A DNA stretch of 64,000 bases from Podospora anserina (lineage: Eukaryota): positions 6,200,001-6,264,000 of the forward strand of contig CM030332.1 of assembly GCA_017654855.1 (NCBI GenBank), in the 5' to 3' direction. Below, piece by piece: positions 1 through 64,000 of this stretch (its first letter is position 1; every line of letters begins with the position of its first letter). The position numbers and the translations under genes were made by a program. The notes under the pieces were generated by a model, which was not told the DNA's origin, did no database searches, and saw only the letters and a list, made by a program, of their open reading frames with translations.

Positions 1-3000
1 CCACACCTACCACTATGTACTGGACTGTGTGTACCTTTCTCGATCTTCAGTCTCCCGGCAGGAGACGATAGGACAAGGCTGTGACGGATGTGACAGCCTA
101 CACAAGCGACACAGAACGAGCTGAAGCTGGGCTGCAGGTGTTGTGTATAGTGAGACGATAGTCAATATTCGCAATCAGCCGTGGGACGAGGCAATATGGC
201 AACTTGTCAGTAGCCGGGCACGCAGGGAGGAGATGCCGGCTGCCGTGGACGAGGAACTTCCAGCTTGGGAACAGGTCCCGGTTGGCTTGTAGGCTGTCTC
301 ACGCATAGCTAGCCTCTGTTGTTGCAGAGTTGCCCGGTTCTCCTTTGCCTTTGGGACTACGAGGTATACTATACCTTCAAATCTCTCTAGGTGCAGTAGA
401 TGGCGCATTCTCCCCCTTTGGACACGGCCTGATGTGATTTCGTCGTGGAAATGTCTCGCCGGCAGGGCACCGACGAGGGTTTCGGAGTGGTTTGCCTGCC
501 CTATGTGTGGACCCGACCGGGGGTCAACCCACCAGCGCCAATGAGAGTGGAGATCCGGCTTTGCGGGCTGTTATTCTGGACAGTCGGCGATTGGTCAGGC
601 TATCATCAGGTGGTCATAGCTTTCAAGGTGAAGAGATGACGTCCGTCGTCGACAGCAACGTCTCGTGGTCGATGGACCCTAAGATTGATTGTTTCTTTGC
701 ATCACGAGCGCTTGTGATTACATGAGAATTATTCTAGGCTGCTTGTTTTTTTTTTGCCGCATCTATTTGAATATCACCATGACGCACCTAGGGTCCAGCG
801 ATCCTCCGATCGTACGGAGTACACGACACACAAATGCTTCTTAGCATCTTCACCATCCACACCGTTGACCTCACCTTGGAGTCCAAAATCTCGCAAACGG
901 GAATGCTAAACACCTCGTGTGGACAGGATGCCATGAATACACACAGCTGGACTTACGGTAACCACCTCCATTGCCCGCCGATGCTATGAATCCCACAGCC
1001 AAGCACACCACTTGCGTTGCAAAAGTGCACGAGTGGCAAACTTTTATACAGCCTCTGGTGACGAGTTATGCAGTAGTACCCAGCTCTGTTTCACAGCAGT
1101 CCATTAGCACCAGTTGTTTCTGCACAGCACACAACTCAAGATGCAGAAATTCCGGATTTTCTGCTCCTTCTTTTTATTTTTTGCTAACATTATCGAGCAG
1201 ATCGTGCCGACCCGACAGCCGACAACCGATAATCGTCAGCGATCGATTAGTCAATCGCTGGCCTCTCTCTCACACCCTCTACTCAGGTACCAAGTGTTGG
1301 ACTTTGTTCCCGAACGAGACATGGCACGCATGGTCGTCTTCAAGCACCATCAAGCATCAGAGTCAAGGTAACATCTGAAGATGTTGCTCTCCCCCACCAC
1401 AACAGCCAGTAATTCCACACCAAAGTTGGCTGGGGGGGCATTGGGCATCTACGACACACGCATGCGGTCCCATTTCCATTTCAACCCAACCCAATTAGTT
1501 AATCTTGATGAGTCCCGTGATGCTCTCAACTGGCTCCTCCGTTCCATCCCGTCCCGTCCCTCAGGGGCCTCTAACGATGCTCTCAAGCAGGAAAGTATCG
1601 CTTGCTCTGGTCCGATTGGCATAATGGTACGCGATTGCAGCGCGGGAGGGAGCGCTCTCTCCACTCACACGTGGAAGGGTGATGGTGCTCTTGACTAATG
1701 TCAGTGATTCTCCCAACGTTCCAGCAATTCAGAGCTCTCAGACCGCGGGAAGCGGGGAGATGGGACGACGGGAGTGAGGAGGGGTGGAGGAGGCCCAAGT
1801 TGGTGGTGAACGCGGAGGGAGCATTCACTCCCCTTGCCCATACCCCTTTCTTTCCACACACCCGTCCGCTGTTGCATACATTGAAGCGCGGTATACCCGC
1901 CTGGGCAACGGCATGTCGTTCTTGGCAAGTCGTCTGGCAGTTGAGTGGGGGGGTTGCCCGGCACGGGATGTTTATATCAAGAGTCTCTTGCTGAGTCTGT
2001 GTGGGCCCTACCTTATGTACAAATCGTATGTAATTCTAGTTCTGGGTGTGGTTACCAGGAAAATGCCAAAGCCTCATCTAGATAAGCTGTTGTCACTGTT
2101 TTGGTTTGATGGCTAGTGTCACACACCCAGCTTCGAACAACAAGTGCAAACCTGGATCTAGGATTATCATCTGAGTACTATTGTTCGGCCATGCAAGGCA
2201 AGATGCAATAGATATCTTGTCATTAATGATACGAACTTGGAAAGGTTTAATAACTCAGATCTGTCAGCCTAGTGGTAGATGGCAATGGCAATATGACAGC
2301 CGCACTCTTCACCGTATTCTCATCTGGTGGTACAGCGTCCCGATCTGATATTCAGGCACCGTTCCCCCTACTCCCTTGCCTCGTCTGCATCATGCCCGAG
2401 TGGCGAACTTCAGACTGACCCAAGGTCAGAAAGCAAAAAGTCAACATGCCTAATGCGTGGAAGAGCATATGCAGTCATCCTGTCCCAGCCACAGAGAGAT
2501 GGAATACAGCATGCAGAGGCAGTGTTTGGCAAAGTTACAGAACCACACAGCATCCGCACACATATTTACAACCAACTGGGCAAGATTCAGGCAAGAGCAT
2601 ACTCACCGCCGGCACATGGAGTTGTAAAAACTCCTCACGACCGGTCAAGCCTGGTGCTTGGCCGAGGTTTCATCTCTTGGATTTTGGCTGTCTGATATTG
2701 GACAGACTTCTGGTAACGCATGCCAACGCAACCGCGGGGAGGGGGTAGCCGTCAGTATTCTTGGAAGCCGTTCACCTGGAAGTTGATCAGGAGATGTGCC
2801 CAACTGAGGTTATCCTATCCCCTCACTTTCCGAACACGACATCGATCTTGACGATACGGGGGCTTGCTCTACCTCATGCCTCCCTACTGAGAGTACCAAG
2901 ACAGGAGCCGATGGCAGATCTCGGTCCGCGGCAAGCGATGACCGAAGAAGGACTGCATACTTGTACCCAAATAGGCCAACAACCGAAGGACGATCTAGTG

Positions 3001-5665
3001 CCAAGCTCAGGAGGGCAACCCACGGCCAACTTGTCTCTAGAAGGCAGGTAGCCACCGCCATCGCAAAGTCATGCCAGTTTAATCACAGAAAGGGGAAATA
3101 GTTACCGTAGGTCGTCGAGTAACTGGTTTCACAACTTAACAGACAGGCATTGTGTCAACTCATGTCCGAGATCAGATCCGATATACCTCGGATGGCCCGT
3201 TGAACCATCGGCACTCCATCATAACAACAAACCCTCTTGGAGGACCCCGCATGTATAGAGGAGGTAGGCTTTGGCAGTGTGGTATCCCACCAGCCCAACA
3301 AACACGGCGCGTCATCAAAGAATGCGTCTGACAGCCGAGCATCATCATCATACCAGGACCACCAAACCAACGCGATCGACAACAACAGAGTATCGTACCG
3401 ATCACTGCCGGAATATAGGTAGTCTAAGCACCAAATCGCTGTTACAGGCAAGTATACCACACAAGCAAAACTCACCGCCAAAAAAAATGACCCCCAACAC
3501 CCGTCTATCTCCGATCAGACCATGACAGTCAGAGCCCAAACAGCCCAGGCAGCGCCATCTCCCTCCTCGCCTCCATCTTCCAGAATCACACACGGCTGTG
3601 TCCGGGTAGTAGATACACAACCTCCCGGATCAAACCGTCTTGATCTCCAGCTCAAACCACGGCGTCACACAACCGCGGCCGTATATGCCTCAACCACCTG
3701 AGTAAGGTAGGTAAGTAGGTATACCTGACCCTGCTTTAAACCTCACCTCACATAAGGTACACACCAAAACATGGCAAACTCGAACAACACCCCCTTTTCC
3801 CCCTTCAGAACTTGCCCAATCTAGTGCTGTGTTTGTGCTCCTGTTTAGCGCACGCATAGCCCCTCGGACGGTGTGACGAAAACACTGTCACCGAACACCT
3901 TTCCTCGGTTAGCTTGGTATACCTGCGCAAGAGTTTGTTTACGTTGCCTTGCCACAACTCAACGGCCGGATGGCCCTCGGCCGAGAGGGTGCTACTTGAG
4001 TGTGAGATAAGTCGGTCTATCTTTATGAACGGGATATGTGTGTATTAATTGTTGATTTGGTTTTGCTGCGGTTCTTCCGGCATAAAGGTGTTTTGTTAAA
4101 TCGAATGGGGGGCAAAAAAATAACAGCCCAGTAAGTTGAAGTTGCTCGATGAGGTTGCTCCCTGTGTACCTCCTACTCTTAAAATTCTGAGATCAGATGG
4201 AAGACACCATAGAAGACAGACCTCAGTCGCTCCAGGATTTCAAGTTGTTCACAACACCAACAGCAACTCGGGCAAGAGCACAGAGCAAATACTTCTGTCT
4301 ACCAAGAGGCATTTCTGCGACTTTTACTAAAGAGTCCCATCTCATTCCAGTCACAACCACCACGAGCCATCCAAGCTCACTGGTCCACTTACAACTGATC
4401 AACGCGAGGCAAAACTATTATTCGAAGCCAAACCTCATCAACCGTGATTCAAAGTTTCCTGTGGTCATGAATCGGCTTTGCAAAATAAGTATCAGAAACA
4501 TTCCATCATTCGGCGCATCGCTGGATGAGGATTTTTCTCGCTAGCAAACCAACCTCAGATATACCTCCAGAAAAACACGCCGAAACCAGCCGTATTTACC
4601 TGCCCCAAATGAAATGAACATAAAAAGCTTTGCTCGAGTTAGTTTTTGATAATAAAGAATAAAAAATAAAAACCCCAAAAAAACCAACTGGTCCGATCCA
4701 AAGCAAGCAATGTGTGTGTGAACTTGTCATGTCGACAAGTCATGTGACATCCAATCCGTGGAAAATACTCAGTACATACCACAGCCCGGATTGATGTTTT
4801 GACACAACATACCAAAGAGAACAGAAAAGATAAATGTGAAATTCTTGCAATTTTCAGCAGCATTATCATCAACCCTGCAAGATATCAAAAAGTTCATGAT
4901 GATGATGAACATGAGTGGGCCGAGCGATGAGCTCAAGATCACAGAGTCGGACACTGCCATGCCAGTCAGGTTGAACGCGCAATAATGACTAAAAAAAGGG
5001 GTCAAGGAATGTGTAAATTATTGATTCGAGAATGGACACTGTTATAAGACCATTGATCCGCCCTGGGCGGGCGACATGACTCGTCAAACCTCAACAAATC
5101 GAGAGTCGGTCACGATCACAACAACAGCCAACAATCGCAACAAAACACCATGGGTTACAGGATCACGACAGCAGAATTGGAGAAGGCAGATCACACTGGG
5201 TGATAATGACTTGGTCACGATAATAACGCGACAATGCTGTCATTCTTAGCACGGCATCAACCCAAGTCAACACATTACCAAAAGCAATAAACACCAAAGC
5301 AAGTAAGATCAACCCGAGGCAAGTCAATCCCATTCACATCACAATCACAAGCAGCATCGGTCAAGAAAAAGAGTCTCTCCATCATCATCATCCATTACAG
5401 ATTCATATACACGGCTAGTACTAGAAAGAACATTGAGACATGTTTTTTCCCTCCCGAAGCCAGCACTATCATAATAATCCGAATCCCTTTGCCCATCCAC
5501 ATATATCCTAGCAAATATTCCTACCAAAAAAAATAGATTACCCAATGAAGCCTCTCGGCAAACAAGACATTAACCAAGAAACGACATTAGATAAACCATT
5601 TTTTATCGCGACAATCTAAGCCAAAAGTAATTCCAAAACAGGTTTTCAGAGGTGGTGAAACCCCC

Positions 5666-6423
5666 TTAAAGGCGGGAGCCATGGACGACCTTCATGTCAA
5701 CAGCCATCTCGCGGCCGTGGTCAGTGACGACGAGGACGCGGACGGAGCCACGGCCAGACTCGAAAGCCTTCTGGAGGCGGTTCCAGAGCGAAGACTGGTC
5801 AATGACGGGGAGGTTCTGCTTGACATCACCGGTCTCGGTCATGGCGACGATGGCGCCATCCTGCATGTCAAGGACGCGGTACTGCTTGAAGACGGGGCCG
5901 AGCATGGTCTGGACAACGACGCTGGGGGCGGGGTTGGAGACGAAGCTGGACTCCTCATGGAGCTGCTTGGTGAAGAGGTCAACACCGAGGTAGCGGTGCT
6001 GGCCGGTGGCAGCAGAGGTGCTGATGCGGATGACCTGGCAGGGGCGGCCCTGGAGGATCAGGATGTCACCGAGGCGGATGTGGTGGCAGGGGATGGTGAC
6101 GGTGTTGGGAGCCTTCTCAACGGCAGGGGCGGCAGCGGGGCCGCGGCGGACGGAAGAGACCTCAGCCTCGACGTGGCCTTCATGATGGTGGTGGAGCTTG
6201 TCAGCCAACTTGTGCAACTTGTTGTGGAGCTTGTTGTGAACCTCCTGGCGGAAGGAGTGGTAGCGGTCTGTGTGTTGGTGGGGCCACAGTGAGTACTCGC
6301 TCACATGTCGACACTCTCGTGTGCATGGGGAGAGATGGCATCAAGGGGCACCACCAAGACAAGACGCTAGAACAAGGGTGAAAGGGGCGGGAGATACTCA
6401 CTGTCCTCATCGTAGTAACCCAT
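5666..6423 (-). CDS. hex-1: HEX-1 Woronin body major protein (eIF5A-like fold, C-terminal PTS1 SRL), AUG-initiated form; exons 6423-6402 and 6267-5666 (207 aa), or 6177-5666 with the alternative acceptor (177 aa)
   Basis: AACAACATGG then MGYYDED, GTGAGT donor at 6401, CAG acceptor at 6270-6268; core TVTIPCHHIRLGDILILQGRPCQVIRISTSAATGQHRYLGVDLFTKQLHEESSF...DMKVVHGSRL is the recognisable HEX-1 sequence. Confidence 0.97.
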
Positions 6424-7520
6424 GTTGTTGGTGGTGGTGGTGGAAACGGTGGAAGGCGTGTAGGGCTTGTCGTCCAAGAGCTTTACCTCCTTCTTAGGGG
6501 CGGTAATGCGAGGGGGGCGGGGGAAGTCGACGGTGGTGTCGGTGACTTGGAAATGAGATTCCTTCTTGGCGGGACGGGTGATAGCAGCCTCGACAGTGAA
6601 CTTGTCACCGATGGAAGTGCTGGACTTGAAGACCGGGCGACGGGTGGGAAGGTCGACGGTGGTGTCGTAGCTGGGGGAGGCTACAACGGTGGGTTCCTTG
6701 CGGTAGTTGGCTTGGGTGCGGGCGCGGAATTCACTCTCAGCAAGGTCGACGACGGAGCTGTGAGGACGGTGGCGGTGGTCGAGTTCGATGCGAGACTCGA
6801 GGTAGTTGGAGGCGGGAGGGGGTGGTTGAGGTCTGAAGAAGGCAAAGGAAAGATGTGGTCAGCAAAAGGAAAGAGCAGAGAATGTGTCTTCCTTGAGCCA
6901 GATATTGTTGTGGGAGAAGGCCTCGCGTCGCTTGGTCAACCCCCGACCCCCTGGCCCCGAAGACCTTGGCGGTGCCCTAGGGTCGATAGCTCGGCCAGGG
7001 GGGGTGGGCTGAAGAGCGGAGCAAAACAAGACAAACGAGGAAAATGGCTGCTCTGAGGCTCCAGCGGGGAATCCACACCCAAGAGATCCGAGCCGGGACA
7101 GGAGGCTGGGGATCAGCCATTGGGGCGGGCCAGGCCAAAGGGGCGGTAAAGAAAAACAAATTGACGGTGACGGTGATGCCGGCGACAGAAAGAGAAGTCA
7201 AAAACATACCTGCGGATCTCCTCGTGGAAATGGTACTCTTCCTTCTTGATGACGGGGACGGGGACGGGACGGCGGTGCTCTTCCTCCTTGCGGGTGATGC
7301 GGACCTCCTCTTTGAAGCGGTTCTCCTCGATGACCTTGGGGGGCGGGGGGGCAGGGAGAGCGGCTTGGGCGGTGAAAGAAGAGTCTTGACCTATCCGTCC
7401 AGCTGGGGGAACTTGGATCTTGATCTCCTCGTGGGTTTTGGTCTGGGTAGCGGTCTCGGACTCCCTGTAGGCAGACGGGAAGACGCTGAAAGGGACCGGG
7501 ACGCGGGCTTCAAAGTCCAG
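5666..7520 (-). CDS. hex-1: Putative long HEX-1 isoform (~447 aa) with a 240-aa N-terminal extension; exons 7520-7210, 6832-6402, 6267-5666; candidate CUG start
   Basis: Hand translation is stop-free and in frame with MGYYDED across a canonical 377-nt intron (GTATGT at 7209, GCTGAC at 6863-6858, CAG at 6835-6833): LDFEARVPVPFSVFPSAYRE...HEEIR/RPQPPPPASNY...TTTTNN-MGYY; no Met in the extension. Confidence 0.7.
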
Positions 7521-9888
7521 GTTGCCGGTTTACTGGGCGCAAGAAACAATCTTCTTGACGTACGACAAGAAGATATCTCTTGCTAACTTCCTAGAAAAGA
7601 AGTCGAAAGAAAGGAGATGAGAAGGCGGTCTGTGAATCGACCCGTCTTCTGTGCTCTGGTTTCTGTTCGAGTCCTTTGAAAGGGAGGGCGGGGAATGGAT
7701 GGAGATGGTGGTGATGGCTTGAGCTGACTCTGAGTGGAGGATGAGGAAGGAAAGAAGATCAAGACCAGGAGGGCACAGCTGCTCGAGCGAGCGCGGTTCA
7801 AATACGCATGGGGCGGAGCGCTTCCGGGCTCTGAACGTCGACCTTGGCCGGTTGGCAGGGGACCGTCGACGACGAGAAGGATGTGTGACCACAGGGGGTG
7901 GTTCCAACCAGCTCTGGAAGCCCTCTGTTTACCTTTTGTGGAGAAGAGGCCTGCGAGTTGTTTATCCTGCACCAATGGGGGATAGCGGACCCTCTTTTCG
8001 GAGGAGCCATGGCCCCACGAGCATGTCTCTGATTGCTCGGCCGTGACCGGGAGCTGGGACGCGTCCAGCCATTTCGAGCTAGGAGCTGTCTCGTTGGGAG
8101 CTGAAAGCACAGAGCTCGATCGCGGTTGACCCCTGGAGATGAGACGTCAGAAAGAAAAAAGGCGCGCTTCTCCAGCCTCTCCAAATCCGGGGGTAGCAGA
8201 GAGCGCTTGCTGGGTGATGGGCGAGGGTTGCCCGGGCCTCCTGTAGGGCAGAACATGGACCTGGAGCGTCAATGGCTCGAACTGGTCTCTCAATTGATGA
8301 GAAGACACAAACAGAAGTCGTATCAAAGCTGTCTCTGATTGAAATTGGTCCACCCCCGTCCTCCTGCAGCTTCGTGCATCTCAGGGCGCCACCGACCACA
8401 CCCACAGGCTGACGGGAGACGGACTAGCCAGCCAGGACCGGGCGCCCACGCCGTACACACGCTTGTGCCGGCATCGTTGATAGGTGGTTGGGGACGCGGT
8501 GGGGGCTCTGGGGCCGTGGTGTGCGCAATTGGGGAGGTCGGGAGCAGCTCCCTTTTACTTTCCTCGGCTGCAAGCCAAGGAGAAGAGCAGATCACCAGCA
8601 GCTTCGTCTGACAATTGGCTGTTGCATTTATCAAGGGGGTGTCCCGTCCCAGCCTCTTTTTCCCGTCTGAGAGCTCGTGGGAGAAGGCCATTGGGTCGAT
8701 AGGGGAGTTCCAGCCATCCACGACTTGATGCACAATTTTATTCGTCTCGTTTGATGTCTCCCGGTCCTCGTATCGATGTCGCACAGGCCGGCCGGCTATC
8801 AGTTGTCAGGTTGTCATCGAAACAGATGGCATCTGCCAGACCGCCGCCGTCCCCGAGGTGTCTCCAGCGCCGTCCCCACAAAGTCGATTGCTTTTGCAGC
8901 CGGGAGCTGACACGACACGAGGCCTGAAAGTCAAAAAGCTGGACTTCCTCCCCATGCGCTACCGAGGCCATCTCCAAAATCTCCACTGGGAACAGCACAC
9001 CATTTCCAGTTGTCCCGGCAACTGACCTCCTTTTGCGTCTTCTGCTCCGCCCCTTTGCGGGATCAGCCGCCGAGCAGTCCGATCCTACCCATTAACTGCC
9101 GTCACATGCGCGATGCGAGAAGACGGAGCCGACGCAGGGGAAACAGCCGCCGTCGGGGTTTCATGAACTTTGGGACCTTGTTTACTTGCGACGTCGTCGA
9201 CATCGTCGTTTGCTCTACCTATGTTGTTCAGGCATCCGGCCGTCTGTCGACTTGAACCTGTTGAGAGTTGTCTGATCAGTTCAACAACCCGTTAACCCGA
9301 CCCGAAAACCAACCCGAGCAGGAACCAGGGAATCGCTGTCCTGGGTCCTGTCAATGCGTCCGCCGACCGATGACCCGGATCCGAATTCACAATCAGTCCC
9401 CCGGGGCACCTGTGCCGGAAGAGACGAGGAAATAAACTTTGGATCTGGAGTCCGGGCTGACTTCAACCTGCTATGGTAAGTTTGTGATATGGGCGTTCCG
9501 GACCATCGATCGATTTCGATTCAAAATTGGGAAATTGGACAAACTAAGCATATGCACGATGGCGTTTCTGGCTTGATCATGGCGGATTGGTGGCTCTCCA
9601 TGCTGCAACCGCAAGCTGGAGATCTCGAGCCCAAAGAGCTGGAGATTCAACTAAACAACCTCATTCCCGTTGAGTGTCAGGATTTAACTTTTGACGGCTG
9701 CACACCCCCGGTTGGTGGCTTAATCATGACCGAGGGGGCTGCCATGGGTCTCAACAGACCGCTGTCCGCAGCATAGCGTAAAGGTACGAATTGTAGCACC
9801 ATCGTAACAACTTTTCCACTACTTCAATTGATCATTTTTGGTCTCGTGTGTTGTCTTGTCTGAATATTCCTGTATACGTTCAGCACCA

Positions 9889-10068
9889 ATGGAGGAGGAA
9901 CTTCAACCACACTGGCAACAGTCAGGTGCTGCCTTTATCGTCGGAGGGCTGCTTGCTGTCTTCGTGTTTGCCGTCATCTACAAGGTGTGCCTGTGTCAAT
10001 ACTGGTTAGAAAGAAACCCCCATCCTCGTTACCTGCGTTCTCGAAACCAGCAAGGCTGCTGCTGTTGA
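9889..10068 (+). CDS. Possible small single-TM protein (59 aa unspliced) just upstream of rqc2
   Basis: MEEELQPHWQQSG followed by hydrophobic AAFIVGGLLAVFVFAVIY then K; no other support. Confidence 0.2.
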   Translation: MEEELQPHWQQSGAAFIVGGLLAVFVFAVIYKVCLCQYWLERNPHPRYLRSRNQQGCCC

Positions 10069-10259
10069 AAAGAAGAGGATCCGAGAAGAGCTTTGCCGTC
10101 GCAGTCATAGGCCGAAGAGACAGAAGCTTGGCAGACGTCGAAGGTGCCAGGTGCACTTTTACCCCACCTTGATTACCCCTCCACAGCTTGCACCAAACTT
10201 CCAACTCGGCCCCGGATATCGCTGTCGCAAGCTGAGAAACCGCAGAGAACATAGTCAAA

Positions 10260-13200
10260 ATGAAGCAGAGATTCTCGTCCTTGGACGTAAAGGTGTGTGT
10301 AACCCCCCGTATATTCTTTTCACACGCATCCTGACCCCGCTTTCCAGGTGATAGCCCACGAGCTCTCCGAAGCCCTCGTCAGCCTCCGCCTAGCCAACAT
10401 CTACGACCTCAACTCCAAAATCCTCCTCTTCAAGTTCGCCAAACCCGACAACCGCCAACAGCTCCTCATCGAATCCGGCTTCCGCTGCCACCTCACAGAC
10501 TTTGCCCGCTCCACCGCCCCGGCCCCTTCAGCCTTCGTCGCCCGCCTGCGCAAGTTCCTCAAGACCCGGAGAGTCACCAGCGTCTCCCAGATCGGCACAG
10601 ACAGAATTATCGAGTTTCGATTCTCCGACGGAGCCTACAGGTTATACCTCGAGTTCTTCGCCAGCGGCAACGTCATCCTCACCGATGCCGACTTGACCAT
10701 CATCGCCCTGTTGCGGAATGTTCCCGAAGGCGAGGGACAAGAGCCACAGCGGGTTGGGCTGAAGTACACCCTCGAAAACAGACAAAACTTTGGCGGCGTC
10801 CCGGAGCTCACAAAAGAGCGTCTGAGAGCTGCGTTGAAGACGGCAGCGGAGCATGCGGTTACGAAAAAGGCAAAGAAGAAGGGGGCGGACGAGCTGAGGA
10901 GGGGGTTGGCAACTACCATCACCGAGTTACCCCCTGTGCTGGTTGATCACGTCTTTCGACTAACCGAGTTCAACTCTGCCGCGAAGCCCCTTGAGATTCT
11001 GGAGAGCGAGACTTTGCTGGATTCTCTGTTTCGGGCGTTGGAGAAGGCGAGGGCGGTGCTGGACGAGGTGACGAGCTCGCCCAGGGCAACGGGATATATC
11101 ATTGCCAAGCCTAATCCGCGTGCTGTCGAGCAGCCACCAGCGGAGACTGAAGGGGAGACGCAGAAAGAGAAGCCTAGGGGTCTGCTCTATGAAGATTTCC
11201 AGCCTTTCCTTCCAAAACAGTTCGAGGATGATCAGGGGCTGACAACACTTTCCTTTGATGGGTACAACAAGACGGTTGACGAGTTCTTCTCTTCTATCGA
11301 GGGACAGAAGCTTGAGTCCAAGTTGCAGGAGCGGGAAGCTACTGCCAAGAGGAAATTGGATGCTGCCCGTCAGGACCAGGCCAAGAGGATCGAGGGGCTG
11401 GTTGGTTTCCAGACGTTGAACTTGCGCAAGGCTGCCGCTATTGAGGCCAATATTGAACGTGTTCAAGAGGCTATGGATGCGGTTAATGGGCTGCTTGAGC
11501 AGGGCATGGACTGGGTTAACATCAACAAGCTTGTCGAGCGAGAGCAGGCGCAAGGGAACCCCGTGGCCGAGATCATCAAGCTACCTGTGAATCTCGCCGA
11601 GAGCACAATTACCCTGTTGCTTGGCGAGGAAGAGGAGGAAGAGGCAGGTGAAGATGAAGATATGGAATTCAACTACGATACCGACGAAGAGGTCGTTGAT
11701 GCTGCTCCCGAACCTGAGAAGGCCAAGGGGCCGGATAAGCGATTGGCAATCGACATCAACCTCAAACTCTCCGTCTGGAACAATGCTCGGGAATACTACG
11801 AGCAAAAGAGGACCGCTGCCGACAAGGAAAAGAAGACCGTTGCGCAGTCGGTTATTGCGCTCAAGAGTGCTGAGCAAAAGATTACAGAGGACTTGCGGAA
11901 GGGGCTTAAGCAGGAGAAGCCTGTGCTGCAGCTGATCAGGAAGCAGATGTGGTTTGAGAAGTTCGTCTGGTTTATCTCCTCAGATGGCTATCTTGTGCTT
12001 GGTGGGCGAGATGCGCAGCAGAATGAGATTCTGTACAAGCGGTACTTGAAAAAGGGTGACGTGTATGTTCACGCCGATATGCACGGTGCATCCACCGTCA
12101 TCATCAAGAACAGCCCCAAGACCCCTGATGCGCCAATTCCGCCTTCAACACTGGCTCAGGCGGGTAGCTTGTCGGTGTGCTGCTCGAGTGCGTGGGATAG
12201 CAAGGCAGCGATGGGCGCGTGGTGGGTGAATGCCGATCAAGTGTCCAAGTCTGCTCCGACGGGCGAGTACCTCCCGGCCGGGTCCTTCATGGTCAGGGGA
12301 AAGAAAAACCCGCTGCCACCGGCTCTTCTGATGCTCGGGTTCGGGTTGATGTTCAGGATATCAGAGGAAAGCAAGGCAAAGCATGTCAAGCATAGGCTGT
12401 ACGACGGCGATATCGATCTTGCTCCCCCATCGAAGCCCGAGAAGGAGACCGAAAAGGAAGCCGCCCCAGAGCAAGACAACCACGAAGACTCTGGCACCGA
12501 CGGAGACGACGACGGCCCCGAAGACGAAAAGAGATCCAACCCTCTTCAGTCCAGCGGTAAACCCCAGTCCGAGGACGAAGATGAAGAAGCCCCTGAGCCC
12601 CCATCAGACCAACTCTCCAACCTCGATATCGCCCCCGTGGAAGAAAAAAAGCAACAAGCTGAACCCGAACCAACCCCCGTCTCCAATTCCGACTCTGAGT
12701 CTGACCACGAAGAGGAAGAAAAGGAAATCGGAACTCCCTCCAGAACCGGCACCTTCACCCCCTCCCAATCCCAACCCCAACCCAACAAGAGATCCCTCAA
12801 ACGCGGGCAACGCTCCAAAGCCAAAAAGATTGCCCAAAAATACAAAAACCAAGATGAAGACGACCGCGCCTTGATGGAAGAACTCCTCGGTGTGGCTGCT
12901 GCACGCAAAAAGGCCGAAGCCGAAGCAGCGGCAAAGAAGCAAAAAGAACTAGACCACCTCGCCGCGATGGAAAAACGGCGCAAACAACAGGAGAGGCAAC
13001 AAGCACAAATCGCCAAGCACGAAGAAATCCGCAAGATGATGCTTGAAGAAGGTGTGGATATTCTCGACGAGAACGAAAAGGCCGATGCAGGACCGTTGGA
13101 AAGTCTTGTCGGGACCCCGATGCCAGGGGATGAGATACTGGAGGTTGTGCCTGTTTGTGGACCTTGGGGTGCACTGGGGAAGTTGAAGTATAAGGTCAAG

Positions 13201-13521
13201 TTGCAGCCTGGGCAGGTGAAGAAGGGGAAGGCGGTCAAGGAGATTTTTGAGAGGTGGAAGCTGGCTGCCGGCAAAAAGGGGGTTGTTGACCCCAAGGGGG
13301 AGGATGGGGAGAAGATGTGGCCTAGGGAGGTGGAGCTGATTAAGGGGGTCAAGGTGGAGGAGGTGCTTGGGGTGGTGCCGGTTGGGAAGGTGACGCTCAT
13401 GGCCGGGGGTGGGATGTTGGGGGGAGGGGCGGATAAGAAGGGTGGTGGTGGTGGGGGCCAGAGTAAAGGCGGGAAGGGGAAGGGGGGTGGTGGTGGTGGT
13501 GGTGGGAAGAAGGGAAGGTAA
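10260..13521 (+). CDS. rqc2: Ribosome quality control complex subunit 2 (Rqc2/Tae2/NEMF); exons 10260-10292 and 10348-13521
   Basis: MKQRFSSLDVK/VIAHEL...LRLANIYD NFACT-N start; WFEKFVWFISSDGYLVLGGRDAQQNE NFACT-R; KYKVKLQPGQVKKGKA NFACT-C; 55-nt GT..CTGAC..CAG intron. Confidence 0.95.
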
Positions 13522-13669
13522 ATAAGGTGATGATGTGAAGTTTTGGAAAATGAGTGTAGATATTCAGTCATGTGTATTTGACGCTAGCGTGTAAAAAGCG
13601 TTGTTTCCACCTCGTCCCAGCTAACCTCTGCGGATTTCATCCCATCTCCCCACCGCATCAAACTTTATA

Positions 13670-15105
13670 CTACCTCTTCCTAACATAAACAAACAACCCC
13701 TCGTCCCTCCCGGCAAAGCTAGGCAGAGGCACTTGAACCACCTTTTCCCACTTTCCCCTCTGTTCTTGCGATTCCAACATGAAACTATCCATCGTCCCCT
13801 TCCCTCTGCCGAAGGAAGTATACCCGTTCTTGTTTTGAGTCCCAGCCACAACGACGACATCACCTTGATATTCTTTCATCAGATCCTTGGTAAAAGAACC
13901 AGAGCCGTCTGGTCCCGTGATGGGGTAGACAAGGAGGAGGATGTGGGATTTGTGTTGAGAATCAGGAAGGGAGTGGAGGTAGGATGTGCCGGTTGTCAGG
14001 TGGGTGTCTTTGAGCCAGGTGACTCTCCTAATCAGGGCAGTCAGTGTGTCGCTTATAAAAGAAGGGAAGGTGTTTTTGGTTGGCGGAAGATGGATGGATG
14101 GGTAAGGGGCAACATACCATTCACTCTGCATATTGTCCACAGCCACAGTCTCCAGCCCACACTGCCTCAGCATAAAACTCCAATATCCACTCCCACTGCC
14201 CACGTCCAAAATCTTGAGCGGTGGTGGCTTTTCTTTTTTGGCCTTCTTCTTGGATTCCTTCTTGCCGTTCGTAGCCCCGTTCCCATTTCCATTTTCGGGC
14301 CCAACATTGTCATTTCCGTCAGCTGTGCTATCGCCGTTCTTCTTAACCCCCTCCACGGCTAGGGTTTTGATAATGGAAAGACTCTCATAACTGGGAACCA
14401 CACAGCCAAAATGGTGCATCACCACCGGCAAAACCCAGTGGCTCTTCAACCCCTGACCTCCCACCGGCCCGCACCACTCGAGGTTTTGACAGGTCCATCT
14501 CCAGAAGTCAAGATACGGGTTTAATGGCAGTGATGCAACGTTCTTGACCCTGGGGATTTGGAGGGAGGGCCATGCTGGGTTAATGTAGCGTTTTGAGGAT
14601 AAGTTCTCCGCTACCAAGGCTTGGATGGAAGATTTCCTCGCGTTGGAAACAAAAGACTTTAGCGCCGAGGATGGGGAGAGGGAGGGAGTGAAGAGATTTG
14701 TATAGGCGGCTATATCCGTTGTTGACGGGGGAGGAAGGGGTGTCTGGAGGGGGTGTTAGCTAGGCGTGGAGGAGAAGGGGCTGGAAAAGGGTGGGAGGGA
14801 TAAACACAATATACCTCACCGTCCTTCGCCCCCTCGTACCACCCATGCAGCCCCTTCTCTGCCCCCATCTCAACCCCCCTCTGCACCTGCCCCAGCGTCA
14901 CACTAGCCAAAGCATGATACACATAATCGTCCTTCCCCGCCTCCGGCATACCAAACCACAACCTGACCGCCCCTTCAAAATCATTCCTCTCCTCCAACAA
15001 CTTCAAAGCAGCTTGATGCCTGTCGTGATCACCCACTGCCTTCTCCGGCTCAAAGTCGGGATTGCCGACGCAGTGAACAAACGGTTTGGGTGTCTTGGTT
15101 GGCAT
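13670..15105 (-). CDS. Conserved fungal protein with class I SAM-dependent methyltransferase-like motif; exons 15105-14815, 14743-14118, 14027-13670
   Basis: Two canonical introns join the ORF-track fragments in frame; motif ILDVGSGSGYWSFML...VAVDN. Confidence 0.75.
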
Positions 15106-15843
15106 TTTCAGTAGCAGTAGTAGGAAGGTTGTCTATTTACTTTGGGAACATCCACTTCGCGAAAAGAAAAAATCATCTGAAGTTTTTGGAGGTTGCTTTG
15201 GTAAAGTCAAAGGGCAACGACCAAAACATATCCAGGCCGGAAGCGATGATGTCATTGCTCTGTTTGTCAACCACCACCAAGCTCAATTTCCATCTCCACT
15301 ACAACTATCACCTCCACCCATCACACAGGAAATGACATTTTATCACATTCCAAAGAGCATTGAACATACATATACTATGAGGCCAGAGTAATTATAATCT
15401 CGCTAAATCCCCATTGGCTGCTGCTGCGCTACTGTACAGTAAAACAACACCGAGACCGCCAGTCAGATCCCGTTAACACGCATACGTCTTCAAAACAGCA
15501 GCAGTCAGCATGGTGGGTTCGATTCTTCTCCAGTCTCGCTATCATATTCGTTAATTCGGATCAAGACTTGATGCCAACCTCGGTATGCATGTGTACCCGG
15601 GACCGCAGGTGTGCTCGCAACCGCAGGTGTTTCCAGCATAAAATGCGGGCCTACATGCCATCTGAGGCGCCTCCTCATTCTATACCATGATTGATATGTT
15701 AGGAGATGTACTCTCGCTACCATCAACTCCCTGCCTTCTCCAAAGAAGAGTCACCAGCATCCATTCCCCGCCCAAACTGGGAATCCAAGTAGAGAGAAGT
15801 TTGGAGATTCGAAGTCGCGAGGGGTCAAACGCCTTGAACCCTT

Positions 15844-17435
15844 CTAACGCCTCGAAGGCTTGCTCTTAGTTTGTTTCACGCCTGGCTGAATTCGAGCCAT
15901 CATCTCCTCCTTTGTGATCAAGTGATCAACCCGCTCCAGGTGACCCAACAGGCTCTTCATGTTGAAGCTCCACTCGTTCAAGATATCATCAGCATCGCGA
16001 GGCTTGGCAAAGTTGACGATGCGGGCAGGCCGGTCAATCTTGGCATACACTGTCTTGGATGTCACCAGCTCGCTGATGTACTTCTCCGTCTCTTCCTCGG
16101 TCAGATCCAGGAGTTGTGTCAGACGGCCCATCCGGATGCGGGTGTAGTACTTGGCCACCACGCGCACATTGTGCTCAATCACACGCTTGCGCAAGTCTTG
16201 CCATCTGCCAAACGCCTTCTCATCGCCCGATTGTCCCTCGGCTGAATCAAAGATCTCGGTGCTGCACAAATGGGGGCCGAACATCTTGGATACTTGAGGC
16301 CACCGCATCAGCTCCTGTACCGTAAAGAGCTCCAAGAGCTCAGCATCCTCCGGAACGGCCGTGTTTCGCGTGTCCTTGTGAATGCGGTGGAGCAAATCGT
16401 GTTGCTCGTTGTCGTATGGTGCCAGGATGATGAAGTAGATGATTCTCTGCAGGACCTGATAAAGAGTCAGCTTGTGAAACTACCAACAGTGGGCGAAGAA
16501 GAAACATACAGCTCGTAGTTTGACGGGGTCCTCCTCCACCGTCTCCGTGTCAAGCACTTGTCGGTAGTGCTTGCAAACATCCAGGTATTTGGAGTCATGC
16601 TTGGCGAGCGTGATCTGTTGCTCGTAGTACCGGAGCTTGAGATCTGTGACATCGTCCTCCTTTACCTCTGGCACCTCTTCGCCGGCCTTCGCCTTCTTCT
16701 CACGTTCCTGCTGCTCCTTGTCAAGCTGCTCCTGTGTCTTTTTGGGCTTGCGCGCCAGGTATCTGGTGCTGATTTTACGACTGAGAATACCGGCTTGGGT
16801 CCAGTCGCCAATTTCAATGCACAGAGCCACCTGCGCCAGAATAAATTCGGTCTTTTCCCGACGTTCCATAGACCCAAACGTCTCGACCTGGAGCTCGCAC
16901 AGAATATCCGTCGCCGCCTTTAGATCGCCTTGTTGCTTCTTGATGTCTGACAGAATCTTGGTCACACGCGCCCGCTCGACCTCGACAAAGATCTTGCCCT
17001 CGGTAACGGTACGGAGGGTCTCGATGACGGAGAGCTTGATCTCTAGGGTGGGGGTCTGGTCGAGGAAGTCCATGACGGTTTGCACCATCTTGGTGATGGC
17101 CTGTTTGAGTTGGCCATGCTTCTTGGAGAGGATAAGGGTCTGTTCGCTGAGGAGGGCCCAGTCACCGGCATTCTTGCAGAGGGTAACGATGGCGATGAGG
17201 ATTCGGGATGTGGAGGCGAGATCGGATGCCTGACGGGCTTGCTTCTCAAGAATAGACAGTTTTTCGATAGCACCCTGGAGATCCGTCTGTTTTCCCGCGG
17301 AGCCGTCAGTGAAAATACAATGCAACGATGAACCCACCCAATACACAGTACCTTTGCGAGCTGCTCAGCCTCGGGAAGCTGCTGGTCCACCTCCTTGGAG
17401 TAGTCCTTCTCAGGCTTGAACGCAGCGTCCGCCAT
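15844..17435 (-). CDS. rpn5: 26S proteasome lid subunit Rpn5 (PCI domain); exons 17435-17352, 17286-16510, 16455-15844
   Basis: LEKQARQASD, VTEGKIFVEVERARVT, LQVETFGSME, RVIEHNVRVVAKYYTRI, YAKIDRPARIVNF; two canonical introns. Confidence 0.96.
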
Positions 17436-18558
17436 TGTGAGAAGTGCGATGGATTAGTGTATCTGGTGCGTTCTGTGTTGTCGAATGCTATTTCGGAGCT
17501 GTGCGCAGACAGAAAGTTGGTCTCGTGGAAAAGAAAATGGCTGTCTTGAAGTGGCTTGTGGTTGATGTCGAGTGGTGTTGCTGAAGGCAAGCCCCAGTCT
17601 CCAGCCCAGCCCACGTCAGTTCGCTCTGCCTACCACGAGGCTGGGCTTGGCAGCTCATTTGAGGCTGGAGCTAGGACCAGCCCCACCTTTCAGCAGCTTT
17701 CCAGCCACACAGTGTGGCTGATGCTCTATCAGTCATCACCAGGATCACAGAGGTACCTTCCAGGTCCACAGCTGCAAGGCACACAAAGAACAGTCCGGGT
17801 GGGGCCATGCCCTCGTATGGGAGACAGGCTTCCAGGCCCCTTCCATTTCTAATCCAACAACTCTCAAATGGAAGAAGTCCTTCGTTCGGTGTCCGATGCA
17901 TGTCCGGTTGACCCAGATCTTGGACCAAAGATAAACCAAAAGTATATCGGAGGGTTTTGGTGCTTGTATATGTGTACGGAGTGCCTGTGAGCATGTGTAT
18001 GATGAACTGATCTTCTTCTTCGCGGGCGGAACGGGTTACCCGTTGCCACCAGCTCATCTATCCATGTGCTGCACCTGACAAGCAGACGGGGTTTTTCCAG
18101 TCTTTCTCTCCCAATCTGATTGGTATCCCGACAATTCAATAGGGTCCGAGATCCTGCATCTGCAATCTCTTTTCGCCCTCCCTACCAGCGGTCGGGATGT
18201 CCCTGAACAGAGCCTGTCACTTCGGCTCTTGAACCCAGGCACCACCCCCCACCGCAGCCACGAGCTACCCCAAGCTTGGAGATCACTGGACCCCCGGCGG
18301 ACCACTCGCCTGTCTTTCTTTCAATAAGAATCACACGCTCCTCTTTTCGCGATCCCAGATCTCCGTTTCAACCTAACTCAGGTACAAGTGTTCAGTCTCC
18401 TGCCGCCGGCTCTGTTTTTGTGAGCAACCACCGGCCAACCCGACAATCGACATTTTATCCCTGGAGTGCTTTTTGCCGTGTCGCACCACCCAAACGACGA
18501 GTTGCTCGTCATTGTTGTACGCTCATCATCGCTGTTCATTCAAAAAAAAGACGGCACG

Positions 18559-20017
18559 ATGGTTCAGTCACAGGGCAAGCCATCCATGCCGGTTTTGCCA
18601 GGTCCAATGCACGAGGGTATAGCCCAGCCAAAAGATGGACCATCGGATTCATCCAACGCGGCTTCAAACGCTACCACTCAACTAACCTTGACCGGACCCC
18701 AGGACCTCCTCAACAGCACAAAGGGTCATGACCTGCCTGGCCGAGCCTCATTTGACAGTCTTTCGTCTGACCTCGGAAGGCCTTCTCTGTCCACCGAAGG
18801 CAACCGCTCGGTATTCTCTCTAGCGCAGAATTACCGCGTCGGCAACTCTTCAGAATCGCTAGACACTGCCTACTCGGCAGATTTGACCCTACCACCCATC
18901 CAGCTTCCTCCCATACAGCACCTGCCCCACCACAACCAGGACAGCGACTCTGACGAGGACACAGATCAAGACCGAATCGCTGCACAGCAGGCAGAAGAAG
19001 GCAGTATCATTGTTGATTCCGACGACCTGGGTACTGATGACGGTTACGGCTCTGACACAAACACCACGGCCTCCACGTCCCTGGCAGATAGTGTGAGGGA
19101 GTTCATCTACGAGAACGGGCGGAGATATCACAAGTTCCGGGAGGGCATGTACAACTTCCCTAACGATGATGTGGAGCAGCAGAGGGAGGATATGAAGCAT
19201 CAGATGGTCAAGCTGCTTTGTGGGAAGTTGTTCTTTGCGCCCATTGACAGGCCGCAGCAGGTTCTGGATATTGGGACGGGGACGGGGATATGGGCCATCG
19301 AGATGGCGGATGAGTTCGTGGGGGCCGAGGTGCTGGGGGTGGATTTGAGTCCGCATCAGCCGGACTGGGTCCCACCCAATGTCAAGTTCATGATTGACGA
19401 CGTGGAGAGCCCATGGCTGCACCCGAGTAATCATTTTGACTATATCCACTCGAGGCACACGGTTATGGCCATCAAAGACTGGCCGAGGTTGATGAGACGG
19501 GCGCAGGAGTAAGTTTCCTACAAGATGTGGAAAAACGAGATTTGGCTGACAAAGGAATAGATGCATGAGGCCCGGGGGTTGGTTTGAAATGCAAGAGGTG
19601 TATCATTTTCCGATTTCAGTGAACGACTCGATGCCGCCGAACCATCCTATCGCGCGGTACTGGTCTTTGATCAACGAGGGTTTAGAACGGCTCGGTGTCG
19701 ACTTCCACGCCGTTGCCGGGGGCAAGCTTGCGAACAAGATGCGTGACGCTGGGTTTGTCAATGTCACGGAGAGGGTGCTGCAGATACCCATTGGGACGTG
19801 GCCCAAGAACAGGATCTTGAAAACGGTGGGATTGTATTGGAGGACTATTTTGCTTGACGGCATCCAGGCAATTGCTCTTGGTCCCTTGACAAGAGGCCTT
19901 GGGTGGTCACAGTCGGACGTGGAGATGCTGCTGATGGAGGTTAGGAGAGCATACAAGGACAACAGTTGTTTGTTGTATATGCCGTTTCACATCATCTACG
20001 GACAGAAACCGGCGTGA
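18559..20017 (+). CDS. LaeA-like SAM-dependent methyltransferase; exons 18559-19508 and 19561-20017
   Basis: YENGRRYH...YNFPND, VLDIGTGTGIWAIEMAD, GVDLSPHQPDWVPPNVKFMIDD, RPGGWFE, PIGTWPK, YGQKP; 52-nt GTAAGT..GCTGAC..TAG intron. Confidence 0.9.
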
Positions 20018-22399
20018 TGGACAGTATTCGGGATTGTTTGGAGGTTATTTGTTTCAAGGTCATGCACGATACCAACATTTGTTCTTCTTTTGGATAATGC
20101 ACGTCATGTCTGAATCCTTCCCGATGTCAAGGAACGCATGGATCTTGTGCTGCCAGTGCCGATGTGGTATCTCTCCTGTCAAAGGGCTTTGAGCTGTCAA
20201 CACAACATGAAGAGGCCAACCACATGTGTGAGACATGCACCACGCAGGAGAAGGGCGGCGGAGCTTGACCGCTTACCCAAGATGACAGCTTATCACACAT
20301 GTTTTCTCATGACCAATGTACGCTAATACGGTGAGCCTATTTTCACCTTGCTCACCACATGTATGTCATACGCCCCGCCGTGATTCGACAGGAGTTGTCC
20401 TGAGTGGGGAAGTATACCAGACCCGACAGAACGACAGCGAACTGCTGTACGGATACCATGACCATGATGCGGAGCGGCTAGACTGCTAGAGAAGAAACAG
20501 AAACAGAAGCTATGGATACCGGTGGGTTGTGGCCGTTGTCCCCACCCTCCCGCGCTGCCCGCCGAGACCAGCAATTTTACCCGTTTGGCTGGGGGAATTT
20601 CCGAACATCCCATCAATCACCTCCTCAACACTCCCCCGGGGCGGGCGCCGGGCAGTTTCCAAGAGACCGGAACCTACCCAAGAGCTGCAAATCGACCAAA
20701 TGAATCACGCACTTGCTGGCATTCCTTGCTTGTGTTGCTCTCTGATTGGGCATAATTAGGACACCACCATTGCATGTCTGGGTAGAGACACCACCCAGTG
20801 GGACATGGGCATCTCTGTTCCCAGCACCCTTCCCCTTGCCTTCGTCTCTCCGAAACAGGACCCATGGGTATTTTGCGCCATCCCCCACCACGGAGGAACC
20901 ACGCTCGAACCACCACCACCACAACGACCCGACACCTTGGCTGCTTAATCTAGGATAATTTGCCGGATTGGCCTGCATGGCTTGCAGGAAAGAGAAGTTT
21001 TGATCTATTGTGATAGGCCGGGAAGTGCCGACTGGGTTTCCAGGGACACGGTTGTCGATTTTTGGTGATGATGCTGGAGGCATCTTGACGATGATTTTGG
21101 CCGGTAGGTAGACCAGAGTCAAATACCGAAAAGAATCGGTAGGACCAACTTGACGGCATCACGGATCTTACTTGAGAAAAAGACGATAGTTTGCTGAATT
21201 ACCACACTATCCTCCTTCGCGGATGCATTAGCCTGCACAGAAAGGAGCCGTCTCGCTGCACCTGCAGGGGCAGGCACCCACGACATGGTTCCATACTGGG
21301 GACGCTCCGGGCAGCGGGGCATGGGCAGGTCGAACGGAGTCCCAACTGGAGTCGCGGCTCACCCCTTTTGGCCCTTTGGAATCATGGGATTATCCCTCCA
21401 AAGGGGGCCTGGTGCCTTCACAAACCCCCTCTTAGCCATCCTTGGGGTGGAATGGCCCGTCTGCTGGGTCTTTTGCCAAAAGGCGATAAAGCGTCGGCAA
21501 CCTGCGTTTCTTGCTTTGACGGTAAGACTTTTTCTCTCCCGGTTATGTGCGTGAAGGACCTCTAGCATCACGGACTGCAATCCTCTCTCATTTTTCCCCC
21601 CATCCGACAAAAGAAGCATATCAAAGATACTGATCTTTGTACTTGCAAGGAGACCCCTGTCATCCCTTTTCACACACAACACACACACACACCATCACGA
21701 AGCTCAACCGCAGATATATCGGCCGATCGACTGCCTTCTGCCCTTCTGCCCTTGCTCTCCAAGCCGGACGTGATCACTTATTAGCATTGCTATATTTATT
21801 CATTTTTTCGCTGACGTTCATAACTGGAGTTTTGTATCTCGGTGTAACCACATTAATGAGACAATCCCATGCCATTTCTGCATAGTACGTTTACCAGCGA
21901 GACGGCCCCGGGTCGCCTTGTCCCACATGAGAACCTTTCTGTCGGATCCTGGCTTATACAGACTTATAGGAATTTTTGACTCCAGGTTTCACCTCGTGGT
22001 GGCTCATCGTTGAATTTTGATACTTGCGGGTATGTGACCTTTTCTTTTGTTGCTGGCGTCTGTAGGCCAACATGGATACATGCATACATATTTGGACGTG
22101 ATCACTTTTGGCTGCTTATCGTCTGGGGGCCATATGATCGAGATGTGGCTTATGGTTGACTGTTTAAGAGCGAGCTACTCATCATCCTTCCGCCATTATC
22201 TCCCTTTGGATACTCATCTGATCTCACCCCCGAGCAGAAATCGCACCGGTTGGACTCGACTAACGGATCCCCCCTAATAGGACGGTTCAACTGGCGGAAT
22301 TCAGTTCGGTATCCCCGGTTTTTTCGGAGGACATAAGTTGTCATTGTGTAATTCAGTTTTGCCTCTATCGACAAAGAACCACACTTGAAATCGCCCAAC

Positions 22400-24182
22400 A
22401 TGGCCAAACTCAAGCTCAGTTCCATCTTCAGCCCCAGCAGCTCCAACAATGCTGCCTCGACAAAAGAGGGAGAGACCAAAGACCTCAAAAAGTCCAACCG
22501 CCGCTCCTTCTCGGCCCTCTCTGCTTCCCTCCTCGGTACCAAGGACACGGAGACGAACGGTACTAGCGCTGCTACCTCGTCCAAGTCTGCTACCCCATCC
22601 GTGGCCCCGGGTCCGGCGGCGCCGGCCACAACGTCAGAGATGGTCGCCCTGGCCCAAAAGATCACCAGGGAGACGGAGAAGCTCGAGGCCTACATGAAAG
22701 AGCATGACCTCCCCATGCCGAGCTTTGACGCCAGTGCCCCGGCAGATTTCCCCAAGCTGCCGGATGAAATTGCCCAGAGCAGGAAGGCGATTATCTCGGC
22801 GACGAAGGAGCTGGGGCTGTTGGCTCATGGGCCGAGGGAGAGTGTGAGATGGGGGATTTGGGAGGTGTGTTTTTTTTATTCTTCGCTCCCACCACCACCT
22901 CACAATACTGACTTGTGCTCCAGTTCCTTGACACCCTCGCCCTCGCCGCCATCAACCACTATGGCATCGCCAAGCTCGTTCCCCTCGACGCCCCCATCTC
23001 CCTCGCCGACCTCCAGGCCAAAACCACGCTCGATCCCATCAACCTCGCCCGTTTGATCCGTCTCGCCATCACCAACAAGATCTTTTACGAGCCCACCCCC
23101 GGCCTCATCGCCCACACGGCCGCCTCCAGGGTCCTGGCAGAGGACTCTGACCTCCAGGCCTGGGTCGGCTTCAACGGGGAGGACATCCTCCCCGCCTCCG
23201 CCCACGTCCTCCAAGCCCTGCAAACCCACCCCGAGGCCACCTCCCTCACCCGGACCGGGTTCCAGTTTGCCTTCAACACCGTCGACAAAGAACCCATGTT
23301 TGTCACCTTTGGCAAGGACCCCGACAGAGCCAAGCGCATGGGAAAAGCGATGGTGTCGCTGACGGGCGGGGAGGGCTACGAGCCGTTTTGGTTCGTCGAC
23401 GTGGAAAGAGGCGGGTATGACTTCGGTGAGATTGACGCGAGGGGGGGAACGTTGGTCGACGTGGGCGGCAGCCACGGCTTCATGTGCGTCGCCCTGGCGG
23501 AGAGGTGGAAGAACATGAAGTTTGTCGTGCAGGACCTGCAAAAGACGGTCGACAGCGCGCCGAAGCCGATCTCGTCCGACGCTCAGGTCGCCGAGCGGAT
23601 CACGCTGCTGCCTCACGATTTCTTTACCGAGCAGGTGACCAAGGAGGCGGACGTCTACTTCTTCCGCTGGATCCTCCACAATTACTCGACCCCCTACGCG
23701 CTCCAGATCCTCCGCAACCTCGTCCCCGCCCTCAAGCCGGGCGCCCGCATCATTATTAATGATCACTGCCTGTTTGAGGGGTCGGGGCAGGAAGACCCCT
23801 GGGACGAAAAGGTCATGCGCCGCATGGATGTCGTGATGCTCAGTCTGCTCAACGCGCAGGAGCGTACCGAGTCCGAGTTCAGAGAGTTGTTCGCCAAGGC
23901 CGGGGAGGGGAATCAAAAGGGGGAGTTTGTTTTCAAGGTAATATTTTTTTTTAACTTTTCTCAACAATACGTCTCTTTTTGCTTATGGTGAATGTTAGCT
24001 GACAGAGTTGGGGGGAAAAATAGGGCGTCAAAAGACCAGAGGGCTGCAGAATGAGTATCATCGAGGCGGTCTGGCAGCTCAGGGAGGAGGCTCCTACTGT
24101 TGCGGCTGTCGAGGAGGTCAAGGAAGGGGAGGAGACCCCTGCTGCTGTTGAAGAGCCCAAGACTGAGGAAAAGGCTGAGTGA
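22400..24182 (+). CDS. O-methyltransferase (Methyltransf_2, fungal secondary-metabolite type); exons 22400-22864, 22924-23937, 24024-24182
   Basis: LVDVGGSHG, FVVQDL, HDFFTEQ..ADVYFFRWILHNY, LKPGARIIIND, NAQERT; two canonical introns; last exon GVKRPEGCRMSIIEAVW..EKAE*. Confidence 0.92.
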
Positions 24183-24522
24183 AAGGATGCTTTCAAGATT
24201 TGCTGAGCACGTTACTGTTTCATATGGGCCCATTTGTTTAGCGTGCAACAAGCATCATTCATAGTTACATAATTCATAGTTTGAATCATCCAAAAATGTT
24301 CTCCCCAGTTTCGTGATTGCTAAAATGAGCGTAGATTTGCCATTGCCACAAGCATGCTCTCATGATCCGTCGTCCACGACGATCGAGACATGCATCCTAT
24401 ACATCGCTTGCTCCATCAACTTTAAGCAACTGTCTGTGCCAGAAATAAGAAAAGACATGACTGAAACGGTATATAATACAACGATTATCCATACCTTCCA
24501 TCGTCCCCCCACCCTCAGCCTA

Positions 24523-25619
24523 TCAGTGAACGAGCTTGATGCCCATGCCCCCAACATCAGCACCGATATTCTCCCCCTTACTGCAGCATGGACCCCCAAG
24601 ACGCTTCTCTCCACGCCCCCGAGCTTGTGGTGTTGTTGTCGGTGCAGCAGCAAAATCCGTTGTCGAGGTTGTTGTGCCATCCACTGGGGGCTCATCCTGG
24701 TGTTTTATTGGCGCGGACTGTTCCTCCTCAATCGGTAGTTCCGGACCGTCAGCATGACACCCTTTGTGATTGCAGCACGTCTTTCCCGTCATTGTCTGCG
24801 GCTGCTGGCGCAAAGGCTCCGATGAAGGTCTTTGTCTCTGCTCGGAAGATTGCTTCCCCTTCCCAGCACCGACTGGCCGTGGAGGCGGGGGCGTGCTCGT
24901 GCCACGAACCGGACGTGGGCTGGCAGGGAGTCCAGGACGTGTAACGATCAACCGAGGCACCGTCAGTCCTGCATTTCCTGGGGGGCTTCCGTTCACTCCA
25001 TGACCACTGTTTTCTGTGGCCAAGTTGGTTGCTGGAGCCCTCGTGCCGTTGAGAAGCTTGCTGACTGCCCGGTCGAGGATGAGGTGGTGAAGCGCAAAGA
25101 TGTGAGTCGTGATGGTGTTGTCATTGCGTTCGGCCTGGGCTTTGTGGTGTTCGAATCTGTGTTTGTCTATAAGCTCCCACCTCAGTTTTCTCCACATGCG
25201 AGTTTCGCCGTCATCGTCAAGGCCGGCAAGGGAGCATCTTTGAAGGATCTTTTCTGTGTCGAAATCAGTATGCTGTTCATGTTAAGAGACAAACGATTCG
25301 TCATACCACAATGCTCAATATCAGCCCGGGCCTTTTGTATGATGAGGTCAATCCGCTGCTTGCTCTCAGGCTGAGACGATAGCAGGTGGTTGTGTTGCTC
25401 CCAGAGCCCCCTAAGCTCTCCCAAATGGTTGGAGTAAGAGTTCACGGTGGCGATACACCGTTGCAAGTCCGACTGTTCCAGCTCCGCCGAGGTCTCAGAC
25501 GGAGACAACAGGGACCTACTCTTCGTCTTCACATGGCGATGGACGCTGGACACCAGCCGGCGCAACTTTCCAGTGTTGCGGGCAGGTTGGTTCGCGGACG
25601 ACGACGGCGGCAGCTCCAT
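24523..25619 (-). CDS. Hypothetical protein (~347 aa) with a helical N-terminal domain and a disordered tail; exons 25619-25307 and 25253-24523
   Basis: 53-nt GTATGA..CTGAT..CAG intron joins two ORF-track fragments in frame (...ADIEHC/EKILQRC...MWRKLRWELIDK). Confidence 0.6.
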
Positions 25620-27162
25620 TGTCTGACGAGAAATCCAAAAAGGGGATGGTCCCAAATTTTGTGTCGTCCACTGAAGATCTGAAAGTTGGTGTGATCAAGG
25701 AGGCATGACGGCAAGAAAGAAAAGTTCCCACGTGTGTGAGACGGGAGAAGGTAAGGTAAACAGAGACAGGATTGGAAACAACCAAGACACGAGGCCTTAG
25801 CCCGTGCCGAATAGTGTTTTATGGCGAGATTTTTTTCCCACTCATGACGCACTGGAGATCTGTGGGACGGTCGGGTACGAGTCGGCCGTCGTGAAAAGGG
25901 GGGGAATGGTTCGAGTATGCAACTTGTTTTCGTCGGACTGGTTGCCGTAATACCGTCCATATAAAGCTGTCTCTTTTCACTGGACTTGTGCTGGCGCGCG
26001 GCATGACCAACAACAAACAAGACCCTCGAGCGAGTTCGGAAAGGGTGGATGGGGGGAGGGAGCGGGCGGTTGACAGCAAGCATCCGAAACAGTGAGGGGA
26101 GCATATCATGTCGTGCGACGACATAGATGGATTTGTTGAGTGTTTAATACTCTTGGTTTCTTAGAGGAAGAAATATACCTTATTAAAGGAAAAGGGTAAC
26201 ATCGCAAAACGATCCGCGCAGTTCTGTAGTGGCAAAAATGACATTCGACTGAGCCTCAGGATCTCGGTGTGGTCCAAGTTGAAAGCGATGTGTTTTTCCG
26301 TGTCCAACGGAAATGAAACCTCAAGGTCCCGTTTTGTGCAAGGTCAAATTGCCAGCAGGAGTTGGCGGCTGTCAAAACTAGGACCATAGAGCAGATGAAG
26401 ACGGGAGGCTCGACTGACGTGGCCGTGGGTAATGAGGTCATGCCTTTCAATCAGGTGGATTGTTTGTGTGCCACGGTTTGTGCTAAATAATGATTCTCAT
26501 AGCTGTTGACGGGCAACTGTTTGCTCAGTCAAGATGTTGAGTACGCGTTACTAAGATGCACTTGGGACTCGAGAATAACAGGCTGAATCAAGGGTGTCAA
26601 GCCATCAACTTCAAGCAAATTATTTGAACTTCTCGTCAGTTCTGACCAGTATTTGTGACATCAGGGTGTGTGTACCTCAGGGGCAAGTGGGACTTCCCCA
26701 ATGTAAACAAACAGCCAACATCGAGCTGCTCCCTCCACATTGCTCCCACGGTATATGTACCAGTTCCTCGCACCTTTCATCACCGAACGAGATTCCCAAC
26801 TCGGCTCTTGCCAAATGACTTAGCAGTATTGGGAGTCGCGGCACGGACTTGGATAAGGACCAAGGAGGACCAAAGAGGACCAAAGAGTACCAAGGGGCGT
26901 CCGTTCGAGTCAAAGTAAAACCTGTGGTTTTCGTAGCCGAGTACCTCCCATTAGGGACTGCGCTACTTGGTGAGCTTTTTGCACTTTCTACTACCTTTGT
27001 AGGTACGGTTCCACCTACGGCTTTTCTTCTTCGATTGCTTTTATTTTCTAGTAAAGGTCATCATAGAGTGCCTTCTGCTTCTTTTTCTTTTAATCTTCCT
27101 CCTTTACTCGTACCGCCTGCGGACAGTGAATTGTCTGACGAGAGTTCGTCGTCTTGCCCAAT

Positions 27163-27623
27163 CTATTGGATAGACCAATTGGCCGACTTGCCGCCACAGG
27201 TCACTGTTCCCTGTCCGCCAACACGCAAAACACCGTCGAGAGTCGCCTGATACTTTGAGATCGCCAACTTGACAATCTCAGCCGCATCCTGGTTGCCAAA
27301 GGTAATCTCGTTGCCATCGCCATTGACCCGAACTTGGAGGTGGCAGCTAGCAGATGCAGCAAGCTGCACCTGACCGTCAGAGGCCTTGTAAGTACTATTT
27401 CGGCGTTAGCTGGACCGTTGTCAAGGTGGTGTCTGGGGGCTGGAAGGACTTGCATGGACCATTCTTGGCTCTCGCCGGTGGCTTGGATGGCGTAGCAGTC
27501 CATCTCGGTGGGTGAGTTCCAGAGAGTCTCTCTCACATCGGCTGTGTAGCTCTGGCAGTTCTTGATGGCTTCGGCGACGGTGAAGAGACCGATGAAGGCG
27601 ATGGCAAATTTGGCGAGCTGCAT
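27163..27623 (-). CDS. Small secreted 4-Cys protein (133 aa), Ecp2/Hce2-like; exons 27623-27454 and 27394-27163 with a GC-AG intron
   Basis: Signal peptide MQLAKFAIAFIGLFTVAEA; pattern NC...SP...DC..I...W...QLA...SC...FGNQD...I..Y...RVGGQG...C...W.I; donor GCAAGT at 27453, branch GCTAAC, TAG acceptor at 27397-27395. Confidence 0.75.
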
Positions 27624-30080
27624 GGTAGCGGTTGGTGAGAGTTAGAATGCGAGGAACAAGCTGAACTGAGATTGACTGATGGTGAAAGCTGGATACTGAC
27701 AGCCAGATATTCAGAACTGCTGATGAGGGAGGTATAAGTACCACCAGCATCAAAAAGCAAGCGGCATCTCGAACCCACCTTCTCCTCCTGTTGATGGAGT
27801 TATGGCCACCGGCGGTTTGATGAGCCGCTATGTATCCATACCGGTCGACAGACAAGGTTATAATTCTTCACCGGTTTGACGGCGGTAAGTAAACATGACG
27901 AAATTCCTCGGTCTCTTGATGTTTTCGGCCGACACACAAAGAGGTGTTCTTCTCCACACACCAGCTGATAGTTGAGAACTGGCGGAAACCATGACATCAA
28001 TGATGCTCGAGGTCTTCTGAAGTCAAGAGGCTTCAAGCCTGAGAGAGAGCGCGTTTTCTCGCGGCTCAAGCTCAAGACGCAGCCAAACAGTTAGCTGGCC
28101 GCAGCTGCCATAGAGGAGTGGTCGACGGAGGACCTGGAGGAGCAGGAACAATTGTCCTGTCGCTCGTTCCTGCTCCAGCGGTTCATGTTGTCTTTGACAA
28201 GTTAATCCCACGCCGTTAATTGCTTCCAGAAACTTCCTCAGTATCTGTCCAAGAACCACCTGTCGAGTTCCAGATCGAAAGCGCAAAACACAACGACACA
28301 CCTTCCCCTCTTAAATCAGACATCCGCCTGATCTTCGAGACACCAACTCCTACCTCGATCGTTCTGATGAAGCTGAACTGCCAACGTGCCACCGTGTCCC
28401 CAGCCCAGGGCCCCGTTGTCTCTGGTCTTGACACCGATTCCGCTCCCGCACCTCACTGCGAGCAATCTATTCGTTATCTCCCGGGGATGACAAAGAGTCT
28501 TCTGGCGCAATGCAATACGCATGTCTTGGTGCGGGAGGAGGCAAAAGGAAGACCGATGGCCGCCACCGTGGGAGACAACATATAGATATCAGAGACAGCA
28601 TCACCCTCCTATCACCGTCCCAGGCATTGGATCGCGCCGTTTCATAACACAGCATCAGATCCTGCTGCACCCACAGATGCCGCAATCCACCAGTACCTTC
28701 CCCCAAGGCCAACCGTGGGCAACGGCACTGCAACGCGCATGGTTCTATCTGTATCACCACGCGGGAAGACCGGACGGACGCGGTCCCATATCCAGAATCC
28801 TCCCCGCAGTTTCCCTAAACCAGAAGGGGACACCTGAGACCAGATCACCTCAGATAGATACGAGTGATCATACTGGTCATACATGACACAAAGTCAGATG
28901 AGCATACGGAAGGGAGGCCATCGAGATTTCCCTCGCCCTGTTTCACCTGATTCCACCAGCTCTCGAAGAACAAGAAGAGCAAGGCATAGTCCCCAAGATC
29001 TAGTGAATCAGGCCTCTCTGATGGAGTTCAGCCACGCGCCCTGTACCCTGAAACCACCACTTCCCAGTGACTCTCATATGCAGCTGCCCTCTCAGCGTTC
29101 TGGTTTGCGTATGGTATCCTGGTCCAGAAAGAGCATCTTGTATGCGCGTGACACTTGGCACAACCAACCCGTCATTGCTCACTGTATCATTGTCACACCC
29201 TAGAGAAACATGCGGTCTCGGCAGAGTCAGACTCAAATCCGAGGAGTTCACTCCTCAAGGGGAGATTCTAGTCGGTCTTGCCCGGGATGCTGTTGCTCAA
29301 GTGGCACCATGTAGGCAGCACAGGGCCTGAAAGCACGTCAAAAAACGGCCTCAAGCCATCCGCAGTTGTTTCCGGCATTGTTGCTGTCGCGGGCGAGAGT
29401 GAGAAGCGAGACACTGCAAGTCAAGGCGGATATTCTCGATGTCTCTTGATCGCTGCAACAAGTACAAACCTGTCTCATATCTCCGCTCGCAAAAGCCTGG
29501 CCCCGGCGGCCCGGTCTGGTCAAGTGGTCAGACAAGTCATCAGCCAAGTGGTCCAGAGCGCACGTTAAGGATGAGGAAGCTCTTACTTAAGGTAACCAGG
29601 AGGAGTATCGAGGTTTTTGGGAGGCCGATCCCCTCTTTCCCAGGTGGGTTTTCTCTGCAACCAAGCAGTTTTCGTCTTGAGCTGCTGCTTCAGACTCCAT
29701 CTTGACTGAGAGGGAGGGCAAGTACGACTGCCCCAGTGAACCGAACCAGGAGACCGGGTCCTGTCATCCGCTTGGCTCCATTACATTGAAGCAGACTTGA
29801 ACTACCAGTCCAACCAACTTTGTACTCCTGGCTTTTCATTTCTGCGTTTGCGCAACGGCCTTACTGTTGCCGAGGTCTTTTGATTTTTGGGTATCTCGAA
29901 GTTTTGGGGAAAAACAAGACATTATACTGGCTCGCCTGGACCGTTTACGGGACGGTGAGGCCACGACGACAACACCAACAACAAACACCAACACCGCATA
30001 GGCGGTCTTTTTTGGTCGAGTCATTGTCACCAACACCAGCAAAGTCGCCTTTCCATAGTCCAAGATCACGAAGGACACCA

Positions 30081-32055
30081 ATGACAACAACAACAACAAC
30101 AACACCGCCGCCAACAATGACACTCTCTTACCCCAACCCATCCCTGTCCTCGATGGATGGCGAGGACCACCCCCGGGCATCACCCGCTTCGATATCCTCC
30201 TCGATGACAGTAACCAACACCGCCGAACAACTAGAATTTGAAGAGGAGAAGCTATCAGAGCCACCTTCAAAGAGACCAGTCATGCGTCAGGTCCTCTTAA
30301 CTCTCGTGTATGTTTCCCCATCTTAAACCCCTTGCCATTTCCACTTCCTCTAAACCCGCCTCAGAATCTGCCTAGGCCTAATGTTCTCCTGCCTCGACAC
30401 CTCAATCGTCTCAACCTCTCTCTACAGAATAGCAGGCGATTTCCAAAACACGCGAGACATCTCCTGGATCATCCTCTCGTATCTCCTGACGTACATGTCC
30501 TTTGCCGTGGGGTTCTCCAAGCTATCCGACATTTACGGCCGCAAAGCAATTATGCTGGCGGCATGGCTGTTGTTTACTCTCGGGTCGATCTGGTGCGGTT
30601 GGGCGGGTTCAATGACGCAGTTGATTGCGGGGAGGGCGGTTCAGGGAGTGGGAGGGTCGGGGCTGTACTCACTGGCGCAGGTTTGTCTTGTTGAGCAAGG
30701 ACCGGCGAGGCCGGAGGTGGTGGGGGGGTTGGTGGGGATCACGTTGAGCGTGAGTTTTGTGCTTGGGCCGGTGATGGGAGGGGGGATAAGTGATGGGTGG
30801 TGGTGGAGGGGGGTTTTTTGGGTCAATATACCGGTTGGGGTCTTGGCCATGGTGGGAATCTTGACTCTGTGGCCGTGGGAGAGGATGGCGTTTGGGAGGA
30901 GGGAGGAGGAGTATCAACACCAGGGGGCCAAGATGGGGGGGTTCTGGCACAAGATCGCCAGGGTGGACTTTATTGGGAACACGCTGTTGGCGCTGGCGTC
31001 GATATTGCTGGTATTTGCGCTGCAGGAGGCGGGGAGGTATGTCTGGCGGTGGGATAGCCCGGTCATAATATGGTCGTTGGCTATTTCGGTGGTGAGTTTT
31101 GTGTTGTTTGGAGTGTGGGAGTGGTATTTGTATCGAGGGGGAGAAAGCGGGAAGGTGAGGATTGAGGGGATATTTCCGGTTGGGTTGGTCAAGGGGAGGG
31201 TTTATGCTTGTGTTTTGGTGTAAGTTTGTCTTTTTCCCCCTGTCTGAACTTGGTACTGATGTGAACAGCAACACGTTACTATCCGGGTTCGTCTACATCG
31301 CCCTCGTGATTAACATCCCCGAGAGGCTTCAGGTTGCATATTTTGACTCTCCGCTCTGGGCGGGGGTTCATTTGTTGCCTATGCTTGGATGTTGCGCCTT
31401 TGGAAGTTTTCTTGGGGGGTTAGTTTCCAAGAAAAGGGACCTCACCTCTCATACATTAATCATCGGCAGCTTAGTCCAAGTTCTTGGACTGGGACTAACA
31501 GTCGGGTTTGACTCCCGCGCTGGAAACAAACTTCCCCTAGGGCAATTATTGGGGTTTACGGCTGTGTATGGACTAGGAGTTGGCCTGTCTTTTGCCAGCG
31601 CTACCATCATCGCTGCTGTGGAGGCAAGAAACGAGGATTTGGCTGCTGCGCAGGGGGCCGTGGCGCAGGCGAGGGTGTTTGGAGGCGCGCTGGGGTTGGC
31701 GGTAGGGGGGATATTGATGAATCAACGCCTTAAGGGGGAGTTGAGCGGGGTGCTGAAGGGGAAGGGGTTGGAGGAGGTGCATAAGAGTTTGTATGGGATT
31801 TTGAGGCTGGGGGTCGATGATAGGAACAGGGTGGTGGAGGTTTATGTGGGCGGTTTTGGGAAGATGATGTGGGTGTTTTTGGGGGTGGCGGTTGTATCAG
31901 CTGTTGTTGCTTGTGGGACTTGGAGAGGGAAGGGAGGAGAGAAGACGGTGGTGGAGGTTATGGAAGGGCATCAGGTTGGCATTGGAGGTGGTGGGAGGAA
32001 AGAGAGAGAGATGGAATTGGAGAGTGCGAGCAGTGTCAAAAGTTTGATGGGGTGA
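30081..32055 (+). CDS. MFS drug:H+ antiporter (14-TM, DHA2-like); exons 30081-30307, 30365-31219, 31269-32055
   Basis: LDTSIVSTSL, KLSDIYGRK (motif A), GRAVQGVGGSG, GPVMGG...WWWRGVFWVNIP; two canonical introns; start may instead be ATG 30117. Confidence 0.9.
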
Positions 32056-32871
32056 TTCTGGGGGGGGGAGAGGTTTCTTGATGTTGAAGAGGTTTTCTGC
32101 GAAATACCCTGTCTTTTGTTTGTTGAGGGGGGTTGACTGGGTGAAGCGAGATGTTTTGTTTACGTTTAACAGGCGTTTTCATTTGGCGGTGTGGGGTTGT
32201 TAGTTGGTATAGGTGTTTGAACCTTTTATGTATATCACCACGTTTTTGGAGGGGTTATATCTTTCTTTTTCTGTTGGGGGGCCATCTTTCTATTCTTTGG
32301 GGGTAGGTTAACTTTAGGTTTGGCTTTTTTGGACGTTTTATTCTTCTGACAGAGTTTTGTTGAAGTTGGGGAAGAGAGCTTTTGTTTATTAACGGGTATG
32401 TTAGTGGATATGATATTAAGTTGTGTCATTGTCTTGTCAAATTACCTTGAGAGTCAGGGCTCTAAATGCTGCTGCTGTTCTTGTTGTTGTTGTTGCTGTT
32501 GCCTGGGGTGATGCCCCTTTTTTGTATTTTCAAGATCTGCGGTTACGTGAGTTTTCTTGACTGTCTTTAGATAGCCGTAGGCGGGGGTACTAGATCAGGG
32601 TGACTGAGAGAGCAACAAAATCCAGAGAATGATGAGGGTGAACGGCTGTGGGAAGCTTTGCAACAATGAAAAAGAGGAGGTGTTGAGACATGTGGGAGCA
32701 TGCTGTGCAACGTTGTCAGCCGGGCACTCTACTCACGTTTCTCCATCAAGTGAGTGTGTGTGTGAGGGAGAGAGAGAGACGCTTGTTGTTCGACCATGAC
32801 TGGTGGTGTCTCATATCGAGATGAAGTGAAGGTGAATCTGATGGGTGGGATCTGCGTGGTGGAAAGCTGCC

Positions 32872-32890
32872 TGTGTGTGTGTGTGTGTGT
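32872..32890. repeat. (TG)9 microsatellite
   Basis: Direct reading. Confidence 0.85.
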
Positions 32891-33437
32891 TGCGTTCTGT
32901 GTATTGTGCTATGCGACGCCGCACCTCTTGGTGTATCTGTTTACCACTTGTTGAGTAGGTAGCTGACTCGTGGACCAAAGAATCAAAAAAGGGGAGGGTG
33001 ACAGAGAGGTGGGTAGCCCCCCGAAATCACCTTGACTACCTTTCCCAATATACCTACAGTTCAGAACCTGGTTGGGTCCAACGGTGCACAATTGAGCCCC
33101 GTGTCGTGTGTCAACTACATATGTGATTGACAGTAGCTGTGTTCATATGTTGTACCTGACAGAGTGAGTGAGCGGTGCTCAGTGTATCAGCCGGTACAAC
33201 CCCTCGGATTGGACAGAGCCATGTAGGTAGTTCTTGTTCTTGCGTTGTTTTTGGCTATTTACAAACATTTTGTGGGCCCTGCCTCGCTAAGGTATTTCCG
33301 CTGTCTTTTTCCTACTACCAAGTCCCCTAAAAATGCAACGCCAAGGTAGTGATATGTTGTTCAGCACATGATGGGTATTTGTATTGCTAACCATTGCCTC
33401 ATGTCTCACCTCGACGTCGATTCCTTTCCTCCAACTG

Positions 33438-34274
33438 CTAGGGGGACAGGAGAAAGTTCGGTTCATCACTATAATTAAGGTGATGGCCGTCCTGGATAAC
33501 TTCCCAGATCACCCTGGTCTCTTCTCCCGCGGATTTGTAGACCATGGGGATACACTCTATTGAAAATTGTGATTAGGTGCTGTAAAGTGCGGGAGGTGGA
33601 CAAGAGAGAGGGGACAGACTGACCAAGTTCGTGAATAATGCCGCGGTGAACATGGCGATAGATCCTGGGCTTCAAACTATGCTGATACCCAGGATCGAAG
33701 GAGAGAACAACTGACGGGGAGTATACCAGTGGCGGACGATAGGGTTGCACTGGGGGCGCTTGTCCTGCAGACGCTGCTGGACAATTTGATGGAGGGTGAT
33801 ATTGAGGTACCACTAGAGCTTGTTGGCCCGTAGCTACCGTCGTCTGTACTGTGTATCCTTCTGGGATCGGTTGTCGATTTGTGTGTCCGTATTGCGATAC
33901 GTGAACAGGCTGCCATGGAGGTGGGGGTTCCCGGGGGGACTGTTGCCGCGGTTTTGGTGCCCGAGGTGCCAAAGGAATGGGTTGCTCCAAGCGTCCCATT
34001 GTTGCGGCACTATCTGGGTAATCGTGTCCCTCCGGTGACTTTGGGGGAGTATCTCTCATATCAACATCTTGGCTTTGTGACGTGCGTCCCGTCGCATCAG
34101 GCATAGGTTCGTTATACTGCTGTTGTGGTGGCGCGGCCAATGGTGGCTTTTGGTATCAAAATGGTTTCCAGTTAGTGACTACGCCGGTCAAACAATGTCG
34201 AGTCAACACACCTCGGTGGGCTCTAAAGGCTTTGATGGATAGACATCGTTGGGGTCCATCTTGCCGTCGAGCAT
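33438..34274 (-). CDS. Orphan Pro/Gln-rich protein (~234 aa); exons 34274-34212, 34146-33624, 33556-33438
   Basis: CAAAATG start; introns GTGTGT..ACTAAC..AAG and GTCAGT..CTAAT..TAG both keep frame; ends PNFLLSP-TAG. Confidence 0.55.
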
Positions 34275-34867
34275 TTTGGGGTAAACAGATAGTATAGATG
34301 TGTGGTCAAGCGAGAGTCAATCCGTCTTCGTTTGGTTGCTCGGAACGGCGTGCAAACGGACGAACCAGGCAGGACAGATTGCGATTAGGGCTGGCAATTC
34401 GCATCTCTTTGTGGTTTCTGGGGAAGAAAGCTTAACTTGTCGACGCCCGTCTCCGATGCAGGAGCGGTCTTCCAGGTTGTGCAGTCCTGCCAGAAAGACG
34501 GCGTTGCCTGGCACGTCGTGATGGCTGATGAAAGAGAGTCGGTGGTTTGTGGCGTCCAAGGGGATTTAAAGAAGTCACTGGACGGACCTCTCAGGTTGTT
34601 GTTCGACGCTTGAAGATAGCATTGAGACTTGCAATACAGTTTAATCGGTTGAGAGTCCTAAGTTGTCTGGCCGCCCAATAGAAGCACTCGTCTGTTACAT
34701 CTTGCTCAACGGTCTGTTCCATCCCTTGACAGCCGTCAAAGTTGGAAGATGAAGTCGCTAGCTCATCACCTACAGGAGCGCCATCCCACGCCATGCCCGT
34801 CACAGACCAATTCCGATCCCTAAATGCCTGACGAGGTTAATACCAGATCTTACAGGTCACATCTATA

Positions 34868-35372
34868 ACGGGCGATAAAGCAAGTTCTCCAAAGTAAATT
34901 CTAGAGAGTTAACATTAGAAAAAAAGGCCGTATCTACCACCTTAACACCTACCCAAGCCACAATTAGGCACTCACAGATAAGTCAACTGCTAAAGCTAAG
35001 TAAGCTCACTATCCACCAAGGCCAATATATTACTTACAAATAGCTTTATTTTATTGACATTACTGCGGTATACTACATTACATATAGTACTATTCCTACT
35101 ATATTTTTTATTGTTGTAATCATATTTATATATAATTATATATATAAAAATATTTTACAATTAAAAAAATTAAAGTATATAGTAAAAATATATGAGTAAT
35201 TATGGTTATAAGATATTAGTAGTATATATATGGTATATAGTTAAATCTACGAAAATGCAGTTGAAAAGCTATTATCTCTACTTATATAATGGCGGGTAGG
35301 TAGTAAGTGTACTGTAAACTTGGAAATCAACTCTCTGGATTTTTATTTGGGAGAACTTGCCTTATCGTCCGT
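34868..35372. mobile_element. Non-autonomous TIR DNA transposon (MITE-like, Tc1/mariner-pogo/Fot1 type), AT-rich and probably RIP-mutated
   Basis: ~43-bp inverted repeats 34868-34910 and 35329-35372 (outer 23 nt 21/23 identical: ACGGGCGATAAAGCAAGTTCTCC vs ACGGACGATAAGGCAAGTTCTCC); TA on both flanks; TpA-rich interior with no ORF. Confidence 0.85.
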
Positions 35373-35747
35373 TATACACATCCATCCCATCCGGTGTCTT
35401 ACACCTACAACCCGAGTAGATCTGGCTGGTCTGGCTTCAGACAGACCGTGATCAAGACACCTACCTTGTTGTATTGAGAACCACCTCAATTGAGAACACC
35501 AAAATAATCATGAAGCAACAAACTAACAGGGCAATTCATAATGTGACCATCAAATTAACGGAGGGGGGGCAAGGTCTACGCCGCAACATGATGTCCAATT
35601 TTCTTGGCATCAACCAACACCCAACAGCTCCAACCTCCAACATTATCGCGTGGTCCATCATCGACAAACAGATTAAAACCGCCCGAGTTTCTCTCTGGTT
35701 CTTGCATTGAGACATCTCCAACTAGACATCATCGCTCTAGTCAAACA

Positions 35748-36524
35748 ATGGCTCCGTTTTCCCTCCCCGCCGACACGGCCTTCCCCGCCGACAAAGCCGC
35801 CATCCTCCCCGCGCCTCTCCCAACCCCGTCTCACGGCGCCGGCGGCAGCTTCTCAATCGCGTGCTCGACCCGCATCAACGCGCCCCCGTCAAAATGTCTT
35901 GATATCGTCCGCAGCCCGGCAGACTGTATGTCTCAATTATTCAACTTTTACAACACTCGACTGTGACGTCATGTTCTTCATTGCGAACCATCTCTTGTAT
36001 TTCATGATCACAGCTTGCCTCACCTCACCATTTATTTCACTTATTCTCAATCACGTACTAACGTCTCCCCAGACCCCTCCTGGAACCCCTTCTGCCGCCT
36101 CGTCGAAATCGACTCCCAACCCTCTTCCACCACCTCCTCCCCAGACCAATTTCACCTCGGCACAGTCTTCACCTTCGACGTGCACTTCAACACCTCACCC
36201 GACTCCAAGCCATCCACCAAGTCTCAGGAGCGCGTCTCAATTTTGGAGGACATCGTCGACCCCACCAGCAAGAAGGTAATCGGGCACAGGATCGGCTGGA
36301 TCCAGATCGGTCCGCAGCCCGACTGGATGCTCAAATGTGAGAGAATCCAGGAGTTTATCGAAGTTGAGGGGGCAGATGGAAAAGTGACGACAGAGTACAG
36401 AAACTGGGAGACGTTCTACGGGCTTTTGGCGGTTGTGGTCAAGTTGGCTGCGGGAGAGGGGGTCAGGAAGGGGTTTGAGGGGTGGATGGGGGGGTTGAAG
36501 AGGAAGGCGGAAGGGGGGAACTGA
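35748..36524 (+). CDS. SRPBCC/START-like (polyketide cyclase 2-like) protein; exons 35748-35925 and 36073-36524
   Basis: STRINAPPSKCLDIV...D/YPSWNPF, ERIQEF, TTEYRNWETFYG, GLKRKAE; GTATGT..ACTAAC..CAG intron. Confidence 0.8.
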
Positions 36525-36634
36525 AAGAGCACCTTTGAGCCAGGGGCAGGGCAGGGTCAGGCCAAAGGATTCACAGTCGACTAGATAAACTTTAGCATTC
36601 CTATCTTCAGCTCGACACCTTTGCCCCCGATCAA

Positions 36635-37062
36635 CTAGTTCACCATCAACGCCGGCGTCCCCTCAAAGTACACCACCAAAGGCGGCTCCTCCACCCCCAA
36701 CCCAGCCCCGGCCTTCTTCAACGCCGCATGCGTGGGGCACTCGTTGTCATAATAATTCATATCATCCAAACTGGCAAACTTCATGTTTGCCACAACGGTA
36801 TACCCCTTCGATCTCTGATCCGGATTCGCGGTGCCGGCGCAGGCGTAGAGGATGTACGGCTTGCCGTCCTGTTCCCACATATATCATCAATCAGCCTCTC
36901 AACCAAACCCCTTTCGGACTTTCCCGGGGGGGGAAGAAAGAAAAAAACCTTCTTCTGCTCCTCAGCAAGCTTGTTGTACATCTCCACCAACTTCTTCTGG
37001 TTCGCCGGATCGGGGACCTTGAACATGGTCGTCCGGAAGATCTGCTGGCCTCTTGAACCCAT
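36635..37062 (-). CDS. Stress-responsive A/B barrel (Dabb) protein, 115 aa; exons 37062-36949 and 36868-36635
   Basis: RTTMFKVP...KK/DGKPYIL...DQRSKGYT...FASLDDMNYYDNECPTHAALK. Confidence 0.85.
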
Positions 37063-37660
37063 TGTTGTTGTTGTTGGCGTAGTGGCTGTCACTGCAGTGA
37101 AAATTTTCCTATCGAAAAACCCCCTGTTTTTCCTGTGAGCTGCTCCAAGGGTGGAATTGATCCTCTGTTGAGTTGTGCTTCGTACTGGGTTATTATACCC
37201 TTTGTTGACCCCTATTCCGGCCTCCGCCCCCTTCCCCTCCGGCACCCACACCAAACCCGGCGGCTCGTCGTACAACAGGAACGCCGCCGAAAGAGCTGCC
37301 CGATTCATGACAGGGTGCAAGCGGCGGTGGTGATGACCGAATCCACTGGCGGTGGTGGCCGACAGCTCCCTCCTCCATGGACCAACAAGGTTTTCACCAC
37401 CCCCCGCATTTCCCCCGATGTCGAATCATTCCAGCCTGTCGTGTCAAGGTGTCGTCGTGTAACCGCCAAACAACCCACTAGCTCCAGACACCAAAACCGG
37501 TGATCAGAAAAGTTTCCAGGGAATAAAAGAAGACCGGTCTACGCCTCCGGATCTCCCCCATCTTCGACGTCCGCCCGCTGTCGAAAGTTGTCTGCCTCAT
37601 GGCAATGTCTCAGTTGACTGGTGGCTCCAAGGGCGGCCGCAGTCAAGACTAGCTGACACC

Positions 37661-37699
37661 AAAAAAAAACCAAAAAAAAACCCAAAAAAAAAAAAAAAA
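37661..37699. repeat. Interrupted poly(A)/poly(T) tract downstream of the histidine kinase gene
   Basis: A8-CC-A8-CCC-A17 read directly (approximate run lengths). Confidence 0.7.
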
Positions 37700-38173
37700 G
37701 AAGAGAGAAGTGGAGGCCCGACAGTCCCATTCACTGCATGAGTCAGATAACAAGTCAAAAATAAAGTCCTGATATCATCATTATTATTCATCACCAACAA
37801 CCAACAGCCAACCACCAACCACCAACATCAACTATCACGACTAAACACACACAACAAACAACAACAGCAAATAGATATCTCAGCAACACACGAACCCCCA
37901 GACACCACCAACAACAACAACCAAAATAAAAGACTTTAATTCACTGTTAAATATTCACCAACCAGTCCCAATCCCCATCCACACACCAAAAACTCCCCTT
38001 CCATGGTTTGATAACAATTCCCCATTTATGAAAAAAAGAAGCCATGCTCGCCAGTGCCAAAAAAAGTCGCGCCTGTTCTCTGCTAAATGCTAGAAATACC
38101 CCCATGTTCCCCCGGCTCCCCATAAATAAGAGCAGTGAAGAAAGAAAGAAAGAAAGAAAAATACTTAACAACA

Positions 38174-41100
38174 TCATGTAACCTCCTCCCCATTCTCCTT
38201 CTTCTCCACCCCATTCCCATTCACCTGCGCAACAACAACCCTCATCTTCTCCAACAACTCGGGCATCCTGTACGGCTTCACCAAAACATCATCACACCCC
38301 GCCTCCTTCGCCTCCAAAATCTGCTCCATCCGCGCATTCGCACTCACAGCAATGATCGGTATCCTCCCCCCCTTGATCATCCCCTTCCGTTCCAGCTCCC
38401 GAATATGCCTCGTGCACGTCAGGCCATCCTGCACAGGCATCTCGATGTCCATCAGGATGACCGACAGGGAAAACTTCTTCTCTCTGCTGCTGCTCTCCCC
38501 CTCATCACTGCCCGAAAAAACAAACCGATCCGTCTTCCTCAACTTGTCCAGGCACTCCACCCCGTGATTGGCCACATCGACATTGAAACCCATGTTCACC
38601 AACCCTCGACGAGTAATAAGCTGATTGATCAGGTTATCCTCCACGACCAGAATCCCGCTGATCGTTGGCGGAGGGGTAGACAGGCTGTTGGTTGACGGAA
38701 TAAAAGTAGTCGACAACCCTGACGGAAACAACGGCGGGGTGCTGACCTCACTCCCCGAAGATGGGGTAATCGGACTAGGCCTCGAACCACTTCCCCCCGG
38801 AGTGATGACCGTCGATTCACTCGGCGAGCCCCCATTCGCCGCCCGTCTACTGGCCGAGTTGCCGATGCCGTTCACCTTCCCACTCAGCTTAAGAGCAGAC
38901 ATCTTGCTTGCCGCCAGCGCCGCCGCCTCGGCTTCTTGTCTCGCTTCCTCGCTGGGGATGGAAGCCTCGATGTAAAAGACAAACGTGCTGCCCACCCCCG
39001 GCTGGCTGGCAACACCTATCGCCCCGTTTTGAAGCTCCGTCAGCCGGCGGCTGATAAACAGCCCCAAACCTGACCCGCCGTACTTGACGTGGGTGCGACT
39101 GGAGGCTTGGACAAAGCGCTTGAAGAGGCTCTTCTTCTCCTCATCGGTAAGACCTTGTCCCGTGTCCTTGACCTCGAACATGACAAACACTGGTTTCCCG
39201 CGGGTGCGGGGAGCAGGATTGGACGGGTCATGTCCAAAGTAGTCCTCCTCCGACCGAGGGATAAACTGAACCTTACTAGAGCTCGCCGCCTCCGTCGGTC
39301 GGGTAAGACTGGCGCTGATGGCCACCGACACATTTCTCGTCGGTCCTGTCTTAGTGAACTTGAGAGCATTGGTAAGAAGATTGATGAGAACCTGCTTCAG
39401 CCTTGACGGATCAAAGTCCAGATACTTGATCCCGAGATCGCGGTAAGACTGGTCGACCACCATGCTCAGATTGATATCCACCCTGCGAGCCTCAATCTCA
39501 AACATTTTGAGCGCTTCTTGAACCATGAGAATCGGGTTGACCGTGATGGGCGTGATGGCAAGCAATTTCGAGTCGAGCTTCGACATGGTAAGAATATCGT
39601 CCACAATCCTCTTTTGATGCTGGGCACATCCGACAATGGTCTCGGCACTATCGATACTGCTCTCGATGAGGCCAATCACATCTGTGCTGCAGTCCTCACT
39701 AATGTCTGTGTTCAGCGACAGCCCATCGCGAGACTCGGGTCTCGGAAGTGCCGCACAGGCTGCAGAGCCGCAAGGTGGGTTGCTGACCAGTTCCTGGACC
39801 CTCGCAAGCGTGGCGATGATGGCATCTGCGCAGTGGACGATCGCGCTTAGCGGATTCCGCATCTCGTGTGAAGTCATATCGATAAAGTTTTCCTGCTGTC
39901 GCTTCGACTCAATCGCCTCCTCCTTTCTCTTCTTCTCCATGTCAAGCTGCCACTTCTGCAATGAAACATCGCTCAGACAGCCCGTGAAGCTTTGGATCTG
40001 CCCCTCTGTCGTCCGCACCGGCATCAAAGTAGCCTGCACCCAACGGTTCGGCACAATGACCTTGTGGCCAGCCCCGTCGTCGGCCGTCCACGCCGTCTTC
40101 AAGCGAACCTCCACATTCTGCACCTTGTCCTGCCTCACCATCGTCTCAATCTTCTCGGTAATCTGCAGGTGATCCTCCTCACACACACAATCCTTCCAGG
40201 GCCGAAGCTCGACCTCAGACGGGTCAACCTTCTCGAGCCCGCACATCTCAAAGAAGACATTATTGGCCCCTAGTAGCTTCCCCTCCAGATCCATGTCATA
40301 AAGCCCAACCGTTGCAAACTCGGCCATCCTCTTCAAGTTCTCCGCCTGCTGAGCCCGTCTGACCGCCTCCTCAGCAGCCCTCTTGTGCGCAGTAACGTCC
40401 GTAAGGCAGGTCAATACCCTCAGAATGCTCCCATCCACCGCCCTCTCCGCCCTCGCGGCAGCAAGAACATGCCTCTCCTTCAAATCCTCCACCGACGACA
40501 GATCCAGCCCCGCCTTCTCAAAACTCGGCGACGTCCTCGTCAGCGGCGCCTCCAAATTGGCCTGCTGCTTCACCCTAAACTCAAACTCGACGTTGTTCAC
40601 CGACTTGAGCCTGTCATACTGCGACACAAGCATCTGTCTGTCCTCCTCCACAATGCACGCCAAGAACCCAGAGCTCTTCACCGGACCCGTCCCAGGATAC
40701 CCTGTAATCTTATACCAGGCATCATTGGCAAAAGTGATGTTTCCCTCCGGATCTCCAAAGCACATGCCCACCGGCACGAACTCAGCCACAGCTTCAAACA
40801 TTTGAATCGACTCGTTTGCTTCCTTGGTCTGAACCGCAAGTTTCTCCTTGAGCATAGCCTGATCATACGCAGCTTGCTCAGCAGCGTTGCGGCCCCGTCT
40901 CGCTTCCTCCTCCAACAACACAATCGATGCCAGAGATGTCGCGAGCTTCTGGTTCAGTAACGAAATGTACTGCCTGTAATCGTTGTCGTACGGGCGCCGG
41001 GGATTCAGCCCCAGAAAGAGAAGGCCCATGACATTCTCCTTCTTGGTAGGTCGGATCGGACAGATGACGGCCGCTCGGCAGGGGTCGTCGTTGAATCCCC

Positions 41101-42663
41101 TCCACTGCAGACCCTCCAGCAGATGTGTTGGCAGACTCTCATCATGCGTCTGTAACAAGAGCGGGTGGGGTGCCTTGAGCGCTTCTCTGAAGGCCGCCGC
41201 AAGTCCGTCATCACTCATGCGCAAACTGATCGTGTGCGGAGCAATAGGATGCTCCTCGGGCACACCCAATGCCCCTTCCAACCGGCAAATTTTGGAAGGT
41301 CCCAGGCTGGGAGAAGGGGGGACAGAAGAAGCTTCGGGGTCTTCGTCAACACTGTAGAGAATCGCCAGCGGAATGTCGTACTGAGGGTCAACCGCCTTGA
41401 GCTGCTCGATCGTCTTCTCCCAATAACTCTTGACGTCCCTCGCTGTGATCAAAACCTCGCCCAAATCAATCAGCATCTTCATCCGCCGTTCCCACAACCT
41501 CATACTCGTCGTCTCGGCCACGGCATGCATGAATCCCAAATACTCATTGTTTTCAACAACGGGTATAAGCGACCACTTGAGATACGTCTCCTCCTGCCAG
41601 TTCGGACCGCCCTCCACCTCGGCCTCGCGCTCAATAAAGAACCTCCACTCGTCCTCCACAACGCCCTTTTGCTTAAGGCTAAAGCTCCGCATCGTATCCT
41701 TGAGCATCTTTCCTGCCTCGTGCCAAGCGTCATCCACAGACATTCCCAGCATTTCCGGGTGCCGAGAACCGCACAGTTTGCTATAGGCTTCGTTATAAAT
41801 CATGGTGTACTCCGCACCCCAATACAGTGCTATTGGCCGACTGTCGACGAGGATTTGGTTGAAGGTCTGCTCCAGTCTCGAAGACCAGCTCTTCTGAGGC
41901 CCAAGTGGGGTTGCGGCCCAGTTCACACTGTCGATTACATCTCCGAAAAACGGCTCCTCTGGAATTGCACGTCAGCCTATGTTCTGGATCAAAACAAAAA
42001 AGAACTTTTACCTGGGTCGATATCGGGCAGAATCCATCCTGGGTCTGAGGCGGACCGTTCCAGAGACAAAGACTGAACGGTTTCAGCGCGCAAAGCCAGC
42101 CGGTCTTTTGTAGTAGTCTGAACCACGGCAGATGTAGATTTAGTCCGGTTATCCAGCGCATGTACCGGTCGAGCCGGTGAGACCGGTGCGGAGGGGGGTC
42201 TTTCCGATGCTATCTCAATAACAGTATCCGTCTCCGCAAATTCAACAGGCGGCCTCGTGCGCCGAAGCGTCGGTTCCGCAATGCTTTTGTCTGGCCCAGG
42301 GCCAGGGGTCGTCGACTCGACTCGTATTGTGGGCGGTACGGGCTTGGAGGGTGGTTTCGCCTGCTCGTTTGCGCCCACTACCACCATCTCTTCATTTACT
42401 ACTGCTCTCGTCCAGTACGTGTCGGAGTAAGAAAGTGACGGCCCGGCGGTCGTTGCCGTCGAGCCGCCCGAGATCCATTCCCATAGAGGGGCATTGTCTT
42501 CCTTTGCGGCTGTTACAAGCTCAAGGAGGCACGGGTGTTCCCCAAAGGCCGGGTTCGTGTAGACGACAGTGGGCGGGTGAGGGATGAGGGCGACAATGAA
42601 CGAAGGTCTCGGGTCGGCCTCTAGCAGATCGATAATGCTCGTCTCCAAGAAAGAGGAGCGCAT
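38174..42663 (-). CDS. Hybrid sensor histidine kinase (PAS/GAF-like, HisKA, HATPase, REC), likely fungal group XI; exons 42663-42012 and 41958-38174
   Basis: H-box FIDMTSHEMRNPL, N-box QVLINLLTNALKFT, G1 VKDTGQG, G2 YGGSGLGLFIS, REC LVVEDNLINQ...ILMDIEMPVQDG...VSANAR...VKP. Confidence 0.95.
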
Positions 42664-44067
42664 GGCTGTGTTCTCAAGGTCGGAAGTGGTGTGTAAGTGG
42701 CGGGTGGGATGCGGGTAAAGAGAATCAGCTTTCGCGATGGAAGGAGAAAAATGGACGGCCGTATGGGCGGATTGGCAGGGCGCAATGCATTATCTGTTGC
42801 TGACGTATGGTGTTGTTTTCTAATGCGACACGCGAGTGTAGAGGTTGGGGGAAGTCGCAACCAGAGATCAGGAAATCGAGGTTGACGTGCAACCCGAATC
42901 GAGTTTGCCAGGTGACCAACAGTGTGCGGCGAGGCGGGGGGGGGTAGCTCAATTGCTGTTGGTTAGGAGAGGGGAACAAAAGAGCGTTGAGCAGTTCAGA
43001 AGAAAGGCCTTCTTTCCATCCCTACACCAGTGTCCGTCTTTTCGGGCCGGCCTGGCTTGTTGACGAGAAATGTGAGGTGTGCTGAAGCAACAATCGTGGG
43101 GAGGTGGGATGTGGAGGACCGGTTTCCGTTGATCTTTGTTTCCAGACCGCGGCCGGTCGACATGGGACCTGGAACCGGCGCTGAGTGGGCGCCTGGTTCG
43201 CCCGCCCCTCCGTCCGCCGCACATCTTCAGTGGGTGTTCAGCGGCGTAATCCGCTAACGTCTCCTTTGGGAGTGGTGGCACTTGGCAATATCACCAGACA
43301 TTGCAGAATTTGTGGTCAGCATGCATCCAAAAATCCCGTCATTCCCAGAAATTTTGCGGTTGACTGATGCCAGCAGCACTGGGTTACCAGGTCGACCCAC
43401 CGAACTTTCTAGTGGAGATGCAACCGCTCCGTCTTTGTCAGGACCCCTAACGGGCAAGACTTTGACAACACAAGCATTCCCATTCATCAGTATCCAACCA
43501 GGTGAAGCACCCGGCGCCGTCCTAGGATGTCGGCATCATTGGGGGGAAAACAGCCTCCTCCACCACGCTACACCCGACAGCGGGCAGCATTACCCGTCTC
43601 ATGGTGCTTGCCTGCGGAGGGCCAATGAGGGGTTCTACACACCACACTATTTTTATTCTGTGACATGCCCATCTCGATACGATAGGCCAACCCGACAATC
43701 CCATGCATGTCACTGTCAAATCTGCATCTTTGGGCCCCAATTGACAGCAATCACAGCGGGACCTTTCCGGTCCGGCCTCAGGGGGGAGGCGGTCTGTCGA
43801 GCCATGTGTGAAGAGATGTGAACGAAGACAGCAAGGGTTCAGAGGAGGACACTTGTTAAATGGGGATCACCACTTCTGAAGACGCCCGGTGGCTTAATCG
43901 CATCTTCTTTCCTACATCAACTGCAAGCTGGTAGATGCCCCCGAGTTACCTGGTTGCCCTGGTCTAGCAATCAATGCTTGATTAGATAGGTAAGAGATAA
44001 TGATGCTGCCCCTCATTCTCGGTGCATCTTTTTTTCTCACCACCCCGCAGCTGACCACGATGACGCC

Positions 44068-44988
44068 TTACCCCTGAAGAGCTTCTTGCAATGTCTTGCC
44101 AGTCAGACGTTTGAAAGCATCCAAATACCTCTCGCTGGTGGACTGAGCAATATCAGCAGGCATCTCAACACCATCCTTGCCCTTGAGCCCCTCCTTGGTC
44201 AACCAATTTCTCAAAAACTGCTTGTCGAAGCTGTCCTGGTCCCGGCCAACCTCATATTCATCCGCAGGCCAGAAGCGCGAGCTGTCGGGGGTGAGAACCT
44301 CGTCAATGAGGACAATCTCATCTGTCTCCTCGTCCAGACCAAACTCAAACTTGGTGTCGGCAATGATGATCCCCCGCTCAGCCGCATAGGCCGCACCGGC
44401 CTTGTAGACCTTCAACGCCAGAGCCTCGATGCGTGCAGCGTACTTCTCTCCAACGATCTTGGCCGCCTGCTCGGGGGTGATGTTCTCGTCATGCTGGCCC
44501 AGCTCGGCCTTGGTGCTGGGGGTGTAGATGGGCTCCGGGAAGGGGGAGCATTGCTGGAGGCCGGCAGGCACGGCCAGTCCGTGTACCGTGCCCGACTTCT
44601 TGTACTCGTTCCACGCGCTTCCCGTGATGTAGCCACGCACAATGGCCTCGACAGGGAATACCTTGAGCTTGCGAACCTGCATGCTGCGGCCGCGCACCAG
44701 CTCCTTGTCGGCATCGCCGAGGTTGGCAGGAGGGTCCAGGGTGATGAAGTGAGTCTTGAGATCCGGGATCCGCTCCTGGAGTACCTTGAACCAGTGGGCC
44801 GAGATGTTGGTGAGAACAGCGCCCTTGAGGGGCACCCCGTTGGCCATGATGACGTCGTAGGCTGAGATGCGGTCCGTTGTTACGAACAACAGCGTCTTAT
44901 CGTCGACATTGTAAAGATCCCGCACCTTGCCGCTGGCAAGCTTGGCCAGGGAGCTGAGCTCAATGTTTGTCACCACTGGGATCGACAT
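44068..44988 (-). CDS. ade1: SAICAR synthetase (phosphoribosylaminoimidazole-succinocarboxamide synthase), 306 aa
   Basis: GKVRDLY, TDRISAYD, EAIVRGYITGS, TPSTKA, IIADTKFEFG, DEVLTPDSSRFW, DKQFLR. Confidence 0.98.
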   Translation of the reverse strand: MSIPVVTNIELSSLAKLASGKVRDLYNVDDKTLLFVTTDRISAYDVIMANGVPLKGAVLTNISAHWFKVLQERIPDLKTHFITLDPPANLGDADKELVRGRSMQVRKLKVFPVEAIVRGYITGSAWNEYKKSGTVHGLAVPAGLQQCSPFPEPIYTPSTKAELGQHDENITPEQAAKIVGEKYAARIEALALKVYKAGAAYAAERGIIIADTKFEFGLDEETDEIVLIDEVLTPDSSRFWPADEYEVGRDQDSFDKQFLRNWLTKEGLKGKDGVEMPADIAQSTSERYLDAFKRLTGKTLQEALQG

Positions 44989-46911
44989 GCTGTACTGTGT
45001 GATGTTGTCTGATGACTGCTGCTGTGGTGGTGACTCGAACCCTGTTTTTTCGATGTAGTGTAAAGTTGCGAGTGAGTAAGTCAGTAAGTTCTTTGCCCAA
45101 TCAGACCAGCGAAAATGTGTGTGTGTTATGCCCCAATCCGATGTTCGGTGCGGTGTTTTTTCTGATTAACCGGGCCCGGTCTTAGAGCAGAGGTGGTGGA
45201 AGGTGGGGCCGAGCCGGCACCTCCCGCACGCACATATCGGATCACTACCGGTGCTGGCCAATCTGTAGTCTTCATGTCTGATGATCTGGTATCTGTTCTT
45301 CTGATGCTACTCTTGAGTCTTTGGATTTCTCGATGAAACCTTAGTCGTGGATCTACCTTTCCCTTGACATGTGACTTTGATAGTAGCACCTGCAATTAGC
45401 TTTGCGCCTTGCTCAGGCCGATGGTTACCGAGACCGACTTACATGCGGGAAGACTATCCTGCATACTCCACAAACTTCACGTGATATCTGGTAAATTATA
45501 TGTACAGTAGAGACACAGAATTATCCCTTACGTCAAGATACAAGCAAAATGGATGACAAGCCCCCAAGAACTGCATCGCTCGATTTTGCCCTCAGGTGAG
45601 CGGATTTCGGCAGACACATGCTGGCCGAGAGTTGGGCCAAGTTGCTGGGCCTGAGCTGGGCAACTTGGCGACGTCAAGCAAAGACGGTGAAAGGAGCAAT
45701 CGACCGAAAACTCCCACAAAATAGTCGAGGTTGTAGACGGACATCGGGAAATTTGAATTGCGACAGCCTGGATTCTTCTAGCGCCGTCAGTGCCGAACAC
45801 CCGAGTGACGGAATATCTCAACGGCACTCGTCGTTCCCCCAAATGGACGACAGCCCTCCCTCAGCTTGCTCAAGAAAGGCATCGTCAGATTGTCAGATAT
45901 GCATGTTCTGCGCGGTGCGTCCAACACCGCCCCTAACATTCGCTAATTTGTCGGTATTTGCTGCTTTCGCATGCGGCTCCCACCACCCTACTACTCCGTA
46001 TTGACTGGGCATCTCAAACTGAAAAGTAATTGTAGTGACCGTTGAATGAGAAGACCCACCTGTCCGAGATATCATGGGACGCCCAGCAAGCCTCCCAAGA
46101 TCCCAAGAGCCGCTTGGGCTTGGCGTTTCGTACATTTTCCACGAGTGAACCGGGAGCGCAAACGCGAGATCAGGTCTTGTTGGGCACAGATTTGCGACAA
46201 TGCGGAATCCTCTCGGGAAGAGGCGTCAGAGCTTGTCGGATGGCCGCGGTGCCCAAGATTGCCCAGGCCGTGAGCCAGAGGAGCGCCCATGGCATTCCCC
46301 AAACGAGCACCTGCGACAGTGCTGATCGGTCTCGGCGCCAAGGACAAATACAGCGTGGATTGGTCTTTGCGTGAACGAGGGGTCCTGCCCAGAACAACGC
46401 CCAGACCAGTCCAAGACTTGGGACGCCGCGCGACGCCAAGGGCTGAGAGGGAATCAAGGACATTTAAAATGGCGACGGAACCCCAAGGGCGAGAAGCATC
46501 ACCGGTTCCGTCCAGTGTTGCTTCAAGCTCGTGTATCTGTTTTGGTTCCTCACTGGTATGTTTCCCCCCCGTCTCTCCACGATGGATTCAGACATTGTCG
46601 ATGCTCTCCAGACTGCCATTTCCTATTGACGTGACTGACATACGAAAGAAACACCTCCGAGCCAAGCGCATATATCGCCCATTGCCAGCGGCGCGAAGTC
46701 TCGGCGATATCTCCGACATGCCTTGACGTTCATCGAGCTCCCCCTTCCAGCCAAACCGCCTCGAGGCCTCCATTCGATCTTCTTCTCAGTCCCAGCCGTC
46801 TGGACGGCCTGGATTGCAACACGAAAGCTTTCAGCAACTGGCTCAGGGGTCGAGCCCCTGAACGACTTCCCCCTACGATCAGGCCGAATTCGAGCCTAGA
46901 AACCACCCGAA

Positions 46912-48435
46912 ATGCAATTGGTTGCTGCTTCCGTGTTGGCTCTGGCATCGGGAGTTTTCGCGCAAAATGTCGTCCAGTTCAATGTCTCGAGAGGCGTGCC
47001 AGGAGTGCACTTGGGTTCCATACCCGTGCTGGGCAAAAGGGCCGCCACCCATTCGGAACGGCTGATCAACTTCATGGCAGGCGGAGGGTACTATGCGCGC
47101 GTCAGTCTTGGGACACCACCGCAGGTCATTACCATGCTGCTGGACACGGGCAGCAGCGACGCTTGGGTCCTGAGCCACAAAGCCGACCTCTGCATTGATG
47201 ACGATCTCCAACAAGAGACTCAGTTAATATGCGTCGACACGTTCAACCCCAGCAAATCCTCCACCCACAAGGTGATCGACCCCCGAGGCTTTCAAATCAA
47301 GTATCTTGACGGTGGCATAGCCTCCGGGGGCTGGATGCAAGACGATTTTACCATTGGTGGCACGACGATCAAATCCCTCCAGCTAGCCTATGTGACCAAA
47401 GCCAAACGCAACACAGGAATCCTTGGGTTAGGTTTCGCCGCCAGCGAGAAAGCTGCAACCAAATACCCCAACATCATCGACCAGCTCGCCAACCAGAACC
47501 TCATCTCGTCCAAGGCCTTCTCCCTCTACCTCAACGATCGCCGCACCGACGCGGGCTCCATCCTCTTTGGCGGTATCGATACGGACAAGTTCATCGGCCC
47601 CCTCCAAATCATCCCCTTGCTGGCCACAAACGGGACGTACACCTCCTTCGAGATCGACTTCTCCTCGTTAGCAGTCACCCTGCCCAACTCCACCACTCTC
47701 GACATGAAAACCTCCATGCTCGCCCACGCCGCCCCAGCAGTCCTCGACTCGGGCACCACACTCTCATACCTCCCGGACGACATGGTCGATATCCTCATCG
47801 GAAACCTGGACACGTTTTTCGACCCAGAACTAGACATGCTCCTCATCAACTGCGCCTACCTCACCTCTTCCTCCCCTTCCCTCTCCTTCCAATTCTACTT
47901 TCTCAACTCCACAGCCTCAATCCGCGTCCCGGTGTGGGAAATGGTCCTCGACGTCTTGTCGCCATCTTACGTCCCCCCAGATGACGCCCCCTTCAAAAAC
48001 GCCTGCCTATTCGGTATCCAATCCACCGAAATCTTTGAGACGACCGGCACGGTCAAGCAACCTAACTTCACCCTCCTGGGCGACACTTTCCTCCGATCAG
48101 CATACGTGGTTTTTGACCTGGGGAATTACGAAGTGGGCATGGGGCAGGCGAACTTGAATTCGAGCAGCTCGAGGATCATTGAGCTGAAGGAAGGGGAAGG
48201 CAAGAATGCCACGGAGACGGAGACTGCGACGAAAACAAAGGGGTTGCCCGAGGTGACGGGGGTGTTGGCGCAGCAGACTACTTTTACACCTACTACGGGG
48301 CCGGTCATGACGTTGGTTACTACCAAGAATAATGCCGCCGTCAAACTTGGGATGACGGGAGTGGGAGAGATGATGGGGGTTGTGGGAATCACGAGTTTGA
48401 TGGCGGTTTTGGGGGGAGTGTTTATGGCGCTTTGA
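46912..48435 (+). CDS. Secreted, probably GPI-anchored aspartic protease (A1, yapsin-like), 507 aa
   Basis: Signal peptide, KR pro-site, catalytic DTGS and DSGT, LLGDTFLRSAYVVFD, Thr-rich stalk, NNAA plus hydrophobic C-terminus. Confidence 0.93.
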   Translation: MQLVAASVLALASGVFAQNVVQFNVSRGVPGVHLGSIPVLGKRAATHSERLINFMAGGGYYARVSLGTPPQVITMLLDTGSSDAWVLSHKADLCIDDDLQQETQLICVDTFNPSKSSTHKVIDPRGFQIKYLDGGIASGGWMQDDFTIGGTTIKSLQLAYVTKAKRNTGILGLGFAASEKAATKYPNIIDQLANQNLISSKAFSLYLNDRRTDAGSILFGGIDTDKFIGPLQIIPLLATNGTYTSFEIDFSSLAVTLPNSTTLDMKTSMLAHAAPAVLDSGTTLSYLPDDMVDILIGNLDTFFDPELDMLLINCAYLTSSSPSLSFQFYFLNSTASIRVPVWEMVLDVLSPSYVPPDDAPFKNACLFGIQSTEIFETTGTVKQPNFTLLGDTFLRSAYVVFDLGNYEVGMGQANLNSSSSRIIELKEGEGKNATETETATKTKGLPEVTGVLAQQTTFTPTTGPVMTLVTTKNNAAVKLGMTGVGEMMGVVGITSLMAVLGGVFMAL

Positions 48436-49182
48436 AAGATTTGATATATATATATATCATTCAAGAGGTGGGCTTGTTTGATTTTGTACATGTAATGGGG
48501 GGAAACAAAAAGGTACATATACTTTCCTCTATACATTTTTCACACACTAGATATCCGTACACGACACATGATTGTTCTACCTCTTCCTTCTCCTCTTCAA
48601 ACGGTGGGGAGTACTACATAGATAAACAAATTAAATCAAAAACAAGTCAAATACCCCTTGCTTTCTACTAACAAGTTGTTTGCTAGTCAGATGATCGGCC
48701 ATGCAACCAACATAACGCATCATATTCATAACGACACAATTGAGACTCAAATCTCACAAGGCAAAATCTGTCAGCTCACCCTATCTACTATGATCGCTGC
48801 CAGAGTGGTCTGGTTTAACACCAATGACAGTTCCTAGTAGTTTAGCAAAAGGTTCTCCCCAGAAATCCCTCAGGCTTCTCACCCAAGTACACAGAAAAAA
48901 GGTTGTCCGACTTCCATGGCTGGAAAACCTTCCTCCAACCCTCCTGCCAACCACACAACAATTCCCATTTTACAAAACATTCGTTCGTTCTTTGCAAACG
49001 CGTAGTTACAGCTTCAGAAATCCAACCTAGTAATTCTTGTGCGAGATGCTGACAGCACGAGCCCAAAAGTCATCGGCGGAGGCGAGTCTGAGCGCCGCAT
49101 CTTCGGAGGGCCGTGTTCTGGGGACCACGAAAGTGTTGGCCTGGGGCGCGGAGGCGGGATCAGTCTCAACCTTTGGCTCTCC

Positions 49183-51718
49183 CTAGGTGTCCTCCAGCTG
49201 GTCCCTAATCGCTCTCTGGGGGGACTTCTGTACGGAAGAGAGAGTTGTCGGCTGGACAGGAGATCTGGGAGGTGTCGGGTTGTTGACTGCCAGTGCTTCA
49301 ACAGTCGTAGACCTGGCAGGCTGGACGACACTAGGAGGAGGTGGGCCAGGAGAAAGGATAGCGGACAAACGACTGTCAGCAGACGCATCCATCCGTGAGA
49401 GAGCAATCTTCATGGCATCCTGGAGGATCTGCGCAAAGACTTCCTTGACCTCATCAGGTTTGGTAAGCACCTTATCTGCTACCTCTTGGACAATTGCCGT
49501 GTAGCCGGAAAACGGCGTGTCCGGGGTGTATGACGATGGGGCCTTTGTCGACACAGGCTCCGGAGCTGACGCCATGGTAGGCTCGACAACAGTGGTGACA
49601 GGAGACTTGCGCACCGGGGATCTGGGAGTCTGAAATTCGGGAGCCGGAGTCGCGGCGGGAGGCTGGTGAATGCTGATCAGGGGTTTGTGATGCTGAAAAG
49701 CTGGCTCAATAACAGTCTTCTCCTTTTCCTTGTTAAATTTGGCTTCGTTGAGGAGAGCCTGTTGCAACGCAAACTCATCAGCGCGCTCCTCAGCTGGAAA
49801 CACCACACCGTCACGTCCGACATTGACCGGCGCCTGCTGAATTGGATAAACCGGGGATTGGTTCTGTTTCTCAAACCAAAGAGATGGCGGTTCCTCAACC
49901 TTGGCCACTTCCTTACCCTTGCCCTTGTCGACATAGACCGGAGCAACTGGGCTCGGGAAAAAGACCTCGAGGGACGGGCTGCTGGTATCAATCGCCCCCA
50001 GGATTTCCATGTTACGACTATCGCCGAAACCAATGGCGGCAAGCCAGCGAGAGCTGGCCTTGAGGACGTCTTTGTCTTGCAGAAGCAAGCCGAGTTGCAA
50101 ATCCTTGACTTGGGTAATAAAGTCCGTAACACTGCTGTTGACGAAAATTTTCACGTTGGCAGTATCGGTGCCATCGTTCGCAAACTTCATGGCAATGCAA
50201 GCCGAGAGCCAGCGCGATGCACGCAAGAATCGCACAACTTTGTAGTCATGTCGTCTCTCTCTAGGACGAACGGCGACTTGATCAAACAGGTTGTGCGCTT
50301 CGCCAAACGCCGCAGCATGCCTCTTGTAAAAGGCGTCATCCTGATCGTAGCCGTCGTTCCAGTAACGGCACTTCAGATTGCCAGGCATCGGTAGATGCAG
50401 TGCCTTGGCAACACAGTGAGCCAGTTTCATGGAGGAGGCTCGATAATCGAGTGCATCGAAAACTTGCTTGAAGTGGTCATCGTCAGGGTTGGGGTGCTCC
50501 GTGAAGCCGCGGTACAGCTCCTGCGTCATTCCGGCTGTCTTCTTGTTCCAGTCGCCGGGACAGGTGCTGAGCTCAATGTCAATGAGGTAGCACAAGTGAA
50601 AGAGCTGCGAGCTGCGTTCTCCTCCGAACGCTTCTCCGAAAAACTCCACGCGCCGGACATCCTCGTAAAGAGGGCGATCCATGAACCTCGGGCCCCAGTC
50701 TTTCAGTGGCACACCGATTCTGGGGGCGAGAATCTCCCAAGGGTCGGGCCCATTCACCACGGCTGTGTGGCGGCTAGCGAAAGGCGAGAATCCGTGCTCC
50801 AAGATTTCGTGAACTCGGCCCTGGAGGTGATGTAGAAAGTTCTTCTGTTCCACGGTGGGAGAAAGCGGCATGAGGTCGTCATACCGTGCGATGTCTTGAT
50901 GCTCTCGGGCTAACAGAGGCGACTGACGACTGGTAAAGACTTTCATGAATGTGTCCGCAAAAGCTCCTCCCGAAGATCTCGCGATCAACTCCATGGCCTT
51001 GGTGGCGGAACATCTCGACGGCCCCATGAGACTAGGCCGGCAGTTCCAACCCCCAGTAAACGCAGAAGGGGTCAACAAGGTGACGGGAAGATTGGGGTTT
51101 CCCGTGGCTTCCGCGATAGTTCTACAGATTTCTTCTGTAGTTAAGAATTTCTTCTCGCCGAAGTCAATGCAAATATCATGCTCGGGGGTGACAGGCGTGA
51201 ACATGAAAATAACCAAGGGGACGTTCTTGGAGGCAGCAGACTTGGCACTGTCGCCAATCTGCGTGAGAAGAACGTTGAGAAATCCGGCATTGTTGGCTGG
51301 AACAGTGGTAATCTGGTCACCGTTGGGGCCAAAGATCTTTCTGCGCATAGGGCTCCCAGGACCTGCATCCAATTTGGTGGAAACATTCTCAAGGAAGCAG
51401 TGCAAATCGAGAGAGCTCAGCCAAGTCTGTTTTGGACATATCAGTACTCGACACTAGTCATCGAATCATCAGAAGCCAATGTCATCAACGTACATGATCA
51501 CTTGGACGACCAAGACCGTAGCAGCCGACTTTATAGGCAAGAAAGTCGGCAACTATCCAGCCGTATTTGTCAGCTTTGGCGTAATTGTCGGCAACACCGC
51601 AGACACCGAGAATCTCGGTGTTTTTGCTGATGGGGAAGTCGGGAGGCGCATGGAGAATGAGCTGAACCTCGGACATGGCCGCCAATGGGTCGGTCACGTA
51701 AGGGCCCAAGGATCCCAT
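49183..51718 (-). CDS. Hypothetical protein (~822 aa; ~874 aa if the UAG at 49185-49183 is recoded); exons 51718-51494 and 51426-49183
   Basis: 67-nt GTACGT..CTGAT..CAG intron joins the 77-aa and 740-aa ORFs in frame (...RPSDH/TWLSSLDLHCF). Confidence 0.8.
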
Positions 51719-53338
51719 CTCGCCTGATAATAGTGTCAGTCACGTTATCTGAAGCCGAAAGTCGGATGGAAGCCGAAATGAACGGAAATATACGGCTTAC
51801 AATTGACTGGCTCTTGGCCGTCAACTCTAAAACAGTAGAGGTCGCAGAATGCGATGGGAAGAGAGAAAGAAGGGGGTTTTTCGAGAGAGGATGGTGCCCA
51901 CCAGTGGTAGGTTGACTGCTTGGGTTCTCTCTGCCAAGTGTCTGGATCAGGGAGAAGGGAATGTGAACCGATTTTGCAGTTTGAGCAGGTGGCACTGTCC
52001 TGAATTGTGGCAGTGGGAAGTGGAAGGGAGAAGGCGGGGCGAGGAAGAGAAGAAGGTCAGTGGAGAGAGTGGAAGCCGAGAGTAGAAGAGGGAAGGAGCT
52101 GGGGACTGAAGTCGCAAAGCAGCTGAGGGTTGTAGTGGGAGTAAGAAGGCAGGTGCAACCAGGGTGGTTTTCACCTTGACGACGACAATATCAGCGGGGT
52201 TATTTTTGACAGGACTTCGGGAAGGTACGGGAGCAGGGCAAGCCGTTCATTATGGCAGGTACCTTGGAGGACAGGCAGGCACAGAGTTTGTTTGCAACAT
52301 ACCTAACCTTAACCTAAAGTGCACAAGAAAACCTTCATCATGGAGTTACCTAGAACTTGCCAAGTTGTTTGCACATGGTAAGCATGGAGACAAGCCACAA
52401 GGCTAACATAGTTCAACGACAACAAACGAGAGCTGCGGTCTGCACATACACAATTGCATCTACAGCGGCAGCATGCGTCAAGCATCCATCAGATACTGAC
52501 ATTGACGAACACTGATAAGTAGACTCAGACCTCGATGTCCAGGACATAACCTTTTTCAATCCTGATACCTGTGTCCATCTGGTCAAACTTCGTTTTTACT
52601 ACAAAAGATCAAGAGAGTCTTCAATCTGGTCTGAAACGGGCGGAAAGAAAGAAAGATGCCCAGCTCTGAAGACGGAATGCACTCCAAGGTCGTTCACTTG
52701 TTCACTGTATTCAAAGTCATTCACACATGGGTTAAGTTGTTGGTAGATAGATTGCATATTGTGACGGAACTCACAGATACTCAAAAACACCGGCTTGGGC
52801 ACTAGACTCTATGAATGACCGACTTATTGAGCCTCAATCTCAATCCTTATACTATGTTCTCTCCGAAATCCTCTTCGATAATTGTAGTCTAGAACTTCGG
52901 ATGTCTTTCCGAGACACAAGGGAAGTTCGGGACTGGTCCCCGATCGACGGACCCTGGATCGCCAAGATGAATCTAACTGATGATCACCCTCCAATCAAAG
53001 GTCACGAAAGCAGTGGCGTTATCGGCTAGGTCTTGGCAAGTGGAGGGGAGCTCAACGACCTCGCATCGTCTGGTAAAATGATAGAATTTAGAAACATCAT
53101 TGCGTCTTATTATATCTCGCACACCTCAGGGTTGACTGCCTGTGAGAGGGTATAGTTCGTGTTTCTGGTGACTATACTGGGAAGACGGAGAACATTGCTT
53201 CGTTAGTCCCGCATTTTCTCATCCTCCAGATTCCCCACAGTCACCCCGCATTAAGCTCTCTGAGCTCCGAGCTTACGACTATCAAAGGAAGTCTTGTCAT
53301 TGAGCTCAGTGAGACATTCTCACCACCGAGCCTCCCCA

Positions 53339-55000
53339 ATGGCGTCTCCAACCGAGGACCTCTCCCACATCCCCCTGGAAACCCGATCCATCATCACCAC
53401 CGAATCCTCAGATGGCATCCCCTTCCCCGCCTCCCCCATCCCTCACACCCACCGCACCTGGGCTCGGACCTTCAGCTCTCGCCCTGAAGTCTACCTCCAG
53501 CCTTCCACCCTCCCTCAAATAACCAAAATCACTAACCTTGCTCGCCGCTGCCGTCGCCGTCTGGTTGTTGTCGGATCCGGGCACTCCCCTTCGAACCTCA
53601 CATGCACCTCCTCTTGGATGGTCAACCTGGACAAATACTCTCGTGTCCTCTCGATTGACCCCACCACCGGCATTTGTGTGCTCCAATCCGGCATCAGACT
53701 ATGGCAGCTCAGCGAGGCCCTCAACAAGGAAGGCCTCGCCCTCCCCAGCATGGGAAGCATCAACGAGCAGTCCATCGCCGGCGCCATCTCTACTGGTACT
53801 CACGGCAGCTCCCTCAAGCACGGCCTGATTTCCGAAGGAGTGGAATCCCTCAAGATTGTCCTCGCCAACGGTGAAGAAGTCTTCTGCTCACCAACAGAGA
53901 GATCGGATCTCTTCCGCGCTGCCTTGCTCAGCTTGGGAGCCATCGGCATCGTCACCGAGGTGACATTCAGAGCGGTCAAGGCGTTCAGTTTGGCATGGGA
54001 GCAATCGATTGACTCCGACAGCAAGCTGTTTGCCGAGTGGGAGTCCAAACTTTGGAAACAATCCGAGTTTGTCAGGGTGTGGTGGTTCCCCTACATGAGA
54101 AGGGCGGTAGTTTGGAAGGCGGACAAGGTGGATGAGAATGATTTGGACACGGGGGTGGTGAAGAACTATGATCCGCCCACGAGCTTTCAGGACAGCAAGA
54201 TTGGGTATTTTGTCTACCACAACTTGCTGGCGTTAGCGAGGTGGTTCCCTAGGATTACTCCGTGGGTGGAGTGGTTTGTTTTTGGGCTGCAGTATGGGTT
54301 TGGGAATGGGGAGACGACAACTACGCGGGCGGTGCAGCCGAGTTACAAGGCTTTCTTGTTGAACTGTCTGTACAGTCAGTTTGTGAATGAGTGGGCTATT
54401 CCGCTTGCGAAGGGACCGGAGGCGCTGCAGAGATTGGCGGCTTGGTTGCATAGACTGCAGCCCGGGGATGAGGGGTATGTTGAGCATAAGATTCCTTTCA
54501 GTGCGGAGGGTCTCTGGGTGCACAGTCCGGTTGAGGTCAGGGTCAGCGATACCACTGTCAAGACCAGCGGCGAAAGGGGAAACAGGCCTTGGTTGGATAT
54601 CACTCCTGAGGATGGACCGGCGTTGTATCTCAACGCGACGATGTACCGACCTTACCACAAGGACCCAAGCTACAATGCGACGGAAAGGTACTACGAGGCT
54701 TTTGAGTGGTTGATGAGAGATCTGGGCGGAAAGCCACATTGGGCAAAGACATTTGCTGTCACGCCGGACGAGTTTGCGAGCAAGCAGTGGTATGGTGAGA
54801 ATTTCCACCAGTTCAGGAAGGTGAGAGATGAGGTCGACCCTCTGGGCATGTTCGTTGGACCATGGCAGCGCAAGTTCTTGCTGGGAGAGCCGGCGGAGGA
54901 GAAGGATAGGCTTGCTTTGGAAGAAGTTGGGTTTGAGCAGAAGCCTGCGAAGGAGGGTGGTTATGTTGTGACGGGGCACCAAAATGTGGTTGTCGCATGA
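53339..55000 (+). CDS. alo1: D-arabinono-1,4-lactone oxidase (FAD_binding_4 + ALO domains)
   Basis: TWARTF, VVGSGHSPS (covalent FAD His), GSINEQSIAGAISTGTHGS, PVEVR, YLNATMYRPY, GGKPHWAK. Confidence 0.95.
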   Translation: MASPTEDLSHIPLETRSIITTESSDGIPFPASPIPHTHRTWARTFSSRPEVYLQPSTLPQITKITNLARRCRRRLVVVGSGHSPSNLTCTSSWMVNLDKYSRVLSIDPTTGICVLQSGIRLWQLSEALNKEGLALPSMGSINEQSIAGAISTGTHGSSLKHGLISEGVESLKIVLANGEEVFCSPTERSDLFRAALLSLGAIGIVTEVTFRAVKAFSLAWEQSIDSDSKLFAEWESKLWKQSEFVRVWWFPYMRRAVVWKADKVDENDLDTGVVKNYDPPTSFQDSKIGYFVYHNLLALARWFPRITPWVEWFVFGLQYGFGNGETTTTRAVQPSYKAFLLNCLYSQFVNEWAIPLAKGPEALQRLAAWLHRLQPGDEGYVEHKIPFSAEGLWVHSPVEVRVSDTTVKTSGERGNRPWLDITPEDGPALYLNATMYRPYHKDPSYNATERYYEAFEWLMRDLGGKPHWAKTFAVTPDEFASKQWYGENFHQFRKVRDEVDPLGMFVGPWQRKFLLGEPAEEKDRLALEEVGFEQKPAKEGGYVVTGHQNVVVA

Positions 55001-55711
55001 GTGTTTGTGTTAGAGGCAGATAACACGGAGTTTGGCTCGCTGCATTAAATGACGTAGTCGCTGGAGCTTCAATCGACATATCAAAGAAATCGTGGTCTCT
55101 TCTTCAAAAGTGAAGCTATCCCAGTGTTCGAGGCACAGTTTCCCGGTTTAGAGATCTCCGGCTGCGGGTCGCCCCGCCTACTGCACGGACCACAGGTTAT
55201 GCTTGGCGTGCCCCGCGTCAAAACGTTCACTTGGTCAACGGCCATGATCTCATCCCATCAAAACAGACTTCCAAATTGGATTACACGGGATGAAACACGG
55301 CGTAACACAGACGGTGTCTGAATTCGGAAGAACAAGATCACGGCGCTAGGGAGTTGGTTAGTTAGCTGCAGTCTAGACAGATGATCGCAACAAGCCTCAT
55401 TTACCAGCTCTTGACGAATATGCAGGGCGTCGTCGTTTGATGGGGAAAAGTGGTGGCTGGTGTTCCCGTCGCCCAACCACCAGCTCCCACGCCATCCTCT
55501 TGGCTCTCCCAGGGACAAGCCCAACCTCTCCAGAAAACAACATGAAGCACGGCAGTCCCTGGTTTCCTGCGTTTTTCTTTCTTGTGCATCTTGCATGATG
55601 ACATGACGCGCCTCTTCCCTCCTTTCCATCCTGTTTTCGCATCCATCACGATCCAATTGGCCGTGTCACCTGTGGGTTTCTGTTTCTGAGCGAGAAGCGC
55701 CCCATTCTTGT

Positions 55712-58522
55712 TTGCGCTCCGATTCGCAGAAGAGACATGAGCTTCCAGAACAACAAACAGCAGCAGCCTCGTGTGTACACCGACAAACCCCACCACCCTC
55801 GATTGGATTGCCTTGCTCACGGCCAATTTTAGGAACACATCTGCAGTACAATCTTGCACAGCAACAACATCCAAGATCACACTCAAATTCTTCTTCCGAA
55901 GTCACACCTCCACAGCGGGACGAGGGGCATGCAGCATCTGCCTCTCATCCCAGCTCCCTCCCACCACCACCACCACCACAAACACAAACACAATTCTCTC
56001 ACTTCACAGCCCGGCCTACATCGACAACCACCTATTCGGAGCCGGATTACGGAGCGGACCAAATTCACAACCCTCCCTCTGTCGCGCGCGCACATGGACA
56101 GCCCGTCATAGTAGAGGGACCTTATCTTCGTGGGACAAACATGGCTTCACCGCCAGGATATCAGCAGCCCGACTGGGAGCCTGCCTTCAACGCCAGGATG
56201 TTGACAGATTTCAGAGAGGACCTTGCCCGAATGGACGGAGTCATAACACCAGGAGTAGACGACACTCCATATATTCACCAAGCGATTGAAGCACTCACTC
56301 GCCGTGATCGCGATACTGGTTATTCCGCAAATGAGTCTTCGAGCAGTGACAGCGCACAGGCTGGACCGTCGATATATCCGAACCAACCACACCGACAGGT
56401 TTACCAACACCCTCAGCAAACGCCACGACCTATCTCCACGGGACCAATTCAGGAGGGGGATGAAGTGCTGCAACCACCTAATCCACAATTTTCGAAACCA
56501 AATCCAGCCGCTTCCGCCGACTCGCTTGCCGAAAGTTTGCTCAAAGGCGCTAGGAAACCTGCGCAGCCTCATGAATGGAGACCAGTGGAGAGGGAGGAGA
56601 TTCTCAACAGAACTGGGGAATGGAAGGCCCAGGGAGTACCGCCACTTACTTTTAGGCCATGGCCATTACGAGCACCCGCTTTGTTTGGGTTCATGGCCAT
56701 GTGTGTGCTGATGATCGCGGCTCTTGCCTTTGGTGCTGTTTGGTCACATCAAAAGCAGGGGTTAGTTGGTTGGGACGACATCGTGGGCGGCCGGTATTTC
56801 GTCTTTAGGATCCTCCCGCAACTAATCGGGGCTGTCTTCCTGCTCTATGCGCAGTTCATCATCACAACCATCTTCCGGATCCTACCGTTTGTGCGGTTAG
56901 CTTCTCACGACCCTCAGGTCCGTGATGGTGCGGTATACCAGAGACTCTACCCTTCGTTTCTCTGGCCGAAGTTTGTCGGACCGTGGAATGTCTGGGTGCC
57001 GATCTTTGCTACTTGGCTGATGAACTTTACCATCCCGCTTCAGAGCTCGCTTTTTACGGTTATTCTTGCGGAAGAGGGGGAGGAGAGACAGTGGGTTTGG
57101 GCCACATGTCAAGGTGTGGCTTGGGCCTTGGTAGGGTTATACCTGTTGTTGCTCATTTCAACAATCATCGTCTGGAGATTCTGGGCAACTACCGAAAAGA
57201 CCGGTCTGATTTGGGACCCTCGATCTCTGGCCGATTACATCGCCATCGTCTCCGAAACCAACACCGCGACCGACTATCGCGGTACTCAACTCGCCCGCGG
57301 AATAGAGGGCATCCGCTTCGCCCTCCGCCGCCGTGCTCACGATAGGCTAGGGTACTGGACCTGGAAAGATGGTCGCCCGGGTTTCTGGCATACTCTTGGG
57401 AGCCCCATGGATAACGAGTCCAACCTCCTTCCCTTTCCGGATGTCACCAGCGGTCAAAGAATGGAGAAACAACCATTCAACAACCAAAGCCCCCTAATCG
57501 AAAACCCCGATCACCATCCCGACCTCGAAACCTCGGACCCGAACGCCACAATCCGACACAGATACCTCCCCTGGTCTTTGCGAACAAGCCAACTCCTCTG
57601 GTTCATCATCGCGAGCGTTATCCTCCTTGCCGCCCTCTTTGTCGTCTCCTTCCTCCCATCAACTCGTATAAGCAAGGGCTTCACCCCCGGATTGCGCGCC
57701 GACCCCCAACCAGGCGCGTTCTCCGCCGCGGATTTCCTCTACGCGTTTGTCCCCTCCCTGTTGGGGATGATGCTGTTCCTCAGCTTCCAGCACATAACCA
57801 CCCACTTCCTCATCCTCACGCCCTGGGCGGCACTATCTTCCCGCGGCGGTTGCCGAGCGGAAGAGGGACTCCTAGTCGACTACCCAGCCTGCCTCCCCCT
57901 CGAATCCAGCTTCAAAGCCCTGAGGAACAAGCATTTCCGCGCGGCGTTTCTGTCGTTCAGCTCAACTTTGTTTCTGGCGATCCCGGTCCTGGCAGGGGGG
58001 ATGTTTATGGCCTTGACGAAACTATCCAGAACGAGAAGGGAAGAAGACGGGGTGGTGGTCGAGGACTGGGAGCAAGAGGTGAGGATGTATGCTAACATGC
58101 CTGCTTATACTCTTTTGCTGGCGGTGCTGGGGCTGTATCTCGTGGCGTTGGTGAGTCTTGTGCCAAAGAGGAAGGAGGTGGGGATGCCGCATGGGGTTGG
58201 GTGTCTGGCGGAGGTGGCGGGGTATCTTGTGAACAACGAGTTGAGGGAGGAGCTGGCTTTCAAGAGGTGTGTCAACAAGGAGGAGCTTCTGGAACGGATG
58301 GGTGCGGGGGGGAGGGGGAATGGGGGGATTGATATGAGTCCGAGGTGGTATTTCGGGTTTGGGGGGGAGGGGGTGGCGGGTGTGCCGCTTATTGGGGGGG
58401 AGCAGCAGCAAAATGGGGGGATGGAGAGTGAGCTTGGGATTAGGAGGTTGAGGAGGTTTACTGAGAAGAGGAGGGTTAGGAAGAGCATGATTAGGAGGGG
58501 GAATGATGGGTTGTCGTTGTGA
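55712..58522 (+). CDS. Multi-pass membrane protein of DUF3433 type; start uncertain (first ATG 56141; possible acceptor at 55729)
   Basis: 936-codon ORF with two hydrophobic modules (RILPFVRLA...; LTPWAALS...LLVDY), TGLIWDPRSLAD, MPHGVGCLAE. Confidence 0.8.
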   Translation: MRSDSQKRHELPEQQTAAASCVHRQTPPPSIGLPCSRPILGTHLQYNLAQQQHPRSHSNSSSEVTPPQRDEGHAASASHPSSLPPPPPPQTQTQFSHFTARPTSTTTYSEPDYGADQIHNPPSVARAHGQPVIVEGPYLRGTNMASPPGYQQPDWEPAFNARMLTDFREDLARMDGVITPGVDDTPYIHQAIEALTRRDRDTGYSANESSSSDSAQAGPSIYPNQPHRQVYQHPQQTPRPISTGPIQEGDEVLQPPNPQFSKPNPAASADSLAESLLKGARKPAQPHEWRPVEREEILNRTGEWKAQGVPPLTFRPWPLRAPALFGFMAMCVLMIAALAFGAVWSHQKQGLVGWDDIVGGRYFVFRILPQLIGAVFLLYAQFIITTIFRILPFVRLASHDPQVRDGAVYQRLYPSFLWPKFVGPWNVWVPIFATWLMNFTIPLQSSLFTVILAEEGEERQWVWATCQGVAWALVGLYLLLLISTIIVWRFWATTEKTGLIWDPRSLADYIAIVSETNTATDYRGTQLARGIEGIRFALRRRAHDRLGYWTWKDGRPGFWHTLGSPMDNESNLLPFPDVTSGQRMEKQPFNNQSPLIENPDHHPDLETSDPNATIRHRYLPWSLRTSQLLWFIIASVILLAALFVVSFLPSTRISKGFTPGLRADPQPGAFSAADFLYAFVPSLLGMMLFLSFQHITTHFLILTPWAALSSRGGCRAEEGLLVDYPACLPLESSFKALRNKHFRAAFLSFSSTLFLAIPVLAGGMFMALTKLSRTRREEDGVVVEDWEQEVRMYANMPAYTLLLAVLGLYLVALVSLVPKRKEVGMPHGVGCLAEVAGYLVNNELREELAFKRCVNKEELLERMGAGGRGNGGIDMSPRWYFGFGGEGVAGVPLIGGEQQQNGGMESELGIRRLRRFTEKRRVRKSMIRRGNDGLSL

Positions 58523-59661
58523 GGTGGGGGTTGGCTTTTGGGATTGTTTGGAGTTTTGGGAGGATACCACGGTTGATACATTTTTTTTGGAACATTTGCG
58601 AAACATGGCGAATGTGAAAGGGGAGGGGGGAAAGATACTCGAAAATTGTTAGATACCAGGAAGATGGAAGGGTATAATGTCTGAATGTTGGTCAATGTAT
58701 GAGAATGGAATGGAATGGAATGGCGGTGGGATGTGTTATGAATAATGTACGGAAATGGGTGGGCATAGTTGGGAGGGAGATTCTTTGTCACATACTACTT
58801 ACTACTTACTCTTGTTAGACATGCCAAAAAAAAAAAGACAGAGCCGAATAAATGGTAGATATCTCTCTGATGAATTGGTCTTTGCATTTGGTTGGTGTGC
58901 ATTAAATCAGTAGTCTGCAGATCCCACGAGCTGGCTGGGTGAGTTATCCTCCAATATCAACGAGAATTCCTAGCTCCATGACCTTGGTGAGGAGGGGAAT
59001 AAGCCGGTTCGACGAATCAGGATAGGCACGCATGAGCTTTTCAAAAACATATGATACTTTGATTTGCTAAACATTTACCATGCCCAGCGGTAAGATCCAT
59101 GTAAGGCGTCATGATAAAACCCTTCCACCACGCCAACTTCTTTTCAGACATTAACAACAAAAACGTAGTAATAATACCAATCAGCCGCGAGGCCTGTCCT
59201 GTCATATTCCCTTCTCCCACCTATACCGATTCGCCCCCTCTTTCCATTTGCCGCGAGGCATCCTTGCCCGTCTTTTTGAATTAAATAAGTTTTGTAAGCT
59301 CAAGATTATGGGTTGATCAACCCATTAGCATAAAAGTGATTGCTTCAGCCCATCCCCTTTTACACCATGCAAGGGGTATAATATGCAGCCTTATGTGCTT
59401 TTTGGGAGGGGTGTATCATCACCTTGCTGCCTGTCTCCCTTCCGACCGCCATATGTTTGGAAATGATGCTGGTACTGTTTGTCCCCCATCACTCCCAAAG
59501 ATGTGATAAAACGTAGTATGTTGATGAATATGTAAACAAGCCGTGTGCTCTCAAGAGTGAGCCTGAATTGTTATCCTTGTCCTGCGATTGGCCGTGTGAC
59601 CCGAGTATTCCTTTTTCTTTATCCAGTCCATGGCGAAGCGGCGGAACCACCTCCACTATTA

Positions 59662-60180
59662 TCATGTCCGATGTCGATGTGACCGATGCCCACGATCCCG
59701 TCTCGACGACCCACCGCCGCCTGACCGCTCCAGCTCACGCTCCAACTCCTCAGCACGCCGGCGATAGTCCCTAACAATATCCCGGATATGTCTGATGCGG
59801 TCAAAGTCCAGCTCGAGCTCGTCTATCTGCGCCATGATGTCGTGGTAGCGCGCAATCTCGGCATCGGCATTGTCGATGAGCTGACCACTCTGGTCATAGA
59901 CGCTCAGAGTTACTATTTGCGATTGTTCCATCAGGTACTCGAGCCGCTGCTGAATATGCTGCATGACTCGGTCAAAATGTCGGCCCAGCGCGGACAGAGA
60001 CGAGCTGTCAATCATGAGTAGCCCCTGCGAAGACGCCCTGCTCGCGGCGCGGGAGGACGAGGACCCAGCTGCCGCCACTGCCTGCTGTCCATGTCGAAGG
60101 ATTTGAATCTCGTCTTCTGTCAGCCCTAGTTGCGTGTCGGGTACGGCATTCGTGGACGGTTGTTGCGACGACGACGACAT
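59662..60180 (-). CDS. cnl1: BLOC-1 subunit Cnl1-like coiled-coil protein, 172 aa
   Basis: GCCGCCATG; VPDTQLGLT.DEIQILR, SRAASRASSQGLL..D..SL..L..HFDR, IDELELDFDRIRHIRDIV; ends TGA TAA TAG. Confidence 0.75.
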   Translation of the reverse strand: MSSSSQQPSTNAVPDTQLGLTEDEIQILRHGQQAVAAAGSSSSRAASRASSQGLLMIDSSSLSALGRHFDRVMQHIQQRLEYLMEQSQIVTLSVYDQSGQLIDNADAEIARYHDIMAQIDELELDFDRIRHIRDIVRDYRRRAEELERELERSGGGGSSRRDRGHRSHRHRT

Positions 60181-62847
60181 GGCGGCTGAAGCGAGTTTGA
60201 GGGATTGGCGACTGGTTGATTCTTCCTGCTGCTCCAGTTGTGCCGCAGCAGTTCCCAGCACCGTCCCAGATACTCCCTCGCGCTTTTGTCTTGTTGTACG
60301 AAGAGGAACTCCTTCCCGGCTGGCCTTGATCAGCAACCGGCGCTTTTCCGGAGCTTCAGGATTTCCCAGAGGACGGTGCAATTTGTACACCAACCGTCCT
60401 GCCGCACACAACAGTGTGCCGACGGTGCACTGCTTGACCCAGGAATTCACAATGTGCAGCAACCTTATCGTCTCTGGGGTTCGATATGTGTCACGGCTGC
60501 GGGAGGTATGAGCTGCGGGGTACTGAAGGTGTCGTCGATACTGGACGAGCCAAAGTATGTAGACGGCAACGAGCAGAGGGCGTATAGACTGCACCGGCCG
60601 GTAGCTTAAGCGTCGGCGACGTTTTCAGCGCGCACGGCATCATCGTATCGATCCGTTACTGTTCCGGTGCCATAACAGCTAGCGTTGAGGGCGCTGGGTG
60701 CGGCAGTCGAGGAGGTTTCGTCGAAAGGATCTAGCCGAAGTCGAGGCAGGCTACGAGCTGTTGCGGCACAAGGAGGGGTGGTGTCGTGGGAGCAGTGACT
60801 GTGTAAGATGCAGGCGAGACCGAGCCGGCCGGACCAGATTCCCGGTGATCTTGCTACGTCGGAGTGATACACGATCTTCGAAGCTGCCCGTGCGGGTGGT
60901 CGTCTCGTTCATGTACTGCGTTGCGCCAGACGTGAGCTTGATGGCGAGCTGAGGGTTACAGGAAAACCCGTGTGTACGTCTGTCAAGGGATTGTCGTCGG
61001 CGAGTGCTGTGCAATTGCTATGGGGAGATGTCGGCCGGCTCGTCAGGGGCGTCGAGGAACATGAGCTGTTGAAGTGGGAAATCAGCCAAGTTGTATCGAA
61101 GAAGTGGCAGCAAAGTGAAATAAATGGTCCCGGCATCCCCAATTCCTCGGCAGCGCATCAGCTGATAAGAGCTACTTTGATCCAACACCGGGCTTGAAAT
61201 TGAGCCGAAAAAAAAATCCTGTAGCGCAAGCAATAAATATATACCGCAAGCAGCCGAGTGATCTCCAGGAAATCACGGGAGCCCATCAATATGATAAGTG
61301 AAGAGGGGGTCACAAAGATGTGAGACCTGCCGATAATACGTACGAGGAGGAAATCAACCGCGGGGGAATATCTTGTGGCCCCGGCAACCTCAAATCGGGG
61401 TAGCTATCGTGGAACGGTGATGGCTGACTGTGTCGCCGTTCATCAACGTGTCTGCCGCGCCAACTGCGGCAACAGGAAACCACGAGGATACGGTCAGGAA
61501 TCGAGGAAGAAGCATTTTGCTAAAGTCGGCGACCCCAGGATTTGTGCTGTCATCTCCAGCGCCAGCTCTTGGCGTGGCGGTCCTTGTCGATGCGTCCGAG
61601 CTTTGGCGTTTACAGGGGTTTCGGTCGCACATCAGTTGTATTGAAGCAAGACACCAAAGCTTCCCGTTTCAAGACCAAGCTGTACATCTCATGAGGGACC
61701 AGCGTGTCAGAAATATATCTCACAAACGAGATCCGAGTAAGCAATATTCCAACAGCGAGTGCTCAGTCAGAGGCATCAGATCAGGTCGACCCACCAGGAG
61801 CTTGCCGTGTAAGTGCGCCAAGGCTCCATCACCACCAAACATGAAGAATCTCCATCATCATCTCATGAAGCAGATCCGGAGCAGCGGCAGTGGCGCGTGA
61901 GGTGCATGAACCTTGATAGCAGATGCCAATCTCAAATTGCGAATCAAAAGAATAGGATCTGCGAAACTGCCGTAACCTGGCGCAGCTTCTTGTCCTCTGG
62001 AAGCTGCAATTGAGAGCCAATGGCTTATCAGACCCACAGAAGAACCCCTGGTCTGTCACTTCAGCCTCACAACACTCCCAGACGACTACCTAAGGGCGAC
62101 ATTGTATAGATGTCTAACGTTATGGCTCGACGGATACGGGTTGCCCTGAAATAGGTGCCTTACCGAATTGCCAGAAAGCTACCTATCAAGATGTCAAGCA
62201 GCCAAAATACCCTGGGTGAGAGCATGAGAGGCATGGACAGCCCAGCACGACATATGACGCCTCAATGATATACAAACTAACCGATAGCTGACTGAGCAGC
62301 TATCGAGAGATGTTCCGAATAACGCAAGACGACAGTCGTCAAGTCGACCAGGACAATCGAGATTCCCCATAACTCGGGGCTGGATGCTAGAGAAAGCAGT
62401 ACGGAGCAGCCTCCTCCGAGGTCGAGTGGGAGAATAGAAATCTCGTCAGTTCCCCGCCACAGGCCGCTGCAGCACAAACCCAGATAGTGACTCTTTACGC
62501 CTCTTGAAGCTGAAGACTGGTCATGATAATGTCCAATGCAGCCCCCAAGGCAAGCGAGTCACCCACTTGGCCGAGATGAGCTTGGCAGGGGGCAGAATGC
62601 AGTGTCACTTCAACTGCAGATTCAACGGCGATGGCAACCAAAGATGAACAATTAGCCTGCATATCGGCCTCGACCTCCCGTGTTCCCCGTCTTCACCTCT
62701 GGGCGGACCATTACTTCCATCAATGGGGACCGGTTCACGGTGAGCCCACCGTGGGCTGCTCAAGTATAAACATGGGCCTTCTTCCCGGCTTTACTCACGC
62801 TCAGTTCTTCAAGCTCAGGTTGATCGTCACCCGAGCTCACCCTCAGA

Positions 62848-64000
62848 ATGTTGTCCTTGTCAAAACTGGCCGTCCTGGGCCTGGGACTCATCTCACAAGC
62901 TTCGGCCGTGATCCTACAAAACGGCCAAGTCAGAGAGACCAACTTCCCCAACACCCGCCTGGACAGCTTTTCTCCCTCTTCCTACAGGACATATCCCGCA
63001 AACGCGAGTGAGATCTCCTATAAGGGACGCTGGGACTCCAAATATGTCTCCTGGTGGTCGTAAGTTTTCCCATCCACCCCCCATCTCAGCTCATTGTTTC
63101 TAACCCTCTCCTCAGAGCCCCCGGCATCAAATTCGGCTACACCGGCCAGACCGTCGCCATCACCTTCGGCAACTTGACCACCGACCGCGTCCTCGTCGGC
63201 TACCGAATCGGCGGCCTCGACTGGATCTTCACCAACATCACCGCGGGCGCCACCCACCTCCTTGTCTCCCCGGAGACCCCCGGCTCCTCCCTCACCGGCC
63301 CCATCAACCCCTGGACCTTTGAACTCCGAGTCTCCAACTGGGCGTACGGCATCCAAATCGACTCCGTCCACGTCGCCAAAGGAGAGAAACTGATCAAAAT
63401 CCCTGACCATGGCCGCCGCATCGAAGTCATCGGCGACAGCCTCTCCGCGGGCATGTACACCACCTACGAGGGCCTCACCAGCTGGGCCTACGGTCTTGGG
63501 GCTGGTTTAGGAAACACCGAGTACTCCGTCACCGGGTACCCGGGCATTTGCGCCGCAGATCAAGACTGCTGGGGCAACCCCCGAGGGCAAGTCCATCAGT
63601 GGTTTTACACCTCCGACACCAGCTGGAGAGCCTCCCAAATTTGGGGAGACAACCCTGAGCCATGGGACTTTTCCAAGCAACCCGCCGCTGACATCGTCGT
63701 GATAAACATCGGCACCAACGACCACAACCAACACAACAACGTCTCTACCGAGGCGTACATCGACGCGCTGGGTAAGATCATCCAGGGTGTCCACGGCAAG
63801 TGGCCCAAAGCACAAGTCATCGTCATGTCCCTTTGGCTAGGGTTCTACCAGCAGGGGAATACCTACCTCCCCAACGCGCCGGAGGGTTGGGTGAAAGAAA
63901 TCCAGGACTTGGTGAAGTACTTCAACTCGGACAAGTACCTCAGCCAGCCGGTGATCTATGACGGGGTGACGAAGAAGAGCACCAAGTTGAGGGTGAAGAG
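62848..64000 (+). CDS. Secreted SGNH/GDSL esterase (CE2 acetylxylan-esterase-like), truncated by the window end; exons 62848-63059 and 63116->64000
   Basis: Signal peptide; YKGRWD...WWS/APGIKF; IEVIGDSLSAG; VVINIGTND; GTAAGT..CTAAC..CAG intron. Confidence 0.9.

Follow-up and report, generated by a model that had tools for sequence, protein, structure and literature searches.

A Putative CUG-Initiated Long Form of the Woronin Body Protein HEX-1 in Podospora anserina and Related Fungi

HEX-1 has been studied so far as a protein of ~19 kDa, and all of the solved HEX-1 structures that were found are of chains of 176-218 residues. In a 64,000-nucleotide stretch of Podospora anserina DNA (contig CM030332.1; referred to here as the window), the frame of the hex-1 ATG stays open upstream of that codon for 240 codons which contain no methionine, and this raises the question of whether the upstream sequence is translated and, if so, from which codon. 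An earlier note, made from the letters of this DNA, had proposed a CUG-initiated long isoform, an interpretation which is supported by the results given below. Among 460 Hex1 proteins surveyed by Tang et al. (2020, PMC7559983), 235 (51%) are 405-534 aa long. Such database lengths are treated as unexplained length variation in that survey and as errors by Vangalis et al. (2020, PMC7762394), who judged long N-terminal database extensions to be probable annotation errors.

The HEX-1 core exon, including the stop codon, was located at 5666..6177 on the minus strand, which carries all of the hex-1 features described here. The eIF-5A-like two-domain core (5669-6175) was identified by Pfam (PF21485, E 1.1e-07; PF01287, E 6.7e-07) and by its match to Hex1 of PDB entry 1khi (E 2.4e-94). 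Both hallmarks of HEX-1 are present: a C-terminal PTS1 tripeptide (S/A-R/S-L; the ORF ends in ...HGSRL, giving SRL) and, in the AUG form, the opening residues MGYYDED (6402..6423), with the canonical ATG at 6423 in the context AAC AUG G (A at -3, G at +4). Based on its high identity to crystallised HEX-1, the core probably self-assembles into the Woronin body crystal. The MGYYDED segment and the core exon are separated by the major hex-1 intron of 224 nt (6178..6401).

Upstream of ATG 6423 the open frame is composed of 6832-6424 (409 nt) and 7529-7210 (320 nt), on either side of a GT..AG intron of 377 nt (7209-6833; GTATGT...CTGAC...CAG), and is bounded by an in-frame TAA (7532-7530). The TAA is followed by ACC GGC AAC CTG GAC; counted from the TAA the frame has 243 codons, and counted from the CTG (7518..7520) it has 240. 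This CTG is the proposed initiation codon on the basis of sequence and of the homologous codon in related loci. Its context, GGC AAC CUG GAC, has G at -6, A at -3 and G at +4. Extension exon 1 (7210..7520; codons 1-103 plus 2 nt) opens with a conserved motif, (M/L)DFEARVPVPFSVFPSAYR, which was recognised through HMMER matches. The part of exon 2 that belongs to the extension (6424..6832, 136 codons) carries by homology an IDVAEREYRSR-type block and T-V-D-x-P-R repeats, and is 93% identical to a 471-aa model from Triangularia setosa (P0001). This anatomy of frame, intron, stop and CTG had been given in the earlier note and was re-derived from the sequence. The C3 bias that had been claimed for the extension codons was also recovered, with a GC3 of 0.75 in the extension frame (0.61 and 0.47 in the other two frames) versus 0.84 in the core; the antisense ORFs said to cover these exons exist (6382-7056, 6990-7586) but are uninformative.

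Expression of the upstream exon was investigated in contigs from four sequencing runs belonging to four studies (X1, X2, X9 and X13). The RNA label of these runs was a guess, and the occurrence of contigs without both introns indicates that the runs derive from RNA. The splice joint 6832/7210, which had been predicted, is contained in contigs of X2, X9 and X13, with matching loose ends in X1, and the contigs include the upstream exon as 7210-7740 (X2, X13) or 7210-7724 (X9). These contigs directly demonstrate how the exons and introns are arranged and that spliced RNA includes the upstream exon. The 5' leader upstream of the CUG, as taken from these contigs, is ~220 nt long (7521..7740), contains the TAA and is free of ATG; the sole two ATGs of the pre-mRNA leader (7207 and 7120) fall inside the 377-nt intron. 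A transcription start had been expected near 7750-7800, whereas the contigs end near 7740, which is a weak hint of a 5' end; these stops (7740, 7724) and the contig depth were left out of the ranking of isoforms, as depth cannot apportion isoforms and is compatible with a second, downstream transcription start. The joint of the major hex-1 intron (6176/6401) was observed in 4/4 runs, and replaces the acceptor at 6268/6267 which had been assumed for hex-1. With this intron the main long form is predicted to be 417 aa, the ~447 aa proposed earlier applying to the alternative acceptor alone, and the short HEX-1 to be 177 aa.

The spliced sequence from 7806 to 6424 (1006 nt) contains 0 ATG in any frame, as had been reported, the nearest upstream ATG being at 7809. 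The figure of about 15 expected ATGs holds at uniform composition (15.7) but is overstated, since the actual composition predicts 8.5 and a first-order Markov model 2.9, and codon shuffling of the extension in this window yields merely 0.6 out-of-frame ATGs. Within this window alone the gap is therefore borderline, near chance, and it becomes significant because it is replicated in other species. The comparison covered 24 distinct intron-less sequences, whose extensions are 194-327 codons long. Codon shuffling predicts 53.1 ATGs in these extensions and a first-order Markov model 68.8, whereas none is present in any frame; the 5' leaders of the set contain 1 ATG in 5117 nt. The depletion of AUG predicted for related loci is thus found, and so is purifying selection on the frame, with a median dN/dS of 0.41 in the extension (168 pairs) versus 0.12 in the core. 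The frame is kept open in 24 lineages despite many indels, 17 contigs present a single ORF from the CTG via MGYY to an SRL-type stop, and the extension is present in four classes of Pezizomycotina.

Homology searches (HMMER) with extension exon 1 matched 61 cluster representatives, in which similarity opens abruptly at x-N-L-D-F. The residue preceding L is N, K, T or I in 51/52, all with A-first codons, and the residue two before L is V, A, G or E in 51/52, all with G-first codons; one representative, P0057, has W-P in place of N-L. The conserved features are the N-terminal motif MDF[ED]ARVP[VI]PFSxFPSxY, the IDVAEREYRSR-type block and a variable number of T-V-D-P-P-R repeats. The motif NLDFDARVPIPFSVFPS, which the earlier note had named for Aspergillus-type models, is real and occurs in the homologues. 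No domain was found in the extension by Pfam; a PDB profile search gave no match for exon 1 and chance matches alone for exon 2 (E >= 0.15), and a search of the ESM Atlas with the extension gave no usable match.

The codon homologous to CTG 7520 was determined in 80 metagenomic loci, fetched with the pattern DF[DE]AR[VF]P[IV]P, outside of which the L codon lies. These are 80 of 236 confirmed loci and are phylogenetically related to one another; the codon is CTG in 78/80 and ATG in 2/80, and no other Leu codon occurs. A at -3 was found in 78/80 (that is, in all 78 CTG loci) and G at +4 in 80/80, so that the expected invariance of AAC-CTG-G is borne out as a near-invariant start context. Reduced to distinct loci (n = 57), the counts are 56 CTG and 1 ATG, and an in-frame stop lies just 4-5 codons upstream in 24 of them. 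No in-frame ATG occurs between the upstream stop and the start codon in any of the 80 loci. As a control, 12.8% of the 406 Leu codons elsewhere in these ORFs are CTG, six other conserved Leu columns use 2-4 codons apiece, and the invariant residues neighbouring the start use 3-5 synonymous codons each. Third-position codon variation starts exactly at the CTG, downstream of which third positions alone vary; upstream, the conserved positions include -4 and -7, and -5, a second codon position, is freely variable. The MGYY ATG has a strong context in the 24 sequences (A at -3 in 21/24, G at +4 in 24/24). In one natural ATG variant (L023) position -3 is T, and no further ATG follows for 1110 nt until the MGYY ATG. 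A start assisted by RNA structure was also considered and is unsupported: when 26 sequences (-30 to +66 around the CUG) were folded jointly, the consensus had -2.06 kcal/mol and 4 pairs, 0 of them covarying.

These patterns of nucleotide and codon conservation argue strongly that the extension is translated, that the CUG would be its start and that the downstream AUG would be reached by scanning. The reading we prefer, to which a probability of roughly 0.84 is assigned, is that one hex-1 mRNA with two starts gives a CUG long isoform and, by leaky scanning, the AUG-initiated short HEX-1. The mRNA would carry ~940 nt of AUG-free, mostly coding sequence upstream of the known start. A fraction of the scanning ribosomes would initiate at CUG 7520 in its near-optimal, nucleotide-conserved context, producing a protein in which a 240-residue, mostly disordered extension precedes the whole crystal-forming core with its C-terminal PTS1. 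Ribosomes passing the CUG would meet no AUG in any frame before the strong-context AUG at 6423, from which the abundant 177-aa HEX-1 would be made. The long form is probably a minor product which is imported by means of its PTS1 and becomes part of HEX-1 assemblies, on which its extension would be exposed.

The extension could also be translated from the CUG while the short HEX-1 arises in another way, either from a second and shorter mRNA whose transcription begins internally or by proteolysis of the long precursor. According to Tang et al. (2020, PMC7559983), Hex-1 is cleaved in N. crassa, the mature length being left undetermined there; "precursor" appears in several database names of the protein, and an internal transcription start is compatible with the contig data. 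We consider this unlikely, as the lack of ATG in all 24 distinct extensions (53-69 expected) is hard to explain without scanning to the MGYY AUG, which is itself invariant and in strong context, and as the natural ATG variant carries a weakened context at its own start.

It is far less probable that the sequence is an untranslated 5' leader conserved for a role at the RNA level, such as mRNA localisation or stability, with an incidental open frame. Taken by itself, the window makes neither the open frame nor the ATG gap more than modestly improbable, but the third-position periodicity from the CTG onward, the synonymous variation at invariant residues together with the dN/dS value, the maintenance of 194-327 open codons across the lineages and the lack of a conserved RNA structure at the start all oppose it. 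Equally improbable is translation from an ordinary AUG in a further upstream exon spliced downstream of the TAA, as many public models assume. A Met stands upstream of the full motif in 117 of the 120 long models listed, 2 of the remaining 3 (P0001 and P0207) splice an AUG-bearing exon into the motif, and low-depth contigs of X1 and X2 run upstream past 7740 into sequence with ATGs. However, in the long models the L is preceded by a median of 32 unrelated residues (range 4 to 282), with no start common to the models, and the frame of this window that corresponds to the first exon of T. setosa lacks an ATG. A joint to an AUG-bearing exon, which the earlier note had foreseen as the contrary outcome, was not found among the contigs of the four runs; the loci likewise hold no in-frame ATG after the upstream stop, and the leaders of 23 distinct intron-less contigs are ATG-free save for one ATG.

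Under the dual-start reading the function of the long form may be considered further. A more tentative and rather doubtful proposal is that it is an ancient, functionally distinct component of Woronin bodies across Pezizomycotina, and that the CUG/AUG ratio sets the properties of the crystal. The core of the long form would co-assemble with short HEX-1, and because a disordered arm of 240 residues cannot fit the lattice, it would mark or cap crystal surfaces. The ratio might then influence crystal nucleation, size or coupling to a membrane, tether or septal pore, and might respond to conditions that alter start-codon stringency. In an AlphaFold2 model of the 441-aa long form of one homologous contig (L029; 22-row alignment), most of the extension has a pLDDT <50, with one helix at the IDVAEREYRSR-type block and one in a contig-specific insert. 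The model gives no confident fold for the N-terminal motif and no docking on the core, and consequently says nothing firm on function.

Animals have long isoforms that begin at a CUG, with leaky scanning to an AUG further downstream (FGF2, MYC, PTEN-L); for 6-phosphogluconate dehydrogenase of fungi, peroxisomal isoforms with a non-AUG start were reportedly described by Kremp et al. in 2020. As in those systems, a weak upstream non-AUG and a strong downstream AUG would give different N-termini in hex-1; unlike them, both HEX-1 forms share the C-terminal targeting signal, and the partner is a self-crystallising structural protein. Since both forms keep the PTS1, peroxisomal targeting does not depend on the extension. 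A close fungal parallel is cpc-1 of Neurospora crassa, in which non-AUG N-terminal extensions occur across Pezizomycotina (Ivanov et al. 2017, mBio, PMC5487733). In both genes an in-frame extension lies ahead of the annotated AUG, includes conserved near-cognate coding (A at -3, G at +4) and is under purifying selection (0.285 in cpc-1 versus 0.41 in hex-1). They differ in that cpc-1 has several near-cognate codons and an interplay with AUG uORFs (PMC5487733), whereas in hex-1 there is one invariant CUG, uORFs are absent and the AUG-free stretch spans ~0.9-1.2 kb.

The main text of Ivanov et al. (2017, PMC5487733) does not mention hex-1, and section 3.1 of Tang et al. (2020, PMC7559983) does not contain the CUG start, the AUG desert or the two-start logic; the long GenBank Hex1 models treated there have the same extension but begin at arbitrary upstream ATGs. 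In the portions of the Woronin body and hex-1 literature covered for non-AUG or CUG starts and leaky scanning, this start is not described, although the supplements of both papers might list it. The gene whose crystal-forming product plugs the septal pores of fungi appears to encode, in addition, a long form that had gone unrecognised. If the reading is correct, a conserved second product of ~46-50 kDa (a rough value, from length) would be an unstudied player in Woronin body assembly, and it would account for the fact that hundreds of Hex1 models in databases differ in length in a bimodal and inconsistent way; annotators could then follow a precise rule and take the CTG within AAY-CTG-GAY-TTT as the start. 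In the study of translation, hex-1 would provide an unusually clean natural case of a dual-start mRNA, in which four fungal classes have kept a ~1-kb AUG desert and natural variants with ATG in place of CTG have a weakened context of their own.

HEX-1/HexA isoforms are also formed through alternative 3' splice sites of the intron that follows MGYYD (Vangalis et al. 2020, PMC7762394). These resemble the pair of forms proposed here in coming from one gene and in having different N-termini with a common core and PTS1, but they differ from one another by ~20-30 residues and both begin with MGYYD, whereas the CUG form has ~240 residues more upstream. The same alternative acceptor exists in the window at 6268/6267, where its use would insert an NRYHSF...HHHH segment. 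It was not found as a joint in the four RNA-derived runs; the proximal-acceptor form occurs in P0001 and in several contigs from other fungi.

On the minus strand of the window, an in-frame TAA (7532-7530) is followed by ACC GGC AAC CTG GAC, in which the CTG at 7520 is the proposed CUG start. Sequence reading places the open frame at 7529-7210 and, beyond an intron of 377 nt (7209-6833; GTATGT 5' end, CTGAC branch-like site, CAG 3' end), at 6832-6424, where it runs straight into the HEX-1 ATG (6423) opening MGYYDED. This agrees with the Met-free extension across an intron described in the earlier note; counted from the stop the frame has 243 codons, 240 of them from the CTG onward, and no Met. 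Its GC3 is 0.75, compared with 0.61 and 0.47 for the other two frames and 0.84 for the HEX-1 core. ATG is absent from the spliced minus-strand sequence 7806..6424 (1006 nt); the closest one 5' of it lies at 7809 and the intron carries two (7207 and 7120). The earlier figure of about 15 expected ATGs holds at uniform composition, but drops to 8.5 at the real composition and to 2.9 with a first-order Markov model, and a codon shuffle of the extension gives only 0.6 out-of-frame ATGs. The gap in the window taken alone is therefore suggestive and not significant.

Contigs from four sequencing runs of four studies (X1, X2, X9 and X13), the run type being a guess without RNA on record, were aligned to the window. 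They lack introns and are therefore RNA-derived, and the predicted intron 7209-6833 is real. The 6832/7210 joint was found in X2, X9 and X13, while in X1 loose ends lie at 6835 and 7210, their letters agreeing with the opposite side of this junction. Coverage extends over 7210-7740 in X2 and X13 and 7210-7724 in X9. The 6176/6401 joint was present in all four runs; no further joint was reported in them, and no AUG-bearing exon was seen spliced into the extension. The major hex-1 intron is thus 6401-6178, joining MGYYDED to SHVEAEV in a short form of 177 aa. The acceptor at 6268/6267 assumed previously (207-aa form) was not seen as a joint in the four runs, all of which use 6178 instead. Consequently the main long form has 417 aa, and the proposed length of about 447 aa applies only with the alternative acceptor. 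Isoform shares could not be apportioned by contig depth.

With the second extension exon as query, a word-indexed search identified, at 93% identity, a "Woronin body major protein" model of 471 aa from Triangularia setosa (P0001). An upstream exon with an ATG supplies the first 31 residues of that model; in the window, ATG is absent from the homologous frame. The first exon, used in a full HMMER scan, gave 61 cluster representatives; with P0001 these make 62 proteins, 52 of which allowed the full motif to be anchored. Similarity begins abruptly at x-N-L-D-F-[DE]-A-R-V-P-[VI]-P-F-S, with unrelated residues upstream. In 51 of the 52 anchored proteins the position preceding L is taken by N (35), K (9), T (4) or I (3), which are chemically unlike and all have A-first codons; one position further back, 51 carry V, A, G or E, all with G-first codons. 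Met stands at or adjoining the L position in two representatives, P0035 (a cluster of 33 members opening MDFDAK) and P0038 (opening MQDFDAR); P0203 is also listed among proteins and loci with Met at or beside the CUG position. In the divergent P0057, I-W-P-D-F-N-C-Q replaces x-N-L-D-F-[DE]-A-R, without Leu/CUG, and another near-cognate codon may be used.

A second search returned 158 long models. Among the 120 matches listed, 117 carry the full motif, with 4 to 282 modelled residues (median 32) ahead of it. At the level of protein models, one from Trichoderma harzianum opens MDFEARV and the other Trichoderma models read through N-L-D-F. Internal Met occurs in the extension of 3 of 103 models, in stretches resembling a translated retained intron. 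The named sources belong to four classes: Sordariomycetes (Sordariales, Hypocreales, Xylariales, Glomerellales, Magnaporthales and a Sordaria sp.), Dothideomycetes (Alternaria, Cercospora), Leotiomycetes (Hymenoscyphus) and Eurotiomycetes (Penicillium expansum). The 991-aa Podospora australis model P0115, a long hex-1 fused to a peptidase C1/bleomycin hydrolase-like protein, is probably a merger of two neighbouring genes.

Metagenome contigs were scanned with the first-exon alignment and the peptide pattern DF[DE]AR[VF]P[IV]P, which leaves out the L codon. The pattern matched 271 stretches, of which 236 were confirmed, and 80 of these (L001-L080) were tallied. The AAC-CTG-G context, anticipated to be invariant, proved nearly so: the L codon is CTG in 78/80 loci and ATG in two, the other five Leu codons occurring in none of the 80; A occupies -3 throughout the 78 CTG loci and T does so in both ATG loci, +4 is G in 80/80 and -6 is G in 78/80. 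No in-frame ATG lies between the upstream in-frame stop and the L codon in any of the 80 loci. Collapsing at 97% identity left 57 distinct loci (56 CTG, one ATG), 24 of which have the in-frame stop just 4-5 codons upstream of the L codon. As controls, nearby invariant residues are each encoded by several synonymous codons (Ala 4, Arg 4, Val 3, Pro 3-4, Ser 5), CTG accounts for only 12.8% of the remaining 406 Leu codons of these ORFs, and 2-4 codons are used at each of six other conserved Leu columns. The nucleotide profile is random upstream of -12; from -11 to -1 the conserved positions include codon third positions (-4 at 0.95, -7 at 0.96) and the second position -5 is free; downstream of the CTG only third positions vary. 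Such a pattern would be expected of a boundary between start context and coding region at the CTG. Conservation beyond -3 and +4 comprises A-11, G-9, T-8, C-7, G-6, C-4, A-3 and A-2 (L001-L080; window 7509-7531), and no hairpin accounting for it was found around the CTG. The Phe codon following Asp is TTT in 57/57 distinct loci, TTC being predominant elsewhere, and a YTCTCGCGCC-like box is weakly conserved about 15-25 nt upstream of the CTG.

The depletion of AUG was clear in relatives. Twenty-eight intron-less contigs (23 distinct) and the spliced window gave 24 distinct sequences, whose extensions of 194-327 codons are free of Met codons and of ATG in all frames, against 53.1 expected by codon shuffle (Met already excluded) and 68.8 by Markov-1. 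Their 5' leaders (147-307 nt) hold one ATG in 5117 nt. In 17 contigs a single ORF (391-571 aa) opens at the CTG, passes through MGYY and closes at an SRL-type stop. At the MGYY ATG, -3 is A in 21/24 and +4 is G in 24/24 sequences; together with the desert, this strong context is the outcome to be expected of selection for leaky scanning to the first AUG. The natural variants L022 and L023 carry TAT ATG GAT, with T at -3, and in L023 the next ATG is that of MGYY, 1110 nt downstream with an intron between. A change of the start to AUG is accompanied by a weak context, with the desert retained.

Purifying selection on the extension frame was indicated by a median pairwise dN/dS of 0.41 (168/227 pairs, dS < 1.5), the core giving 0.12. 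Conserved blocks are the N-terminal motif, GREGQ, EEVRITREEE..RP, IDVAEREYRSR.QP.YREE, (E)TVDPPR-type repeats of variable number, and K-MGYYDEDG. Pfam and PDB searches gave no match in the extension. In the AlphaFold model of a 441-aa contig ORF most of it has pLDDT < 50, with a helix at the IDVAEREYRSR-type block, and it may be read as a disordered arm with short conserved motifs. Its second half (window 6424-6700 and aligned contigs) has short repeats, (E)E-V-R-[IV]-x-E-x-T-V-D-P-P-R, appearing in the window as TTVDLPTRRP, FTVEAAITRP and TTVDFPRPP; copy number varies widely among lineages, with extensions of 194 to 327 codons.

The extension is a real feature, and comparative data strongly support its proposed translation from the CUG. 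The best-supported reading is one mRNA with two starts, in which the CUG would capture a minority of ribosomes and the remainder would start at the first AUG. CUG is reportedly the most efficient near-cognate codon in Neurospora, yet well below AUG. An untranslated leader is contradicted by the third-position periodicity, the synonymous variation and the dN/dS, and translation from an upstream-AUG exon by the 80 loci, the RNA contigs and the public models, which have no common start. Precursor cleavage or a second promoter is possible as an additional route to short HEX-1, but would leave the AUG desert unexplained. The long form, if made by initiation at the CUG, might be imported through PTS1, co-assemble and take a surface or capping role.

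Vangalis et al. 2020 reported two isoforms by alternative splicing and judged the long N-terminal extensions of database entries to be probably inaccurate annotation. Tang et al. 2020 counted 460 Hex1 proteins, about half of 405-534 aa, equated a 392-aa model with the Metarhizium protein and stated that the mature Hex1 length remains to be determined. In searches of openly accessible main texts, no CUG, non-AUG or leaky-scanning start was found for a Woronin body protein. The non-AUG extension of cpc-1 established by Ivanov et al. 2017 is of the same kind, hex-1 being absent from the main text of that paper; the mechanism is of a known kind, and the gene is new for it and prominent.

The proximal acceptor (6267/6268), which would insert a His-rich NRYHSF...HHHH segment, is the one used by the T. 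setosa model and by several contigs from other fungi. A low-depth X1 contig (6172-6359) looks like a retained intron. Other low-depth contigs reach further upstream on the minus strand (X1 7600-8397, X2 7711-8600), over ATGs at 7809, 8010, 8024, 8072, 8256 and 8379, and could stem from a minor start further upstream, from read-through or from DNA carry-over; a downstream transcript start is also possible.
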